IMG/VR virus record: IMGVR_UViG_3300009095_000001 | Location: 1-64,000 of that record | From: a virus | Taxonomy: Duplodnaviria > Caudoviricetes | DNA: 64,000 bases | Direction: 5' to 3' (one strand) | Shown: one piece after another, positions 1 to 64,000 of the stretch | Position numbering within the stretch: position 1 is the first letter of the stretch | Layout: each line of letters begins with the position of its first letter | Made by a program: the position numbers and the translations under genes | The notes under the pieces: model-generated | The model's database searches: none | What the model saw: the letters and a program-made list of their open reading frames with translations, nothing else | What the model was told of the DNA's origin: nothing

Positions 1-439
1 CCGATCGTCGTGCTCTCCGAGCTCGTCACCGCCGAGTATCCCGACGGCGACGGCGAGGGCCTGCAGTGGATCGTCTCGATCTCCGCCAACGGCAAGCGGC
101 CCAAGCCCAAGCAGGTGCGCAAGGCCCTGCGTGCGTTCGGCATGGTCGGCGCCGAAGAGGACCAGCACCACCCCGGCGTCGCGCGGCAGTTCTGGCGGCC
201 GGTCGATCCGCAGCACCGCGTCGATTGCCAGTGCAAGGCCGACGAGCGCACGGTGGTCGAGCCCGACGGCTACAACTGGACCACGCCGGTCGACGGTGAG
301 TGCCGCGGCTGCGAGCTCGAGCGGATCACCGGGGCGCCGTGCTCGATCCACAAGGCGGGCGAGCGCGGGAACCTGACGAGTCGCGCGCGCCAGATGAGTC
401 GGTAGGGAATGATCGGGCGCTCGCGGTGTCTCCGAGCGC

Positions 440-1060
440 ATGAGCGATCACGAGAAGTCGATTCGACGAGCCCTCGCGCAGCAAGCCCCACACGCGGCCG
501 CAGCTCTGCTGGTCGGCCACGCCGCAAAGCTGGTGTTCGAGGCCAACAGGATCCTGAGCACGGCCGGAATCATGATGGCGAAGGGCGAGGAAGACGGCGA
601 CAAGACCGACTCTGAGCGCCTGCTCGACCTGCGAGATCGAGGTCAGGTGATCGAGGTCGCGCTGGACAGGTTCGAGTTTCGACTGCTTCGGCCTCCGTCG
701 GTTGACGATGCTGTCGACGAGCTGGTCGAGCGCCACAAGGATTTCGAGAGCGAGCACCCGGACATGCGCAAAGCGATCGATGCGATCGCCGAGCTTCTCA
801 CCGAGGAGCTCGGCGAGGACTGGGCGCTCGCTGGTCCGCTCGCCGTGTTCTGCCCCGACGGCGACAACGATTGGGCATTCGCCGTGCTCCCGTTCGACAC
901 CACTAGCTATTGCAAGCTGGACGAATACGGGTTCTTCGAGATCGAGTGGCTCGGCACGACGTGGCGGCCCGGCTGCGATTGTGCTGAGCCTCTGGCAGAT
1001 GGGAGCGATGAGCTGGGCGCCAGCGATGACCACCGCGAGGGGTGCCCCGCTGGGAGCTGA
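440..1060 (+). CDS. phage hypothetical protein
   Basis: 206-aa ORF with host-like codon pattern, abuts next gene. Confidence 0.6.
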   Translation: MSDHEKSIRRALAQQAPHAAAALLVGHAAKLVFEANRILSTAGIMMAKGEEDGDKTDSERLLDLRDRGQVIEVALDRFEFRLLRPPSVDDAVDELVERHKDFESEHPDMRKAIDAIAELLTEELGEDWALAGPLAVFCPDGDNDWAFAVLPFDTTSYCKLDEYGFFEIEWLGTTWRPGCDCAEPLADGSDELGASDDHREGCPAGS

Positions 1061-1062
1061 CC

Positions 1063-1668
1063 ATGAGCGAGTCCGTCGAGACCTTCGTCAGCCGCCGCAT
1101 GGTCGAGCGTCGCGAGCAGCTCGGCCAGCCGCAGGCCGCCGTCGCGCGAGCGGCCGGCATCGACCGGCCTGCGCTCAACAAGCTCGAGCACGGTGGCACG
1201 CGGCTCACCGTCGAGAAGCTCTGCAAGCTCGCGCTCGCGCTGGGAGTCGAGCCCGCGCATCTGCTGCCGACGCTCGAACAGCTGCGCGGCATGATCGGGA
1301 TGGGGGTCGATCCGCTGCCAAAGCTCGAGGTCCCCACCGGTCAGGCGTACGTCGACGCCGTGATCGCGGGAGCTCGGAGCTACCTCGCCAAGCACCGCAA
1401 GCGACCGCGTGTGCACGACGGAGACGCGATCGAGCACGTGGGGTTCGCGGCCAGCTGGAGCTCGATCGACTCCACGCTGCGCAAGGGCAGCAACGGCGTC
1501 ACGCCGTGCGGCGGGCTGCATGGGCTGCTCGACCGACACGGCGTGGGCCAGCGCCGCTACGCTACTCCACGACCTGCAAGCGCCGGCGCGGGCGCAGCAT
1601 CTTCTCGATCTCCTGCTCGATCTGCATCGCAGCTTCGAGCGTCCGAGCGTCGTCCGGGATCCCGCTGA
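1063..1668 (+). CDS. XRE-family HTH regulator with C-terminal extension
   Basis: RREQLGQPQAAVARAAGIDRPALNKLEHG..LTVEKLCKLALALGV is a typical XRE HTH; ATG at 1063; 3' end overlaps integrase convergently. Confidence 0.75.
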   Translation: MSESVETFVSRRMVERREQLGQPQAAVARAAGIDRPALNKLEHGGTRLTVEKLCKLALALGVEPAHLLPTLEQLRGMIGMGVDPLPKLEVPTGQAYVDAVIAGARSYLAKHRKRPRVHDGDAIEHVGFAASWSSIDSTLRKGSNGVTPCGGLHGLLDRHGVGQRRYATPRPASAGAGAASSRSPARSASQLRASERRPGSR

Positions 1669-2905
1669 TCGGATCGAGGTAGTGCTTCTCGGCGACGTCG
1701 GTCCCGTGGCCGAGCCGCCGCGCAGCGAGGTACAGCGAGCTCGCTTCATAGATCCCGCGGGCGCAGACCAGGTAGCACTCGCACGTTGATCGCAGCGTTG
1801 GGGGCGAACGCTCGTCGGGCTTGGAGTGGCGCTGAGACCAATGGAACGCGGGCGCGCCGTACTCGGCGATCAGCCGCTGCCGCGCGGCGTCGACTTCCTT
1901 GTCGGTGAGCTTGAACACCAACCCGCGGCCGTCGTGCTCGCGCTCCTGCTCGAGCACGCGGATCAGGATCGGCGAGACGGCGAGGTCCACCGCGCGCTCG
2001 TTCTTTTTCTTCGCCCCCACGCGCACGCGGATCACCTTGTCGTGCTCGAGGTCCACCGCATCCCAGCGCAGCCGCAGCAGCTCGCCGAGCCTGAACCCGC
2101 CGAGGAGCATGGTCACCACGAACGGCCCGATCGGCTCGTGATCGAGGTCGTGGCGCCGGCACGCGGCGACCAGCTTGACCAGCTGGTGCGATCGCAGCGG
2201 GGTGGGCTGCGGCTCGTCGCCTTCGACTTGCTTGAGGTTCCGCTTGATCACCTCACCCGATGCGATCGACGGCAGCCGCTCCGCGTCGAGCTCGGCCTGC
2301 AGCATGGTCCTGACCGCGCGCAGCTGACAGTTGATCGCGCTGCTGCTGCGCTTCTCGCCGGTGTCGACCACGGCCTTGCGCCCGGTGCCCTTGCCCTTGG
2401 TCCGTACCCGTCGCGTGGCCCCGATCGCTGCGCCACGGAAGCTGGCCAGCGCTCCCGCGGTGATCTGATCCACGGTCAGCACCCCGGAGCTCGAGCACCA
2501 AGCCCGGAAGCTATCGATCGCCGACCGATAGGTGCGCGCGGTACCTGGTCGCCAGTTGCCGCCGCGCTCGCGGATGTAGCGGTCGATCAAGTCGTCGACG
2601 CTCTCGTGCTCGGGCTGCTCGGGGACAAGGGCGGGAGCTGGTGCCTCACCGCGCGGATCGATGCCGCGGCGCAGCATGCCGAGGTACTCGGCCGCCTGCG
2701 CGCGCGCGGCCTTGATCGGGACCCCGGCCGGCGGTGGTCCGTAGGGACCGATCGGGATCCGCTGCTGCTTGCCCTGGTAGCGAAAGCGGAAGTACCAGCG
2801 CTTGTTCTTGCGAGTGACGAGCAGCTCGAGGCCGAGGTCGTCGAGTACCCAGTAGGGTTTCGCGCCGGGCTGGAGCGCCTTGATCTCCTTGTCCGTCAGC
2901 GCCAC
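1562..2905 (-). CDS. int: tyrosine recombinase/integrase with N-terminal arm-binding domain (P4-like)
   Basis: LTDKEIKALQPGAKPYWVLD..GLELLV..KRWYFRFRYQGKQQRIPIGPYG arm domain; GFRLGELLRLRW, PTLRST, LGH..KHY catalytic motifs; start 2905 or 2920. Confidence 0.92.
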   Translation of the reverse strand: MALTDKEIKALQPGAKPYWVLDDLGLELLVTRKNKRWYFRFRYQGKQQRIPIGPYGPPPAGVPIKAARAQAAEYLGMLRRGIDPRGEAPAPALVPEQPEHESVDDLIDRYIRERGGNWRPGTARTYRSAIDSFRAWCSSSGVLTVDQITAGALASFRGAAIGATRRVRTKGKGTGRKAVVDTGEKRSSSAINCQLRAVRTMLQAELDAERLPSIASGEVIKRNLKQVEGDEPQPTPLRSHQLVKLVAACRRHDLDHEPIGPFVVTMLLGGFRLGELLRLRWDAVDLEHDKVIRVRVGAKKKNERAVDLAVSPILIRVLEQEREHDGRGLVFKLTDKEVDAARQRLIAEYGAPAFHWSQRHSKPDERSPPTLRSTCECYLVCARGIYEASSLYLAARRLGHGTDVAEKHYLDPISGIPDDARTLEAAMQIEQEIEKMLRPRRRLQVVE

Positions 2906-2938
2906 GGGGGCCCCCAGCACAAGCCGTGGCCGCTGTCT

Positions 2939-2982
2939 GTTACCGCGTCGTTACCTCGCGTTTGACTCGCTGTTGACTCGCG
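2939..2982. repeat. integrase arm-type direct repeats, left of att core (4 x 11 bp)
   Basis: gttaccgcgtc gttacctcgcg tttgactcgct gttgactcgcg in tandem. Confidence 0.7.
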
Positions 2983-3102
2983 AGGGCTCGGCTGCGAGAA
3001 CCCCAGGCGCTGCGCCCGACCGCGCCCGGTTGCGTCGTTGCGTGTTTTTCGCGTTCCCATCGGCCGGATTCCCTACCACAGACCTTCGCCGCTGGGCTCG
3101 CG

Positions 3103-3149
3103 TCAGCTTCCCAAGCTGAAAGCCGCGAGTTCGATCCTCGCTTCCCGCT
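3103..3149 (+). other. attP-type core: 3' half of tRNA-Gly(CCC)
   Basis: tcagc-ttCCCaa-gctga anticodon arm, gcgag-ttcgatc-ctcgc T arm, ttcccgct acceptor strand; no 5' acceptor strand or D arm upstream; next to integrase. Confidence 0.85.
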
Positions 3150-3152
3150 GCA

Positions 3153-3183
3153 CGAAAGCCCCGATTTCGGGGCTTTCGCTTTT
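3153..3183 (+). terminator. intrinsic terminator downstream of tRNA fragment
   Basis: cgaaagccccg-attt-cggggctttcg 11-bp stem followed by ctttt. Confidence 0.75.
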
Positions 3184-3196
3184 GGGCCGACCGGCC

Positions 3197-3218
3197 GTTG
3201 ACTCGTTTTTGACTCGCT
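3197..3218. repeat. integrase arm-type direct repeats, right of att core (2 x 11 bp)
   Basis: gttgactcgtt tttgactcgct; second unit identical to 2961-2971. Confidence 0.7.
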
Positions 3219-3260
3219 TTGCGATCGCTTGGATCAGGAGCCGCCCGCCTCGCCAGATCG

Positions 3261-4319
3261 TCAGCCGCCGACGCTGTGGTGATAATCGAACGCGTCGTCG
3301 ATCGCGTGCTGGATCCGGTCGCGCCGCGGCTTGCCATCGCAGCTGAACAGCACCTGACCGGCGCTGTTGGTGATTGTGGTCGAGCTGATATGCGGTCCGT
3401 CCGCGTGGGCGATGGTGACGTCGTCACCCCACGCGCGGCGCAGCTCCTGCTCGAGCGCGGACTCGTCGCGGTCCTTCACCTGCAACTCGGGCTCCTCTGG
3501 GCTGCGGAACAGGTCACGCAGGCACTGCATGGCTTCGCGCTGGTCGTCCGTTGCGGGCTCAGTCACGCTCACCAGCACCGCGAGCAGTTCGCCCACGAGG
3601 TCCTCATGCGAGGCGACGCTCTCGATCTCGTTTCGCTTCGGAGTCCATATCATGCAGTGCGACACGAACCGGTCGGGATGGCGGTCGAGCAGGTCGCGAG
3701 CCCGGTCATCGAACCCGGGTTCGTCTTCGCCGTCGCGTTCTTCGATTTCTTCATCCTCGAAGTCCTCGAAGACAACCCGAGCAGCGAGGCTCTCATACTC
3801 GCGCCAGCGACCCTCGTCATGGTCGAAGTAGTACCAGCCCAGCACGCCGTTGTTGTCGTGAGTCGGGATTGTGTAGGACTGATACGGCCCGCCGAACACG
3901 ACGTGCCAGCCCTCCGGCGGACAGTCGGGGCCGCCCGACGATCGGATCAGGTAGTGAAAGTCGCCGTCGACGGGCACCGGAAGCTGAATGTTTGAGACAG
4001 CCTCGCGCATCGCAGCCAGCTGCTCGTGAAGCTCGGAGGTCTCTTGTTCGGTGTCGCGCTGGCTTTCCGCACCAGCATCGTAGGCGGCCCGGAGCTCGCC
4101 CACGATCCAGCTCCAATCGCGACCGAAGCTGTTGTCCTCGGCTTCGCCTCCATCCCAGTGGGTAGCGATGCGCTCGCCGTTGCGGATGATCATCACCGTG
4201 CGGTCGTCGCCGCCGAAGCTGAGGTACTCAGTCAGCTCCTCGCGCTCGTCGTCGGGGACCCAGTCGGGGATCTGCTCGGGCTTGGATGCGAGCGCCACGT
4301 CGAATTGCTTGTTGCTCAT
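3261..4319 (-). CDS. acidic phage hypothetical protein
   Basis: protein-like ORF from ATG 4319 (MSNKQFDV..). Confidence 0.6.
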   Translation of the reverse strand: MSNKQFDVALASKPEQIPDWVPDDEREELTEYLSFGGDDRTVMIIRNGERIATHWDGGEAEDNSFGRDWSWIVGELRAAYDAGAESQRDTEQETSELHEQLAAMREAVSNIQLPVPVDGDFHYLIRSSGGPDCPPEGWHVVFGGPYQSYTIPTHDNNGVLGWYYFDHDEGRWREYESLAARVVFEDFEDEEIEERDGEDEPGFDDRARDLLDRHPDRFVSHCMIWTPKRNEIESVASHEDLVGELLAVLVSVTEPATDDQREAMQCLRDLFRSPEEPELQVKDRDESALEQELRRAWGDDVTIAHADGPHISSTTITNSAGQVLFSCDGKPRRDRIQHAIDDAFDYHHSVGG

Positions 4320-4544
4320 GGGTTCGCCCAAGCGCGCAGCCGTCGCGAGTATTCCGCGGAATGCCCACGCGCTCGCGGCGGTCGGTCCGGCATGAGCGAG
4401 AAAGCCGAGTGGGTGATCATGCTGGAGACCATCATCACCCCAAGCCACGGTGCAGGTGAGCACCGCGTGGCCCGACGCGCTGACGATGATGCCGGTCACG
4501 AACTCGCCGCTCGACCGCTACCCGCAGCTGCGCGGAGCCGCGGA

Positions 4545-5657
4545 GTGAGCTTGCCGATCACCTGCCCTGGCTGTGGCTTTCGGCCGACCATCCAGGAACG
4601 CGACGCCGAGCTCGACCCCAATCCCGCGCGTTTGAGCTGCTGCAACCCGGCGTGCCTCGGCAAGTGGGGCTCTGGGTGCTGGCATTGCCACACGCCATCC
4701 GCCGCGTCCGACCCGATCCAAACCGAGCGCGCGGTCAAGCTGGCCGTGCGAATCTGGGCGATGCACCGCGGGTTGTGGGGCGATGGGAACGCGACCGCCA
4801 AGATGAACGCAGCGATGACCGCATCGAACGATGGCTGCTTGATCGAAGCGCCAGCGAGCGATGCGATGGGCTACCAGCTCCATCCCTGGCCGCGCACCTT
4901 CGTCGCGTGGCCGACCGCACTGCTCTGGGCGCTGAGCTTCGAGCACGAGCTGGCGATCGGCGAGTGCACGGGTTGCGGGCTGGACGAGATTGGGCACTTC
5001 TCGAACAAGTGGGCGCAGCGGATCCGCAAGGAGCTACGCGCGAACCCGGACGAGTGGAAGCACTGGGCGCGCGACGTGTCGCTGCATCACCTCGATAAGC
5101 GCGCCATGCAGCGCGAGGCGAACAAGCTCGCGCGGGCGGGGATGCTCAAGCGCCAGCGCTCGCAGCTCAGGCCCAACACGTTCGAGTTTCGGCTCGCGTG
5201 CTGCGACGGCCACGGGATCGACAAGCGCAGCGTCGGCGAGCTGCTGCTCGACCTGGCCACGACCACGCGGCGAGTCCCGAAGGCCGCCGAGGTCGTGACC
5301 GCCTTCGCCGATCACCAGGCGCACCAGGGCGATCCGCTCGGTCTCGGGCTGCTCACCTGGCTGCGCGAGCGCGAGCTGGGCGTGGACTTGGATCCCAGCT
5401 GGCAGGCCGCGTGCGCGTGGATGCTGGTCCGCGATCTGCTGCCGCACGGGATCACGTGCCCAACGTGCAGCAGCGAGCCGCCGTCGACCGTGCGCTACGA
5501 CAAGCCGCTGCCCGGCAAGTGCTGCTCGTGCTTCTCGGTCATCCCGCTCGAGCAACAGGAGCTGCACCCGGACCCCTACGCCGATGACATTCACGGCGAC
5601 AGTGCCCCGCACCTGCAGTGCGAGAGCTGCCGCGAACAGTCGGCCGCGGACATCTAG
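4545..5657 (+). CDS. Cys-rich multi-zinc-finger hypothetical protein
   Basis: CPGC, CWHC, CTGC, CPTC, CCSC, CESC motifs; start uncertain. Confidence 0.55.
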   Translation: MSLPITCPGCGFRPTIQERDAELDPNPARLSCCNPACLGKWGSGCWHCHTPSAASDPIQTERAVKLAVRIWAMHRGLWGDGNATAKMNAAMTASNDGCLIEAPASDAMGYQLHPWPRTFVAWPTALLWALSFEHELAIGECTGCGLDEIGHFSNKWAQRIRKELRANPDEWKHWARDVSLHHLDKRAMQREANKLARAGMLKRQRSQLRPNTFEFRLACCDGHGIDKRSVGELLLDLATTTRRVPKAAEVVTAFADHQAHQGDPLGLGLLTWLRERELGVDLDPSWQAACAWMLVRDLLPHGITCPTCSSEPPSTVRYDKPLPGKCCSCFSVIPLEQQELHPDPYADDIHGDSAPHLQCESCREQSAADI

Positions 5658-6637
5658 CTGGCCTCGCGCGCGATCCGTGTGCGCAGCTTCGCCAGCAGCT
5701 CTACCCGGTCAGCCGTCTCCATCGGCCATCGATCGCCGAAGTCGACGCGCGAGCGCGGGTCAACCCTCGGCAGCTCGAGCCCGCGAACGTGGCCGCGGGC
5801 GAGCCGGTCGAACCTGCGCTCCTTGTCGGGCTCACGCTCGCGGCACGTGCCCGCGCTCAGCCAGCGGTAGGCCGCGCGCATCGAATCGCTCTTGCACTGC
5901 GCCTGGCCCTTGCGCGCGCTCCAGATCGCCACGACGGTCGCTACCACGGGATCGCAGAGCGACCAGGGCGGCGCGTCGGCGGACCAGTATCGAGGCACGT
6001 AGAGCGGCGAGACCATCCCGTAGAGCCCGCGCCCGAGCGCCCACGCGTCATAGGTCGCCGGGTTGCCGCGCACGGTTCGGGCCTGCTCGAGCTCGCCGTC
6101 GACGAGCACGAACACTGGCACCCTCGCGTCCGACCAGCGCTCGCTCGTGTGCTCGCGGCCGTAGCTCGCGAACGCCACGCCTGCGTCGACGTCCGGCCCG
6201 TGCACGTGGACCGAGCCCGGGTTCGCCGAAGACTCGCTGATCGCCTTGCGATACAGCAGATCGATCGCCATCGCGTCCGCGCCGAGCTCGTCGCCAACGA
6301 TCGCGATGATCTTCCGCACCTGGTCGCGCTGAGCCGCGGCCGCGCGCGGAGACTTGAGCCACGCTGGCAAGCGCTTGCTCAGCACCGGACCCTCTGCCGA
6401 CTCCCGCAGAATCAGCGGGTCGCAGGTGTTGGGCTCGGCTAGGATCGCCACGGTGGGGACGGGGACGGCTGCGGGCGGGGTCACACGATCTGGCAACAGC
6501 ACGGGCCGCTCCGGCGCGTTTTCGATGGTGACGGCGGGCTCGCGCGCTTCCGCGGAACACCCTGCGCAGGCTTGCCCGAGCGCGATCACAAGACCGAACC
6601 CGAGCACGATACGAGTTGCAAGATTGTCAAGATCCAT
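5654..6637 (-). CDS. membrane-anchored/lipoprotein lytic transglycosylase-like protein
   Basis: N-terminal hydrophobic helix plus AGC lipobox-like motif; KAISESSANP (catalytic ES) and GRGLYGM resemble SLT motifs I/II. Confidence 0.5.
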   Translation of the reverse strand: MDLDNLATRIVLGFGLVIALGQACAGCSAEAREPAVTIENAPERPVLLPDRVTPPAAVPVPTVAILAEPNTCDPLILRESAEGPVLSKRLPAWLKSPRAAAAQRDQVRKIIAIVGDELGADAMAIDLLYRKAISESSANPGSVHVHGPDVDAGVAFASYGREHTSERWSDARVPVFVLVDGELEQARTVRGNPATYDAWALGRGLYGMVSPLYVPRYWSADAPPWSLCDPVVATVVAIWSARKGQAQCKSDSMRAAYRWLSAGTCREREPDKERRFDRLARGHVRGLELPRVDPRSRVDFGDRWPMETADRVELLAKLRTRIAREAS

Positions 6638-6716
6638 GATCGGGCGAGGGTACCATGCTCGGCGTGGAAGACTTCCCGCTGGGAATGACAAAAGCTCTCG
6701 CGCTATTTGGTCCGGC

Positions 6717-7250
6717 ATGGACGACAACGCCTACAAGATCACGATCAACGGAGACACCGTGGAGCTGCACTGCATGCTCCGCTCACCGGACACGCTGCTG
6801 TTCTCGGGCACTCGCAGCGAAGTGCTCGAGGAGCTGCGCCGCAAAGCGAGGCTCGCTCGCGCCGGTGGATTGACCGCGCGAGCAGAGCGGTTTGTTCGGT
6901 TGGCTGCGGAGCTCGTGCCCGAGCAGCATCGGAGCTGGCTGGGGCTCCCGCTGACCGTCAATCAGGCGATCGGCCGGTACCTGCGCAATATCGCTTGGGG
7001 GAAAGAGTGCGCCGACCACCTGCTCGATCTCGGCTTCGCGAAATGGCGCGACATGTTCCGAGCCTCGCACCAGCGCTACCGCGAACAGGGCGGCCGCAAC
7101 GAGTGGGACTCCTGGGACTACTCCGACGCCGAAATGCGCCTGATCTACGCGGGCGTCATCGGGCACGCTCTGGCCGGTACCCAGCCCGATGAGCTCGAGC
7201 TCGCGGCGGCCGGGAATGACGGGCCGGACCGCGGTATTGGTCCGGCATGA
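6717..7250 (+). CDS. phage hypothetical protein
   Basis: first gene of a run with ATGA/GTGA overlaps. Confidence 0.55.
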   Translation: MDDNAYKITINGDTVELHCMLRSPDTLLFSGTRSEVLEELRRKARLARAGGLTARAERFVRLAAELVPEQHRSWLGLPLTVNQAIGRYLRNIAWGKECADHLLDLGFAKWRDMFRASHQRYREQGGRNEWDSWDYSDAEMRLIYAGVIGHALAGTQPDELELAAAGNDGPDRGIGPA

Positions 7251-7831
7251 CCGAAGACTCCGACCCGCCCAAGGCGACCAAGACTGAGCTCGAGCGACGA
7301 CAGCTCGAAGCGCGACCTGGCCACGGCAAATCGATGCTCTCCATGACGAAGCTCTTGCAGCTCCTGCCCGCGGCCGCGTTGCTGGGTGGCATCGACCAGC
7401 GCGAGGTCGAGCGAGTACAAGCTCTCGCCGAGCTGGCGCTCGTGCTCGACTGCTCGATCCGCGATCTCGAACAAGCCGCGGAGCAGCGAGGCTTCGAGCT
7501 CACGACCGACCGCGTCAAGCTCTGGACCGAGTCGGCCGCGCGCGGCGAGATCGGGCTGACCGAGATCCTGATCGCCATGGAGCCTCCGCCGGTCGGACTG
7601 CGAGGCAAGGGTGGGCCTGCGGTGTTCAACGAACCAATCGACTGGGACCACGCGGCCGAACGCGAGGTGATCGACAACTCGATCACGCCCGAGCCGTCGC
7701 CCGAGGAATCGCAGGCCGTGGTCTTTCATCGCAGTACAGAATGGGACGCCGCGCAGATGAAGCGAGATATCGACCGCGAGCGCGCTCGCAAGTCGTCGTT
7801 CGCTCGACGGGCGGGGAAGTGGCGGCGATGA
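7247..7831 (+). CDS. phage hypothetical protein
   Basis: ATGA overlaps at both ends. Confidence 0.6.
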   Translation: MTEDSDPPKATKTELERRQLEARPGHGKSMLSMTKLLQLLPAAALLGGIDQREVERVQALAELALVLDCSIRDLEQAAEQRGFELTTDRVKLWTESAARGEIGLTEILIAMEPPPVGLRGKGGPAVFNEPIDWDHAAEREVIDNSITPEPSPEESQAVVFHRSTEWDAAQMKRDIDRERARKSSFARRAGKWRR

Positions 7832-8100
7832 AGCCCGCACCCGATTGGGCCGTGCCGCTCGAGGACGATCACGTGTGGTGCCCGGAGTGCCGCGACACGC
7901 TGTACCTCGGAGAAATGGAGTGGCCCGACCCGCTCATGCTCGAGCCCGGCGAGGTCGTCGAGATCTTTGTGAGCTGCTACGCGGGCGGGGATGACCCTTG
8001 CGACGCTGACGTGCTGGTGCGACGACGCGTGAACGCTGCCGGCGATGACTACGACGGACCACCAGTGAACGTGTGGCCGATGGAGGGCGACGATGGCTAA
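7828..8100 (+). CDS. small Zn-ribbon hypothetical protein
   Basis: WCPEC motif, overlapping start/stop. Confidence 0.5.
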   Translation: MKPAPDWAVPLEDDHVWCPECRDTLYLGEMEWPDPLMLEPGEVVEIFVSCYAGGDDPCDADVLVRRRVNAAGDDYDGPPVNVWPMEGDDG

Positions 8101-8582
8101 CTCGAAGCAGACGACGGGATCGCTGGTCCTGGCCAGCACCGCGCAGCTTCGCCGACTCGCGCGCAGGGTCGATGCGCTGTGCCTGGTCGCTGAAATATCG
8201 TTCGTCGCGTGCGCGGACAATGGCGCCGCGATCACGCTGACGAGCGCCAACATACGCACGACTTGGCGGCACGGCGAGAAGCTCGAAGCGTTCATCTTGC
8301 GGCACCGTCACGCATCCTTCGCGGCGGGAATCAGGCCGTGAGCGCGCAGCCTGACGCGCGGCTGTTGCAACTCGCCGCACTCGTGCACAACGTGAAGCAC
8401 CTACTCGTGCGGCTCGAGGTCGGAGCCAAGCCGCACAAGCAAGACGCCACCGATGCTCGCCGGTGGCTGCCGCAGATCGAGCAGCTGCTCAGCGAGCTAC
8501 CTGAACCCAAGCGCCGAGTGATCGAAGCCGGCGAACTCGGTGGGGCTGGTCCCGTCGAGCACTACTACGAGGACAGCGAAAC

Positions 8583-8825
8583 ATGAGTAACAGGACCGAA
8601 CGCGAGGCTGTACTCGCGCACATCAACAAGCTCCGCGCGAGCTACCCCGAAGACGTGTTCAAGCCGATCGGCATCGACGAGATTGACGTCTCGCGCGATC
8701 GAGTTGGCGCTGCGATGGCTCGCCACCTGCTGACGCTGCTGGCCGAGGACATTCGCCATGGCAAGCACCGCGTGCCCGAAGCCGAGCCCACCATGGACAT
8801 GGACGCCGCGATCAAGATCGACTGA
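8583..8825 (+). CDS. phage hypothetical protein
   Basis: ATGA overlap, ends 3 nt before MTase start. Confidence 0.5.
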   Translation: MSNRTEREAVLAHINKLRASYPEDVFKPIGIDEIDVSRDRVGAAMARHLLTLLAEDIRHGKHRVPEAEPTMDMDAAIKID

Positions 8826-8828
8826 CCA

Positions 8829-11720
8829 ATGCAGCCACGAATCTACAAAGTCGTCACATTCTTTTGCGGGCTCGGAGCCTATACGCTCGGCACATTGCGT
8901 GCGCGCTCGAGGTCGGGCTCACGCTTCGAGTCGATCGGTGCGTTCGATCTCGATGAGCTCGCCTGCAAAGACTTTGAGCTGCTCACCGGTGCGATGGCGC
9001 AGGTCGTCGACCTCGGCAAGATCAAGCCGTGGCAGATGGCCAAGCGCTGCGAGGGCGTGCCGGACGTGGTCGTGATGAGTCCACCGTGCTTGCCACCCGA
9101 GGGGCTTGTGCACACTCGGGGCGGGCTCCGACGCATCGACAGCATAGCGCCGGAAGATTTGGTGCTGACCCACACCGGTCGCTACTGCCGCGTCGACAAG
9201 GTCAACCGCCGCCGGTACGTCGGCAAGCTCCACGGCATCCGCCTGAACGGAGCGCTCGAACCCCAGTGGTACACGGACGAGCACCCGATCTGGGCTCGGA
9301 CATACAAGCACAAGAAGCCGATGACGCGGCCCGAGTGGCGCGCGGCCGCGGACGTTCGACCTGGTGATCGGGTAGGGTTCCCCGTGCCCCGTGAGGTCCA
9401 GGGGACAGCCACGCACTTTGTCGGGCAGTGGGGCGACCCTCGCATTGCCGAGCGCGGCGGGCAGCCGTTCGTCACCAACAAGATCGCCGACCTCCGCGGC
9501 CTCGCGACGAAGCCGGACCTGTGGCTGATTCTCGGCATGTACATCGGCGACGGTCACCGCCGACCCGATCGCAACGAAGTGACTCTGAGCCTCGGCTCGA
9601 CGACGGGCCGGAAGTTTCGTTTGGCCTGCGACGCACTCGACCGGCTCGGGCTGTCTTACCGGGTCAACCTCGAGCAGGGCGAAGGGAACGCGCGCATCCG
9701 CATGGAGGGGCGACACCTTTGCTGGATGTGCGGCGAATTCGGCGATGGGGCGCTCAACAAACGCATCCCCGAATCGCTGCTGGGCCTCGAGTTGGACTTG
9801 CTCTCGTCGCTTCTACTCGGGCTCCGGCTCACGGATGGAACCGAACGCGAGCACGGCGGCTGGCGCTTGGCATCAATCTCCCGCCAGCTTCTGCTCGACG
9901 TGCAGCGAGCGTTGCTGCGGCTGGGTCAGTTCGGGTGCATCAGCCAGTGTGCCAAGGCTGGCACCGCCGTCATCGAAGGTCGCACCGTCAATACCAGCGA
10001 TCGGTTCGAGATCGAAGTGCGGGTGAACACGGTCCGCACCACCTACAAGTTCGAGGATGGCGTGGTCTGGCTGCGCGTGAAGTCGACCGAAGAGCGCGAC
10101 TACGACGGCGAGGTCTGGAACCTCGAAGTCGACGAGGATGACACCTACTGCTCGCCGCTGATCGCCACCCACAACTGCAAAGGCTTCTCCGGGTGCCTGC
10201 CGGAGAGCATGAGCAAGCAGGAGAAATACGAGGCGCTCAACAAGCTCGCCTACGACGCGGTGAGGCTCGCGGTCAAGTCTTGGCCCGGCCAGCTGCCCAA
10301 GCTGATCTTGTTGGAGAACGTGCCGCGCATGCTCAACCGCGGCGCGAAGTGGCTTGCTAAGGTCACCAAGCTGCTGCGCAAGCACGGCTACGAGATCAAC
10401 CTCGAGCCGCACGACTGTGGCGAATGGGGTGGGCTCGCACAAAAGCGCGAGCGCCTGCTGCTCGTCGCGCGCCTCAAGAGCGCCTGCCCGAGTTTCTTGC
10501 TGCGTCCGCCCAACCTCGGCTTGCGCCCCATGTCGAGCGTGCTGTGGCAGCTGCCGCCGCCCGTGCCGGGCTCGACCGCTGGCGGTCCGCACCACCGGTT
10601 ACCGAAGATCAACCGGCTCAACTGGCTACGGCTGGCCGGTGTCCGAGAGCGCGAGGACTGGCGCGGCATCCCGGCGCGCGTGCACCTGGTCGACGTCGAT
10701 CCGCGGATGGGCGGCAACACGACCAACCGCCAGACGGGCTTTTACGGCGTGTGTTCGAGCGACGATCCCTCGCACACCATCATCGCCCACGCACGTGCCG
10801 GTAATGCGAGCTGGGCGAGCGTGACGGACCCCCGGCTTGGCGATCGAGCATCACGGCAGAACGGCGGCTTCGGAGTCAACGATAGCGCGCTGCCGAGCCA
10901 CGCCGTGCTCGGCGAGGGCACCAGCCGCAACACGTTCTCGAGCGTCGCCGACGGGCGCGTGGAGCCTCGCTTCGCTGGCTGCATCAACACCGGCCCACTC
11001 GATCTAGGCGACGGCTCGGTCGACCCACGCAGCGCCTGTTCGCGCTTCGAGGACGCGATCGGAGTCAGCGCTGCAGAGCGCCCCTACAAGACGCCGGTGA
11101 TCGGCCACCAGCGGATCGAGAACAGCCCGAGCAGCGTCTGCGACCCGAGGATCTCGAAGCGGCACGCCGACAGTCTCGGCGTTCTCGACCCGAGCAAACC
11201 CAGTAAGGTCGTGCGCGGGCGCAGTAGCATCGACGTCGCCCCGGTCAGCGTCGCCGATGGCCGACAGCTCTTTCAGCCCACGCACGAGCTCGTCGCTGGC
11301 CAGCCATTGACGTGCGATCGAGAGGCGTGGGTCAATGGCGAGTTCTGGCTCGTCGGGCCCCCGGTCGAGATCGTCGAAGGCGCCCGCGGGACCCACATGA
11401 TCATCCGCGCGCCCGACGGGACCGTGCACCGGCCGATGACCACGGCCGAGTTGATGCTCTTGCAGAACATCCCGGTCTGGCATCGACCTGGCGATCCGAC
11501 GGAGCTCGAGATCGGTGACCCGAGTGGTCAGTGGGTCCAGCTCCAGGGCAGCGACAAGCTGGTGCGCGAGCATGTCGGCAACGCGGTGCCCGTCGCCACC
11601 GCGCAGGCGATCGGCGAGGTCATGCTCGAGCTGCTCGACCATGGCGCCAGCGAGGTCTACCAGCTGAGCCCCGCCGGCGTGTGGGTCCGCGAGCACGCGC
11701 TTGCTGGGGTCGCCGCGTGA
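8829..11720 (+). CDS. DNA (cytosine-5)-methyltransferase with intein
   Basis: FFCGLG (motif I), SPP|C (motif IV split by intein), LENVPR (VI), QKRER (VIII), VGNAVPV (X). Confidence 0.93.
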   Translation: MQPRIYKVVTFFCGLGAYTLGTLRARSRSGSRFESIGAFDLDELACKDFELLTGAMAQVVDLGKIKPWQMAKRCEGVPDVVVMSPPCLPPEGLVHTRGGLRRIDSIAPEDLVLTHTGRYCRVDKVNRRRYVGKLHGIRLNGALEPQWYTDEHPIWARTYKHKKPMTRPEWRAAADVRPGDRVGFPVPREVQGTATHFVGQWGDPRIAERGGQPFVTNKIADLRGLATKPDLWLILGMYIGDGHRRPDRNEVTLSLGSTTGRKFRLACDALDRLGLSYRVNLEQGEGNARIRMEGRHLCWMCGEFGDGALNKRIPESLLGLELDLLSSLLLGLRLTDGTEREHGGWRLASISRQLLLDVQRALLRLGQFGCISQCAKAGTAVIEGRTVNTSDRFEIEVRVNTVRTTYKFEDGVVWLRVKSTEERDYDGEVWNLEVDEDDTYCSPLIATHNCKGFSGCLPESMSKQEKYEALNKLAYDAVRLAVKSWPGQLPKLILLENVPRMLNRGAKWLAKVTKLLRKHGYEINLEPHDCGEWGGLAQKRERLLLVARLKSACPSFLLRPPNLGLRPMSSVLWQLPPPVPGSTAGGPHHRLPKINRLNWLRLAGVREREDWRGIPARVHLVDVDPRMGGNTTNRQTGFYGVCSSDDPSHTIIAHARAGNASWASVTDPRLGDRASRQNGGFGVNDSALPSHAVLGEGTSRNTFSSVADGRVEPRFAGCINTGPLDLGDGSVDPRSACSRFEDAIGVSAAERPYKTPVIGHQRIENSPSSVCDPRISKRHADSLGVLDPSKPSKVVRGRSSIDVAPVSVADGRQLFQPTHELVAGQPLTCDREAWVNGEFWLVGPPVEIVEGARGTHMIIRAPDGTVHRPMTTAELMLLQNIPVWHRPGDPTELEIGDPSGQWVQLQGSDKLVREHVGNAVPVATAQAIGEVMLELLDHGASEVYQLSPAGVWVREHALAGVAA
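9087..10175 (+). mobile_element. intein with LAGLIDADG homing endonuclease (363 aa)
   Basis: starts CLPPEGLVHT, block B YTDEHPIW, LGMYIGDG and LGLRLTDG endonuclease motifs, VWNLEVDEDDTY, ends THN followed by C. Confidence 0.93.
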
Positions 11721-11786
11721 ATGCGATCGAGCACTGGGCGATCGAACGCGACCAGCTAGGGGGCGCCGGTCCAAGCGGGTGCCGTT

Positions 11787-12293
11787 GTGATTGACGTGCT
11801 CCTGATCCGAGGCGCGCCGGGGTCCGGCAAGTCGACGCTGGCCGCAGCGCTTCGCGAGAGCCTCTACAGCGGGGCGACGATCGAGGTTGATCAGCTGCGC
11901 GGGCTGGTGATCCGCTGCGACTGGGGCGATCGCCGGACTCACGCGGCCGCGGTCGGCATGGCGTGCTCGGGCGCGCGCGAGCTGGTCCGCGCGGGCGCGC
12001 GGCCGGTGGTGATCGTCGACACCTTCGCGGGCTTGCTCCCGACGGCCACGGCCAAGCTCGCGGGGTTGCGGTGGTCGGCGCTCTCGCTGTGGATCGAGCC
12101 CGCCGAGCTCGGGCGCAGGCTCGAGGCACGGACGCGCGGGTACAAGGATATCGCGGGCGCGCTCGAGGTGAATGCCTCGCTCCGGCGCGTGGCGATCGAT
12201 GCGACCGGGCTCGAGATCGGCGAGCTGGTCGAGGTGGCGCTCACTCGCGTGCATGGAATGACGACGGCGCAGCGACGCTTGTTGCCCGCGTGA
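11787..12293 (+). CDS. P-loop kinase (AAA_33/nucleotide kinase-like)
   Basis: LLIRGAPGSGKSTLA, IEVDQLR, VVIVD. Confidence 0.75.
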   Translation: MIDVLLIRGAPGSGKSTLAAALRESLYSGATIEVDQLRGLVIRCDWGDRRTHAAAVGMACSGARELVRAGARPVVIVDTFAGLLPTATAKLAGLRWSALSLWIEPAELGRRLEARTRGYKDIAGALEVNASLRRVAIDATGLEIGELVEVALTRVHGMTTAQRRLLPA

Positions 12294-12922
12294 GTGACCA
12301 AACTGAACCCAAGAGCTACGCGGGCGTGATGGACCACGCGCTGCACATCGCCGAAGTGGCGCTCTACTTCGGGCAAGTGGAGCGCGCGACTCAGCACCCG
12401 GATGGCCGACCCGAGAGCGACGCCACGCACACGCTGATGCTGGCCTTGATCGCGCTCGAGCTGGCCCCTCCTGAGCTCGACCGCGGCAAGCTGCTGGCGG
12501 CCGTGATCGTGCACGACTTGCCCGAGTGGCATCCGAGCGTGCAGGACACAAACACCGCGTGGGGGCTCTCGGAGTACGAGCGCGAGGCCAAGGCTTCGCG
12601 CGAGCGCTGGGCGGTCGAGAGGCTGCGCGACCGTGGTCTGCACTCGATCGTCGCGCTGATCGAGGACTACGAACGCCAGGACTCGCCGGAGTCGCGGTGG
12701 GTTCGCTACGTGGACAAGGTCATGCCCAAGCTGACGCACTTGCTCAACGGTGGCGCGGCTCTGCGGGCGATCGGCATGACGCGCGCGGACATGCTGGAGA
12801 AGCACGCCGAGCAAGGCCGCGAGCTGCAGGAGCGGTATCCCGAGCAGGACCACGCGCGCATGCTGTTCGACGCCGCGTGCCGTCGCTGCGAGTCGACGCT
12901 GCTGCGCGAGGGCGAGGGATGA
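12290..12922 (+). CDS. HD-domain phosphohydrolase (YfbR/5'-deoxynucleotidase-like)
   Basis: ESDATH..VHDLPE..YERQDSPESRWVRYVDK; GTG start overlapping upstream stop. Confidence 0.8.
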   Translation: MSDQTEPKSYAGVMDHALHIAEVALYFGQVERATQHPDGRPESDATHTLMLALIALELAPPELDRGKLLAAVIVHDLPEWHPSVQDTNTAWGLSEYEREAKASRERWAVERLRDRGLHSIVALIEDYERQDSPESRWVRYVDKVMPKLTHLLNGGAALRAIGMTRADMLEKHAEQGRELQERYPEQDHARMLFDAACRRCESTLLREGEG

Positions 12923-13179
12923 TCATGCGAGTGACAGAAGCTCCCGCACCAACCACCGTGGGCTTCGAGCACGGAAGCCAACACGCCGAGTGCCAGCACG
13001 TCTGCCGGTACATCTACAAGGGCGAATGCTACGCGCACCACACCTACCACTGCCCGATCGAATGCCCGAGCGAGTGGTGCCCGTACTGCACCACCGACGC
13101 TTGCAAGACGCACGGCGACTTTGACCTGGTCGAGCGCTGCGACTGCGACGTGGTAGAGCGTCACGAGGATCGGCGATGA
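12919..13179 (+). CDS. small Cys/His-rich protein
   Basis: multiple C/H clusters, overlapping start/stop. Confidence 0.5.
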   Translation: MIMRVTEAPAPTTVGFEHGSQHAECQHVCRYIYKGECYAHHTYHCPIECPSEWCPYCTTDACKTHGDFDLVERCDCDVVERHEDRR

Positions 13180-13610
13180 CCCTCAAGCTTCACGTGCGAC
13201 CGACGCTGCGCTTTGCCTTCGCAGTCGAAGGTCGCAAGGCGTCGCTCACTCGCGTAGCCGCGTACCGTGGCGCTCGGCTGGCCGCGATCGCCAAGCGCTG
13301 CGAGTGCTACAACGGGACCGGAGCGCCCGACGATCCTCGCGAGGTCTGCGACTATCACAGCGCGCTCGAGGATGGTGGTGCGGGTGAGGCCGATCCTGAC
13401 TACGAGGAAGCTCAGCGACGGCTCAAGGTGCTCGATCGGCTGGTTGCCATCTACAAGGCCGAAGACAAGAAGGCGATCGCAGATCTCGAACGGCCCGCGC
13501 TCGATCTCTCGCACATGCGCCAGGATGAGCTCGAGATGATCCTGGTAGCGATCGACTGGCACCTGACCAACGGCGAACACAAGCCCGCGCGCAAGCGGAG
13601 GTCCAAGTGA
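13176..13610 (+). CDS. phage hypothetical protein
   Basis: ATGA/GTGA overlaps. Confidence 0.55.
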   Translation: MTLKLHVRPTLRFAFAVEGRKASLTRVAAYRGARLAAIAKRCECYNGTGAPDDPREVCDYHSALEDGGAGEADPDYEEAQRRLKVLDRLVAIYKAEDKKAIADLERPALDLSHMRQDELEMILVAIDWHLTNGEHKPARKRRSK

Positions 13611-13891
13611 TCACGACGATCGAACCCTTCCGAGTTGCGGCCTACCTGCGCTGGTGGGAGCGCCGGCCGTCGCGGTGGCTCGCGTTCGGCGATCCCAACC
13701 TCGAAGATCTGCCCGGCGCGCAGCTGTTCGACGCCGATGGTGAGGCGCATGCAGCCGCCGTCGAGTCCGGGCTGCTGGTCCGCGACACACGGCACGCGGC
13801 ATGGCAGATCAGCGGCCGCGGGCTCTGCTTCGTCCACAGGTACTACCGCACCGAGCCCGAGCAGCTCGGCTTGTTCGGGGGCTCGCCATGA
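13607..13891 (+). CDS. phage hypothetical protein
   Basis: overlapping start/stop, ends QLGLFG. Confidence 0.5.
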   Translation: MITTIEPFRVAAYLRWWERRPSRWLAFGDPNLEDLPGAQLFDADGEAHAAAVESGLLVRDTRHAAWQISGRGLCFVHRYYRTEPEQLGLFGGSP

Positions 13892-14991
13892 TCGCCACGA
13901 TCGAGCGCCGCGCGGTGCTGCATGCCGTCGCCGAAGCTGCGCGCATCGGGCCTGACGCGTTCCTGGCCCGCTACGGCTTCGCGCCCGGGACCCGCGACAC
14001 CGTCGAGGTCGGCGGGCTCGAGCTCCCGCCCAAGGCGGTGCTCGGCGTGGCCGCGGCCTACCAGCACGGCGGCGACCCGCTGCGCGCGAGCGAGTTCTCG
14101 GGCGGGCTCCGGGGCGCCGCGCGGCAGCTGGTCAACCTCGGCTTTCGCGTGTGGCGTGACGGCGAGCAGCTCACGCCCGACGACGTAGCGATCCCGCGGT
14201 GCCTCGCCCTGCGACCGCTCCGCGCCGACCTACGGCTCTACGTCTGCAGGCCGACCAGCGAGCTGTCCGTCGCCGCGTGCAAGCGCTTTGGTTTCGGGAC
14301 CCTGCTCAGCCCGCTCGAGGTCCGCACGACCAAGGCCGGCGACAAACGCATCCGGGACATGTCCGGCCACGTGTACCCGCTCGAGGGCCGACCCTACGTG
14401 CTGGATAATGGCGCGTGGGCGTGCTCCCAAGCGTCCGCGGACTGGCGAGGGCGGCCCATGGAAAAGCTGGTCGAGCGCCTCGGCGCGGGCGCGGAGTGGT
14501 TGGTGCTGCCCGACATTGTCAACGGCGGCGAGGCCTCGCTCGAGCGCTCGATCAGCTGGCTCACCGATCGCCGCAGCTGGCTCGCGGACCACGGTGTCGA
14601 CACGGTCGCGCTCGCGGTGCAAGACGGCATGACGGTCGAGCGGGTCCGCCCGTTGCTCGAGCAGCATGAGATCGGCGTGCTGTTCGTGGGCGGAAGCGCG
14701 GGTGTGGGGACGCCGAATTGGAAGTGGCAGACGCTACACGACTGGGCCGAGCTCGGCCTCGACCTTGGGATCCGCGTGCACGTCGGGCGCGTCAACGGCC
14801 TGCGCCGAGCGCTGCTTTGCCGCGACTTGGGCGTGAGCTCGATCGACGGCAGCTGCATCACCCAGTACAGCGTGAACGCGCCGAAGATGGCCAAGGCGCA
14901 CGACGACATTGATGCGCCGCGCGACGTCGAGGAAGCCCGCTACCGCTGCAAGCGGCGTCGTTTCGAGCTCGCGCTTGGGCGCCCGTTCTAG
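13888..14991 (+). CDS. fusion of ScoMcrA-like N-terminal head domain and TGT/DpdA-like transglycosylase domain
   Basis: N-term AVLHAVAE..GPDAFLARYGF..PKAVLGVA..PL..SEFSGG..LVNLGF; C-term VLDNGAW, LPDIV, AVQDG, LFVGGS, WK, VHVGRVN, SIDGS. Confidence 0.65.
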   Translation: MIATIERRAVLHAVAEAARIGPDAFLARYGFAPGTRDTVEVGGLELPPKAVLGVAAAYQHGGDPLRASEFSGGLRGAARQLVNLGFRVWRDGEQLTPDDVAIPRCLALRPLRADLRLYVCRPTSELSVAACKRFGFGTLLSPLEVRTTKAGDKRIRDMSGHVYPLEGRPYVLDNGAWACSQASADWRGRPMEKLVERLGAGAEWLVLPDIVNGGEASLERSISWLTDRRSWLADHGVDTVALAVQDGMTVERVRPLLEQHEIGVLFVGGSAGVGTPNWKWQTLHDWAELGLDLGIRVHVGRVNGLRRALLCRDLGVSSIDGSCITQYSVNAPKMAKAHDDIDAPRDVEEARYRCKRRRFELALGRPF

Positions 14992-15218
14992 GCCAGACCA
15001 ACCGCCACGGCGACGTGCCGGCCCACGTAGCGGCCGAACAGGTGCCACACCTCCCCGCGAGCCTTGACGACTGCGAAGGCCTGTTGAGCGTTCGCGATGC
15101 GTCGACGGCTTGACGGAAGGTGCGGCAGCGGGACTGCGGGGATCCGGCGCTGGCCGACCACGTGCACCGATCGCGCGAGGTGGGGCAGGAGACAGCGGCG
15201 GTAGTTCGGGGCGGTCAC
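14988..15218 (-). CDS. small hypothetical protein downstream of ardC
   Basis: GTG start preceded by TATCTT-N6. Confidence 0.4.
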   Translation of the reverse strand: MTAPNYRRCLLPHLARSVHVVGQRRIPAVPLPHLPSSRRRIANAQQAFAVVKARGEVWHLFGRYVGRHVAVAVGLA

Positions 15219-15276
15219 ACCAACAAGATAGCGGGTGATCGCGGGCCGGCATTATCCGGCCCGGATCATGTGCGGG

Positions 15277-16152
15277 TCAGGCCGCTGCCGATCGCTCGCC
15301 GCCGGTCCTGCGCTTGGCCAGTACGTGATCGGCGGCGCGCTGGCCCTGCGAGGCCGCCCAGGTCAGGAGCCTGGGATCCTCGCGGATCTTGCTTGCCCAG
15401 TGCGCCAGGTAGGCCGCGGACTGCTCGACTTCCCAGCCGTCGACGATCCCCGCGTGCGCGCGCAGGAACGCGGCGGCAAACTCCGCAACCAGCTCCTCAC
15501 GCGCGTAGGAGTGATCGCGGCCGAGCACCTTGAGGTCACGATCGAGCCGCGACGGGTGACCGGTCGAGTGCCCGATCTCGTGAAACAGCGTCGAGTAGTA
15601 GGCTTCCGGCGTCGTGAAGCGCCCGAGCGCGGGCATGGTGATCGAGTCCTCGCAGGGCGTGTAGTAGGCCGACCCGCCGACGCGCAGCGCGGGCCCGCTC
15701 GCGAGGTAGTCGGCGACCAGCTGCTCCGCCGCGGCGATCGGCTCGATCGTGGTCTCGGGTTCGTCGAAGGCGAGGCCGTCGATCTGGTCGAGATTGAACA
15801 CCGTTGCGCGCTTGGCCATGAGGTAGTCGGCGTCCTGGCCCTCGCGCGGGTTCTTGCGGGTGACAGGCTTCATAATCAGGATGCGCGTGCCCTTCTCGCC
15901 CTTGCGAACATGGCCGCCCATCGCCTGCGCTTGCTTGTAGGTCAGGTATTCGACGCAGGAGAAGCCGCGCTCCCATGCGGCGCACATCAGGATCGCCCAG
16001 TTGACGCCGGTGTAGGCCCGGCCCGTCGACGGGTTGCGGGGCAGCCCACCACCGCGGCCCCGCCATGGCTTGCGCCACGGTGCGACGCCGCGCTCCAAGG
16101 CACTGGCGATCTGGTCTGCGATTTCAGCGTAGATATCAGCGTGTCCGGTCAT
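15277..16152 (-). CDS. ardC: ArdC-family antirestriction protein (ssDNA-binding plus zincin-like domain)
   Basis: LERGVAPWRKPW, PRNPSTGRAYTGVN, TYKQA..GGHVRKGEKG, VFNLDQ, YYSTLFHEIGHSTGH, YAREELVAE. Confidence 0.92.
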   Translation of the reverse strand: MTGHADIYAEIADQIASALERGVAPWRKPWRGRGGGLPRNPSTGRAYTGVNWAILMCAAWERGFSCVEYLTYKQAQAMGGHVRKGEKGTRILIMKPVTRKNPREGQDADYLMAKRATVFNLDQIDGLAFDEPETTIEPIAAAEQLVADYLASGPALRVGGSAYYTPCEDSITMPALGRFTTPEAYYSTLFHEIGHSTGHPSRLDRDLKVLGRDHSYAREELVAEFAAAFLRAHAGIVDGWEVEQSAAYLAHWASKIREDPRLLTWAASQGQRAADHVLAKRRTGGERSAAA

Positions 16153-16244
16153 GCTCAGTAGACCGAGCGGGCCCGCGGAATATGCCAGCGTTCGGGCCGG
16201 AAAGTCGCCCATTATCCGCGCCAGACAACGTGCGCTGATGGGAC

Positions 16245-16273
16245 TTGCATGTTAGTCCGGTTAGGACTATATC
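16245..16273 (+). promoter_or_regulatory. sigma70-type promoter with palindromic operator A (copy 1)
   Basis: TTGCAT-gt-TAGTCC-ggtta-GGACTA-tatc; 17-bp spacer to TATATC. Confidence 0.7.
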
Positions 16274-16296
16274 TCTACTCGTCAATGGGGAACGCC

Positions 16297-16530
16297 ATGC
16301 ACGACCAGCTCGCACTCTACTACTTCTACATGGGCATGATGGCCGGTGCCCAGATGGCCGGTGCCCAGCCATACACCTGCACCCGCGCGCAGGGGAACAA
16401 GATCAAGTACCTGGCGATTGCGGAGAGCGAGCGCGAGGGCGACGGCGGGGTCAACCCGCCGCCCCGGCGCAAGCGCGAACACCCGCAGATCACCGACGCC
16501 AAGCGGTTCGGCACCTACAAGGGAAAGTGA
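16297..16530 (+). CDS. small hypothetical protein
   Basis: first gene after operator A copy 1; contains 15-bp tandem duplication (MAGAQ x2). Confidence 0.5.
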   Translation: MHDQLALYYFYMGMMAGAQMAGAQPYTCTRAQGNKIKYLAIAESEREGDGGVNPPPRRKREHPQITDAKRFGTYKGK

Positions 16531-16539
16531 GCACCCACC

Positions 16540-16782
16540 ATGGCTGAGAGCATCTTCGATACCCTGCGCCAGCTCGGCGCGACCGTGGACGTTCGCCGCG
16601 TCGACGGTGACGGCGGGCTTGCGCTCGTCGGCCCCACCGGCTCGCGCGTCGCCGTGGAGGTCTACCACGACGCGCGCAGCTGGGCGGCGAACCTCGACTC
16701 CGAGGCGGGCGGGCACGCGCGGCTCGACGCCGCCCAGCCGGACACCGTCGCGGCCCTGGTCCGCGGGATGGGGGCGCTGTGA
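16540..16782 (+). CDS. small hypothetical protein
   Basis: compact ORF in operon. Confidence 0.5.
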   Translation: MAESIFDTLRQLGATVDVRRVDGDGGLALVGPTGSRVAVEVYHDARSWAANLDSEAGGHARLDAAQPDTVAALVRGMGAL

Positions 16783-17126
16783 TGGACGTCGAGCTCGAGG
16801 ATGCGATCGAAGCGCTCCGGCACGCGCTGGGCATGGACGCGAATCAATCGGCCGCGGCGGTTGTGCGCACGGCCGCGCTGGTCATCAAACACAACAAGCC
16901 CGCCGAGGTCGCGGACCCCAACGGCTGGCGCGAATACGATCGGAGCAACTATGGATGAGCAAATCACCCTCACTCTCGTGCAGTCGCAAGGCCCGGACGG
17001 ACGCTATGCCAAGCTCAAGGTCCACGGTCCCGACGGCGAGACCACGATCGCTCTCTCGCACGAGCAACTCGGACGCCTTATCAGCGGCATCGCCATCGAA
17101 GCGACCGGCCACAGGAGCACGCGTCG

Positions 17127-18029
17127 ATGACCGAGCCCGCAGATAGCTACACGTCGATCGCCCGACTGGGCCACGCCCCAGTGCACTGCGAAGTGCTCAC
17201 CGGCCGGCTCCACATGGGCGGGCAGTGCTGGGGCGCCGTCGCCCTGGTCGAGATTCGCCTGCTCGGCAAGGCGGCACCACGGTGCCAGGGTCACGCGGGC
17301 GTGGTCTACCGTGCCGAGCCGCGGCCGAAGCTCTCCGAGATGCTGCGCAAGCGCCTGGCCATGGCCGAGCGCGGGCTCGCGTCGATCGGCTGGCGGATCG
17401 TCGATCTCGACGTGGACGCGACCGCGGGCACTGGGCGCGCGGAGTTCAAGTCGAGCGAGGGTCGAGTGCTGCGCGTGGTCGCGGACCAGCGCGGGGCGAT
17501 GCTCGAGCGCGATCAGGAGCGGACGGTGCAGGTTCCCGCTAGCGAGCTGCCGCTGAGCGGACACCCGAAGCACCGCGGCGGGCCCGTTGCCGAGGTCCGT
17601 CGCGAGTTCTTGGGGCGCGAGCGCGTCGCGGACTTCCCCACAGCGATGCGCGAAGCGGTGGTCTATATGCTCGACAACCGACCCGCGGCGCTCGGGCAGG
17701 GTGGCCAGCCCACCGCCCGCCAAGGTCACCTCACTCGCGCGGCCGCTGGCTTGCTCGCGCGCGCGGTGGCTCCGATCTCGCCCAAGCTCCCGCCGTCCGA
17801 GCCGCGCCGCGAGGCTGAGCTCACCCCCATGCGCGAGGACTGGCTCGCCGACTGCGACCACGTCTGCTGCCAGGGCGACGGCTGGGATCCCTACATCCCG
17901 TCGGTGACCGCGAGCGACTGCTACGGCCGGCGGTGGGTCGCTACCAGCGGCACGATCGAGCGCGGTCGCGGGGTTCATCGCGAGGGCACCTACTCTCGCG
18001 GACCGGAGGGCAACCGTGTCGACGCGTGA
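17127..18029 (+). CDS. phage hypothetical protein
   Basis: 300-aa ORF with ATGA overlap. Confidence 0.55.
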   Translation: MTEPADSYTSIARLGHAPVHCEVLTGRLHMGGQCWGAVALVEIRLLGKAAPRCQGHAGVVYRAEPRPKLSEMLRKRLAMAERGLASIGWRIVDLDVDATAGTGRAEFKSSEGRVLRVVADQRGAMLERDQERTVQVPASELPLSGHPKHRGGPVAEVRREFLGRERVADFPTAMREAVVYMLDNRPAALGQGGQPTARQGHLTRAAAGLLARAVAPISPKLPPSEPRREAELTPMREDWLADCDHVCCQGDGWDPYIPSVTASDCYGRRWVATSGTIERGRGVHREGTYSRGPEGNRVDA

Positions 18030-18660
18030 CCCCGTGCCGCTGCTGCACCCGCGGGTGCGCGCTCACGCTGGCGGGCTGTGGACGGTCTGGTTCGGCAACG
18101 GAGCGTCTGCGCTAATCGAGGTCGACCGCGACGACCGATCCGCATGGCCGAGCTCGGCTCACCGCTGGCGCGTCGACGGGTTCGAGCTCAAGGCCACCGG
18201 TGTCGCCTACTCGCGCGACAACGCCATGCGGGCCGTGTGGTGCCACGCCGCGCGGCTGAGCCCGCCGCCACCGCTCGAGGTCGACGTGCTCGAGCTGGCC
18301 CGGCGAGTCGACAGGGCGGAGCCGAGCGAAGCGGCCGCGGCGATCCGCAAGCTGCTCGAGCAGCGGACGGACCGGCGCTGGTCGGTCCGCGTGGGCAAGG
18401 GCTCGAAGCGCGACGAGATCACGATCGGCGGGCGCGGGCCGCTGTCGGCCGGTGAGGCGGCCCTGCTCGCGGTGGTGCTTGCCGTGGACTACGTCGGGCC
18501 GATGGGCCACACGATCCACGCTCGGATCGGGCACCGGTCGCGCGCCGTGCTGGCGATCGTGGGGACCCCGACGCCTGAGCTCGAAGCACTCCGGCTCGCG
18601 GCGGTCCGGATGGGCAAGCCGCTCCCCTACTGCATGGACCAATCGGCGACGGTGCACTGA
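18016..18660 (+). CDS. phage hypothetical protein
   Basis: last gene before terminator. Confidence 0.5.
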   Translation: MSTRDPVPLLHPRVRAHAGGLWTVWFGNGASALIEVDRDDRSAWPSSAHRWRVDGFELKATGVAYSRDNAMRAVWCHAARLSPPPPLEVDVLELARRVDRAEPSEAAAAIRKLLEQRTDRRWSVRVGKGSKRDEITIGGRGPLSAGEAALLAVVLAVDYVGPMGHTIHARIGHRSRAVLAIVGTPTPELEALRLAAVRMGKPLPYCMDQSATVH

Positions 18661-18683
18661 GCGCAACGGGCCCCGGAAACGGT

Positions 18684-18720
18684 GTGCACTGGCTCGTATC
18701 GGGCCAGTGCACTTTTCTTT
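18684..18720 (+). terminator. intrinsic terminator
   Basis: gtgcactggctcg-tat-cgggccagtgcac followed by ttttcttt. Confidence 0.85.
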
Positions 18721-18730
18721 ATTCGGGCTG

Positions 18731-18759
18731 TTGACGTATAGTCCTACTGAGACTATCTC
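18731..18759 (+). promoter_or_regulatory. sigma70-type promoter with palindromic operator A (copy 2)
   Basis: TTGACG-ta-TAGTCC-tactg-AGACTA-tctc; 17-bp spacer to TATCTC. Confidence 0.75.
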
Positions 18760-18790
18760 AACCGAGTACCCGACGAAACGAGCCGCCGCA

Positions 18791-18964
18791 ATGACCAGCA
18801 TTACCACCATCAAAGCCGCCGTCCGCAACAACACCAACGCAGGGCGCGACTCTTACCACGGTCTGACCACCGAAGAGATCGCCGCCTACAACCGCGCGCT
18901 GATGTTTGGTGACGACGACGACGCGTTCCCCGAGCAGAACGAATGGTCGTCGGCCGTCGACTGA
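18791..18964 (+). CDS. 57-aa protein with acidic C-terminus
   Basis: MTSITTIKAAVRNN..GDDDDAFPEQNEW; directly after promoter. Confidence 0.6.
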   Translation: MTSITTIKAAVRNNTNAGRDSYHGLTTEEIAAYNRALMFGDDDDAFPEQNEWSSAVD

Positions 18965-19035
18965 CCTAGTCACCGGGCCCACCACCGCCCCGCCCGGCTC
19001 GCCGCGCGGGGCTTAGGCAGTAGAAGGACCCGATC

Positions 19036-19833
19036 ATGAGCACCGACACCCTCGCCACCATCAACGATCACCTCTCGCGCATCAACACCGGGTTCGGTCC
19101 CGTCGACTCAATCTGCGCCAGCACCGACGAGCAGCCGGCTGGTCTCGTGCGTGTATACGACGACCACGAGGATTGCGTGGCCAATGCCGACAAGCTGGCG
19201 GCCGCGCTCGCCGACGTCGAGGCCGGCGACTATGACGGCGCTTGGGCGGCGATCCTCGCTAGCAAGGCCGCCCGCACCGTCACCGCCACCGTCACCGCCT
19301 ACGAAGGGCCGGAGCCATGCGACTGGGAGGGATACGTGCTCGAGCAGTTCGAGCAGCTCTACCCGGGCGCCGAGATCGAGGTCAGCTACGGCAGCAGGAA
19401 CGAGGCGTTCGTCGACGAGGAGCCGCTCAGCGACTTCTCGCAGCTCTGCGAGGATTGGTGGGGCGACCTTTGCAACCAGGGCGACCACTGGGCGTGGGGC
19501 GAAGAGCCCGGCTACCAGGTCAAGGTCACCAAGGTGGCCGCCTCGTCGACCTGCGACACCAAGGATGCGGTCGATGCCGAGGTCGTGATTACCATCGGCA
19601 GCGAGACCTTCGAGGGCGAGGTGACCCTCTTCGCCGACCACGGTCGCAAAACCAAGCGCCGTCGCTACCCGCTCACCACCTGCGGCTCTCCGATCGAGTA
19701 CTGGGCCGACGACATGGTGATCAGCGCTCTCGCGGCTGCCGATGCACTCGGCATCAACCGCCTCGACGTGATTGGTGAGATCGAGGCCAGTGTCACCGCG
19801 CACGCCGACGCCACCATGCCGGCGCACTTCTGA
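19036..19833 (+). CDS. highly acidic hypothetical protein
   Basis: AAGGA RBS, D/E-rich 265 aa. Confidence 0.65.
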   Translation: MSTDTLATINDHLSRINTGFGPVDSICASTDEQPAGLVRVYDDHEDCVANADKLAAALADVEAGDYDGAWAAILASKAARTVTATVTAYEGPEPCDWEGYVLEQFEQLYPGAEIEVSYGSRNEAFVDEEPLSDFSQLCEDWWGDLCNQGDHWAWGEEPGYQVKVTKVAASSTCDTKDAVDAEVVITIGSETFEGEVTLFADHGRKTKRRRYPLTTCGSPIEYWADDMVISALAAADALGINRLDVIGEIEASVTAHADATMPAHF

Positions 19834-19909
19834 GCAGCTCCGGCATCGCCCGCGGCCCCGACGAGCTCGGCCGGCCGCAGGCGGCGTGAAGCTGCGAAGA
19901 GGACCAGGC

Positions 19910-20263
19910 ATGCAGACCGAGAAGTTGACCAAAGAGGAGCGCCAGCGACGGCTCGCTGAGCTGCTCGAGGAGACCGACCGCAAGCGGCTCGCTGAGCTTG
20001 CGGATCACCCGAACCCGGCGATCACGGTGTGGCGGATGCTCCCGGGCTCGCACTACGGCGCGGTGTTCAAGGACACCAAGATGAGCAAGGTCGTCGGGTT
20101 CGACGTGCGCACGGCTGGCGAGCATCGATTCATGCCGATCGCGGTCGCCAAGCAGTTGGTGAAAGACGGCAAGTGCATGTACTCGCCGATCGGTGATCTG
20201 TGGCTGATGGTCAACCCGGATTGGAAGCCGGCCCCCAAGCGGAGCAAGTCATGTCGCGCGTAG
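19910..20263 (+). CDS. phage hypothetical protein
   Basis: GAGGA RBS before ATG 19910. Confidence 0.55.
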   Translation: MQTEKLTKEERQRRLAELLEETDRKRLAELADHPNPAITVWRMLPGSHYGAVFKDTKMSKVVGFDVRTAGEHRFMPIAVAKQLVKDGKCMYSPIGDLWLMVNPDWKPAPKRSKSCRA

Positions 20264-20739
20264 CGATCCGATACCGGCGTCGCAGCAGCGATGCGCACGC
20301 TCAGATCGCGCGCGAGTCCGGCCACGGGTTGCCGTGCTTCATCGACGGCGATGTGGTCAAGCCCGGCTCGATCCAAGTGCCGCTCACGATGGATCAGACC
20401 GTGCCGTCGACTGACGAGCTCGGCCCTTGCTACGCGTGCCAGCGTCCCTTGCTGAAATACCAGTCCCGCTGGGCTGGCGAGCCCGGTCTGCTCCTGCACT
20501 GGGAGTGCGCAGAGGCGATCTGGCCGTCGCTGGGGAACGCGGGCGAGGCCACGCTCGTGAAGCCGCTGCTGACCGCGGAGCAGCTTGCCTACAAGGCTGG
20601 GTTGCGAAGCATCCGCACCACGACTCTGTACTCGATGATCTGCACGTACGAGGACAACCCCGGCGAACGGACAGCGCAGATTGATTGGATGATTGACCTG
20701 GTGCGAGCCGAGTACGCGACCCGGCCTGGCGCGCTCTGA
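20251..20739 (+). CDS. hypothetical protein with CxxC..HxxC zinc site
   Basis: CYAC..LHWEC; GGAG RBS. Confidence 0.5.
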   Translation: MSRVAIRYRRRSSDAHAQIARESGHGLPCFIDGDVVKPGSIQVPLTMDQTVPSTDELGPCYACQRPLLKYQSRWAGEPGLLLHWECAEAIWPSLGNAGEATLVKPLLTAEQLAYKAGLRSIRTTTLYSMICTYEDNPGERTAQIDWMIDLVRAEYATRPGAL

Positions 20740-20871
20740 TCGATCGGGGCTCCGGCCCCGCTGGCGTACCGTGCCATGCTGGCCAGCTCCGTTCGGCCGA
20801 AGCGCAACACGATCGCTAAACGCTGTGCTCCGCAGCGCAGCGACAAAGTGCACGAGCACGCAAGAGAGATC

Positions 20872-20900
20872 TTGTAAGTTAGTCCTGGCTAGACTATATC
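20872..20900 (+). promoter_or_regulatory. sigma70-type promoter with palindromic operator A (copy 3)
   Basis: TTGTAA-gt-TAGTCC-tggct-AGACTA-tatc; upstream of ECF sigma. Confidence 0.7.
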
Positions 20901-20966
20901 CGACCTGCCCCGCGCGAGTGACCGATCGCGTAGGGTCGCTCTCCACCCTGAAAGACCAGACCAGAC

Positions 20967-21659
20967 ATGAGCACGATGACCGCTAGTGACCGCCGCCGCT
21001 TCGAGCGAGCAGCCCTCCCTCTCTTGGAGAACCTCTACGGGAACGCGATGCGCCTGACCCGTGACCCGTCCGAAGCCGAGGATCTCGTGCAGGACACCAT
21101 GGTCCGCGCGTTCCGGTTTTGGGACACCTTCCAGGAGGGCACCAACATCAAGGGCTGGCTGTTCACCATCCAGCGCAACACCTTCATCAACGGCTATCAC
21201 CGGCAGGGTCGCGCGCAGAACTTTGTGGCGTCGGTGCACTGCGAAATGCGGTCGACGTCGAGCGCATCGATCGGCTACTCGCACAGCACACCGCCCGGGC
21301 CCGATGAGATCATCCGCGAGCAGGCGACCCGTGAGGCGATTGCCGAAGCGCTCGCGCAGCTCCCCGCGGAGTACCGCCGAGCGGTCGAGCTCGCCGACCT
21401 CGAAGGGCTCTCCTACAAGGAGATCGCCGAGTTGATGGACACCCCGATCGGGACCGTCATGAGCCGGATCTACCGCGCGCGGAAGCAGCTGCATCGCCTG
21501 CTCTACGCCCACGCGCTCGAGCTGGAGATCGTCGCAGACGATGACCAGGGCCCCGGGCAGCGCCGGACCCGGTACGCCCGCACCCCGCTGGCGATCGTCG
21601 ACGACGAGCTCGAGGCCGACGAGCTCGAGGCCGCCCCGCAGCTGGAGCTCGCGCTGTGA
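20967..21659 (+). CDS. ECF sigma factor (SigH/SigR-like)
   Basis: region 2 LYGNAMRLTRDPSEAEDLVQDT..WLFTIQRNTFIN; region 4 EGLSYKEIAELMDTPIGTVMSRIYRARKQL. Confidence 0.92.
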   Translation: MSTMTASDRRRFERAALPLLENLYGNAMRLTRDPSEAEDLVQDTMVRAFRFWDTFQEGTNIKGWLFTIQRNTFINGYHRQGRAQNFVASVHCEMRSTSSASIGYSHSTPPGPDEIIREQATREAIAEALAQLPAEYRRAVELADLEGLSYKEIAELMDTPIGTVMSRIYRARKQLHRLLYAHALELEIVADDDQGPGQRRTRYARTPLAIVDDELEADELEAAPQLELAL

Positions 21660-22006
21660 TGGACATGCAGGTCGCGTTCGAGATCGACGACGACTCCGAA
21701 GCCGCGCGCGTGCACCTGGCACTGGCCGCAGCAGGCTACCAGCCGACACGACGCGGCCCGCGTGATCGCAAGTTCGCCGCAACCGCGAGGGCCGTCACAG
21801 CGGCGGTCGAGCGCTACCGCCTGACCGCCAAGCTCGCGGTCGCCCTGCAGCAGCTGCTCATGGGCGTCGACTCGGCGCCGCAGCTCGCCAAGTCGCTGGA
21901 GATCACCGAGGACTCCGCGCGCTACCGAGTGCGCCGGCTGTGTCAGGTGATGGACGCGCCGGATCTCGCGGGCGTCGTGGCGCGGGCCCTCGCGCTGCTC
22001 GGATGA
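21656..22006 (+). CDS. LuxR-like HTH protein
   Basis: LTAKLAVALQQLLMG..PQLAKSLEITEDSARYRVRRL.. Confidence 0.5.
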   Translation: MMDMQVAFEIDDDSEAARVHLALAAAGYQPTRRGPRDRKFAATARAVTAAVERYRLTAKLAVALQQLLMGVDSAPQLAKSLEITEDSARYRVRRLCQVMDAPDLAGVVARALALLG

Positions 22007-22061
22007 CCATCGTGGCCCCGCCGGGAAGCAGGGGCCGTTCCCCGCTGTACAACCTACCCAG

Positions 22062-22403
22062 ATGCAACCCGCCACACCAATCAGCTACCCCGCGATCGTC
22101 GGCTTCACGATCGCCAAGCTACGCCAAGGCCGGTCGCAAGAGAGCATCGCCGACGCGCTTGGGATCGGGCAATCCGGCTACTCCAAGCTCGAGCGCGGTG
22201 TGGTCGTGATGACCGTGCCGCAGCTACGCGTGGTCGCCGAGCAGCTCGAGGTCGCCGAGCAGGAGATCCTCGATCTCGCGGCTGCGCTGCGATCCGCCTG
22301 CGAGGCCAAGAAGCTCACGGTGATCGACGATAAGGCGCAGCCGGACACCGTCGCGGAGGTGACCGCGCTGCTCGAAGATCTGTGGCGCAGGGTGGCCGCG
22401 TGA
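22062..22403 (+). CDS. XRE-family HTH regulator
   Basis: IAKLRQGRSQESIADALGIGQSGYSKLERG. Confidence 0.8.
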   Translation: MQPATPISYPAIVGFTIAKLRQGRSQESIADALGIGQSGYSKLERGVVVMTVPQLRVVAEQLEVAEQEILDLAAALRSACEAKKLTVIDDKAQPDTVAEVTALLEDLWRRVAA

Positions 22404-22789
22404 CCGCGCCGCTGGTGTTCGCTATCCGCCCGCGGTACGTCGCGATGATCCTCGCCCGGATCAAGCGAGTCGAGTACCGCACGCGCAAGCCTGCGCTCGC
22501 GCCCGGCGAGCAGTTCTTGATCTACGAGACCGCGCCCATGTCCAAGGTCGTCGCGGTGGTGACCAGCGCGGGCGTGGTCTCGGCTCACCCGGACGATCTG
22601 TGGGAGCAGACCAGCGACCGCGGCGGGATCGAGCGCGAGGCGTTCGACAGCTACTTCGCCGCGTGCGGATTCGGCCATGCGATCGAGCTCGGCGACGTGC
22701 TGCGCTTGACCGATCCGCTGCCGCTGCCGCCGGGCCAAGCCGTGCCGCAGGCGTGGGCTCGATGGCGCGGACCGTGGCCGCTGGAATGA
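22400..22789 (+). CDS. ASCH-domain protein
   Basis: AIRPRYVAMILARIKRVEYR..IYETAP..PQAW. Confidence 0.75.
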   Translation: MTAPLVFAIRPRYVAMILARIKRVEYRTRKPALAPGEQFLIYETAPMSKVVAVVTSAGVVSAHPDDLWEQTSDRGGIEREAFDSYFAACGFGHAIELGDVLRLTDPLPLPPGQAVPQAWARWRGPWPLE

Positions 22790-22817
22790 GTCGCGGTGGC
22801 CGGCGCTTGGGCCCGCC

Positions 22818-23561
22818 ATGCAGATCAAGCGCATTGAAAGCAGCCCCACTCGCTGGCACCGGTTGGTGGTCAATCGCGACGACACCACCGAAGCGATGAA
22901 CATCCACGGCGGCGTGCTGGTTCGGACGACAGCTCAGACCATCCAGCTTTTCCGAGAGTCGTCGCCGAGCACGTCGCTAACCTTCATTCCAGGCCTGGTC
23001 GTCGCGCAGCGATGGGAGGTCGAGCTGGTCAAAGCTGATCCATGCGAGGGCCGTGAGGCGTTCATCGGGCTCGCGCGCGTGGTGCTTCTCTCGACGCCTC
23101 TCATGATCCACGACGAAGGCAACCGATCGCGCGGGATGATGCTCGAAGCGAGCGGCAGCAAGCCGGCCCGCTTCCGCCTGTTCAGCGCTGACGAGACCAT
23201 GCCCACGCCGCCGGATGAGATCGTGCGCGCGATCGCGGAGAACCGCCGACCGCCGACCGAGGTCGAAGCCCTACGTGCCGAACTGGAAGCCGCGCGTCAG
23301 GAGCTGACCGATATCGAGCTGGCGGTCGCTGACCACGACCCGCTCGCGGGCCCGGAAGACCTCGCCGGTCGCCTTCGCGAGCTACTCGGGCAGCAGGGCG
23401 ATCGCCGTAAGCTGCTCGTGCTTCGCGAGGACGTGCAGAGCTGGACCAACAACTACGCGATGCAGGGCGAAGATGAGCTACACCGGCTCACCCGTGACTT
23501 CGGTCAGCGGCTCACCGCGATCATCGACGCGAACCCGAGCGAGGGTAGCGATGGCGAGTGA
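22818..23561 (+). CDS. phage hypothetical protein with coiled coil
   Basis: 247-aa ORF. Confidence 0.55.
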   Translation: MQIKRIESSPTRWHRLVVNRDDTTEAMNIHGGVLVRTTAQTIQLFRESSPSTSLTFIPGLVVAQRWEVELVKADPCEGREAFIGLARVVLLSTPLMIHDEGNRSRGMMLEASGSKPARFRLFSADETMPTPPDEIVRAIAENRRPPTEVEALRAELEAARQELTDIELAVADHDPLAGPEDLAGRLRELLGQQGDRRKLLVLREDVQSWTNNYAMQGEDELHRLTRDFGQRLTAIIDANPSEGSDGE

Positions 23562-23913
23562 CCCGAACCTCGGAGCCGTGCGAGCGCGGCAGCTCGCCCG
23601 CGACGCGATCGTGCACGCCAAGATCGAGGCCGACCGCGATGCTACCCAGCTGACGCTCGTGCAGCTGCGTGAGCTCGTGGCCGCCGCGGAGGCGTCAGGC
23701 GAGGAGACGATCGAGGTCGTCGTGCATCGCACCAAGACCACCAATACGCGGCACCCGATCGCGTTGATGGTCCTTGTCGGCGAGCGCCTGCGTCGTGGTC
23801 CGCTCTCCAGCGAGGATCACAAGGTCGAGCACGCGGGCGGCCACAACTGGCGTGCGCGTTGGCGGACCCGCGACTGCGAGAGGTTCGTGGAAAAGATGGT
23901 GCGCTATGGCTGA
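23551..23913 (+). CDS. phage hypothetical protein
   Basis: overlapping start/stop. Confidence 0.5.
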   Translation: MASDPNLGAVRARQLARDAIVHAKIEADRDATQLTLVQLRELVAAAEASGEETIEVVVHRTKTTNTRHPIALMVLVGERLRRGPLSSEDHKVEHAGGHNWRARWRTRDCERFVEKMVRYG

Positions 23914-24973
23914 GCTGTTCCCCGAAGATGCGAAGGCAACAAAGCGGAAGCTCGCGCGAGAAGCTGCGGCACGGAAGCGCGAGCGCGAAGCTGCGGACCA
24001 ACGGCTGCGCGAGCGTGAGGCCGACTTCACCGCGCGCCCAGTGGTTCGCGAGGCGGTCAACGCGGGATGGCTGCTGCGTCGCTGGCCCGTCACGCACGAC
24101 GACAAGACGCTGATCGTGTTCGAGTTCGGCGACGGCAAGCTCTGCTGGATTCAGCTCGAGCCCGGCGAGCCCCTGCGGGTGCTGGACATTGGCGCGGGCG
24201 CGGGCGTGTGGTCGTCGGAGCTGCGCCGCAAGGCCGCGCTCGAAGGCTGGCCGATCCACATCACCGCGGTGGAGCTCGAGCCCGATGAGCGCAAGTGGCT
24301 GGCGCGGCATGCCGACGTGGTGATCATCGCCGACTGGCACGAGGGCTTTGGGATGGTGCGCGGCGAGGATGGGATCTGGCGGCCCGGGCCGGAGCCGCGG
24401 ACCTACCACCTGGTGCTCGGCAATCCTCCGTTCACCCAAGCTCGCGCAGCGACGCGACCCGAATGGCCGATCACGCCGCCCAAGGGGTCTATCCCCGAGG
24501 CGGAGCGCAAGGCCCTGAACGCCAAATACGCGCCGATCCGTCGGCGGCTGAAAGAGGAAAAGGCGGCCGAGCTCGCTCGGGTCGGCGTGGTGAACAAGGT
24601 CTTGGCGGAAGCGCTCGCCGAGTACGATCCGCACGCGTCCATGGTCGCGGTTGCCTTGCAGCACGCGCCCGCGGTGTTTCTGTACATGAGCCAACAGAGC
24701 TGGACAAAGACCGCATCCGGCTGGCTGACGCGCCTGCACTACCCGCCCGCGGCGGCGTTCGATATTCCCGGGAGCGTCAGCCATCGCGAGGGTGGCGGAG
24801 GTGACTCGATCCCCTACGCTGCGAGCTTGTGGCTGCGCGGGCACGAAGGGCCGGCGGCGCTGTCAATGCTCGAGCCGTTCGCGGATCGCAGCTGGAAAGT
24901 GCGGCCCGGGACCGAGCCCGACGCCTGGTGCGATGCGCAAGGGATCCCGCTGCTGGTGCGAGGTGTCGCGTGA
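23906..24973 (+). CDS. SAM-dependent DNA amino-methyltransferase (N6-adenine, gamma-like order)
   Basis: VLDIGAGAGVW followed by LVLGNPPF. Confidence 0.75.
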   Translation: MAELFPEDAKATKRKLAREAAARKREREAADQRLREREADFTARPVVREAVNAGWLLRRWPVTHDDKTLIVFEFGDGKLCWIQLEPGEPLRVLDIGAGAGVWSSELRRKAALEGWPIHITAVELEPDERKWLARHADVVIIADWHEGFGMVRGEDGIWRPGPEPRTYHLVLGNPPFTQARAATRPEWPITPPKGSIPEAERKALNAKYAPIRRRLKEEKAAELARVGVVNKVLAEALAEYDPHASMVAVALQHAPAVFLYMSQQSWTKTASGWLTRLHYPPAAAFDIPGSVSHREGGGGDSIPYAASLWLRGHEGPAALSMLEPFADRSWKVRPGTEPDAWCDAQGIPLLVRGVA

Positions 24974-25171
24974 TCGGTGTCGTCGCGGTTGCAGAAGGCA
25001 CCGAGGTCAAGCCCGGCGAGCCCATGCTTGGCCAGTTCTTTACGACGGCGCAGGGCATCGCCGACTTCTACGGCGAGCGGCTCGCATACTGGAGCTAGAG
25101 GACAGGCCCGGGGCGGTCGTCGGGTTTGTTCTGAGCGACGGATCTCGCTTCCGATTGATGGCGGTGAAATC

Positions 25172-25735
25172 ATGAAGTTCGAGTGGTTGAAAACGGTCGC
25201 GGGCGCGAACGAGCGGGCCCGCCTGCGCGCGCAGGGTTGGGTTGGCTACGTCCGCGGTGGGTACTTCATCGCGGTCCGACCCGTGGGCGTCGTGAAGGCG
25301 CCCAAGCACTGGGAGTACCGCAGCACGTGGCGAGCCCTCGCCGAGCTCGGTGTGGATCTCGGCGACGACGTGCTCGATCCGATCCGCCCGAGCGCGGTCA
25401 AGGTCTCGAGCCCGCTCGATCTGGGCGACATGTTCGGCAAGGCGGAGGCCGAGCAATTCGCGGTTTTCATGATCTGGACGCTCGCGGCCAACGGCGACGA
25501 GTGGCGGTCGGTCACTCTGGGAGAGGTCACCGATCACGTGCGCTCGCTGGTCGACCCGGCGCTGGTCGATGAGCCGCCGTCTTGGGCGTTCAATCCGTTC
25601 CTCCGCCCGTCGCCGCATCACCTGATCATGAACCGCTATGCAGAGTTCACCGGCCCCGGCGTGGGTCCAAGCCAGCCGATGGCGTTCACCGAGCTGGCGA
25701 TCTCGGATCTGACGGCGCGCTTCGGGAATGGCTGA
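25172..25735 (+). CDS. phage hypothetical protein
   Basis: ATG 25172, protein-like. Confidence 0.5.
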   Translation: MKFEWLKTVAGANERARLRAQGWVGYVRGGYFIAVRPVGVVKAPKHWEYRSTWRALAELGVDLGDDVLDPIRPSAVKVSSPLDLGDMFGKAEAEQFAVFMIWTLAANGDEWRSVTLGEVTDHVRSLVDPALVDEPPSWAFNPFLRPSPHHLIMNRYAEFTGPGVGPSQPMAFTELAISDLTARFGNG

Positions 25736-26128
25736 GCGCGTCGCGGGCTTCTGCGAGCGATGGCCAAAAGCAAGCGAATCAAGGACAGCCTGGGCATCAG
25801 CATTCATAAAGGCGACCGTGTTACCGACGACCTTGGGCTGGTCGGTATCGTGGTCGATGAGCCCGAGACCACAACCGTGACGGTGCGATGGGACGGCGAC
25901 GCATACGACAGTAAAGTCCTCGCGTCGTACCTCACCGTGAGCAACGAGTAGACCAATGAACAGGCCGACGAACATCTACGGCGAGCCGCTGCCCGAGCAT
26001 CTGCACGACGTCGACGATCGCCACTTGTCTGGCGACGGTCCGGCGCATCCAGATCCCAAGGTCGAGCGTTCGATCCTCCGGTGGGCACTGGGCTACCGCG
26101 CGACCGAGCGCGACCCGTGGGGTGGGCC

Positions 26129-26521
26129 ATGAACCCGACGGCACCGGTCGATATTCAGCTGCTCGCCCAGATGCTGCGCGATGGCATGGAGTACGCGGAG
26201 ATCGACGGGATCACCGATCCGGCAGCGGTGCTCGCAGACGTGATCGGCAAGCACTTCGATCGGGACCAACGCGAGCGCTTGCTCGCCTGGCTGCGCGAGT
26301 TCATGCGCGATCGTCATGAGGGCTACGTCAGCGCGCGTCTGCGAGCTGGCGCGCCGCCGGATGGGCTCGGCCTTCGCTCGACTCGCGACCCCGTGAGCCG
26401 CGACGTCGCGGTCGCGCTGGGCTTCACCACCAACCCATTCGAGCTGCAGCACGGCACGATCGTGTGGTCGCTCTGCGAGCTGGCGGGCTGGCAGGACGGA
26501 CAGGAACAGGCAAACGCATGA
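26129..26521 (+). CDS. phage hypothetical protein
   Basis: ATGA overlap with next gene. Confidence 0.5.
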   Translation: MNPTAPVDIQLLAQMLRDGMEYAEIDGITDPAAVLADVIGKHFDRDQRERLLAWLREFMRDRHEGYVSARLRAGAPPDGLGLRSTRDPVSRDVAVALGFTTNPFELQHGTIVWSLCELAGWQDGQEQANA

Positions 26522-26859
26522 GCATCAAGGTCGAGATCCACAACCCTCGCGAGCTCAGTCCCGGGCTCACCTGCGTCGAGTACGGCACCACCGGAGAGGA
26601 CAGCGACGCCATCAAGACACCCGCCGTCGAGGAACAGCCCGATGCCACGTGGCCAGGCCGGCTTACCACGTGGCATTCCGGCAGTGCGCTGGTCGGCACA
26701 GTCGACGCGGTGATTATCTCGGGCTCGCTGCCCCTCAGCATCCCCATGCGGGCCTTGGAGACGGCAATCTTCGAGGCTGAGCACGCGCGCCGTCGCGGGC
26801 TCGAGGTCACCGTCAGCGACGGTCCGGGGCCGTTGTGCTCTCGGATCTCGAAGGGCTGA
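26518..26859 (+). CDS. phage hypothetical protein
   Basis: overlapping start/stop. Confidence 0.5.
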   Translation: MSIKVEIHNPRELSPGLTCVEYGTTGEDSDAIKTPAVEEQPDATWPGRLTTWHSGSALVGTVDAVIISGSLPLSIPMRALETAIFEAEHARRRGLEVTVSDGPGPLCSRISKG

Positions 26860-26862
26860 GCA

Positions 26863-28257
26863 ATGCCTCGCAAGCAGCCCAAGCTCCCGCCATGCCCGTG
26901 GTGCCGCAAGCCCGCCGATCGCGAGTGCGACGGCCCGATCTCCGTGCCCAAGGGCGGCAACCGACACGACCCGCAGCAGAGCACCTGCAGCTCTCCGGTG
27001 TGCTCGAAGTGCTCGCAGCACGTCCAGGCTGCGCGGCCCTTCACGGCGATCGTGTGCTCGCGTGAGCGCGGTGGGAACGGCTGCGAGGTGATCGACAACC
27101 GGGCTGACCTGTGTCCGTTCTGCGCTGGTCGGCAAGGCGCCGATCCGCTGCCGCGCGCCGAGCATGACGAGCAGCTCGCCCATGCGATTGCGGACGCGCT
27201 CGAGCGCAAGGCGATCGCCGCGGGCGCGGTCGAAGTCGACGCATACGAGCAGGCGCGCGAGCGGCTGACCAGGCACGGCATGCTGCCATCACAATCTCGA
27301 CCACCATCACCATCGGCCGGCCCATCACAATCCGCGAAACCTCAACTTTTGCGCGGACCGCAGCACGGCGAGCGGCTCTACCTGATCGACGGCGGGATCG
27401 TGCACCGCTGCTACCACGCCGTGCCGCTGGAGTTCGCGCCGGCCAACCCCGAGCAACCCGTCAACGCGCTGCTCGGGTTTCTTCGCACACTTCGGAAGAT
27501 GCGTAGGAGGATCGAGCCCAAGCCGCAGTGGTTCGTGCCGATCTTCGACGGCGACGGGCCCGGCTGGCGCGAGGCTCTGCACCCCGGCTACAAGGCCGAC
27601 CGCGAGCCGCAAAAGCCCGAGCTGCGAGCCCAGTGGGAGCCGATCCGCGCGCTGCTCGACGCGATGGGCGTGGCCTACGTGCAGCAACCGGGAGTCGAGG
27701 CCGACGACATGATCGCCAGCTACGTCGACGTCGCGGTCAAGCGCGGGCTCGAGGTCGTGATCGTCTCGGGCGACAAGGATCTCTTGCAGTTGCTGCGCGG
27801 CGACGGTGGGCCCGGGAGCGTGCGGTGCATGTCGGCTTTCGGCGAGCTCGAGCTGCGCGGGCCCGAGTACGTGGTCGAGAAGTTCGGCGTGCGAGCCGAT
27901 CAGCTCGCGGACTACCTCGCGCTCGCGGGCGACAAGGTCGACGGGATCCCGGGCGCGCCGGGCATCGGACCGAAGACGGCGGCGCGGCTGCTCGGCGACG
28001 AGAAGACCGACACGCTGGGCAAGCTGTTCGATCAATGGCAGCTGGTCCGACCGACGAAGATCAGCGACGCGATCGGGAAACACCGCGATCAGATCCTGTT
28101 GAGTCGCGAGCTGGTCGAGCTCCGCCGCGAGGCTCTGCCGCTCCCGCTCGAAGGGCTGCGGCCGTGGGCGCCGACGAATCGAGCGCTGGACAACTACTTC
28201 GCGCGGCTCGGATATCCGAGGTTCGAGGCCGCGCTCGACCGATACGAGGACAAATGA
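26863..28257 (+). CDS. 5'-3' exonuclease/flap endonuclease (PolA 5'-nuclease family) with N-terminal Cys-rich domain
   Basis: YLIDG, IFDG, GYKADR, GVEADD, SGDKDLLQL, LAGDKVDGIPG..GIGPKTA. Confidence 0.9.
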   Translation: MPRKQPKLPPCPWCRKPADRECDGPISVPKGGNRHDPQQSTCSSPVCSKCSQHVQAARPFTAIVCSRERGGNGCEVIDNRADLCPFCAGRQGADPLPRAEHDEQLAHAIADALERKAIAAGAVEVDAYEQARERLTRHGMLPSQSRPPSPSAGPSQSAKPQLLRGPQHGERLYLIDGGIVHRCYHAVPLEFAPANPEQPVNALLGFLRTLRKMRRRIEPKPQWFVPIFDGDGPGWREALHPGYKADREPQKPELRAQWEPIRALLDAMGVAYVQQPGVEADDMIASYVDVAVKRGLEVVIVSGDKDLLQLLRGDGGPGSVRCMSAFGELELRGPEYVVEKFGVRADQLADYLALAGDKVDGIPGAPGIGPKTAARLLGDEKTDTLGKLFDQWQLVRPTKISDAIGKHRDQILLSRELVELRREALPLPLEGLRPWAPTNRALDNYFARLGYPRFEAALDRYEDK

Positions 28258-28393
28258 ATCACGACAGCCAAAGTCCGCACTGCCGTTGCCACAACTGCCG
28301 AGAGGTGATCCGGCGTTCGGGCGGCGCCTGCTTTGAGACCATCCCGAGCCCTGGCGCACCAGGTACCCGCGCTTCACCAACGGGTCACCGCCG

Positions 28394-28780
28394 ATGATGG
28401 GTGGCGTTGAAGGCCAGCGGTTTTTGACCAACGGCCATTGGATGGCGCTGGTCGATGAGCCGACCTTCCAAGCGTGCAAGGCTGCCGGCTTCCGTGACGT
28501 CGGCGCGAACTGGTCGAAGTTCATCGGGTGCCTGGACGGCCGGCCGGCGACAACGATCACGCTCTCCGAGGCGCCCACGATCGACGGCGATCTCGGCACC
28601 TTCGTCAAGGTCGGCCGCGCGTGCATCAACGCCGAGTATGCGGAGCTGCTGACCGAGCTCGGCGCTGGCGAGGTGCTGGTGTTCGATGCGGGCGACGACT
28701 GGCCGTTCGTCTACGCGCCGGGGCTGGCGATCGTGTCGGCGATCCCTGGCGACCGATTCGAGGCGACCGATGCTGGCTGA
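28394..28780 (+). CDS. phage hypothetical protein
   Basis: 128-aa ORF in operon. Confidence 0.5.
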   Translation: MMGGVEGQRFLTNGHWMALVDEPTFQACKAAGFRDVGANWSKFIGCLDGRPATTITLSEAPTIDGDLGTFVKVGRACINAEYAELLTELGAGEVLVFDAGDDWPFVYAPGLAIVSAIPGDRFEATDAG

Positions 28781-29002
28781 TCGAGGTCGTCGCCATGTGC
28801 CGCACCCGGACGATTGGGAGCCGGGCTGCTACAACGAGACCATGGCCGGGGTCGCTAACCGCCAGGTGACCGCGCGCCTGGCTGCCGATCCGAGCCTGCG
28901 ATGGTTCGGGCTCGAAGGCGGTCACGTCTATGCGGCTCGCAGCCGACGCGAGGCTGAGGCTCTGCACGGCACTCGATTCCGACCAGATCGGACGTGGTTC
29001 TG

Positions 29003-29611
29003 ATGCTCGACCGACCACAAACCCCTCCACCCGTCGACGGCGTGCTCGCAGCTCTGCGCGAGTGGGGAGCCAACTGCGGACCGACTGCGATCGCGGCCGC
29101 GCTCGAGGTTCCGCTCGCCACCGTGCGCGGGGCCGTGTCCAACGGCGACACCTTCAAGGGCTACATGGGCGTGCCCGACTTCAAGGCCGCGATCCCGCGC
29201 GCGGGCGGCCGCATCGTTCGCTCGTGGTCCAAGCCGCTCGAGCCGGTGGATGCTTTCTACGCCGACCTCCTTCTCGCCAACGCTGCGGCCGAGACCAACG
29301 GCGAGCCGCTCGTCGTGCTGATCCGGTTCTGCGGCCCATGGGATGCGATCCCGCGGGCGGCCGCGACCTACCGCCACGCGTTCGCCTATCGGCGCTGTTT
29401 CGTCGAGCCTCGCACCTGCTGGGCTCAGGCGTCGCACGGGCCCGGCTGGGTCTGCGATATCAATAACCTCGCGACGACCGACTGCGCGCCGTGGGTCCCG
29501 GCGTACGTGTGGCGGACGCAGTCGCTGCTCGATCTCCTGCCCAAGCGCGGCGACGGGAACGTGGCGATCGATTGGATGGCGCAGGTCGAGCGAATCGAGG
29601 CTCCGGCATGA
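29003..29611 (+). CDS. putative papain-like/C39-type peptidase
   Basis: ANCGPTAIAAAL with downstream H and VCDIN. Confidence 0.4.
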   Translation: MLDRPQTPPPVDGVLAALREWGANCGPTAIAAALEVPLATVRGAVSNGDTFKGYMGVPDFKAAIPRAGGRIVRSWSKPLEPVDAFYADLLLANAAAETNGEPLVVLIRFCGPWDAIPRAAATYRHAFAYRRCFVEPRTCWAQASHGPGWVCDINNLATTDCAPWVPAYVWRTQSLLDLLPKRGDGNVAIDWMAQVERIEAPA

Positions 29612-29904
29612 GCAAGCTGCGACCCGACGAGTACATGGCGGTGATGGTCGACGTCGGCACGATCGTCGATGCCCACTTGATGGGCCGCTGGCGCGAGGGC
29701 AAGGCGGTGGTCGAACTCGGCCGGCGCTGGAAGGTGGTCAAGTCGGTCGAGCGCGACGGCAAGCGGCTGGTCGAGCTCAAGGCGATCGACGACCTGTACG
29801 ATGAGCACGGGGACCCGCGGCCGCTCATGTGCTCGAGCTGCGGGAGCTTCAAGGTCGGCGCGCGGAGCTGTGAGGACTGCGGCGGGACCAAGCTGCTGCC
29901 CTAG
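29608..29904 (+). CDS. small protein with C-terminal Zn ribbon
   Basis: CSSC..CEDC. Confidence 0.5.
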   Translation: MSKLRPDEYMAVMVDVGTIVDAHLMGRWREGKAVVELGRRWKVVKSVERDGKRLVELKAIDDLYDEHGDPRPLMCSSCGSFKVGARSCEDCGGTKLLP

Positions 29905-30505
29905 CTTGAGCCGTAGCAGAGCGGGGCGAACCGAAGCCCCGCGAGCGAGCGCCCGGCCCTGCGCCTGTCTTCGATCTGTTCGGCGTCCTTCACGAGCGCG
30001 TCGAAGCGTTGGATCGCCTTGCGGCCGCCGTTGGCCTCGCTGAGGCGGCCACGCGCGAGGGCCTGGTCGACCAACACCTGCGCGGTCGAGATCGTCGCGG
30101 AGGCTCGCACGACGATCCGGGTGCAGCCGTAGGCGTGGCCGCCAAGGTGCACCTGCACTATCGGCTCGCCGGTGGCGAACGGAGCAAGCCGCTTGGAGAC
30201 CCTGGTCATGTCGTCGCCGGCCATGGTCAGCGTCTCCGGCGTGCAGTAGTACACCTCCGGGTGCGGCCAGCGGAGCCGGCACTTGAGCACGACCGCGCTC
30301 ATGCGTGGCAGGCCCTGGTGATGTTGGCCGTAGGCGTAGATCGCCAGCCAGTCGCCGAAGTCCCATCCCTTCGAGCAGTGCTGCGTGCAGACCAGGCCGC
30401 GCACGACCGCGAAGCGCTCGCACGGCCTCCCCTTCCTGGTGGTCGCCACGCACTGGTAGCTGCCCCAGTCGGGCGGCTCTCGCCCGAGTAGTTCGCCAAG
30501 ATCCA
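29901..30505 (-). CDS. hypothetical protein with C..C..C..H zinc motif
   Basis: QCVATTRKGRPCERF..VCTQH; start uncertain. Confidence 0.45.
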
Positions 30506-30835
30506 TGCTCGAGCAACCCAGCTCGGCCGCCGTTGTTCCGCGGAATGACGAGTCGCGCGCCGTGGTCTCGTGCGCATGGGTAAGCAACAGCGACGACGCT
30601 CAATCTCGATCCGCTCCAAGGTCTATGACCGGCTCATGTACCACATCGCCAGCTCCGACCACGCGCTCGGGCTCGCGGGTTCGAACGTGACCGAGGACGC
30701 GCTCACCAAGTACCTGGACGCCGCTGGCGTGCCCGAGAAGGTCCCGCCCCACGTCCGGCCGAGCGACACCAAGCCGAAGCCCGAGCGCAAGGCCGACGAG
30801 GGGCCCGATCGCCCGGCTCACTTCACGTTCTGACG

Positions 30836-31552
30836 ATGACGAAGCGCAAGCGGGTTCAAGGCGGCAAGGCCACGACAGACCTGGTCTTGAGCGCGCACGT
30901 GGGCGGCAACGCGGAGCTGTTCGCGAAGGTCATGCGGCTGCACGTGCCGCGCGGGTCCAAGGTCGCCGACGTGACCTACGGGCGCGGCGTGTTCTGGACG
31001 AAGGTCGAGCCCGGAGCCTACCAGGTGACGGCCAGCGATCTTGCGCTCGAAGCTGGCCACCGCTTCGACGGCTTCACCTACCTCGATGGTGTCGACTGCC
31101 GAGCACTGCCGCATGCTGATCGCAGCTTCGGTGCGGTCGTACTCGATCCTCCGTACATGGAGGGCTTCTACCGGACCGCGACGGACCAGCTCGCGGGCGG
31201 TGGCTCGCACGAGTCTTTCCGGCGCGCGTACTCGTCGGGTGCAGCGACCGCGGGCGGGCCCAAGTGGCACCAGGCTGTGGTCGACATGTACTTGCGCGCG
31301 GGTGCGGAGGCCAAGCGCGTGCTCGAGCCGCGGGGCAAGCTGATCGTGAAGTGCCAAGACGAGGTGAGCGGCAACAAGCAGCGGCTCACCCACGTCGAGA
31401 TCATCACCGGCTACGAGGACATGGGCTTCTACTGCAAGGATCTGTTCGTGCTGGTACGCCGCAACGCGCCCGGCGTGAGCCGGCTGGTCAAGCAGGTGCA
31501 CGCCCGCAAGAATCACTCGTACCTGCTGGTGTTCGAGGTCAGCCCACGATGA
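30836..31552 (+). CDS. DNA amino-methyltransferase (N4C/N6A, DPPY type)
   Basis: [32 protein letters not shown]. Confidence 0.8.
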
Positions 31553-32034
31553 CGAAGCGCGAGCCCAAACCGCGGTGCTGCTGGCCTATCGCGGACTCGA
31601 ACAAGGCGCGGCCGTGGCATCTGAGCGGTGGCCGTCAATGCGGCTCACGAGCGTGTTTCGACTGGCCCGTGTGCCGCTCGCACTTGGAGGCGTGGGCGAA
31701 CGAGAACCCGCTTGAGGTAGTGAAGCGCCGATATGTCCGGCATGCGTCGCCGAACTACGGGGCTTTCACGTGGGACGCTGTCGACAAGGTCAGGATCACA
31801 TTCTCGGCGAGCGTTATCACTGAACCTCGGCACGAGGATCCCTTGGTGTTCGTCGTGCTCAAGCCAGTTGATGCGCTGGCGATGGCCGACTGGTACGATG
31901 AGCGCGGGCATGTTCGCAGCGCACTGTTGCTGCGCATACAAGGGCTGAGGGTCATCATGCGCGGTGATTCTCGCTTGGAGTCCACATTGAAGCATCTTCG
32001 AGAGACCCTCTGTGAAACGACGAGCCCGCAATGA
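31549..32034 (+). CDS. phage hypothetical protein
   Basis: ATGA overlaps. Confidence 0.45.
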
Positions 32035-32381
32035 TGAACCCCGTGGATTCCGTGATCTCGATCTTGCGCGGGATTGTCCCCCGACCGGGCCCGGAATCGG
32101 TGCTGGCCGAGGACGTCCGCGCAGCGCTCCGTCGCGCGGGTCTGCTGCCGGAGGTCGAAGTGGAGCTGACGCGCGGCCGGGTGGATCTGCGCGTGGAGTC
32201 GATCGCGGTCGAGCTCAAGGTGCAGGGGGCGGTCGACAAGGTGCTCGCGCAGCTGGCCCGGTACGCGGAGGATCCGACGATCGAGGTCGTGCTGCTGGTG
32301 ACGAGCAGCGCGAAGCTCCGCGCGATGCCGGGCTCAGTGGGTGGCAAGCCTCTGCACGTGGTCTACCTGCCCCGGCTGTGA
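32031..32381 (+). CDS. small PD-(D/E)XK nuclease
   Basis: EVEL..GRVDLRV..IAVELK..QLARYA. Confidence 0.7.
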   Translation: MMNPVDSVISILRGIVPRPGPESVLAEDVRAALRRAGLLPEVEVELTRGRVDLRVESIAVELKVQGAVDKVLAQLARYAEDPTIEVVLLVTSSAKLRAMPGSVGGKPLHVVYLPRL

Positions 32382-34084
32382 CCTTCGGCGAGATCGTGCT
32401 CGCGCGTGGCGATCGGTCGTCATCTTGGGTCATGTCGAGCGTGGCTCCGCACGTATCGATCAAGCTCAAGCGCTGGTTCAAGCAGCTGGACGTCGCTGCG
32501 TCGCGGTTGCGGCTGAGCGCGACGCCGGCACTCAGCGCGGAGCTGGCGTGGTTCTTGGAGCGCTACCCCATGCGGATGAAGCCCGAGCACGCCGCCGAGC
32601 TCGGCCGGCTCGCGGATGTTCATCGCGACAAGCAGGCGCAGATCCAGCTCGCGCTCTCGGGCGCCTATGACCGCCCTGCGCTGGCGATGGCCAAGCCCGC
32701 CCGCGAGTACCAGGACCAGGCCGCGCAGCTCTGCGACACGACGGGGGCGCTGCTGGTGGCGGATGAGCTGGGGCTCGGCAAGACGGTGACCGCGATCGCT
32801 CTGCTCGCGCGCGCGGGGAACCTGCCCGCCGTAGTCGTGGTGCCCAACAACGTGCTCGAGCAGTGGCCGCGGAAGATCGCCGAGTTCTTGCCGCGGGCGC
32901 GCGTGCACGTGATCCGATCGGGACCGAAGGGTGAGACCAAGCGGGACCGCCAAGCTCGAGGCTGCGCCGACGTGCTGGTGATGGCGTACACCCAGCTCGC
33001 GGGCTGGTCCGAGATCCTGGCCCCGCAGGCGATCGTGTTCGACGAGTGCCAGGAGCTGCGGCACGCCGGGACCGGCAAGTACCTGGCCGCGCTGGAGATT
33101 CGCTCGCGGGCGCTGCGGTGCATGGGGCTATCGGCGACGCCGATCTACGGGTACGGCGGCGAGTTCTACAACGTGATCGGCGTGCTCGCGCCGGGGAGCT
33201 TGGGCGAGCGCGACGAGTTCATCCGCGAGTGGTGCTCGGCCGGCGGCGACAAGCCGAAGATCGCAGATCCTATCGCCTTCGGCGCTTGGCTGCGCGACGA
33301 GGGGCTCATGCTCCGGCGGTCGCGGGCGGACGTCGGGCGCGAGCTGCCGCCGCTGATCCGCACGATCATCGACGTGCCGATGGACCGCGGTGGCTCGGAC
33401 TTCGACGTCGCCGCGGAGCTCGAGGCCATCGCGTGGGCGGCCCTGTACGGGAAGCCGAAAGACCGCTTCACGGCGCGCGGCGATCTCGACCATCGGCTGC
33501 GGCAGTGGACCGGCGTCGGCAAGGCGCCCGCAGTCGCGGGCCTGGTCGACGAGCTGATCGAGAGCACGGGCGAGGCGGTGGTGCTGTCGGGCTGGCACCA
33601 CGCCGTCTACGATATTTGGCGGGAGAAGCTCGCGCGGTGGAACCCGGTTTTCTACACCGGCAAGGAAGACAGCAAGGCGAAGGACGCGTCCGCGCGCGCG
33701 CTGATCAGCGGCGAGAGCAAGCTGCTGATCATGAGCCTGCGCGCGGGTCAGGGGCTCGACGGCCTGCAGCACGTCTGCCGGCGAGTCGTGCACGGCGAGC
33801 TCGACTGGTCGCCGCAGGTGATGCAGCAGCTCACGGGCCGGCTACATCGCGACATGCAGACCGAGACCGTGATGGAGTATTGGCCGATCACCGACGAAGG
33901 TTCCGACCCGGTGATCATGGACACGCTCGGGGTGAAGCGCTGGCAGAGCGACGCGGTGATCGACCCCAAGGGCGAGCGGCTGCTCGAGGTGAAGGCGGAC
34001 CCCAACGCGATGCGGGTGCTCGCCGAGACCTACCTGCGCAAACGCGGGCTGGACCCGGCCAATCCTCCGCTGGTGGTGGCCTAG
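32378..34084 (+). CDS. SNF2-related SF2 helicase
   Basis: LVADELGLGKT, FDECQ, LSATP, MLRRSR, GQGLDGLQ, QLTGRLHR. Confidence 0.9.
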   Translation: MTFGEIVLARGDRSSSWVMSSVAPHVSIKLKRWFKQLDVAASRLRLSATPALSAELAWFLERYPMRMKPEHAAELGRLADVHRDKQAQIQLALSGAYDRPALAMAKPAREYQDQAAQLCDTTGALLVADELGLGKTVTAIALLARAGNLPAVVVVPNNVLEQWPRKIAEFLPRARVHVIRSGPKGETKRDRQARGCADVLVMAYTQLAGWSEILAPQAIVFDECQELRHAGTGKYLAALEIRSRALRCMGLSATPIYGYGGEFYNVIGVLAPGSLGERDEFIREWCSAGGDKPKIADPIAFGAWLRDEGLMLRRSRADVGRELPPLIRTIIDVPMDRGGSDFDVAAELEAIAWAALYGKPKDRFTARGDLDHRLRQWTGVGKAPAVAGLVDELIESTGEAVVLSGWHHAVYDIWREKLARWNPVFYTGKEDSKAKDASARALISGESKLLIMSLRAGQGLDGLQHVCRRVVHGELDWSPQVMQQLTGRLHRDMQTETVMEYWPITDEGSDPVIMDTLGVKRWQSDAVIDPKGERLLEVKADPNAMRVLAETYLRKRGLDPANPPLVVA

Positions 34085-34150
34085 TCGCGGTCGTAATGAG
34101 CCGCGGAGGTTAGCCGGAACGGCGCTTGACTTTCACCCGAAGATTCTCGC

Positions 34151-34975
34151 GTGACCACGGCCCCGCCCGTCGACTACCCTGTGGGCGTGGCGACCCCGAT
34201 CGACCAACGTGCTGGTGTTCCCCGCCATGTCTCCGAGTCGAAGACAGCGCGGATGCGGACTGTCTCCGATCCTGACCCACCGACGCCCGACCCTGATGAG
34301 GATAGTAGCGATGGTGAGCCAGATCGTGATCGGAGGCCCCGGAAGCGCGGCCGGGAAGATTCGCGGTCCATGTCCCGATCCGCGGTCGAGCTGGCCGATG
34401 CCGCGATTCGGCGGCGCGTTGGGTCGGGATTCGATCCAGAGGCGAAGGAGATGTTTGCCGACGAGCTCGAGCGACAGGTCGACAGACTGATCGCTCATGT
34501 CTCCGAGCGCGAGGAGAAGACTGACCGGATCGAGATCGCTCCGCCCAAGCCGCAAGCCCAGCCGCGCAATTCGGCCGGCATCCTGATCTTGACGACGTGC
34601 ACCGCGGTGCTGCTGGTCTTCGCGATTCTCGCGGGCGCGCTGGTCGGCGTGCGCCTGGCCGACCGGCTTACGGCCGTCGACGCCGCCCAGCGCGAGCGGA
34701 TCGCCAGCGTCGAAGCGCGCGTGGTCGAAGCGGAGAACCGGCAGATCGAGCTCAAGGCCAAGCTCAGCGAGACCGAGAACAAGGTCGGAGCCGCCGACAC
34801 GGTGCTCAGCGATCACGAGCGCAGGGTGAAGATCCTCGAAGAACGGCAATCGGCGCTCGTCGTGTACCTCTTGGAGAGCACCGGCCTGCTGCTCGAGGAT
34901 CGTGGTATCAAAGCACCGACCGTGCCGCCGATCCTGCGAATCTCGGAGGCCGAAGCCGAACTACGGAGCAAATGA
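34151..34975 (+). CDS. single-pass membrane protein with long coiled coil
   Basis: TM GILILTTCTAVLLVFAILAGALVGV then heptad-rich segment; start may be 34369. Confidence 0.6.
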   Translation: MTTAPPVDYPVGVATPIDQRAGVPRHVSESKTARMRTVSDPDPPTPDPDEDSSDGEPDRDRRPRKRGREDSRSMSRSAVELADAAIRRRVGSGFDPEAKEMFADELERQVDRLIAHVSEREEKTDRIEIAPPKPQAQPRNSAGILILTTCTAVLLVFAILAGALVGVRLADRLTAVDAAQRERIASVEARVVEAENRQIELKAKLSETENKVGAADTVLSDHERRVKILEERQSALVVYLLESTGLLLEDRGIKAPTVPPILRISEAEAELRSK

Positions 34976-35286
34976 TGACCAATAACAAAATACTCGCAAT
35001 CGTCGCCGCCCTCGCCCTCAGCATCGGCTTCGGTGGTGGCTACGCGACTTCGACCATGACCGATGGCGATCCGCAGAACATCTGCGATATCGAGCGGCCG
35101 CAATACTGCGAGCCGTGCGGAGCTGCGGCCCCATGCCCGCAGGGCAAATCAGGCTGGTTGTGCTGCTCTCCGGTGTCGGGTGTCTGCGTCGAGGCGTTGG
35201 GCTCGTGCCCGGGCAGCCACGACTTCGGCTACTGCGAGAACTACACGGTCGACAGCAGCGGCGCGGCCACCTGTCACAAGGCCTGA
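34972..35286 (+). CDS. secreted 10-Cys miniprotein
   Basis: signal-like KILAIVAALALSIGFG; 10 cysteines; ATGA overlap. Confidence 0.65.
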   Translation: MMTNNKILAIVAALALSIGFGGGYATSTMTDGDPQNICDIERPQYCEPCGAAAPCPQGKSGWLCCSPVSGVCVEALGSCPGSHDFGYCENYTVDSSGAATCHKA

Positions 35287-35474
35287 CGAGATCGAGCACA
35301 AGCGAGCGCCGGGGCGGGACCATCGCTCCGGCGCTCGTCGTTTGGGAAAATGGCGAGGGCCCGGTGCACCGGGTTGCAGCGGTACCACTAGCATGCGCTC
35401 GATGGCTGCCCCGCGGGCCCTCTAATCTGTGCTTCCGACCGTGTCGTCGAAGTGCGACAGCGGCCGGCGATTTT

Positions 35475-35873
35475 TCAGCCGTCGCCCAGCCGGCGCAGCA
35501 CCGTGCGTCGATGCGTCTCCGTATCCACGCCCTCGAACCGACCCTCGCCCAGCGTGTCGCTGATCTGGTCGAGCTGTTCACCGCTAGCCAGATGGACCGC
35601 GAGCCGCAGCGCTTCAATGTGCGTGATCGGGTCGACCGGCCGCTCGAGCGCCATGGCGATTCCGTCGAGCAGGTCGCCGTCGCCGAGCTCGCCCACGATC
35701 GCCGTGATCCGGGCGATCGACTTGCGATGGTGGTCGCGGTCGAGCGACCTGTTGAGCTCGACCAGCAAGTCGCCTAGCGGTCCGGCGGAGACGCCCATGG
35801 ACTGCAGCGCGGCGACGGAGCGCTCGACCAGCGCGCGGGGGATGACGACCGAGGTGTACTCTTTGAGGCTCAT
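35475..35873 (-). CDS. phage hypothetical protein
   Basis: ATGA overlap, last gene of leftward arm. Confidence 0.55.
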   Translation of the reverse strand: MSLKEYTSVVIPRALVERSVAALQSMGVSAGPLGDLLVELNRSLDRDHHRKSIARITAIVGELGDGDLLDGIAMALERPVDPITHIEALRLAVHLASGEQLDQISDTLGEGRFEGVDTETHRRTVLRRLGDG

Positions 35874-37006
35874 ACGGGTGCGTGGATCCTGGTGTAGCCC
35901 AGCAGCGAGCGGGCGTGTTCGATCTCTTCGGGCGTGACGGTGCCGAGCAGCTGATCGGCGAGCATGCGCGCGCGCGTGTGCCGAGGTTGTTCGCGATCAC
36001 CAGGCCACCGGCTGACGAATCGGGCCCGGATCGCCGCGGTGATCATCTGCTCGCGCGCATCGGCGAGTGCCTCGCGGACCGGCCTCACCGTCTCCGCGTC
36101 AATGTCGGCCGCGCGGTTCAGGTACTCCGGCTCGCAGCCGTTCGACTTCGGAAACGCCGTGCTCAGGCGCCGCGCCTTGTCGAGCACCGCGAGCTCGAGC
36201 GTGCGCACCAGGTAGTCGCACCGCTGCGCCGACGCGACGAGCAACGCCTCGGGCTTGGGCTCGGGGGAGTCCGGGCCTTCGCCAACCAGCCGCGGCCCTT
36301 CGTAGGTGTCGCCGAGAAGCTCAGCGCACATGTCGAGCTGGTCGGACGTGCGCGGGTCGTCCGGCATGCCCGCCAAGATCTCGCACAGCTTGGAGTCGTC
36401 GTAGCTCGCCCGCTTGGGCTTGGGCTTCGCCGGCGCGTGCGGTCGACGGGTGAAGTTTGGCCGGCTTGTCGGTGGCGGGCTCGCGGGCAGCCGCTCCATG
36501 TAGCTCTCGCCGATCACCAGCGCGGCGCGTTCGAGCCGGACCATCTTCCACGCAGCCCGGTCGAGCTCAGCCTCGCTGACGCCCGCGAGCACGGCCGCCT
36601 TGGCGATCGCCACCAGCCGCGGATCCGCCAAGCTCTCCACGCGGCGGATCGGGTACGCCACGCCGTTGTCGAAGTCGTAGGCCCCGCGGCCCCATCCGAT
36701 CGCTTCGACCTCCGCGACCGCAGCGAGGAACCGCGAGCGCCAGGCGATCGTCAGCTGCTCAGGCAGCGGGTCATCGGTCTCGCCGAGCAGCTCAGCACCC
36801 AACCGCTCGCGGACCGAGCCAAAGCCGCTGGGCAGCTCCGGCACGTAGCCATCCCGGGCGCGGCGGATCAGCGTGTCCGCGTGGGCCAGCAGCGCGCGCG
36901 CGCGCGTCTGCGGGTGCAGGAGACGGCGGCGATCGGCGAAGCGGCGGCAGTGCAGCCACGATGCCTCGCGGGCTTCCAAATCAAGCGACACAGCCGGCCT
37001 CCACAA
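35870..37006 (-). CDS. phage hypothetical protein
   Basis: 378-aa ORF overlapping neighbours. Confidence 0.55.
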   Translation of the reverse strand: MWRPAVSLDLEAREASWLHCRRFADRRRLLHPQTRARALLAHADTLIRRARDGYVPELPSGFGSVRERLGAELLGETDDPLPEQLTIAWRSRFLAAVAEVEAIGWGRGAYDFDNGVAYPIRRVESLADPRLVAIAKAAVLAGVSEAELDRAAWKMVRLERAALVIGESYMERLPASPPPTSRPNFTRRPHAPAKPKPKRASYDDSKLCEILAGMPDDPRTSDQLDMCAELLGDTYEGPRLVGEGPDSPEPKPEALLVASAQRCDYLVRTLELAVLDKARRLSTAFPKSNGCEPEYLNRAADIDAETVRPVREALADAREQMITAAIRARFVSRWPGDREQPRHTRARMLADQLLGTVTPEEIEHARSLLGYTRIHAPV

Positions 37007-37565
37007 ATCGGCGCTCTTTCAGCGCGCTCATGCTGTACTTCACCAGCACCACCATGCCCACGCCGCGCGCGTCCGCTTCGTCGCTGCGCGCCTTGTCTGC
37101 TCGCGCCCGCTCGGTCTTGGTCTTGCCGCCGCGCTTGAGCAGCAGCGGCCCGGTCTGGATCTCGATCGCCTTCGTGACCTCGGCCTTGGGCGCGTTGCCG
37201 TTGCCCGTGACGAGCTTTTTGATCTCGCTCGGGGGCACCATCGCGGTCGGCAGCTGCCAGCGCGCAGCCTCCATTTCGAGCACCGCCGCCTGGCCGAACA
37301 GCACGCGCGCCGACTTCCAGTCGCGGCCCGTGAGCCCGTAGAGGATCGGGCGCTCGAACGCGATGCCGCATAGCCGGTCGACGTACTTGCGGACGAATTT
37401 CGACAACTGCGTGCGGAAGCTGGCCCATCGGTCGCCCTCGTGCTCGCCGTCGTCGATCTCCCAAAAGCCGGACGCGTACAGGTGACCGTCGACGGTCCAC
37501 AGTGCCCAGCCCACGATCGACGCGAGATCGAGGCAAAGGATCAAGTCGTGCTGTCCAGCGGACAT
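36981..37565 (-). CDS. RuvC-like Holliday junction resolvase
   Basis: LCLDLASIVGWA, IAFERP, PSEIKKLVTGNGNAPKAEV, DEADA. Confidence 0.85.
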   Translation of the reverse strand: MSAGQHDLILCLDLASIVGWALWTVDGHLYASGFWEIDDGEHEGDRWASFRTQLSKFVRKYVDRLCGIAFERPILYGLTGRDWKSARVLFGQAAVLEMEAARWQLPTAMVPPSEIKKLVTGNGNAPKAEVTKAIEIQTGPLLLKRGGKTKTERARADKARSDEADARGVGMVVLVKYSMSALKERRFVEAGCVA

Positions 37566-37984
37566 GCTGTGACGACCTCCCGCCGCCGACGCTCATTCCC
37601 CAGCCGCGCCAGCACCCGACTTTCGAGCAGCCGCGCTTCGTCGCCTTTATCGCTGGCGATCATGGCGGCGACCTTCTCGATCGCCGACATGGCCGTGGAG
37701 TGCGTTCGGTTCATCTTGCGACCGATCTCTGTGTACGTCGCTCGCGTCAGCACGCTCGACAAGTACATCGCCAGGTGCCGCGCTTGGACGGCTTCGGGCC
37801 GCTGGCTCCTGCCGGTGATCGTCTCGCGCTCGAGACCGAGCTCGGCCGCGACTGCATCGATCACCACGTCGACCTCGGGCGGACCGTACTCGGCCGCGCG
37901 AGCCAACAGCAGCTCGGCCAGCTCTTTGCCCCTTGGCCCGCGCGCGACGGCGAAGACCAGCTCCGTCAGCTGCTCGACGGTCAC
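37541..37984 (-). CDS. solo DnaA domain IV (DnaA C-terminal HTH) protein
   Basis: IDAVAAELGLERETITGRSQR..VQARHLAMYL..TYTEIGRKMNRTHSTAMSAIEKV. Confidence 0.85.
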   Translation of the reverse strand: MTVEQLTELVFAVARGPRGKELAELLLARAAEYGPPEVDVVIDAVAAELGLERETITGRSQRPEAVQARHLAMYLSSVLTRATYTEIGRKMNRTHSTAMSAIEKVAAMIASDKGDEARLLESRVLARLGNERRRREVVTACPLDSTT

Positions 37985-38568
37985 CAGGCCCTCCCGCGCG
38001 GTGCGTCGGCCCGGCGTCGACCGGTGCGGGGTTCGGGCGCCGTCGTGGTCGCGGCCGGCCGTGCAGGCGTGAGCGGGCCGAGCCGGGTCGGCGCAGCTTG
38101 GCGGGGTTCGGGCTTGGGCTCGGGCTCGGGCTTGGCTCGCGTCCAGCACAGCGCTGCGCAGACCAGATTACCCTTGCCGCTGGTGAACTTGGGTGCGCCG
38201 CAGTGGCAGCGCTCGAGCTTGGCGACGCTGGCCTCAAGCTCGTCGACGCGCTCTTTGATGCGGCCGACGATCTCCGGGATCACGCCTTTCCGGTACACGC
38301 GGGGGCTCTTGCCGAGCGGGCGCGGGGGCGTGCCGGTGTAGATGATCGACACCCGGATCGCGTCGGTGTCCTTGACCCGCGTCGCGCTTCCGCTGATCGA
38401 CGTGTACACGCGGCACTCCAGCCGGAAGTCCAGGCACCGCACGAACACGCGCTCGCGGCCCGCCTGGGGCCCTTCCTCGAAGCCCCAGCTCTCGAGCTGC
38501 GCGATCATGTGCTCGGCCAGCTCCCGACGGCTCGCGGCGCTCTCGGGGTTGTAGGTTCCAAGGATCAC
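37981..38568 (-). CDS. hypothetical protein with Zn ribbon
   Basis: CHCGAPKF..VCAALCW. Confidence 0.55.
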   Translation of the reverse strand: MILGTYNPESAASRRELAEHMIAQLESWGFEEGPQAGRERVFVRCLDFRLECRVYTSISGSATRVKDTDAIRVSIIYTGTPPRPLGKSPRVYRKGVIPEIVGRIKERVDELEASVAKLERCHCGAPKFTSGKGNLVCAALCWTRAKPEPEPKPEPRQAAPTRLGPLTPARPAATTTAPEPRTGRRRADAPRGRAW

Positions 38569-40292
38569 GCCTCACCCCGCTTCGGCGCAGGGATCTCGAT
38601 CAGCTCCGACTTGGCGCGGGTATAGGCCACGTAAGCCGCGTTCTCCTCTTGCCGGATCTGCCACGGCTGCGTCGCGCGGAAGCTCATGATCCGGTCGTAT
38701 TCGAGGATCACGACGCGGTCAGCTTCGAGACCCTTCGCGCGGTGGATCGTCGAGAGCGTGATCGCGGCGTCCTTGTCCGCGAAGATCCGCTCGATCGCGG
38801 AAGCCAACGCGCGCGCATCGGTGGCCCCGGAGCTGCGCCACACGATCCGCACGCACTCGATGCGATCGCCGAGAGCGTCGATCGAGTTTTGTGCGGACTG
38901 CTCGTTGCGGGCGCGCTTCTTGATCTTCGCGGTCTCGGCCAACTTGAACGCGGCGAGCCCAGACTCGAAGGTCGAGCGCCACCCGTCGCCCCGCGGCGCG
39001 AGCTTGGTCGCACGCTTGACGATCTTGAGCAGACCCTTGCTCATGTCGGGTCGCCCCCGGACGTTGGCCGACGTACCCGCCGCGATCAGCTCGAAGCACA
39101 GCTCGACTAGCGGCGCGGTCCGGCGGCAGATCACCAGGTCGCCGCGCTTGGCCGCGTCCACGTACTCGGACCGCTCCATGCGCCGAACGGTCCCGACGGG
39201 CGCACCCGGTCGAGCCTCGATCTCCGGTTTCCACTGCCGGGCGATATCGAGGTGGGAAGTCGGGCATCGGTAGCAAACCGACAACGGCAGGATCTTGGCC
39301 CGCGCCTCGCGGATGATCGCCGCGAAGCTCTCGTCGTCAGCCCCCGCGAAGCCGTTGATTGCTTGGGCAGGGTCCCCCACGAACATCATGCGACCGCCTC
39401 GCTTGACGCTCGACAAGAGCAGCCGACGCGCCGCGGTGCTGATGTCTTGGCACTCGTCGACCATCACCCAGTCGTACTGCTTCGGCCGCAGCCCGAGCAC
39501 GTTCGGCAGCCATAGCATGTCGGTGAAGTCGACCAACCACTCGCCCTCTTCGGGCACTTCGCAGCCAAGGCAAAGCGCGTTGTAGACCGCGACCACGACC
39601 AGCGGCCACAGCACGGGATCGACCTCGACGTCGTAGCGATCGGCAAGCTCCGCGAGCTCGCGCTCGAAGGTGGGCGCATCGAAGTCGACCAGGAACAGCC
39701 GGCAGAGTCGAGTCAGGTCGACGCACTCTACGACGGGAAAGCCGATCTCTTTGTCCTTGATCAACGTGAGCTGCTCGCGGGTCACCGGCTCACCGCACAG
39801 CGACGACACCTGCTCGGTCGGGTCGGCGTCGGGGTCGGGCTTGAAGTCGGCCGCACGCTCGATCACCGCCTCGCTCGCCTTCGCGAACATGTCGGCGTAT
39901 TTCGTCTCTTGGTCGTCGACCTTCACCTGCACGCGCCCGCCCAAGCCGATGCGCGCGTAGGCGTAGAAGCGCAGGCACGCGAGCCCGTGGCGGTGCACCG
40001 TCGCGGCCTTCATGTTGGTGCCGACGAGACGCTCCTCGAGCTCATCCGCGATCGGCTTGTTGAAGGCGCAGTAGAGCCCTTCCCCGGACATGAGCTTCGA
40101 CGCGAGGACGCTCGTCGTCGTCTTGCCCGAGCCCGCGCAGGCGTCGACCACCGCGTTCCCTCGGCCGTTTCGGATCCAGTCGAAGATCGCCGCCTGGTAG
40201 GCCGACGGATCGAACTTGAGCCCGAGCAGCGCCTTGTAGTCGACGGGGCGGCGAGATTGAGCGACGGGGGCCATGCCAGCAGCAGCCATCAT
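38565..40292 (-). CDS. UvrD/Rep-like SF1 helicase
   Basis: ACAGSGKTT, VDECQD, VGDPAQAINGFAGAD, CYRCP, STIHRAKGLE, YVAYTRAK. Confidence 0.92.
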   Translation of the reverse strand: MMAAAGMAPVAQSRRPVDYKALLGLKFDPSAYQAAIFDWIRNGRGNAVVDACAGSGKTTTSVLASKLMSGEGLYCAFNKPIADELEERLVGTNMKAATVHRHGLACLRFYAYARIGLGGRVQVKVDDQETKYADMFAKASEAVIERAADFKPDPDADPTEQVSSLCGEPVTREQLTLIKDKEIGFPVVECVDLTRLCRLFLVDFDAPTFERELAELADRYDVEVDPVLWPLVVVAVYNALCLGCEVPEEGEWLVDFTDMLWLPNVLGLRPKQYDWVMVDECQDISTAARRLLLSSVKRGGRMMFVGDPAQAINGFAGADDESFAAIIREARAKILPLSVCYRCPTSHLDIARQWKPEIEARPGAPVGTVRRMERSEYVDAAKRGDLVICRRTAPLVELCFELIAAGTSANVRGRPDMSKGLLKIVKRATKLAPRGDGWRSTFESGLAAFKLAETAKIKKRARNEQSAQNSIDALGDRIECVRIVWRSSGATDARALASAIERIFADKDAAITLSTIHRAKGLEADRVVILEYDRIMSFRATQPWQIRQEENAAYVAYTRAKSELIEIPAPKRGEA

Positions 40293-40312
40293 GACGGCGA
40301 TACCCGAGTTTC

Positions 40313-40336
40313 CTACAATCTATTCCGCGATTGTAG
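40313..40336. promoter_or_regulatory. palindromic operator B (copy 1) upstream of UvrD
   Basis: CTACAAT-N10-ATTGTAG followed by aaaa. Confidence 0.65.
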
Positions 40337-40388
40337 AAAACTCGGGCGCGTTCGTTTTCGATCGTTTGGAGGCGGGACGCTCCAGTCT

Positions 40389-41426
40389 CTACAGCTGTTC
40401 GAGCGCTCGGGTGAGCGCGTCGTCGCTGAGCAGGTGGAGGCGACGCCAGGTCTCGCCGTCGACCACCGTCGATTCGTCCAGCCCCGCGGCCAACTTGAAC
40501 CCCACCAACGCCGCACGGGTCTTCGCGCCAGGCTTTCCGTCGGGCCGCAGAGTCTTCGCGTCGATCAACCCGATCGGGTTCCAGCGGTGGCCGACAAGCA
40601 GCGCCTGCACGCGGGCCACGACTTCGTCGCGCTCATTCGACGGCAGCTTCCCCAAGTCGACCACCGGCAGCTCCAAGGTGACCACCACCGGCTTGGGTGG
40701 CTCGAGCCGCGGGATCAGGCGGAGCTTGGTGAGCCCTTCGAGCTCCGTCAGCTGCTGCGCTCGACGGGTCCGCGGATCCGGGCTCGCAGCCGAGCAGCAC
40801 ACCACGTTCGCGTCGACCCTGGTCTTGATGCCCGGCACGACCGCGCGCGCGGTGAATTGGTGCACGAACGGCCGCCAGCTCCCGACATGCATCGGCTCGG
40901 GCAAGCCCGCTTCGCTCGCGTGGTCGGCCTGCCACAGCGCCAGGTGAGCGAAGCGATCGGACCGACCCCAGCGCGCCGACCAGACGTCCGCGCCGGTGTA
41001 GATGCCGGGGCTGCGACCGAGCTCGGCCTCGCAGGTCTCGATCCACTGCTCACTCCAATCGAGGTTGCGGTTGACGTTGTCGGGGACGTTCGCTCCGAGC
41101 GAGCCGAAATACTCGCTGTCGAGCCACGGCATGATCACGCCCTCGCCGTGCATCGATCCCACGACCCGAGCGAAGTGCTGCGCCTCAGCATGTGCATCGT
41201 TCGGGTCCGCGGTGTCGGTGTCGATCCGCGCGAAGTGGTAGGCCGCTCGGAAGCGCAGCGCTCGCGACCGATCCCAGTTCTCGCGGAAGCGAGGGTCTTC
41301 GTGCGTGCGACCCTCGCTGGCTTTGATGAACGCGCCGACGCAGCCGGCCTTGGCCAGCGCCTCGAAGTCGATCAGGCCCTGGTGATGACTGACGTCGACG
41401 ATCCACGCCTCGCTCTGCCAGCTCAT
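40389..41426 (-). CDS. endolysin: GH25 muramidase plus peptidoglycan-binding domain
   Basis: VDVSHHQG, IKASEG, AYHFA, LDSE, IYTG, LWQA, HQFT; C-term VQALL..DGKPGAKTRAALVGFK..VDGETW. Confidence 0.9.
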   Translation of the reverse strand: MSWQSEAWIVDVSHHQGLIDFEALAKAGCVGAFIKASEGRTHEDPRFRENWDRSRALRFRAAYHFARIDTDTADPNDAHAEAQHFARVVGSMHGEGVIMPWLDSEYFGSLGANVPDNVNRNLDWSEQWIETCEAELGRSPGIYTGADVWSARWGRSDRFAHLALWQADHASEAGLPEPMHVGSWRPFVHQFTARAVVPGIKTRVDANVVCCSAASPDPRTRRAQQLTELEGLTKLRLIPRLEPPKPVVVTLELPVVDLGKLPSNERDEVVARVQALLVGHRWNPIGLIDAKTLRPDGKPGAKTRAALVGFKLAAGLDESTVVDGETWRRLHLLSDDALTRALEQL

Positions 41427-42664
41427 CAGTGCACCACCGGGGGGCTCTTGCCGCCTTCGTTGGGCTCGAGCGCGAGCTGTTGCGGGCCGTCGTCTTCGAC
41501 CTCGCCGTCGACCGCGGGCACCTTGGGTGCCAGCTCAGCGAGCCGCTCGCGAAGCACCGGAACGACCTCGTCGCGCGAGGCCTCGCCGCGCTCGAGCTCC
41601 TCGTCGAGCAGCCAGCCGATCACGACCGGATCGCCGCACGCCGGGACCAGCTGCTCGAGCACGTTCACAGCGATTTCGCCGGCCGCAGTCGCCAGCGCGG
41701 CCGCAGCTCGGTCGGGCTTGATTTGGAGCGTGCGATTCTCGTCGACGCAGTCCATGTCGCTGAGCAGTCGCGGGTCGTCGTGAGTGGAGGCCTCGGCCTG
41801 TAGCGCCTTGAGCACGCGCTCGCGCGGCTTCTTGCGCTCGCTTTCCAGCACGTAGATCCCGAGCAGGGTCTCGGCGCGGGTGAGGTGGGGCAGTCGCTCG
41901 CGCAGCGACTTGTCGCCGAGCTTGCCGCTCTTGGTCTGGACCGGCTTGGCGTTGCCCTTCGCGGGCCCGTCCTCGGTTTTGGCCGTGGACTCGCGCGTTT
42001 CGGTGTGCTCGAGCACGCCGGCCAGAGTGCCCACGATCGTGTGCTCTTGGGCGCCCAGCTTGATCGTGATCTTGCCGTCGCTGACGACCAGCTCCACGCG
42101 GCCGTGTCCGATCGCCCGCGAGACCACGCCGTCGACGTGGCTGATCTGCCAGTTGGTGCCCGGCAAGCTCAGCTGCTGATCTTCGTCCAGGTCGATCGTC
42201 TCGGGGACGAACGGAGCATCCCAGGCCGACTCCTCGATCTGCAGTTTCACGCTCTCGGGCGACTTGCGATCCCAGTCGATCCGCAAGCGCGGGCGCTGAG
42301 CGTGGCGGGCCAGGGCCTTGCCGCGATCGTTTCGGGCGTCGGCGTTCGCCTCCGCTGTCTTCGCGGCGGTCTTGAGCTTGCCCGCGAGAGTGCGGTCTTC
42401 GTGCTCCTGACTCTCGAGCACGATCAGCTCGCCGGCGAGTCGCATCTTGCGATCGGTGGCGACCGCTTCGGTACGCTCGTCGATCTGCCGCTCGCACTCT
42501 GCCCACGCTTCCGCGTGCTGCAGCGCCTGCGATTCGCCGTCGAAGATGCCCGGCTTCCCGAACTTGCTCCTGCTGTTGTAGACGACCTTGCCCCCGCGCT
42601 TGACGAGAGCGAGGAACCCGTGGCCGTCCTCGGACGGCTCGACCAATGCTTCGATGGTGCTCAT
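41426..42664 (-). CDS. phage hypothetical protein
   Basis: ATG 42664 (MSTIEAL..) overlaps dnaB stop; AGGA RBS. Confidence 0.6.
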   Translation of the reverse strand: MSTIEALVEPSEDGHGFLALVKRGGKVVYNSRSKFGKPGIFDGESQALQHAEAWAECERQIDERTEAVATDRKMRLAGELIVLESQEHEDRTLAGKLKTAAKTAEANADARNDRGKALARHAQRPRLRIDWDRKSPESVKLQIEESAWDAPFVPETIDLDEDQQLSLPGTNWQISHVDGVVSRAIGHGRVELVVSDGKITIKLGAQEHTIVGTLAGVLEHTETRESTAKTEDGPAKGNAKPVQTKSGKLGDKSLRERLPHLTRAETLLGIYVLESERKKPRERVLKALQAEASTHDDPRLLSDMDCVDENRTLQIKPDRAAAALATAAGEIAVNVLEQLVPACGDPVVIGWLLDEELERGEASRDEVVPVLRERLAELAPKVPAVDGEVEDDGPQQLALEPNEGGKSPPVVH

Positions 42665-44334
42665 GCTGCTTCCTGTTGTGATTTGTTGCGTGGAAGGAAC
42701 CTGTAAAACTGGCCAAAGAAATCTGCGTAGACGGTACCCGTCGGACCGTGCCGGTTGAGCTGCACGATGATCTCGGCGGTGCTCAGCTTGGTAGTCGCGC
42801 TCGCCAGCTCCTGCACTTCGGTGCGCCCGAGCGGGCAGTCGTGCAGTAGAAGCTCGAAGCGCCGCTGCTGCGCCTGGTCGTTGCGGATGGCGATCAGCTC
42901 GTCGAGATCGTTGAGCATTCGCGCGACGCCGATCCCTGTGTTCTTGCAGCCATCGACGGCGCGCTTGCGGAGGATCTTGATCTGGTCGCGGTACTCCTGG
43001 TGCTTCGGGTCGTAGACCACCGGCCGGTAGCAACCCATGAGCACGTCGCCGTACTGCTCGATCTTCCCGCTGCCCTCGTTGTCGCTCGCCTGCGGTCGTC
43101 GGCCTTGTCCGCTCTCGTCGTCGATCGGTCGCTTCTCCAAGTCGCGATTGAGCTGCGACAGCAGCAGCGACACCAGCCCGAGCGCCTTGCTCTCGTCCTT
43201 GACGAACTTGACCTTGGCGCCGGTCCGCTCGTTGATGTTCTGCTTCGCGGTCTCGGGAAAATCGACGAACGACTGCAGGAAGTCGAGCATCACGAGCGCG
43301 GGCTCGCGGACTGGTCGGCCTTGCTGATCGCGGTCGATGATCGGGTGCTCGGATCGCCAGCGCCGGATGATCCCGAACGCCTTGCGGAGATCGCCGGAGT
43401 GCTCGTCGGGGCACCATTCGATCGGCGCCGAGTCGAGCAGCTTGCGAGCCGCGTCGACGCGCTCGCGGTTGTGTTCGTACCAGCGCTGCGTCGGTGCACC
43501 GATCGCGCTCGCGTCGAGCCCGGCCAGGTTGGCGAGCAGCCGCTCGTACAGCTCCGCGTTGCGCATTTCGTCGCAGACGATGAACACGGGCGTCGGCCGA
43601 TCCTTGAGCTTCCAGCGGACCGGGAAGCCATCGACGCGATCAAACATCGCCTCGATCAGCACCTGCAACGCAAAGCTGGTCTTGCCCATCTTCGGGCGAC
43701 CGCTCACGAACAGCAGCCAACCGGGCCGCGGACCACGGCGCTTGCACATGCTGTCGAGCTTCGCAAAGCCGGTGCTGATCGACCGCGTGCGGCCGCTGAG
43801 CTCAAGCTGAAACTCGCGCTCCCAGTCGTCGCCGACTTGCTTGATCGAGAGACCCCGCTTGCCGCCGGCCCCGTTGCGCGCAACGTCGGTGAAGCGCTCG
43901 GCCGTGCGTGCGAGCTCGGCCGCCAGCTCATCGCCGGTCAGCGGGTTGGTGAGCAGCTGCTGTGCGAACGCGCGGGCAAGCTCGATCGCCGCTCGAGCTT
44001 GGGCGTGCTCGGCGATCAGGACCGCGTGCACGAGCAGCTCTTGCTTGTTGCGAGCGCAGGTCTCGGCGACCCGAGCGATAGCCTGGGGACCTCCGACGGT
44101 GCCGAGCGTGCCGCGGCTGCGGAGCTCCGACTCGAGCGTGATGCGGTCGATCGACCGGCCCTTCTCGACCAGCATCTGCAACGCGTCCCAGCACGCCTGG
44201 TGAGCTTCGATGCACATGCCGTGGTCGCCGATCACCGACCGCACGTCGGCGATGGCTTCGGGTCCCCAGCGCAGGCATGAGCCGAGCACCGACAGCTCCG
44301 CCGCGGCATCGTGGGGAAGCTGGCGGCCGATCAC
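42661..44334 (-). CDS. dnaB: replicative DNA helicase, DnaB family
   Basis: AELSVLG N-term, GRPKMGKT, DEM, DFLQ, LSQLNR, SGKIEQYGD, NRHGPTG. Confidence 0.92.
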   Translation of the reverse strand: MIGRQLPHDAAAELSVLGSCLRWGPEAIADVRSVIGDHGMCIEAHQACWDALQMLVEKGRSIDRITLESELRSRGTLGTVGGPQAIARVAETCARNKQELLVHAVLIAEHAQARAAIELARAFAQQLLTNPLTGDELAAELARTAERFTDVARNGAGGKRGLSIKQVGDDWEREFQLELSGRTRSISTGFAKLDSMCKRRGPRPGWLLFVSGRPKMGKTSFALQVLIEAMFDRVDGFPVRWKLKDRPTPVFIVCDEMRNAELYERLLANLAGLDASAIGAPTQRWYEHNRERVDAARKLLDSAPIEWCPDEHSGDLRKAFGIIRRWRSEHPIIDRDQQGRPVREPALVMLDFLQSFVDFPETAKQNINERTGAKVKFVKDESKALGLVSLLLSQLNRDLEKRPIDDESGQGRRPQASDNEGSGKIEQYGDVLMGCYRPVVYDPKHQEYRDQIKILRKRAVDGCKNTGIGVARMLNDLDELIAIRNDQAQQRRFELLLHDCPLGRTEVQELASATTKLSTAEIIVQLNRHGPTGTVYADFFGQFYRFLPRNKSQQEAA

Positions 44335-45428
44335 GGGTGACCTCCGTCGTCGAGCAGACCCTGCAACGCGATCGGGTCGTCGTCGAGATCGTCGTCATAC
44401 CGGGGCGCATAGTCGGACGTCGATCGAACAACGGCGAGTTCTGGCTCGTTGGCCATGCGGTCGAAATGCTCTTTGCGGAACCAGTAATCCGCGAGCCTGC
44501 GCATCGAATCCCAACCGCTGTCCATCACCCTGCCCCTGTCGCGATCAAGCTCTCGACGGGCTATCCGCACGACCTTGCGCGCGACGGCGAGAAGCTCCGC
44601 CGTGGTCGCGCCCTTGGGGGCGTTGGAGCGGCAGAGCGCGAGGAGTTTCTTGCGGCGCTTGTCCGTGAGTCCGAGGAATTCTACGCGGTGACTTGGCCGC
44701 CAACGGGCCCACGCATCCGCGCGCTCTGCGTTGTACTCCCGCCAGAACTGCGCGATTAGCTCATCGTCGGTTGGGTCTTGGGGCTGATCCTCGAACCCCA
44801 ACCCGGGGAGGGGGAGGGCCGAGCCCTCGCTTGGGGGTACTGGGGGACCGGGGGGAACTGGGGGAATTAATTGGGTTGGCAGATTTTCGCCAACTTTTTG
44901 CAGATTCTCGCCAACTTTTTGCAGATTCTCGCCATCGCCTGGCAGATTTTCGCCGGCAGATTTTCGCCAAATCCTGGCAGATTCCTGCAAGTCTGTTGCA
45001 GATTCTCGCCAGTCCTCGCGGGTTTTCTGCTTGGCAGATTTTCGCAACTTCTTGCGACGTTTCTCCATTTCCGCCGAATCCTCGATTGCCTCGCTCGGCG
45101 GGGTCAGCTCGACATAGCGACCTTCGACGGATGCGAGCCCGCGGTCCACGCAGCCTTTGATGTAGTCGCGGATCGTACGGTCGGCCTTGTCCGGGTGGAC
45201 GTGCTGACGAAGGTCTTCGACCAGGCTCTCGCTCGGGCCCATGCGAGACCCGTCGGCCCGCTCGTAGGCCGGGGCCTTCACCGTGCATCGACGCAGGTGC
45301 CTTTGGGCTTCGTGTGGAGCTCGGCCCCACCACCACATGAGCGTCAGCTTCTCGCCGTCGGACAATCCTGGAAGTGCCCAGATCTGCGGCGGCGCTCCGG
45401 GGGCATACGTGCCCTTGTCATCGCTCAC
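44331..45428 (-). CDS. phage replication initiator (lambda O-like organisation)
   Basis: directly upstream of dnaB, N-terminal wHTH-like segment (LSDGEKL..DRTIRDYIKGCVDRG), internal iterons, C-term LTDKRRKKL. Confidence 0.7.
   Translation of the reverse strand: MSDDKGTYAPGAPPQIWALPGLSDGEKLTLMWWWGRAPHEAQRHLRRCTVKAPAYERADGSRMGPSESLVEDLRQHVHPDKADRTIRDYIKGCVDRGLASVEGRYVELTPPSEAIEDSAEMEKRRKKLRKSAKQKTREDWRESATDLQESARIWRKSAGENLPGDGENLQKVGENLQKVGENLPTQLIPPVPPGPPVPPSEGSALPLPGLGFEDQPQDPTDDELIAQFWREYNAERADAWARWRPSHRVEFLGLTDKRRKKLLALCRSNAPKGATTAELLAVARKVVRIARRELDRDRGRVMDSGWDSMRRLADYWFRKEHFDRMANEPELAVVRSTSDYAPRYDDDLDDDPIALQGLLDDGGHP
44879..45046. repeat. iteron array / putative replication origin
   Basis: 8 copies of GCAGATTYTCGC (one variant) at 44879, 44900, 44921, 44942, 44956, 44977, 44998, 45034. 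Confidence 0.8.
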
Positions 45429-45658
45429 GATGCCCCCGTGATGACACAATCTGGCGTGTGTCCCATTGGACTGACGTCGGCCGCATATGGCCAATTGTGG
45501 CTTGCCGTGACCGTGGCCGTTCGGCTATCTTCGCTATCGCGCATCGACTGCGTGTCCCCTACTCCGCGGTTTGATGTTGAGGCTCACGGCTTGTCCCCGT
45601 GGGCCTCTGTCTTTTCTACTCTCGCGAAGACCACGCTCGCAACCGTGCGGTTTACGCT

Positions 45659-45682
45659 CTACAATAGGCGATCAGATTGTAG
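45659..45682. promoter_or_regulatory. palindromic operator B (copy 2) upstream of initiator
   Basis: CTACAAT-N10-ATTGTAG followed by aaaa. Confidence 0.65.
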
Positions 45683-45823
45683 AAAAGTCCGGCGCACTAT
45701 CGAGCACGATCTACGCGAATCATCTGCTGTTAGCGGTTTCGCGGTGGTTTTCGATGGAGGGCATTCTCGACATTCCCGATGGGGCGCCCGGCCACAGTCC
45801 ATGCGGCCGGGCGGCTGGGTTGG

Positions 45824-46588
45824 TCAGGTCAGCTTGGCGAGCTCGGCCTTGGCCCACTTCTCACCGCGAGCGAGACCCTTGTAGAGCGACTCCAGAGCGT
45901 CGTGATCGTCGTGGTCGAGCTGCTCGGCTGACTCCTTGCCGACGTACGCGAGCATCTGAGCCGGCTTCACGTTGTAGCCCTCGAACGCCTTCACGCCCGG
46001 GGCCCATCGCGAGATCGCGGGTTCTCGCTTCGTGCTCGAGCGCTCGGGCTCGGGACCGCTCTCGCCGTCGTCGTCCTCGCCCGCCGCGATGCCGGCCATG
46101 CTCGTCAACGCGTAGCGCTTGACGTAGGTGATCGCGTTGCCGACCGACTGGATCGCGCGCAGGCCCTTGAGCGCCTCGAAGGGCACGCAGAAGTCGGCCT
46201 CGACCCACTCGCCATCGCAGGCCAACCGCGTGGTGATGTAGAGCTTTTTGTCGCTCGGGTTGGTCCACGGGGTCTGGTAGCGCGCGACACCGTGCTTCGA
46301 CAGCGGCTCGCGGATCGCCACGACGACCGCGGCCAGGTCGGCGTACTTGCTCTTGAGGTGGGGATTGTTCTTGTTGAGCTCGGCGTTCCGCATCTCGCCC
46401 TGGGCAGCCGAGAGCGCGCGGTCGAGCTTCGGCGTCGCTCGGTGACTCCACCGATAGGGCCCGACGCGCAGCGTCGCCTCGATCTCGGCCGCGAGCGCGT
46501 GGTCGTCGTGATGATCGGGCTCGGGAGGCTCGCTGCCGTCGCTCGGGACTTGGTCGTCGTATTCGGTGTTTTCGTCGTAATTGCTCAT
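45824..46588 (-). CDS. ERF-family ssDNA-annealing protein
   Basis: ALSAAQGEM..NPHLKSKYADL..QSVGNAITYVKRYALTSMAGIAAGEDDDG. Confidence 0.9.
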   Translation of the reverse strand: MSNYDENTEYDDQVPSDGSEPPEPDHHDDHALAAEIEATLRVGPYRWSHRATPKLDRALSAAQGEMRNAELNKNNPHLKSKYADLAAVVVAIREPLSKHGVARYQTPWTNPSDKKLYITTRLACDGEWVEADFCVPFEALKGLRAIQSVGNAITYVKRYALTSMAGIAAGEDDDGESGPEPERSSTKREPAISRWAPGVKAFEGYNVKPAQMLAYVGKESAEQLDHDDHDALESLYKGLARGEKWAKAELAKLT

Positions 46589-47547
46589 CGTCGATTGCTC
46601 CAACGGGAGGTCGGCAGCGTGACCACGCCCCGACCCTCCCCGGGTTTCTTCCAGTCGTCAGTGATTCGCCGGTCCACGATCTCGGCGAGTCGTTTGCGGT
46701 ACTCTGCGCGACCTTGTTCGATTTCATGTTCTGGCAGCTTGTAGACCCATGTTTCGTGATATCCCGCGTCGTCGCCCTCGCTGCCGATCACGACGAAGTA
46801 GAACCCCACGTCGCGACCGGTCAGCGCCGCGATTGCGTCGGAGTACATCGCGTCCTGCACGTGGTAGCCGTAGCGGAAGACGCTGCGCATGAAGCCTTGC
46901 GGTTCGGGGTCGCCGGCCGTCTTGAGGTCGGTGACCACCAGCCCCGGTTCGAGGTCGGTCCCGTAGACGTGCTCGCAGTCGAGCTCGACCAGGCGATCGA
47001 GCCGGCACTTCACGAGCAGCCCGCTGGTCGGCTCGCGCCACAGCACGGTCTGCTCGTTGCGGCCGGGAGCGCTGAGCAGCGCGGCGGCCTCGGGATGCGA
47101 CCAGGCGCTGGCGACCATCTGCCGGATGCGATGAAAGTCTGCCAGGCTCACGTCGATCCGGTCGTGGATCTTGGCCATGAGCTGCTCTCGCTGCTCACAC
47201 GCTTCTCGCCATTGTTCGTAGAGCTTGCGCGCGTGCCTTCCCTCGGGCGTCGACTTGCTTGCGTTCCCGCTCGCGCCCTTCGGTCGCGGGACTTCGGGGA
47301 TGCCCACGCGTCGGACCCACTCGGGCAGTTCGAGCACGGCCAGGTGCACGTAGACGCCTCGGTCCTTCGCGTCGCTGCTGTCGTCGGGCACGTCGATGCG
47401 AAGCCCTTGCTCCCACCGTCGCCAGAACGTGCGTGGCTTCGCAGCGCACAAGCTGAGCGACGAGCGGGTGAGCGCGTCGGTGTCCGCGAAGTATTGCTCC
47501 GCGGTCCAGTCGACCAGCATCGCCTCGCCTAGTTCGAGCAGCTTCAC
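46585..47547 (-). CDS. PD-(D/E)XK exonuclease, RecE/ExoVIII C-terminal (DUF3799)-like
   Basis: G..VHLAVLE, EQTVLW, KCRLDRL, VTDLKT, YHVQDAMY. Confidence 0.85.
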   Translation of the reverse strand: MKLLELGEAMLVDWTAEQYFADTDALTRSSLSLCAAKPRTFWRRWEQGLRIDVPDDSSDAKDRGVYVHLAVLELPEWVRRVGIPEVPRPKGASGNASKSTPEGRHARKLYEQWREACEQREQLMAKIHDRIDVSLADFHRIRQMVASAWSHPEAAALLSAPGRNEQTVLWREPTSGLLVKCRLDRLVELDCEHVYGTDLEPGLVVTDLKTAGDPEPQGFMRSVFRYGYHVQDAMYSDAIAALTGRDVGFYFVVIGSEGDDAGYHETWVYKLPEHEIEQGRAEYRKRLAEIVDRRITDDWKKPGEGRGVVTLPTSRWSNRR

Positions 47548-47584
47548 GAGTGTGCAGACCCGGCGAGCGCGACGCCCATTCCCA

Positions 47585-48031
47585 TCACACCATCACCACG
47601 TTGTGATCGCGAGCGGCCGACAGCTCCGTGCCGAGCTGGTCGAGCGCGAGGTAGAGCGACGTCGGGCTGACGTCGAGAAACGGGACGCGGCGGGTCCAGC
47701 TGATCACCCCGCCGCCGGGCGTGTTCCACTGCAGCTCGAGCTTGACCTCGGAATCGCGCACGACGACCAAGTCCTCGCTCGGTCGCAGCCACAGCACACC
47801 GCCGGCGAGCTCGGCGACCGGCCCCGTCAACGGTAGCACCCGACGCGCGAAGCCTTCGCGATCGTCGGGCGACTGGACCATGCTTCGGACGCGGCGAGGG
47901 AACGCGTGGGCGCTGGAGTCCCAGGTCACCGATCGCTCGAGTCGTTCGATCGTGATGCGCTCGCCGAGATCGATCTTGGCGATCATGTAGACGAGCGCGG
48001 TCGAGAGGTTGGCGAGAACCTTGCTATCCAT
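47585..48031 (-). CDS. phage hypothetical protein
   Basis: ATG 3 nt after leader hairpin. Confidence 0.55.
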   Translation of the reverse strand: MDSKVLANLSTALVYMIAKIDLGERITIERLERSVTWDSSAHAFPRRVRSMVQSPDDREGFARRVLPLTGPVAELAGGVLWLRPSEDLVVVRDSEVKLELQWNTPGGGVISWTRRVPFLDVSPTSLYLALDQLGTELSAARDHNVVMV

Positions 48032-48100
48032 ACGGCCGAAGCCCCGCCGCCCATCGCTTGCGCGACGCGGTCCGGGGCGGAGCTTCGGAGCAGCGGTCGA

Positions 48101-48334
48101 CTACTCGCTGGCGTTGTCGACCTCCATCGCCGCGTAGTTCTCGGCCAGCCAGCCCGACACCGTCACTGCATCGACGTTGACGCCGGCCGCCTGGGCTGCG
48201 GATTTCTTCGCCTTCGCCTTCGCCTCTGCTCGCGTCTGCCCGCTCGCGTGCCAGCACAACAGGCCCTGTCGAGTGGTGATGGCTTCACCGTTCTCGCGGC
48301 GGATCACAAAGCTCCAAGTCGGCTGATCGTTCAC
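48101..48334 (-). CDS. small hypothetical protein
   Basis: GTG 3 nt after leader hairpin. Confidence 0.55.
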   Translation of the reverse strand: MNDQPTWSFVIRRENGEAITTRQGLLCWHASGQTRAEAKAKAKKSAAQAAGVNVDAVTVSGWLAENYAAMEVDNASE

Positions 48335-48506
48335 AATGCCGAAGCCCCGTCGCTCGGCTTTCGCTGCGTTCGGGGCTCCGGCTCAGTCTCTTCTCACCCG
48401 AAAGACCTCCCGGCTGGTGGCGCCCGTTTCCCGCGGGTCGCTTCGCGTGCGGCGTGCCGCTGTGTTCGAGCTCAGCGCTTCATGCCGGGCAAACGGCCAA
48501 GCGCCG

Positions 48507-48933
48507 TCAGTATTCCTCGGGTTCGTACTCGCGCAGGTGCTCGCCTTCGGGCAGGTCGACCTCGATCACGGTCCCCGCGGCGTGGAGCTGGAACAAGTAG
48601 CGGTCCATCCCGTGGAGCGTGCCGGCGAGTAGAGCCTCCGGAAAGGCGAGCGGGCGACGCTCGAGCTGATGCGCGCTCTCTCGGATGATCTCGGCCTCGA
48701 CGTCCCGGGCTTCGAGCAGCCCGACGATCAGGAGTGGTTTTGATGGGAGCTAATACCATGAAGCCGAGCAGCTGCGCGACAGCATGCGGTCGCTCGCCGT
48801 CAACTGCCCAATCATGGACTCGGTCGAAGCGATGGTCGTGTGGTGGGTCGAGAAGCTGATCGGGATTCAGACCCAGCTTAGCGCGCTGCTCTCGGTCGAA
48901 CTTCCCGACGGCTCGACGACCTACTCCTGGCAC
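48507..48933 (-). pseudogene. probable frameshifted hypothetical gene
   Basis: removing one A from the A4 run (plus-strand 48738-48741) joins ..MVLAPIK to PLLIVGLLEARDVE..YEPEEY*. Confidence 0.4.
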
Positions 48934-48938
48934 CCCGA

Positions 48939-49301
48939 ATGATCACCCGCGAGCAGCTCGACGCGATGGTGCGCGAGCATCTGGAGACGCACCCGAGCAG
49001 CTCCGCGCACGAGATCGCGGCTGCCCTGGGGTCCCCCGATGACAAGCGCCGCGACATTCGGCGTGTCTACGTCGCGCTCGACCGGCTGCGGTCAAGCGGC
49101 GACGTGATAGGCGACACCAGCTGGCCCACGCGGTGGCGGCTGACCGAGCTCGCTGATAAGCCGATCCGTCTCTCGACGGCGCAGGCGAAGCGAGCGGTCT
49201 CGCTGCTGCTCACGGCGGCGGGGCTCGGGCTCGACGACGGCGCGCTCGAGGCTGAGGCGATCGCGATGGCGCAGCTGCTCGCGGACCAGCTTGGCGCGTG
49301 A
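48939..49301 (+). CDS. winged-HTH protein
   Basis: HPSSSAHEIAAALG..RRVYVALDRLRSSGDV..PTRWRL. Confidence 0.6.
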   Translation: MITREQLDAMVREHLETHPSSSAHEIAAALGSPDDKRRDIRRVYVALDRLRSSGDVIGDTSWPTRWRLTELADKPIRLSTAQAKRAVSLLLTAAGLGLDDGALEAEAIAMAQLLADQLGA

Positions 49302-49516
49302 GCAAGCGCCAGCGTGCCGGACCAATCGATCGGCCTCGAGCTCCGACTGGTCCAGCATGCGCGACCCCTACGAACTACTCGCGGACCCGGCCGAGCTCGG
49401 GCTGCTGGACATTCGACAGCGATTCGGCCTGACCAGCCCAGAAGAGGACGCGGAGCTCGAAGCCGTGGCCCGCGAGCGCGAGCGCCGTCGGAGCTTCGCG
49501 GCGGCTGGTGAGATCG

Positions 49517-49615
49517 TCACCCAGCGAGCAGCGACCACAGCATGATCACGACGCTGCCGAGCGCGACCGTGATCAGGACGCTCCACGCGGCGGTCTCGGC
49601 TGCTGATCGGACCAT
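49517..49615 (-). CDS. 32-aa hydrophobic peptide
   Basis: MVRSAAETAAWSVLITVALGSVVIMLWSLLAG; below ORF-track cutoff. Confidence 0.35.
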   Translation of the reverse strand: MVRSAAETAAWSVLITVALGSVVIMLWSLLAG

Positions 49616-49651
49616 GGCGGGATCGTGACCCCGGCCGTCGGTCCGTCGAGG

Positions 49652-49798
49652 TCAGGTCATCCGCCAGGCCAACCGCAAGCCGCCAGCGAAGCCGAGCAGC
49701 CCGAGCGCGAGGTAGTCGGCGGTCGAGCACGTCACCACGACCGCGAGCAGGGTCAGGGTGTGCAGGCCAAGCAGCGTCTTCATGTCGAGCGTACCCAT
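49652..49798 (-). CDS. 48-aa two-helix membrane peptide
   Basis: MGTLDMKTLLGLHTLTLLAVVVTCSTADYLALGLLGFAGGLRLAWRMT; below ORF-track cutoff. Confidence 0.4.
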   Translation of the reverse strand: MGTLDMKTLLGLHTLTLLAVVVTCSTADYLALGLLGFAGGLRLAWRMT

Positions 49799-49910
49799 GG
49801 TCTCGGTCTGGCCCGGTAGCGCGCGGACGCCAGCGATCGCGGCGGAAGCAAGCCGCGCAGCCGGGCCGGACGATCGACGCTCGAGAAGGTCCGACCCGGC
49901 GAGGCTGGCG

Positions 49911-50585
49911 TCAGCCGCAGACCGCGGGGGCCGGCTTCTTTTTCTTTTTCTTGGCCTGCGCCGCAGCGTGGCAGGTGCAGACGGTGTCGACGACCGCCTT
50001 GGGGCAGGTGACCCCCCAGCCCGGATTTGTTGGCAAGCACGAGAACACGGCGACGAGCACCCGCAGCGCGCAGTCGAACCACGGCCCGGGCTGCGGACGG
50101 TTGGGCGGGCTGACGTCCTGCTCTCCGAGCGTGGCGATGATCAGCTCGATCCGGCTGGCGATCTCCAGCTGCGTGGCTTCCTCGCTGGGGTCGGTGCTCG
50201 TGCTGACCACCGCGACGTTTTCGAGATCGACGAGCGCCCAACTCCGCGCGTCGGCGAAGGTGGCATTGACCGCGACCACGGTTGGTGAGCCGTCGACGGG
50301 GTCGAGCTCCACGCGAGCGACGAGCAGTCCGTCGTGATCGAGAGCGTCGAGCACCACGATCCCGTCGTCGTCCAGTTGCATGACGACGGAGTGCAGCTCG
50401 TTGGGCCAGGGCGCGGGCTCGAGCTGGTGAGGGTCGAGCAGCTGCTGCGTGTCGGGCTCGGGCTTGCCGGGCTCGGCCGTGCTGGTCTCGCTCGCGTCGT
50501 TCGGGTGGTGCTGGGCTGGCCCGGCGTCGGTGCAGGCGAAGGTCAGCGCCAGGGCGGTCAGGAGTGAGGTTATGCGTGTGTGCAT
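49911..50585 (-). CDS. lipoprotein with Cys-rich C-terminal domain
   Basis: signal LLTALALTFAC; C-term WxxC-x10-C..C-x8-CxC; paralogous to 50920-51474. Confidence 0.7.
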   Translation of the reverse strand: MHTRITSLLTALALTFACTDAGPAQHHPNDASETSTAEPGKPEPDTQQLLDPHQLEPAPWPNELHSVVMQLDDDGIVVLDALDHDGLLVARVELDPVDGSPTVVAVNATFADARSWALVDLENVAVVSTSTDPSEEATQLEIASRIELIIATLGEQDVSPPNRPQPGPWFDCALRVLVAVFSCLPTNPGWGVTCPKAVVDTVCTCHAAAQAKKKKKKPAPAVCG

Positions 50586-50612
50586 CCGGGGACCGTGGCC
50601 GTGCGGGCAAGC

Positions 50613-50627
50613 GCAGCCAGGGTGCCA
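50613..50627 (-). promoter_or_regulatory. candidate sigma-54 (-24/-12) promoter
   Basis: TGGCACcctggCTGC (GG-N10-GC) 27 nt upstream of ATG 50585. Confidence 0.45.
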
Positions 50628-50919
50628 GATTGCTGTTCAGTCTCGCCGACCCGCGCGCCGATCGGGATCAGTCTCGAGCGCGCGAGCACGAAAAAGGCGG
50701 CTCCCACCATTGGGAGCCTCTGCCCGCCGCGCGGCTCGGCTCGGTCCGCAGCATCCAGCCGCCCGCGTGGCTCGACGAGATCCCGCTGCCCGGAGCTGCG
50801 CCGCCTTGGCTGGGCGCGGCCGCTTGCTGAGCGGCGGGCCGAGCGAGAACAGCGAACAGTCTCAGCGGGCGCGACGGCGAGCGCGTGACTGGCCCGCTGG
50901 CCTGCGCAGGCTTGTCGTG

Positions 50920-51474
50920 ATGATCAACCAATCGATCCTTCTCGCTCTCCTACTCAGCCCACCGCCAAGCTCGCCGCACGAGATCGATGCGCCGGACTTC
51001 GCCGACCAGCTCGACCACGTGGACGTCACGGTCAGCGACGACGATGCGGTCGTGGTCGCCTTCGATGAAGCCGGCGAGGCCATCGCCTCGCTCTCGATCT
51101 GGGTCGACGCTCGCGGGGTGACGTGGCTCGCGACCGACTACGCGGACGGCTACTCGCTGGTCAGCGTCGACCCGATCACCGATGAAGTCACCCGCGAGGG
51201 TGATCTCGACGACGCCGTGCTCGCTGATCGCTACGAAGCGCTGCTCGATTACCTCGATGACCCGGCCGCACCATGGGAAAAGAAGGGCAAGGATAAAGGT
51301 GCCAAACCGAATCACACGTGGAAGAAGTGCGCCTTTTATGCGGTGAAGGGCGGCGTGGCGTGTGCCCTCGTCAGCCCGTTCGGCTGCGTGTGGGGTGGGG
51401 TCAAGATGGCGTGCGCGTGTGTGCCCAAGGTCGTCAAGGAATTCGAGGAGTACTCATGCCCACTCGGCCTGTAG
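50920..51474 (+). CDS. secreted protein with Cys-rich C-terminal domain
   Basis: short hydrophobic leader; WKKC-x10-C..C-x8-CAC; shares acidic beta domain with 49911-50585. Confidence 0.7.
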   Translation: MINQSILLALLLSPPPSSPHEIDAPDFADQLDHVDVTVSDDDAVVVAFDEAGEAIASLSIWVDARGVTWLATDYADGYSLVSVDPITDEVTREGDLDDAVLADRYEALLDYLDDPAAPWEKKGKDKGAKPNHTWKKCAFYAVKGGVACALVSPFGCVWGGVKMACACVPKVVKEFEEYSCPLGL

Positions 51475-51728
51475 ATTGGTCGTGGTCACGTGGCTGGGCG
51501 ATCGTCGCCGCCTTGCTGTTGGTCGTCGAGGCTGGTGCGAACGCCTACTTCAACGCTCTCGATCAGCAATGGCTGGGCATGGCGCTCGCGGCATCGCTCC
51601 CGCTCGCCGCCGGATACACATGGTGGACAAGGCGGTCGCTGGGTCCCGAAGTGGCCGCGGTCGCGGACAACATGCTCGTCTACGTCATGTTTGCGCTCGG
51701 GCTGTACGCCTGGGTGATCTGGCCGTGA
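51456..51728 (+). CDS. three-TM small membrane protein (immunity-like)
   Basis: GAGGAG RBS, overlaps upstream gene, three hydrophobic segments. Confidence 0.6.
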   Translation: MPTRPVDWSWSRGWAIVAALLLVVEAGANAYFNALDQQWLGMALAASLPLAAGYTWWTRRSLGPEVAAVADNMLVYVMFALGLYAWVIWP

Positions 51729-52175
51729 CCGTGAACGCGGCAACGGCCGGCGCGCCGTGAATGGGTCGCCGACCCGGCGGTGGTGCCGAGCCGAGCCGAG
51801 CGCTCGGCAGCATCGAGCCAAGCGCGAGCGCCCACTAGCGTGAGTTTTCGTGCGTCGCGTCGACGTTCCGATCGGCCGCCTATCGACCGATCGGAACGCC
51901 GAACGAATGACCTAAAGACCACCGCGCGGGCAAGTTGAGACAACTGCGCACGCGGCGGTCGGAGCGTGGCGATCTGACACACCGGGGTGTTATCGTGCGC
52001 ACAAACGAGCCGGCCTGTTGGCGCAGACCGGCTCAAGACCACCAGGGAACGACGAATGAAGGCTCAAAACATCGATTTGGTAGATGAGCGCACTTTAGCG
52101 CGTTGGGTTACGCGTGACCAGCACCCCGGCCTGCGGGTGGGGAATGTCGTCGGGGCACGCGGTGTCCGGAGGCGC

Positions 52176-52793
52176 ATGACCGGACAACGACTGACCATCA
52201 CCGCGGCTCTTGCCGCCTTGCTCGTGATCGCCGGCTGCGATCCCGAGCTCGACACCACCAACACCGAATTGCGCAGTATCTCGCCGATCAGCTGGTCGAG
52301 CGTGGGCTGCATGACCAACGGCGGGACCGATCGCTGCTACGCGCGGACGGACGAGGGGACCGACTTTCGGATCCCCGTCGTGAGCGCGTGCTCGCTGGCC
52401 GCCAAGGTCGAGAGCGGCGAATACGTCGAGACCGACGACGGCTGGTATTGGAGCTGCGACTACGGGCGCTCGCCGGAGACCTTCACCGACGCGATGTGCT
52501 TCCACGATTCGGCGACGCACGTGGTGTGCTTCGGCGGGAGCGACGGCTGGTACACGAAGGTCGAGCCGTACTGCGCGGGCGCGAAGTACAACGTGCCGGT
52601 CGATCCGTACTGGCCGGAGACGGCGTGCCGCGGAGGGCTGGCGAGCACCTACCACAACTACGATGGCATCTACGTCGTCGACGGTGGCACGCCTTGGTGG
52701 GGCCGCGCGGCGAATGGAGACGACGCGTTCTACGGCTCGCCGTCGTGCGCCATCCCGACCCTTCACCCCGCGGGCAACCCCTACGATTGCTGA
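52176..52793 (+). CDS. Cys-rich lipoprotein
   Basis: GGAGG RBS; lipobox LLVIAGC. Confidence 0.7.
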   Translation: MTGQRLTITAALAALLVIAGCDPELDTTNTELRSISPISWSSVGCMTNGGTDRCYARTDEGTDFRIPVVSACSLAAKVESGEYVETDDGWYWSCDYGRSPETFTDAMCFHDSATHVVCFGGSDGWYTKVEPYCAGAKYNVPVDPYWPETACRGGLASTYHNYDGIYVVDGGTPWWGRAANGDDAFYGSPSCAIPTLHPAGNPYDC

Positions 52794-52835
52794 AAGGAGT
52801 CCGCCATTCCTCGATGACGGGATTCAGTGACCACC

Positions 52836-53297
52836 ATGCGTAACGCAATTCTAACAACCATCCTCCTTTGTCTCTCCATGCCCGCTTGTGACGCCGACGA
52901 TGAGGACTTTCGTGGCGATTACGACAGCATGCTCGTCGACTGCGACCAATATGGCCAATGCTGGGCGATTCAGCCTGGCGGCTGGGATGCTTGGGCGGCA
53001 GCCATCACGAATGTCCAGATCGATGATGCAGTGGCAGCTGGCGTGCTGGTGTCGACGCGCACCAAGATCGCTGGCGATCAGTGCTGGCGGATTGCAGGGA
53101 CCGACGGCCACATGTGCGCAGTGTTCCTCGGCACGGTCAAGCTGATCGGCCGCCCCGAGTCCGAGTTGGTCCTCACGTCGCCAGCGCAATCGTGCTGGTT
53201 CGAGGGGCTGTGGGACTACAACCGGTCGGGCTCCGGCATGTGCTTCGGGGTCATTGAAGGCGTAGCTGTCCAGCTTAGCTACGCACCCCCGTTCTAG
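52836..53297 (+). CDS. Cys-containing lipoprotein
   Basis: MRNAILTTILLCLSMPAC lipobox-like. Confidence 0.65.
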   Translation: MRNAILTTILLCLSMPACDADDEDFRGDYDSMLVDCDQYGQCWAIQPGGWDAWAAAITNVQIDDAVAAGVLVSTRTKIAGDQCWRIAGTDGHMCAVFLGTVKLIGRPESELVLTSPAQSCWFEGLWDYNRSGSGMCFGVIEGVAVQLSYAPPF

Positions 53298-53317
53298 CCC
53301 CGGATAACGACCAGACG

Positions 53318-53352
53318 AAAGCGACCAGGCGAAGCTTGGTCGCTTTTTGTTT
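53318..53352. terminator. intrinsic terminator between convergent genes, possibly bidirectional
   Basis: aaagcgaccaggc-gaa-gcttggtcgcttt followed by ttgttt. Confidence 0.8.
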
Positions 53353-54397
53353 ACCTCTGCGGGTTGACTACGCGGATGGTGGATTCACGAATCTTGCACG
53401 TAGCAGCGGCGTTTGGATCACACTTCAATCGATAGAGTCGGCCCACGGACACGCCTGGAGTCAGTCGCCTGGCGATGCGAAAGAACGACCACTTCGCTGC
53501 GTCAGAGTTGTCGTTCCAAAATACCGTGACGGGGTTCCCCTGGTCGCTATATGTTCCGGATCCGTCGTCGTATTGTAGCTGTAAGACCACGTTGTCTCCG
53601 CCGCCGGTGTTGACCTGCCCCCATCCCTCCGCGATGACGAGCACCTCGCTAGACTGCGGCAAACAGCGAACACTAGTGACCAGCGCAAGATTGGTAGCTT
53701 GAAGCGCGGTCTCGGCCTCTTGCTCTCCTGTCGCGTAGGTCCACCCGTTTGTGCTGTGGTGCACATAGTTCAGCGCAGGGTCGTCCGTCGGCCGATAGAC
53801 CAGATTTCCGTTGCTATCGGCTACGAGTTCACGCTCGCTCGCCGGGGCAACGGCCGGCGAGAGCTTGACTACTCCGGTTGTCAATTTCGCTCCGGTGGTG
53901 ATCGAAACGTCGGCCTTGTGCTCCGCTGTGTCGTTGAACGCCGCAGGTTTATTGAACGTGGCCGTGTTATCGAATGTCGCGGTATTCTTGAACACCGCTG
54001 CTCCGTTGAAGGTGAACGTGACCGTCGCCGACGTCGACACCGGACCGTTGAATTCCGTGGTCCCGTTGAAGTCCGCCTCGGACCCGTTCGCCATGATCAG
54101 CGAGCTCCCGGACTCAAACTCCACCGTCGCGTTGTCGCTCACAAACAACTGCGCGCCGTCGAGAAGCGTCGGCGTTCCCGACCACTGCCAGCTATTCAGC
54201 GCCGTGGCGACCTGGTCGAATACCAGCCCGTCCAACGTCCCGCCCTGGCTCAGCACGATGTTGACGAGCTCCATCTGAACCGAGTTGCACCACTCAGGGC
54301 TGAGCTGCGTGGGTGGAGTGTCCGTCGTGCCTTTGAACCCGTGGAGCCCGGGCCCGAACATGTTGGCGACAGCCGTAGGAGTGAGGATGACCTGCAT
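53351..54397 (-). CDS. tail-fibre-like protein (Mu S-type N-terminus)
   Basis: MQVILTPTA..FGPGLHGF..TQLSPEWCNSVQMELVNIV..G.TLD..DQVATAL; central xxF(N/D/K)xx hexapeptide repeats. Confidence 0.65.
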   Translation of the reverse strand: MQVILTPTAVANMFGPGLHGFKGTTDTPPTQLSPEWCNSVQMELVNIVLSQGGTLDGLVFDQVATALNSWQWSGTPTLLDGAQLFVSDNATVEFESGSSLIMANGSEADFNGTTEFNGPVSTSATVTFTFNGAAVFKNTATFDNTATFNKPAAFNDTAEHKADVSITTGAKLTTGVVKLSPAVAPASERELVADSNGNLVYRPTDDPALNYVHHSTNGWTYATGEQEAETALQATNLALVTSVRCLPQSSEVLVIAEGWGQVNTGGGDNVVLQLQYDDGSGTYSDQGNPVTVFWNDNSDAAKWSFFRIARRLTPGVSVGRLYRLKCDPNAAATCKIRESTIRVVNPQR

Positions 54398-54451
54398 GCG
54401 CGCAGACTAACACGTTCGACAGCGGGCGATCTCGGCTGCTACCTTGTCCAC

Positions 54452-56299
54452 GTGGACGGGACCGAACGCAGCGACGACGACGAGTTCGTGCTGCTGCAGT
54501 ATCAGCGCGAGTGGGTCGATGAGCTGATCGTCAACAGCGTCTGCCCGGTCTGCAGGTCAGCCAGCGTCGCGCCTCCGGGGCCGATGGGACTGAGCAAAGA
54601 GGAGCGTGAGCTGGCTATCGCTGAGCAGCGAGAGCTCGCTGCTCAGCTCGAGGGGCACGATACCCGGTGGCTCGCGAAGACCGAAGATCAGATCGCTAAT
54701 CTCGAAAAGCGGTTGGTGGCGGATGGCAAATGCGATCGCTACGGCTGCTACGGCTGGCTAGTCGCCAAGAAGAAAAACTTCACCGTCGTCGCTGAAAAGA
54801 GCCGCCAGATCGGATTCACGTGGGGCACCGCCTGCGGAGCGGTGATCGTCGCATCGCTGCCGAGGAACCAGGGCGGGCTCGACGTCTACTACATGTCGAC
54901 GGGGCAGGATGATGCTCGCGACTTCATCAACGAGTGCATGCGGTGGATCATCGAGAAGTTCTCGCCGATCCTCGAGCGCTGCCCGGAAGTCGAAGAATTC
55001 GATTGGATCGACGACGACGATCCCGTAGCCATCCAGACCTTCCGCATTCGGTTCCCGAGCGGGTTCGCTATCTACGCGCTGCCAAGCCGACCTGCCCGTA
55101 TGCGAGGCAAGAAGCGGTGCCTAGCGATCCTCGACGAAGCGGCGCAAAACGACCTCGACGCGTGGATCAAGGCCACGGGCGCTCTCAAGTTCTGGGGTGG
55201 GCAGCGTGCGATCATTTCGACGCACTACGGATCGGATAGCGCCTTCTACAAGTACGTCCAGCGCGTCAAGGCGAGCATTGCGGACGGCAAGCGGATGGCG
55301 TCGCTGCATAGCGTGTTCCTGCATGACGCGCTTCGGCAGGGCGTCTATCGCCGCATGTGCAGGCTTGCGCGCCCACAGGTCCGGTGGACGCAGGAGCTCG
55401 AGGACGCGTGGGTAGAGGAACTGCGAAACGAGTACGGCGATGGCTTCGACGAGGAGTGCCTGGGTATCGTCGCGGGCGCGAGCAATCAGCTGATCGGCCG
55501 CCAGCTCGTCGTCGCTGCGCAGACGCTGTCGCCCGCCGAATGCCCGATCGTCGAGATCTGCGGCGGCGATGAACCCCGCATGTGGATCAACGGCGACCTG
55601 GTCGAGAGCTCGGACAAGCCTTGGCCGCTGCCCACCGAGAGCGTGCAGGAGACCGCTTCGCCCGAAGAGCGCGAGCGGATGGTGCGTGGCTGGCTCGACG
55701 CGCACCTCGCATCGACCCTCAAGCGCATCAACGCGCTCGGCCACGACATTCACGTCGGCGACGACTACGGCCGCTCGGGCGATATCAGCTACAAGGTCAT
55801 CGGCACGAACGACTCGGCCAACCGTCGCGCGGTCCGGCTGGTGATCGAGTGCGATCGCGTCCCGTTCACGATCCAGTCCCAGATCGCCGACTACTGTTGG
55901 CCGATCCTGACTCGCCTGCGCAGCGGCTCGGGCGACGGCAACGGCAACGGCTCGCAGTGTGCCGAGCGGGCGAAGGACATGACCCGCGGGAAGATGGCGG
56001 TGACCATGCGGCTACCCGACACCGCATTTACTCGGCTCCGCACTCGGCTCGAGCACGGGACCCTCGCGCTTCCGCGGCACAGCAAAGAGCTCGCCGACGA
56101 CCTGACCTCGCTCAAGCGCAAGGGCAATGGCAAGGGCATCGACGCACCGCAACGCAGGACCGATCGCGGCCAGCAGCGGCACGCCGACGGTGCCTACGCG
56201 CTTGCCCACTTCGAGCACAGCATTGATACTGACGGTCAGGTCGTGCAGCTTTCGTCTGTTCGACGCGTGAAAAGGTCACTGTTCCCGACGAGGCGATGA
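54452..56299 (+). CDS. terL: terminase large subunit (Mu gp28-like)
   Basis: LLQYQREW, EKSRQIGFTW, LPSRPARMRG, ILDEAA, ISTHYG, GDDYGRSGD, HADGAYALA; GTG 54452. Confidence 0.88.
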   Translation: MDGTERSDDDEFVLLQYQREWVDELIVNSVCPVCRSASVAPPGPMGLSKEERELAIAEQRELAAQLEGHDTRWLAKTEDQIANLEKRLVADGKCDRYGCYGWLVAKKKNFTVVAEKSRQIGFTWGTACGAVIVASLPRNQGGLDVYYMSTGQDDARDFINECMRWIIEKFSPILERCPEVEEFDWIDDDDPVAIQTFRIRFPSGFAIYALPSRPARMRGKKRCLAILDEAAQNDLDAWIKATGALKFWGGQRAIISTHYGSDSAFYKYVQRVKASIADGKRMASLHSVFLHDALRQGVYRRMCRLARPQVRWTQELEDAWVEELRNEYGDGFDEECLGIVAGASNQLIGRQLVVAAQTLSPAECPIVEICGGDEPRMWINGDLVESSDKPWPLPTESVQETASPEERERMVRGWLDAHLASTLKRINALGHDIHVGDDYGRSGDISYKVIGTNDSANRRAVRLVIECDRVPFTIQSQIADYCWPILTRLRSGSGDGNGNGSQCAERAKDMTRGKMAVTMRLPDTAFTRLRTRLEHGTLALPRHSKELADDLTSLKRKGNGKGIDAPQRRTDRGQQRHADGAYALAHFEHSIDTDGQVVQLSSVRRVKRSLFPTRR

Positions 56300-56300
56300 A

Positions 56301-58667
56301 ATGACCAAAGCAGCCAAGAGCCGAGCGAGCGGTGCGAAATCGGGTGTGAAGTCGGTAGCGAAGTCGGGGGCAAGGGGAGCGAGGGTGAGCGCGAAGCGGC
56401 CAGCAGCGAAGGTCAGCAAGCGCGGCGACAGCAAGCCCGCGGCCAAGGCCACCGCACGCACCGACGGCACCAAGACCACGCAGAAGATCGGCGACATTGC
56501 TGCGATCCTGCGCGGCGAGTTCACGCCCGGCATGCCCGGCTGGCTGTTCGGCGAAGCGGCCTATGCTTGGTATCTCAGCAACGGCGTCGCGCGGCAGATG
56601 ATCGGCCGCTTCGCCAGCCTGATGACGAAGCCAGCCCACAAGTACACGCACACCGACGTGCGCGACTTCGACTGGGCCCCCACGATCAGCAAGCTCGACG
56701 ACCTCAAGTACAAGATCGCGTGCCGCATGGCTGCGACGTGGGCGTTCGTTTTCGGCGCGGGAATCATCGAGCACGTGGTCGACGATTGCGATCGCGACGG
56801 CGAGCCGCTCGAGCTCGTCAACGTCCGCGCGTACAAGGGCGTCCGCATCCACACCTCCTACAGCCTGCGGCCGCAACACGGCTACGACTGGAAGACCGCC
56901 GAGTGGTTCGAGACCGTCCGCGTGGGAGCTCGCCGGCTCATCCATCGCTCGCGACTCACGATCATGGTCGTCACCGACACGCCCGACGGCATCGTGATCC
57001 CGTCGATCAGCGGATGGCCGCCGAGCTGGCTCGAGAGCATCTACCAGTCCTTCAACGAGTGGACGAAGATCGAGTGCGACGTGTCGGCGATCGTCCGCAC
57101 GTTGTCGATCTTGCACCTGCAGCTCGAAGGCTGGGCGAAAGCAGCGGCGAACCCAGACAGCGTCGAGGCAGCAGCCGTCGCGGCTCGGATCGAGCAAGCC
57201 CTGGAAGGCCTGAGCTCGCACGGTCTGCTCGTGACCGACAAGGCGGACGCGCTCGGCGAAGCTTCCCGCCAGATCACCGGGCTCGACAAACTCGTCGAGC
57301 GCAAGGCCCTGCGTGCAGCGGCGAGCTCAGGCGTTCCGAAAGAGCTGCTGCTCATGGAGGCCGAGGGCAACCTCGGGCTCAACTCCGCGCCAATCGACGC
57401 CTACTACGATCTTGTCAGCGGCTGGGCGGAGCAGATGATCGTGCCCGCGATCACCCGCGCGTCCGAGATCGCGCTCGCGGCTCAGCGCTACAAGGCCAAG
57501 CTGGCGGGCGAGCTGCTCGTCGTGCCCTCGCAATTCATCGTGGTTCAGGACGCGATCCAGCAGGCGACCGGAAAAGAGCGGGCCGAGCAGCGCAGGGCCA
57601 ACGCGGACGCGCGCGCTTCCGATGCGACGAAGACCGGCGTACCGCTCGAGGTGATCCTCGGCGACCCCACGCTGCGCGAGGACTACCCGGATATCGACGC
57701 GTTCCTCGAAGCCAAGGCCACGCGCGAGCAGCAAGCCCGCGAGAAGGCGCAGGCGTCCGGGCTCGACAACCCCGAAGGCGAGGATCTGATCAGCGCCGCG
57801 CAGGCGGCCAAGGCGTTCGGGATCACCGGGAGCACGCTGATCAAGTACGCCAAGCAAGGCATCGTCCGCGGGCACCAGGTTGGTGGTCGGTGGAAGTTCT
57901 ATCTCTCGCAGGTGACTCAGGCGCTCATGGGCAAGTCGCCCGAGCAGATCGAGCAAGCCGTGGATCAGCGGCTCGACGATATCGGCCTGTCCGAGTCCAC
58001 CAAGTTTGGCGACGTGTGGGGCGCGAGCGATGCGATGCGGGAGATCTTCGCGGTGCTCGAGCGCATCCGCGACACCACGCTCTCGGTGCTGCTGCTGGGC
58101 GAGACCGGCACCGGCAAAGAGGGCATCGCTCGGGGGCTCCACGTCTCCGGGCCATTCGTCGCGCTCAACTGCGCCGAGCTCGACTACGAACCGCGCGAGG
58201 CTGCGAAGCGACTGCGCGAGGCTCTGACCGCGGCGGCCGGCGGCACGCTGTTCTTGGATGAAGTCGGCGACTGCCCGCGGGACGTTCAATCCGCGCTGCT
58301 CCGCATCCTGGCGACCGAGCACGAAGCCCGCATCGTCTCGGCAACGTCGCGCTCCATGGACTGGCTGCGGCCGGATCTGTACTACCGGCTGGCCGAGGTC
58401 GAGATCGAGATCCCACCGCTGCGCGATCGAGAGGCCGACGTCATCACGATCGCGCAGGGCATCTACGAGAGCTACACCAGCGAGCGCGGCTACGAAGCGG
58501 CCGAGCCTGCGTTCACCGAAGCCGCGATCGCAACGATGCTGGCCTACCCGTGGATGGGCAACATCCGCGAGCTTAAGTCGGCCGTGTGCCGCGGCGTCGA
58601 GCTGGCGCCTCGGGCCGCTCCGGTCGGCATCGAGCACCTGCAGCTCAACATGCGAGGCCAGCGTTGA
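56301..58667 (+). CDS. portal protein (DUF1073-type) fused to MerR/excisionase-type HTH and NtrC-type AAA+ domain
   Basis: position after terL; YLSNGVARQMI, WAFVFGAGII, SWLE, AASSGVPKELL..GLN..YYDLV portal motifs; SAAQAAKAFGIT..GGRWKF HTH; GETGTGKE, LNCAEL, GGTLFLDEVG, DLYYRL, PPLRDR, WMGNIREL. Confidence 0.82.
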   Translation: MTKAAKSRASGAKSGVKSVAKSGARGARVSAKRPAAKVSKRGDSKPAAKATARTDGTKTTQKIGDIAAILRGEFTPGMPGWLFGEAAYAWYLSNGVARQMIGRFASLMTKPAHKYTHTDVRDFDWAPTISKLDDLKYKIACRMAATWAFVFGAGIIEHVVDDCDRDGEPLELVNVRAYKGVRIHTSYSLRPQHGYDWKTAEWFETVRVGARRLIHRSRLTIMVVTDTPDGIVIPSISGWPPSWLESIYQSFNEWTKIECDVSAIVRTLSILHLQLEGWAKAAANPDSVEAAAVAARIEQALEGLSSHGLLVTDKADALGEASRQITGLDKLVERKALRAAASSGVPKELLLMEAEGNLGLNSAPIDAYYDLVSGWAEQMIVPAITRASEIALAAQRYKAKLAGELLVVPSQFIVVQDAIQQATGKERAEQRRANADARASDATKTGVPLEVILGDPTLREDYPDIDAFLEAKATREQQAREKAQASGLDNPEGEDLISAAQAAKAFGITGSTLIKYAKQGIVRGHQVGGRWKFYLSQVTQALMGKSPEQIEQAVDQRLDDIGLSESTKFGDVWGASDAMREIFAVLERIRDTTLSVLLLGETGTGKEGIARGLHVSGPFVALNCAELDYEPREAAKRLREALTAAAGGTLFLDEVGDCPRDVQSALLRILATEHEARIVSATSRSMDWLRPDLYYRLAEVEIEIPPLRDREADVITIAQGIYESYTSERGYEAAEPAFTEAAIATMLAYPWMGNIRELKSAVCRGVELAPRAAPVGIEHLQLNMRGQR

Positions 58668-59041
58668 CGATCAGCGAGCGCCAGTTTCCGATCATCGCTC
58701 CGCGCGACAACAGGGGCCGCGTGCTTGGGGGCTGCCCGGAGTCCGTGCCCTGGTCGTTCGTCGAGCCCCACCGCGCGCAGGCGCTGGCGAATCATTCGCA
58801 GACCTTGGAGCGGTTGGCCGAGCGTGGCGGGCTCGCGCCGAGTGAGCTGCACGCGATCGTGCACGATCGGCCGTGGGTACCGATGGACCGCGACAAGGCG
58901 GTGGCTTGGCTGGTCGAGCGAGTGCAGACCATGGCGATGGAGCAGGCGCTGCGGCGGGCTCAAGTCGAATCGCTGGACAGCTACACGGTGACGACGGTTG
59001 GGCCGGTGCAGTCAGGCACGTTGCGGGAGTTCAAGCGGTGA
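58664..59041 (+). CDS. phage hypothetical protein
   Basis: TTG start overlapping portal stop; QTLERLAERGGL motif. Confidence 0.55.
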   Translation: MTISERQFPIIAPRDNRGRVLGGCPESVPWSFVEPHRAQALANHSQTLERLAERGGLAPSELHAIVHDRPWVPMDRDKAVAWLVERVQTMAMEQALRRAQVESLDSYTVTTVGPVQSGTLREFKR

Positions 59042-59439
59042 CGAAGGGCGATCGCGTCTGCATCATCGGCGGTCCGCGGGTCGGCAAGACGACCCTGGCC
59101 AGCTTGATGGAGAACGTGCTGCACACCGACGACCTGGTCGGCCGGCTCGAATGGTCGGCCGCGAGCGAGCTGGTAGCGACCGACTGGCTCATGCGTCCCG
59201 GGCCGTGGGTAATCGAGGGCGTTGCGGTCGCGCGGGCGCTGCGAAAGTGGCTCGCCGCCAACGCCAAGGGCAAGCCGTGCGATCGCGTGCTCGAGCTGAC
59301 CAAGCCGCTCGTGGAGCTGTCGAAGGGTCAGGCGGCGATGGCCAAGGGGCACGAGACGGTGTGGCAGCAAGTGCGCCCGCTGCTGCTCGAGCGCGGAGTG
59401 GTGGTGGAGCTGGGCGCGTTGCAGGAGATCCAGCGGTGA
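59038..59439 (+). CDS. small P-loop NTPase (adenylate-kinase-like)
   Basis: RVCIIGGPRVGKTTLA, LHTDDL, WVIEG. Confidence 0.7.
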   Translation: MTKGDRVCIIGGPRVGKTTLASLMENVLHTDDLVGRLEWSAASELVATDWLMRPGPWVIEGVAVARALRKWLAANAKGKPCDRVLELTKPLVELSKGQAAMAKGHETVWQQVRPLLLERGVVVELGALQEIQR

Positions 59440-60101
59440 CCATTGGCGAGCGACTGCGACGCGAACGGAAGCGCGCCGGGCTGACTCAGGCTGAGCTCGC
59501 GCTCGCGCTCGATGTGCACCATGCCTACGTGTGGAAGATCGAGAACGGGAAACGTAGGCCGTCGAAGCGCCTGATCGACAGGTGGTCGGCTGCCACGGCA
59601 TCGACGCAAGCTGACCTGTTGCTCGAAGGCCCGGCCCTGTTCGACCTTGCGTTTCCGATCGACCGACGGATAGACGACCCGTTCACCGCGCGGCGCGTGC
59701 TCGACGTCGTGCCGGCGGGCGTTCGAAAGCAGGTTTCGGTCTGGCCAAGCAGCAATGAGACGGTGCTGCGGCTGCGCGCTCGCGGGTCAGCGTTGCCGTC
59801 TGCGATCGGCCTAGCCGGCACAACGGCCCCGGGCATCGGTCAACTCGGGACACCGACAGTCTCGCCGCTGCGCGCAGCCGATGAGCTCGTCGCCTGGATT
59901 CGAGCAGCAGACGAACGCCATGCAGCGGAGCAAGTCGAGGCACGCATGGCCGCTGCTGCTGCTCGTGGATGCGTCACGATCGGCAGGTTCGGCGCGGTGT
60001 TTGTGGCTCGCGTGGCCGCTCTGAGCAAGCACGCGTCGGTGGCATTGCAGGATTTGGTCGAAGAATCGCCAATCGGTCTTTTTGTGCCAGCCGCATGGTA
60101 G
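59436..60101 (+). CDS. XRE-family HTH protein
   Basis: IGERLRRERKRAGLTQAELALALDVHHAYVWKIENGKRRPS. Confidence 0.8.
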   Translation: MTIGERLRRERKRAGLTQAELALALDVHHAYVWKIENGKRRPSKRLIDRWSAATASTQADLLLEGPALFDLAFPIDRRIDDPFTARRVLDVVPAGVRKQVSVWPSSNETVLRLRARGSALPSAIGLAGTTAPGIGQLGTPTVSPLRAADELVAWIRAADERHAAEQVEARMAAAAARGCVTIGRFGAVFVARVAALSKHASVALQDLVEESPIGLFVPAAW

Positions 60102-60303
60102 GCGCGAGAGATTGGCTATTTGATCACAAAAAATGACACAGCCGCTCGCGCGTGTGCAAGACAAGCACGCGCGCGAGCGGGTACCACATTGGCGTGGACC
60201 AGTCGAAAAAGTCGAGCGAGCAGGCGAAGCCCAAGGCCGCGCCAAAGCCCGCGCCGACCAGCGACGAGCGGCCGGTTGATGGAAAGCCCATCACGAGGTT
60301 CGG

Positions 60304-62088
60304 ATGACCCAAGCCAGCACGCAAAGCGCCGCAGCAACCGACGCCGCGGTAGCTGATCCTGCGGTGACCGGCAGCGAGGGCGCGGCCGATCCCGGCCAGG
60401 CTGCCGAGCCACCGCCCGCCGATCCCGGCCAAGCTCCGGCCGCGGAGCCCGGCCAAGGCGAGCCCGGCCAGGGTGACGATGGCGAGCTGCCGACCGCCGA
60501 CAGCATCACGCTGGCGCTTCGCGGCGTCGCTGCTCTGCCGCCGATCAAGCGGGAAGCTCGAGGCTGGACCGACAAGGCGATCGCGGGCGCGATGGCGCTG
60601 CTGACTTCGATGGGGGTAGCCCCGCATGCCGACGCAGGCGAACGGGTCTACCGCACCTGCACGATGGACTTCGCGCTGGGGTCCGAGGATCGCGTCGCGG
60701 TGGATCGGGCGCTCGCCATCGCCGACGAGCTCGGATCGCAAGCCGACGGTGCCAAGGTCGACGCGGCGCAGATCAACGCGATTGCGGAGCGGCTACGCGC
60801 TGACGGATTCGCCGACAAGGTCACGACCGACGGCCGGCTGATCGTCACGGGCTACGCCGCGCGCACGGGCTCGCAGCTCTACGGCGACGGCAAGAGCACC
60901 TGGTACGAGTACCGGAGCGAGGACGAAGTCGAGAAAAGCCTCAAGAGCTTCGACTTCGCGACGTTCACCGACGACCACCCGCCGGTGCTCGTGACGGCGG
61001 ATAACTGGCGCGAGTACGCCAGGGGCATGCTCGGCACGGGTGCGGAGCTGCTGCCGCCCGACGAAGACGGCTTGCGCTTCGTCAAGGTGCAGATCTGCGT
61101 CGGCGACATTGCGGTGATCCGCAAGATGCGTGACGGCAAGGTGCAGCTGTCGACCGGCTACACCACGATCGCGGTGCGCGATCCTGGCGTCGATGCGCAG
61201 GGCATCCGCTACACGTTTCGGCAGACCGACATTCAGGTCAACCACCAATCTCTCGTCGATGAAGCTCGCGCGGGCGCCAAGGCTCGCGTGCTGATCGACG
61301 GCGCTTTTGTTTTCGAGGCCAGCAAGGACGACGTCATGACGACCAACAACGCGAACGCGAACACCCCGAAGCCGAAGACCGATCAGCCCGAGGGCGCGAT
61401 CCCGTCGAAGAAAGACCAGCTCGACCCCGAGGCCGCGACGGGTTTGCTCGACGCGATCAAGGCTCTCCTCAACGGAGAGATCGAGCCCGCGGGCGCCTAC
61501 GCCAAGATCGCCGAAGTGCTCGGCCTCGATCCGGCGATGGTCACTCAGCACCTGGGCGGTGGCGAGATCATGGAGCTGGACGGCGTCAAGCTGCTGGTCA
61601 GCAAGGACGCGGCCGCGAAGCTCCGCGCTCGCGAGCAGAAGCTCAGCACCGACGCTGCCCAGCGCGATACCGATCTCGCAGCGACCAACGGCGAGCTCGC
61701 CGGGCTGCGGCGCACGGTCGAGAAGCTCGAGGCCGATGCGATCGCCCGCGCGACGGTCGACCTGGAGAACGAGATTGCCCCGCTGTGCCCGCAGCTCGTG
61801 AAGTCGTGGGCGGACGGCAAGCGCCCCGCCACGATGACGAAGATGCGCGAGGCGGCGATCCTCGATCTCGATCCGCTGGCGAAGGTCGATCTCGACAAGG
61901 CGCGCGGGACTGACGAGAAGCCTCCGCCGACCTACGACGCGTTCGTGGAGTCGCTCTACGGCTCGACCAAGCGCCATGCTGCGGTTCGGGCCAAGGCCAC
62001 GACGACGAACTCCGACAGCCGCTTCTCGGCCCCGGCCACGATCAAGACCGGGGGCTTCCACGGCAATACCGGAACCCCCGGCAACTGA
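60304..62088 (+). CDS. DUF2213-type prohead protease/scaffold
   Basis: TTDGRLIV..ARTGSQLY, TFTDDHP, VTADNW, QLSTGY, QTDIQVNH..LVDEARAG; C-terminal coiled-coil scaffold. Confidence 0.85.
   Translation: MTQASTQSAAATDAAVADPAVTGSEGAADPGQAAEPPPADPGQAPAAEPGQGEPGQGDDGELPTADSITLALRGVAALPPIKREARGWTDKAIAGAMALLTSMGVAPHADAGERVYRTCTMDFALGSEDRVAVDRALAIADELGSQADGAKVDAAQINAIAERLRADGFADKVTTDGRLIVTGYAARTGSQLYGDGKSTWYEYRSEDEVEKSLKSFDFATFTDDHPPVLVTADNWREYARGMLGTGAELLPPDEDGLRFVKVQICVGDIAVIRKMRDGKVQLSTGYTTIAVRDPGVDAQGIRYTFRQTDIQVNHQSLVDEARAGAKARVLIDGAFVFEASKDDVMTTNNANANTPKPKTDQPEGAIPSKKDQLDPEAATGLLDAIKALLNGEIEPAGAYAKIAEVLGLDPAMVTQHLGGGEIMELDGVKLLVSKDAAAKLRAREQKLSTDAAQRDTDLAATNGELAGLRRTVEKLEADAIARATVDLENEIAPLCPQLVKSWADGKRPATMTKMREAAILDLDPLAKVDLDKARGTDEKPPPTYDAFVESLYGSTKRHAAVRAKATTTNSDSRFSAPATIKTGGFHGNTGTPGN
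60388..60475 (+). repeat. (D/E)PGQ low-complexity repeats
   Basis: ga(t/g)cccggcca x4 encoding DPGQA/EPGQG. Confidence 0.6.
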
Positions 62089-62131
62089 GCCCGCTGTTCC
62101 ACGACTTCCCGGCAAGACAGAGGACTGACCG

Positions 62132-62935
62132 ATGACGACCACGCTTCGCTACCAGATCAATCCGACTCGCGGCCAGCGGGTCTCCAGCAACCCCACGCGC
62201 TCGCGGCTGTGGCCCGGCAACAACACGATCAAGACGCTCACGGTCGGTGGCACCTATGTCGACGGGACCTACAGCTACACGATCGGCGGCGTCGAGGTGT
62301 CGGTGAGCCTGACCGGCAGCTCTCTTGCTGGTGCCGCGGCAGCGCTCAAGGCCAAGCACGACTCGCTGCCGACCGCGCTCGAGCAGGCGGAGGCCATCGT
62401 CGATGGTGCGGTCTTGCGCCTCGACTCGCGTACGCCCGAGACGACTTTCACGCTGGGGAGCTTGACGGCCCCCGGCACGGCCACGCTCACGGAAGACGAC
62501 GAGACCGAGTCGAGCGGTGCCCGGCTGCGGCCCGGTCTGTTCGTGGCGTTGCACAACACCAAGCCCGAGTGGCTCCGCCGTCTGACGACGGGCGACACCG
62601 CGGCCGCGATCTTCGGCGTCACGCAGGAGGGCCCCGACATGGAGACCAGCGACGGCGACGAGGACTCCGTCGACGGCTGGGATCCGGGAGCGATGGTCAC
62701 CGTGCAGGGGCACGGTGAGATCCCCGTGATCTGCGAGCAAGAGGTCACCAACGTCAACGCGGCGGTGTACGTCCGCGTCGTCGCGACGGGCGACGAAGAG
62801 GCGGGCGCGGCTCGTCTCGATGCAGACAGCGGCGACGCGGTCGCGGCCAGCAACGTCCGTTGGTCGGGCCTCAGCTGGACCGACGATGACGGCCAGATCA
62901 TCGCGATGGTGATCATCAGCAACCCCGCGGCCTGA
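62132..62935 (+). CDS. head decoration/cement protein
   Basis: between scaffold and capsid; GLFV..IFGV..VTVQGHGEIPV..VYVR. Confidence 0.65.
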   Translation: MTTTLRYQINPTRGQRVSSNPTRSRLWPGNNTIKTLTVGGTYVDGTYSYTIGGVEVSVSLTGSSLAGAAAALKAKHDSLPTALEQAEAIVDGAVLRLDSRTPETTFTLGSLTAPGTATLTEDDETESSGARLRPGLFVALHNTKPEWLRRLTTGDTAAAIFGVTQEGPDMETSDGDEDSVDGWDPGAMVTVQGHGEIPVICEQEVTNVNAAVYVRVVATGDEEAGAARLDADSGDAVAASNVRWSGLSWTDDDGQIIAMVIISNPAA

Positions 62936-62980
62936 GCCTGACCGCACGCATCCAACCTCCACAACCACAGGATCAGAACG

Positions 62981-64000
62981 ATGCCCTTCGACAAGCCCAA
63001 CCGGAAGCCCCTCTACGACTTCAAGGACCCGGCGAACCGCCACGACGAGGAGACCCTTGTTCCGGTGCTGGACAAGGCCGCTCAGCTCGCCGCCCAGAAG
63101 TGGGGCGACACCGAGATCGCCCGCAAGCTCGGATTCGACTCGGGCCAGATCGCGTCGCTGTCTCGCTGCGCGACGACGGCCTTCATCGAGGGCTTCTACC
63201 GGCGTCAAGCCGCCGAGACCCCTTGGGCCAACGGCGAGATCATCACGATCACCGACGGTGGCGTGGGTATCGGCGCCACGCGGCTCGAGTGGGGCGAGAC
63301 TGCGGTCCGCAACCCGTCGCAAAACTACGGCTTGACGGCGCTCGACCAGAGCCCCGAGCGAGCGCTCGACCTCGCCGTGCGGATGCACGAGGCGAAGCCC
63401 GGCAAGATCGCCCACAAGATCCAGCTCGGGTTCCACGAAATGGCGCAGGCCGCCATGGCTGGCTGGAACAAGATGAAGGACAAGGGCGACACGCTTCGCG
63501 AGCAGCACATGCTCGACTTCAACGAGGCGATCCTCCGCGGCATCCCGGCGGCCGGCAAGCTCGGGATCACCAACTACCCCGGCATCAAGCGGATGGTCTC
63601 GACCATCGACTGGGCGACCGCCAACGCCGACGTCATCTACGACGAGTGGACCCAGGCGAAGCGGCTCATGTATACGGACGCGTCCAACCGCGAGCGTGCG
63701 ATCAAGCCGACCAAGACCCTGATCCCGCTGAGCGTGGATGAGCACTTCTCCGACGAACTCTTCAACCCCAGCGGTGGCGACACCACGCTGAAGACGTTCA
63801 TCGAGAGGAACAACCGCGGGCACGAGGTCATGATGGACGACTCGCTGCGGAGCGCCGACACGTTCGGCCACGCGGGCGCGATCCTGCTCGCGCCCGAGGC
63901 CGACTCGATCCAGGTGACCTGCCCCGTCTTCGCGCAGGTCCAGCCGCCGGTGGAAGTGGCCGGCAACCAGTGGGTGATCGAGATCGAGATCTGGACGCTC
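62981..64000 (+). CDS. major capsid protein (DUF2184-type), truncated by window end
   Basis: open frame from ATG 62981 (MPFDKPNRK..); EMAQAAMAG..FNEAILRG..KLGITNYPG..DWATA..KPTKTLIP. Confidence 0.8.
   Translation, partial: MPFDKPNRKPLYDFKDPANRHDEETLVPVLDKAAQLAAQKWGDTEIARKLGFDSGQIASLSRCATTAFIEGFYRRQAAETPWANGEIITITDGGVGIGATRLEWGETAVRNPSQNYGLTALDQSPERALDLAVRMHEAKPGKIAHKIQLGFHEMAQAAMAGWNKMKDKGDTLREQHMLDFNEAILRGIPAAGKLGITNYPGIKRMVSTIDWATANADVIYDEWTQAKRLMYTDASNRERAIKPTKTLIPLSVDEHFSDELFNPSGGDTTLKTFIERNNRGHEVMMDDSLRSADTFGHAGAILLAPEADSIQVTCPVFAQVQPPVEVAGNQWVIEIEIWTL

Follow-up and report, generated by a model that had tools for sequence, protein, structure and literature searches.

A phage portal protein joined to a winged helix-turn-helix and to a host-type sigma-54 activator ATPase without its sigma-54 loops

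Phage portal proteins that carry host-derived domains have been described before. The closest systems are the polyvalent portal- and MuF-fused effectors (Iyer et al., 2017, PMC5512222), in which, as in the protein described here, a PF06381 portal is followed by a host-derived C-terminal domain, an Acb1-like 2H domain being one example; portal-fused 2H, InPase and PBECR domains have been proposed in that study to be injected effectors. In contrast to these, the cargo in our protein is the AAA+ domain of a sigma-54 activator (bEBP), a disarmed machine part and no obvious enzyme effector, and the terms 'sigma-54' and 'AAA+' have zero occurrences in PMC5512222. Portal-fused cargo is already known and the bEBP cargo is a new variety of it; in a literature search of incomplete coverage, no portal-bEBP fusion was found. 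The portals Pam3 gp3, E217 gp19 and Pa193 gp19 share with our phage the portal fold and a head module of DUF2213 protease, cement and capsid proteins. The N- and C-terminal extensions of Pa193 gp19 are not resolved in its structure and are comparable to the extensions seen here; however, no bEBP domain has been reported for the Pam3, E217 and Pa193 portals, and the clade described here adds a winged helix-turn-helix (HTH) and an ATPase.

On the ATPase side, NtrC1, PspF, FleQ and the FHA-type bEBPs of Myxococcota have the same fold, ATP-site motifs, arginine fingers and lid, with identities of up to 40%. Unlike these proteins, the fused domain is without GAFTGA, a sensor domain and a Fis HTH, in this member also without L2, and it is joined to a virion protein. 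Caulobacter NtrC likewise has a bEBP scaffold from which the sigma-54 loop is lost; however, regulators of that type are chromosomal and have retained both a sensor domain and a DNA-binding HTH at the C-terminus. TyrR, NtrX and VpsR are GAFTGA-less bEBP regulators as well.

The window analysed here is a stretch of 64,000 nucleotides from a complete virus record of 97,537 bp that has terminal repeats and encodes a tyrosine integrase. The head operon in this window, with the fused gene divided into its parts, reads as follows.

54584..56299 (+), terminase large subunit, start codon inferred (phrog_2, E 9e-21)
56301..56465 (+), N-terminal tail of the fused protein, residues 1-55, basic and disordered (pLDDT <50), ending in R53-x-D55
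56466..57758 (+), portal body of the PF06381 / HI1409 type, Pam3-E217-T1 fold (Pfam, PHROG, Foldseek)
57789..57929 (+), MerR/excisionase-type winged HTH (HTH_17; BldC-like chain 6ama, E 0.003)
57969..57977 (+), R557-x-D559 in a flexible linker, putative head-protease cut site (alignment; pLDDT <50 at 553-560)
57981..58667 (+), bEBP-derived AAA+ ATPase and lid, without L1, L2 and Fis HTH (Pfam, alignment)
58664..59439 (+), two small variable ORFs behind the portal, one of 125 aa and one of 133 aa, P-loop kinase-like
59436..60101 (+), XRE-HTH fused to a Cas6 (Cmx6)-derived domain, occupying the MuF gene slot
60304..62088 (+), DUF2213 head maturation protease/scaffold (Pfam, PHROG)
62132..62935 (+), cement protein of the E217 gp24 / Pam3 gp6 family (Pfam)
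62981..64000 (+), major capsid protein, continuing to 64072 (Pfam)

The fused gene at 56301-58667 (+) begins directly behind the terminase gene, whose stop lies 1 nt upstream of the portal start, and is an open frame of 788 aa with zero internal stops. PF06381 portal, winged HTH and bEBP AAA+ domain are encoded on this one frame, and both ORF and Pfam analysis confirm the single uninterrupted portal-HTH-AAA+ frame that a sequence-only reading of this DNA had claimed. Pfam places Phage_portal_3 at residues 88-437 (76.8 bits, against a curated cut-off of 33.8), HTH_17 at residues 497-538 (19.7 bits, below the cut-off of 27 in this protein and above it in the relatives P0121 and P0124), Sigma54_activat at residues 574-702 and AAA_lid_14 at residues 708-787. 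Judged by its Pfam match, the portal part is a member of the PF06381 (HI1409 / DUF1073) family; the region also matches phrog_146 (E 4e-27), and its Foldseek matches are the portals of Pam3, Pa193, E217 and T1 (8hds, 9b41, 8fvh and 9l01; E 1e-11 to 1e-13), those of the ATPase part being NtrC1, PspF and FleQ. By likeness to Pam3 and Pa193, the fused portal would form a dodecamer at the capsid vertex. In the structure model of the 788-aa protein (pTM 0.45) the three parts fold as separate units, with disorder at residues 1-60, 485-489 and 553-560. Separate translation of an HTH-AAA+ product was considered and rejected. The methionine found at the HTH start of most relatives is a CTG codon here and occupies a structural position; the linker has no methionine, and the invariant M579 is the residue usual in bEBPs.

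The same fusion occurs in 34 other 90%-identity clusters from JGI, Logan, ENA and NCBI, at 34-80% identity (2/34 are partial), and a profile search added four further distant fused clusters and one remnant, which gives about 39 other clusters altogether. Gene order is conserved among the distant members that were fetched, with the portal gene between the terminase and the head protease/capsid genes. The remnant (L094, 2687-4610) lies in a Nannocystaceae MAG and is decaying: its portal start is gone and there is a frameshift in the AAA+ part, in which loop 2 is intact and GAFTGA is absent. Its NCBI label is 'anti-CBASS Acb1 family protein'. We found no intact prophage with the fusion in a named genome and no portal-AAA+ fusion among GenBank phages. 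Among 401 sampled Myxococcota genomes there were three matches to PF06381, of which the one fully read (L102) is without AAA+, and a GTDB scan with generic bEBP patterns returned cellular activators only. The AAA+ part is 40% identical to FHA-type bEBPs, a type with named members from Polyangiaceae and Kofleriaceae among others, and it starts where their AAA+ domain starts. Based on the Nannocystaceae remnant and on this likeness, the hosts of these uncultured phages are probably myxobacteria, and the myxobacterial context suggested earlier holds.

Conservation was counted in an alignment of 33 full-length fused rows, in which 57 of ~209 AAA+ positions are invariant as against 40 of ~383 portal positions. 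Decay of the ATPase part had been named beforehand as something that would refute the reading, and by these counts the part is not decaying. Invariant in all 33 rows are the Walker A lysine K606, the switch residue N623, D653/E654 of Walker B, T682 of sensor I, the arginine fingers R690/R696 and R756 of sensor II. Codon changes within the AAA+ motifs are mostly at third positions. The leucine that precedes the Walker B aspartate (58254-58256) is encoded by TTG in 6/6 aligned GC-rich genomes, perhaps by chance. In bEBPs, the loops L1 and L2 are the sigma-54 contacts and deliver the work (PMC7175178). Compared with NtrC1, ~12 L1 residues including GAFTGA, 12 residues of L2 and 6 after sensor I are missing, and PF00158 model positions 63-84 are without a match in the domain. 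No member read has GAFTGA, neither the 33 rows nor P0121-P0124 nor L094; the QxKLLR lysine has gone too. The protein ends with the lid; no Fis HTH follows it, and there is no PF02954 and no receiver match. Alignment and Pfam are in this respect in agreement with the sequence-only reading, which had described intact Walker A/B and sensor II motifs together with a missing GAFTGA loop, loop 2 and Fis HTH. Loop 2 is retained in P0122, P0124, P0033-P0035 and L094, and stumps of loop 1 survive in these least query-like members; GAFTGA was therefore probably lost first and loop 2 later, and the family can be seen as a natural deletion series for bEBP loops. As read from the alignment, strong selection acts on what is a host bEBP domain with its sigma-54 loops deleted, and, being without the defining bEBP feature, the ATPase is not a sigma-54 activator.

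The nearest relatives outside the fused clade are PF06381 portals with the same HTH and without AAA+. In these proteins the HTH is followed by nothing (for example in P0125, P0127, P0129, P0131, P0135 and P0137), by MuF (P0128 and P0133), by an Acb1-like 2H phosphoesterase (P0138 and P0181, and by eye P0143) or, as a weak match, by DUF3140 (P0144). More broadly, a MerR/excisionase-type winged HTH closes the portal in a large PF06381 group (P0125-P0181), some members having further cargo behind it and others none. Since the contents of the slot vary among the sister portals, the ATPase is one filler of a swappable slot on a portal-HTH chassis. The winged HTH is part of this chassis, which by similarity ranks predates the ATPase. 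Barrel and crown point into the capsid in portals of known structure (PMC9942802), which places the C-terminal slot inside the head. No description of a DNA-binding domain on a portal crown inside the capsid was found.

Two positions in the fused protein resemble each other. An [R/K]-x-D motif stands immediately before the portal fold in 32/33 rows, and its aspartate D55 is nearly invariant in the 33 fused portals together with 27 distant portals of 18-49% identity. A few residues before the ATPase, an R-x-D motif is found in 29/33 rows and the aspartate in 33/33, while the linker ahead of the ATPase varies by up to ~70 residues and retains the Asp motif throughout. The same signature recurs among the neighbouring head proteins: in the DUF2213 protease, R165-x-D167 is invariant ahead of the protease domain, in which His225 and Ser283 are invariant; in the major capsid protein D22 is invariant in the N-terminal arm, with R-x-D in this phage; and a sister MuF begins with R-x-D. 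The head proteases of some relatives (L002 11846-14146; L086 13099-15069) have extra N-terminal modules, absent here, that open with R-x-D. It has been reported that the first 93 residues of the Pa193 portal, which belongs to the same head class, are undetected by LC-MS and that residues 529-765 are without density (PMC11456595). Taking these motifs together, they are probably cut sites of the DUF2213 protease, and the N-terminal tail (residues 1-55) is likely to be removed at maturation. We consider it quite probable that DUF2213 cuts after both D55 and D559, so that the HTH stays on the portal and a 25-kDa ATPase, residues 560-788, is freed. However, 4/33 linkers are without the arginine, and D55 could alternatively be a helix cap; in a literature search of incomplete coverage, no proof of Asp-specific cutting was found. 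The motif offers a candidate cut rule for the as yet unstudied DUF2213 proteases. The earlier idea of a packaged and cleaved cargo gains support from the swappable slot and the conserved RxD linker, its cleavage part standing as a prediction.

In sister phages, the gene that usually follows the portal is MuF; a search for it in three near-complete AAA-portal genomes was negative. The MuF position is occupied by the XRE-Cas6 gene of ~221 codons, which often overlaps the portal stop, lies 7 kb away in one genome and is not directly behind the portal in L091 and L094; about 34 clusters of this gene were found, travelling with the AAA-fused portals, and several of them are on contigs that match those of the fused portals in length. 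The two small ORFs that separate portal and XRE gene in our phage are missing in L086, L087, L090 and L093, and the 133-aa P-loop kinase-like ORF (59038-59439, +) is present in L002 too. The Cas6-like domain has a double ferredoxin RAMP fold and Cas6/Cmx6 sequence kinship. It aligns to 8fcj_B, chain B of the type I-B CAST Cascade, with a VIA-align Z of 13.4 (rmsd 2.7, 156 aligned); 2/8 members match the Cmx6 model TIGR02807, hhalign to host Cmx6 gives E 2e-6, and searches retrieve Cmx6-like host proteins. An Atlas search with the domain was empty and a PDB sequence search gave chance matches only. The glycine-rich C-terminal loop of Cas6 is absent in 8/8 rows and replaced by a short non-glycine stretch. 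Neither a repeat family resembling an array nor an Rfam CRISPR match was found in the phage genome itself, in searches that single repeats could escape. The gene is a candidate cas-derived anti-CRISPR. It resembles the viral cas-derived anti-CRISPRs AcrIB3 and AcrIB4 in being a phage copy of a Cascade subunit, and AcrIB3 has been shown to assemble into Cascade and to inhibit it (10.1101/2023.06.24.545427). In contrast to AcrIB3 and AcrIB4, the subunit here is Cas6/Cmx6, it is fused to XRE and sits in a late head operon, and its role is a putative one. A complex prediction for the AAA+ domain with the XRE-Cas6 protein scored 0.10, which speaks neither for nor against a link between the two.

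The reading that we tentatively favour, at clearly less than even probability, is that the ATPase is a packaged cargo, freed by the head protease, and that it works against host sigma-54 activators as a decoy subunit that has no grip. According to this model, the portal would be made as a precursor consisting of tail, portal, winged HTH and ATPase, and 12 ATPase copies would be packaged, since solved relatives place that end of the protein inside the capsid. The DUF2213 protease would then cut after D55 and D559, and the HTH would stay behind on the portal and hold DNA there. The free 25-kDa ATPase would reach the cytoplasm either by being ejected together with the DNA or out of portal protein left over late in infection, which is the weakest step of the proposal. 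There it would join rings of host FHA-type sigma-54 activators and bind and burn ATP without a grip on sigma-54, and as a result a sigma-54-driven stress or defence response would be dampened. It is known that bEBP rings pull region I of sigma-54 through their pore (PMC11839083); a subunit without pore loops could therefore make the ring slip. The decoy reading is supported by the swappable slot, by the RxD motifs, by the likeness to FHA-type bEBPs, by the invariant ATP-site and inter-subunit arginines, by the loss of GAFTGA and of the QxKLLR lysine, and by a neighbour gene that is a second host machine part without its key loop. On the other hand, a poison could do just as well without a working Walker B, and the invariance of E654 suggests a need for hydrolysis itself. 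In addition, the host has many bEBPs, and twelve copies are few by comparison.

Myxobacteria lean heavily on sigma-54 control. Known portal cargoes are enzymes directed against nucleotides, RNA or the cell wall, and a disarmed activator ATPase in the portal slot, a domain of 228 residues, would represent a way to interfere with sigma-54 control. An extended proposal, which we regard as decidedly doubtful, is that the head operon encodes two decoys, the virion-packaged and protease-released grip-less activator and a mimic of Cas6 that lacks the RNA loop; if so, host activator rings would be jammed from injection onward, crRNA maturation would be jammed too, and this would be a first case of sigma-54 transcription shut down by a phage via an injected decoy subunit.

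It is also possible, though somewhat unlikely in our view, that the ATPase serves the head pathway. Tethered domains might form ATP-dependent rings, two hexamers per dodecamer, that serve as a nucleus or a shield for the portal while it assembles, or that handle DNA when it is packaged or ejected, and the domains may be cut off later. The invariance of the full catalytic set and the missing MuF, the usual partner of sister portals, would fit such a role, and loss of L1 and L2 would, by inference, open the ring pore. An ATPase acting inside the head would be a second motor, on the side of the portal opposite the terminase. However, sister portals assemble without the ATPase, the disordered and variable linker imposes no fixed geometry (pTM 0.45), an intact terminase is encoded upstream, and bEBPs deliver their work via the very loops that have been lost (PMC7175178). 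The 'DNA-binding ATPase ring' of the sequence-only reading, with HTH and ATPase as one unit, has lost ground, as the HTH is older, is present in many sister portals without the ATPase and would stay with the portal after the likely cut.

Release of the cargo against a target other than bEBPs, as a sink for a signal nucleotide or as a decoy aimed at a host regulator or at an immune sensor of ATPase or portal folds, we consider unlikely; the cargo readings combined have nevertheless a better than even chance. Acb1-like 2H enzymes occupy the same slot in sister portals, and some bEBP AAA+ domains bind c-di-GMP; the VpsR entry 7v2b is among our structure-search matches. Host defences do sense portals, as in the binding of SpbK to YonE (PMC13728456). 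Yet a sink or decoy needs no invariant arginine fingers, Walker B or sensor II, and no ligand-specific change was seen.

Quite improbable is a moonlighting role in which the unassembled full-length protein regulates phage genes with its HTH on DNA and the ATPase oligomerising, as in Caulobacter NtrC. There are precedents, as GAFTGA-less bEBPs act as DNA-binding regulators (10.1101/2023.06.06.543975) and portals can moonlight, as T7 gp8 does (cited in PMC13728456). However, the HTH is older than the ATPase and is retained without it, the likely cut parts the two, and the protein has no sensor domain and no Fis HTH. Furthermore, we counted five one-mismatch sigma-54 sites in the phage as against 13 control sites, a stricter pattern gave 0, 3 and 0 sites in three genomes, and in these three genomes there was neither a second bEBP nor an excess of sigma-54 sites; regulation of phage sigma-54 promoters, which had also been suggested, is in consequence unsupported. 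Misassembly, chance read-through or a decaying passenger, to which the frameshifted AAA+ of the Nannocystaceae remnant might point, has next to no probability, since the fusion recurs in ~39 other clusters from four sources (34 of them excluding the misassembly that had been feared at the domain junctions), the AAA+ part is conserved above the portal, and codon changes in its motifs are mostly at third positions.

Some further features of the genome may be mentioned. A tail-fibre-like gene of lower GC (53351-54397, -; phrog_1858/phrog_6859) lies directly upstream of the terminase on the opposite strand, and L091 has a gene of similar size and position. Between the replication and head genes there is a cluster of small cysteine-rich genes with signal-peptide-like starts, predicted to be secreted or lipoprotein-like (49911-50585, -; 50830-51315, +; 52059-53297, +). 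Within a replication-initiator-like gene of 387 aa (44331-45494, -), 21-nt tandem repeats at 44857-45067 are likely to be origin iterons. A 658-aa protein (genome 87994-89970; L085 7994-9970) has by eye an FHA-like start followed by a coiled coil, with no AAA+ and no PHROG match. The genome also encodes an ECF-like RNA polymerase sigma factor (20967-21659, +; phrog_1740, E 6e-34) and one tRNA gene (genome 87446-87518).
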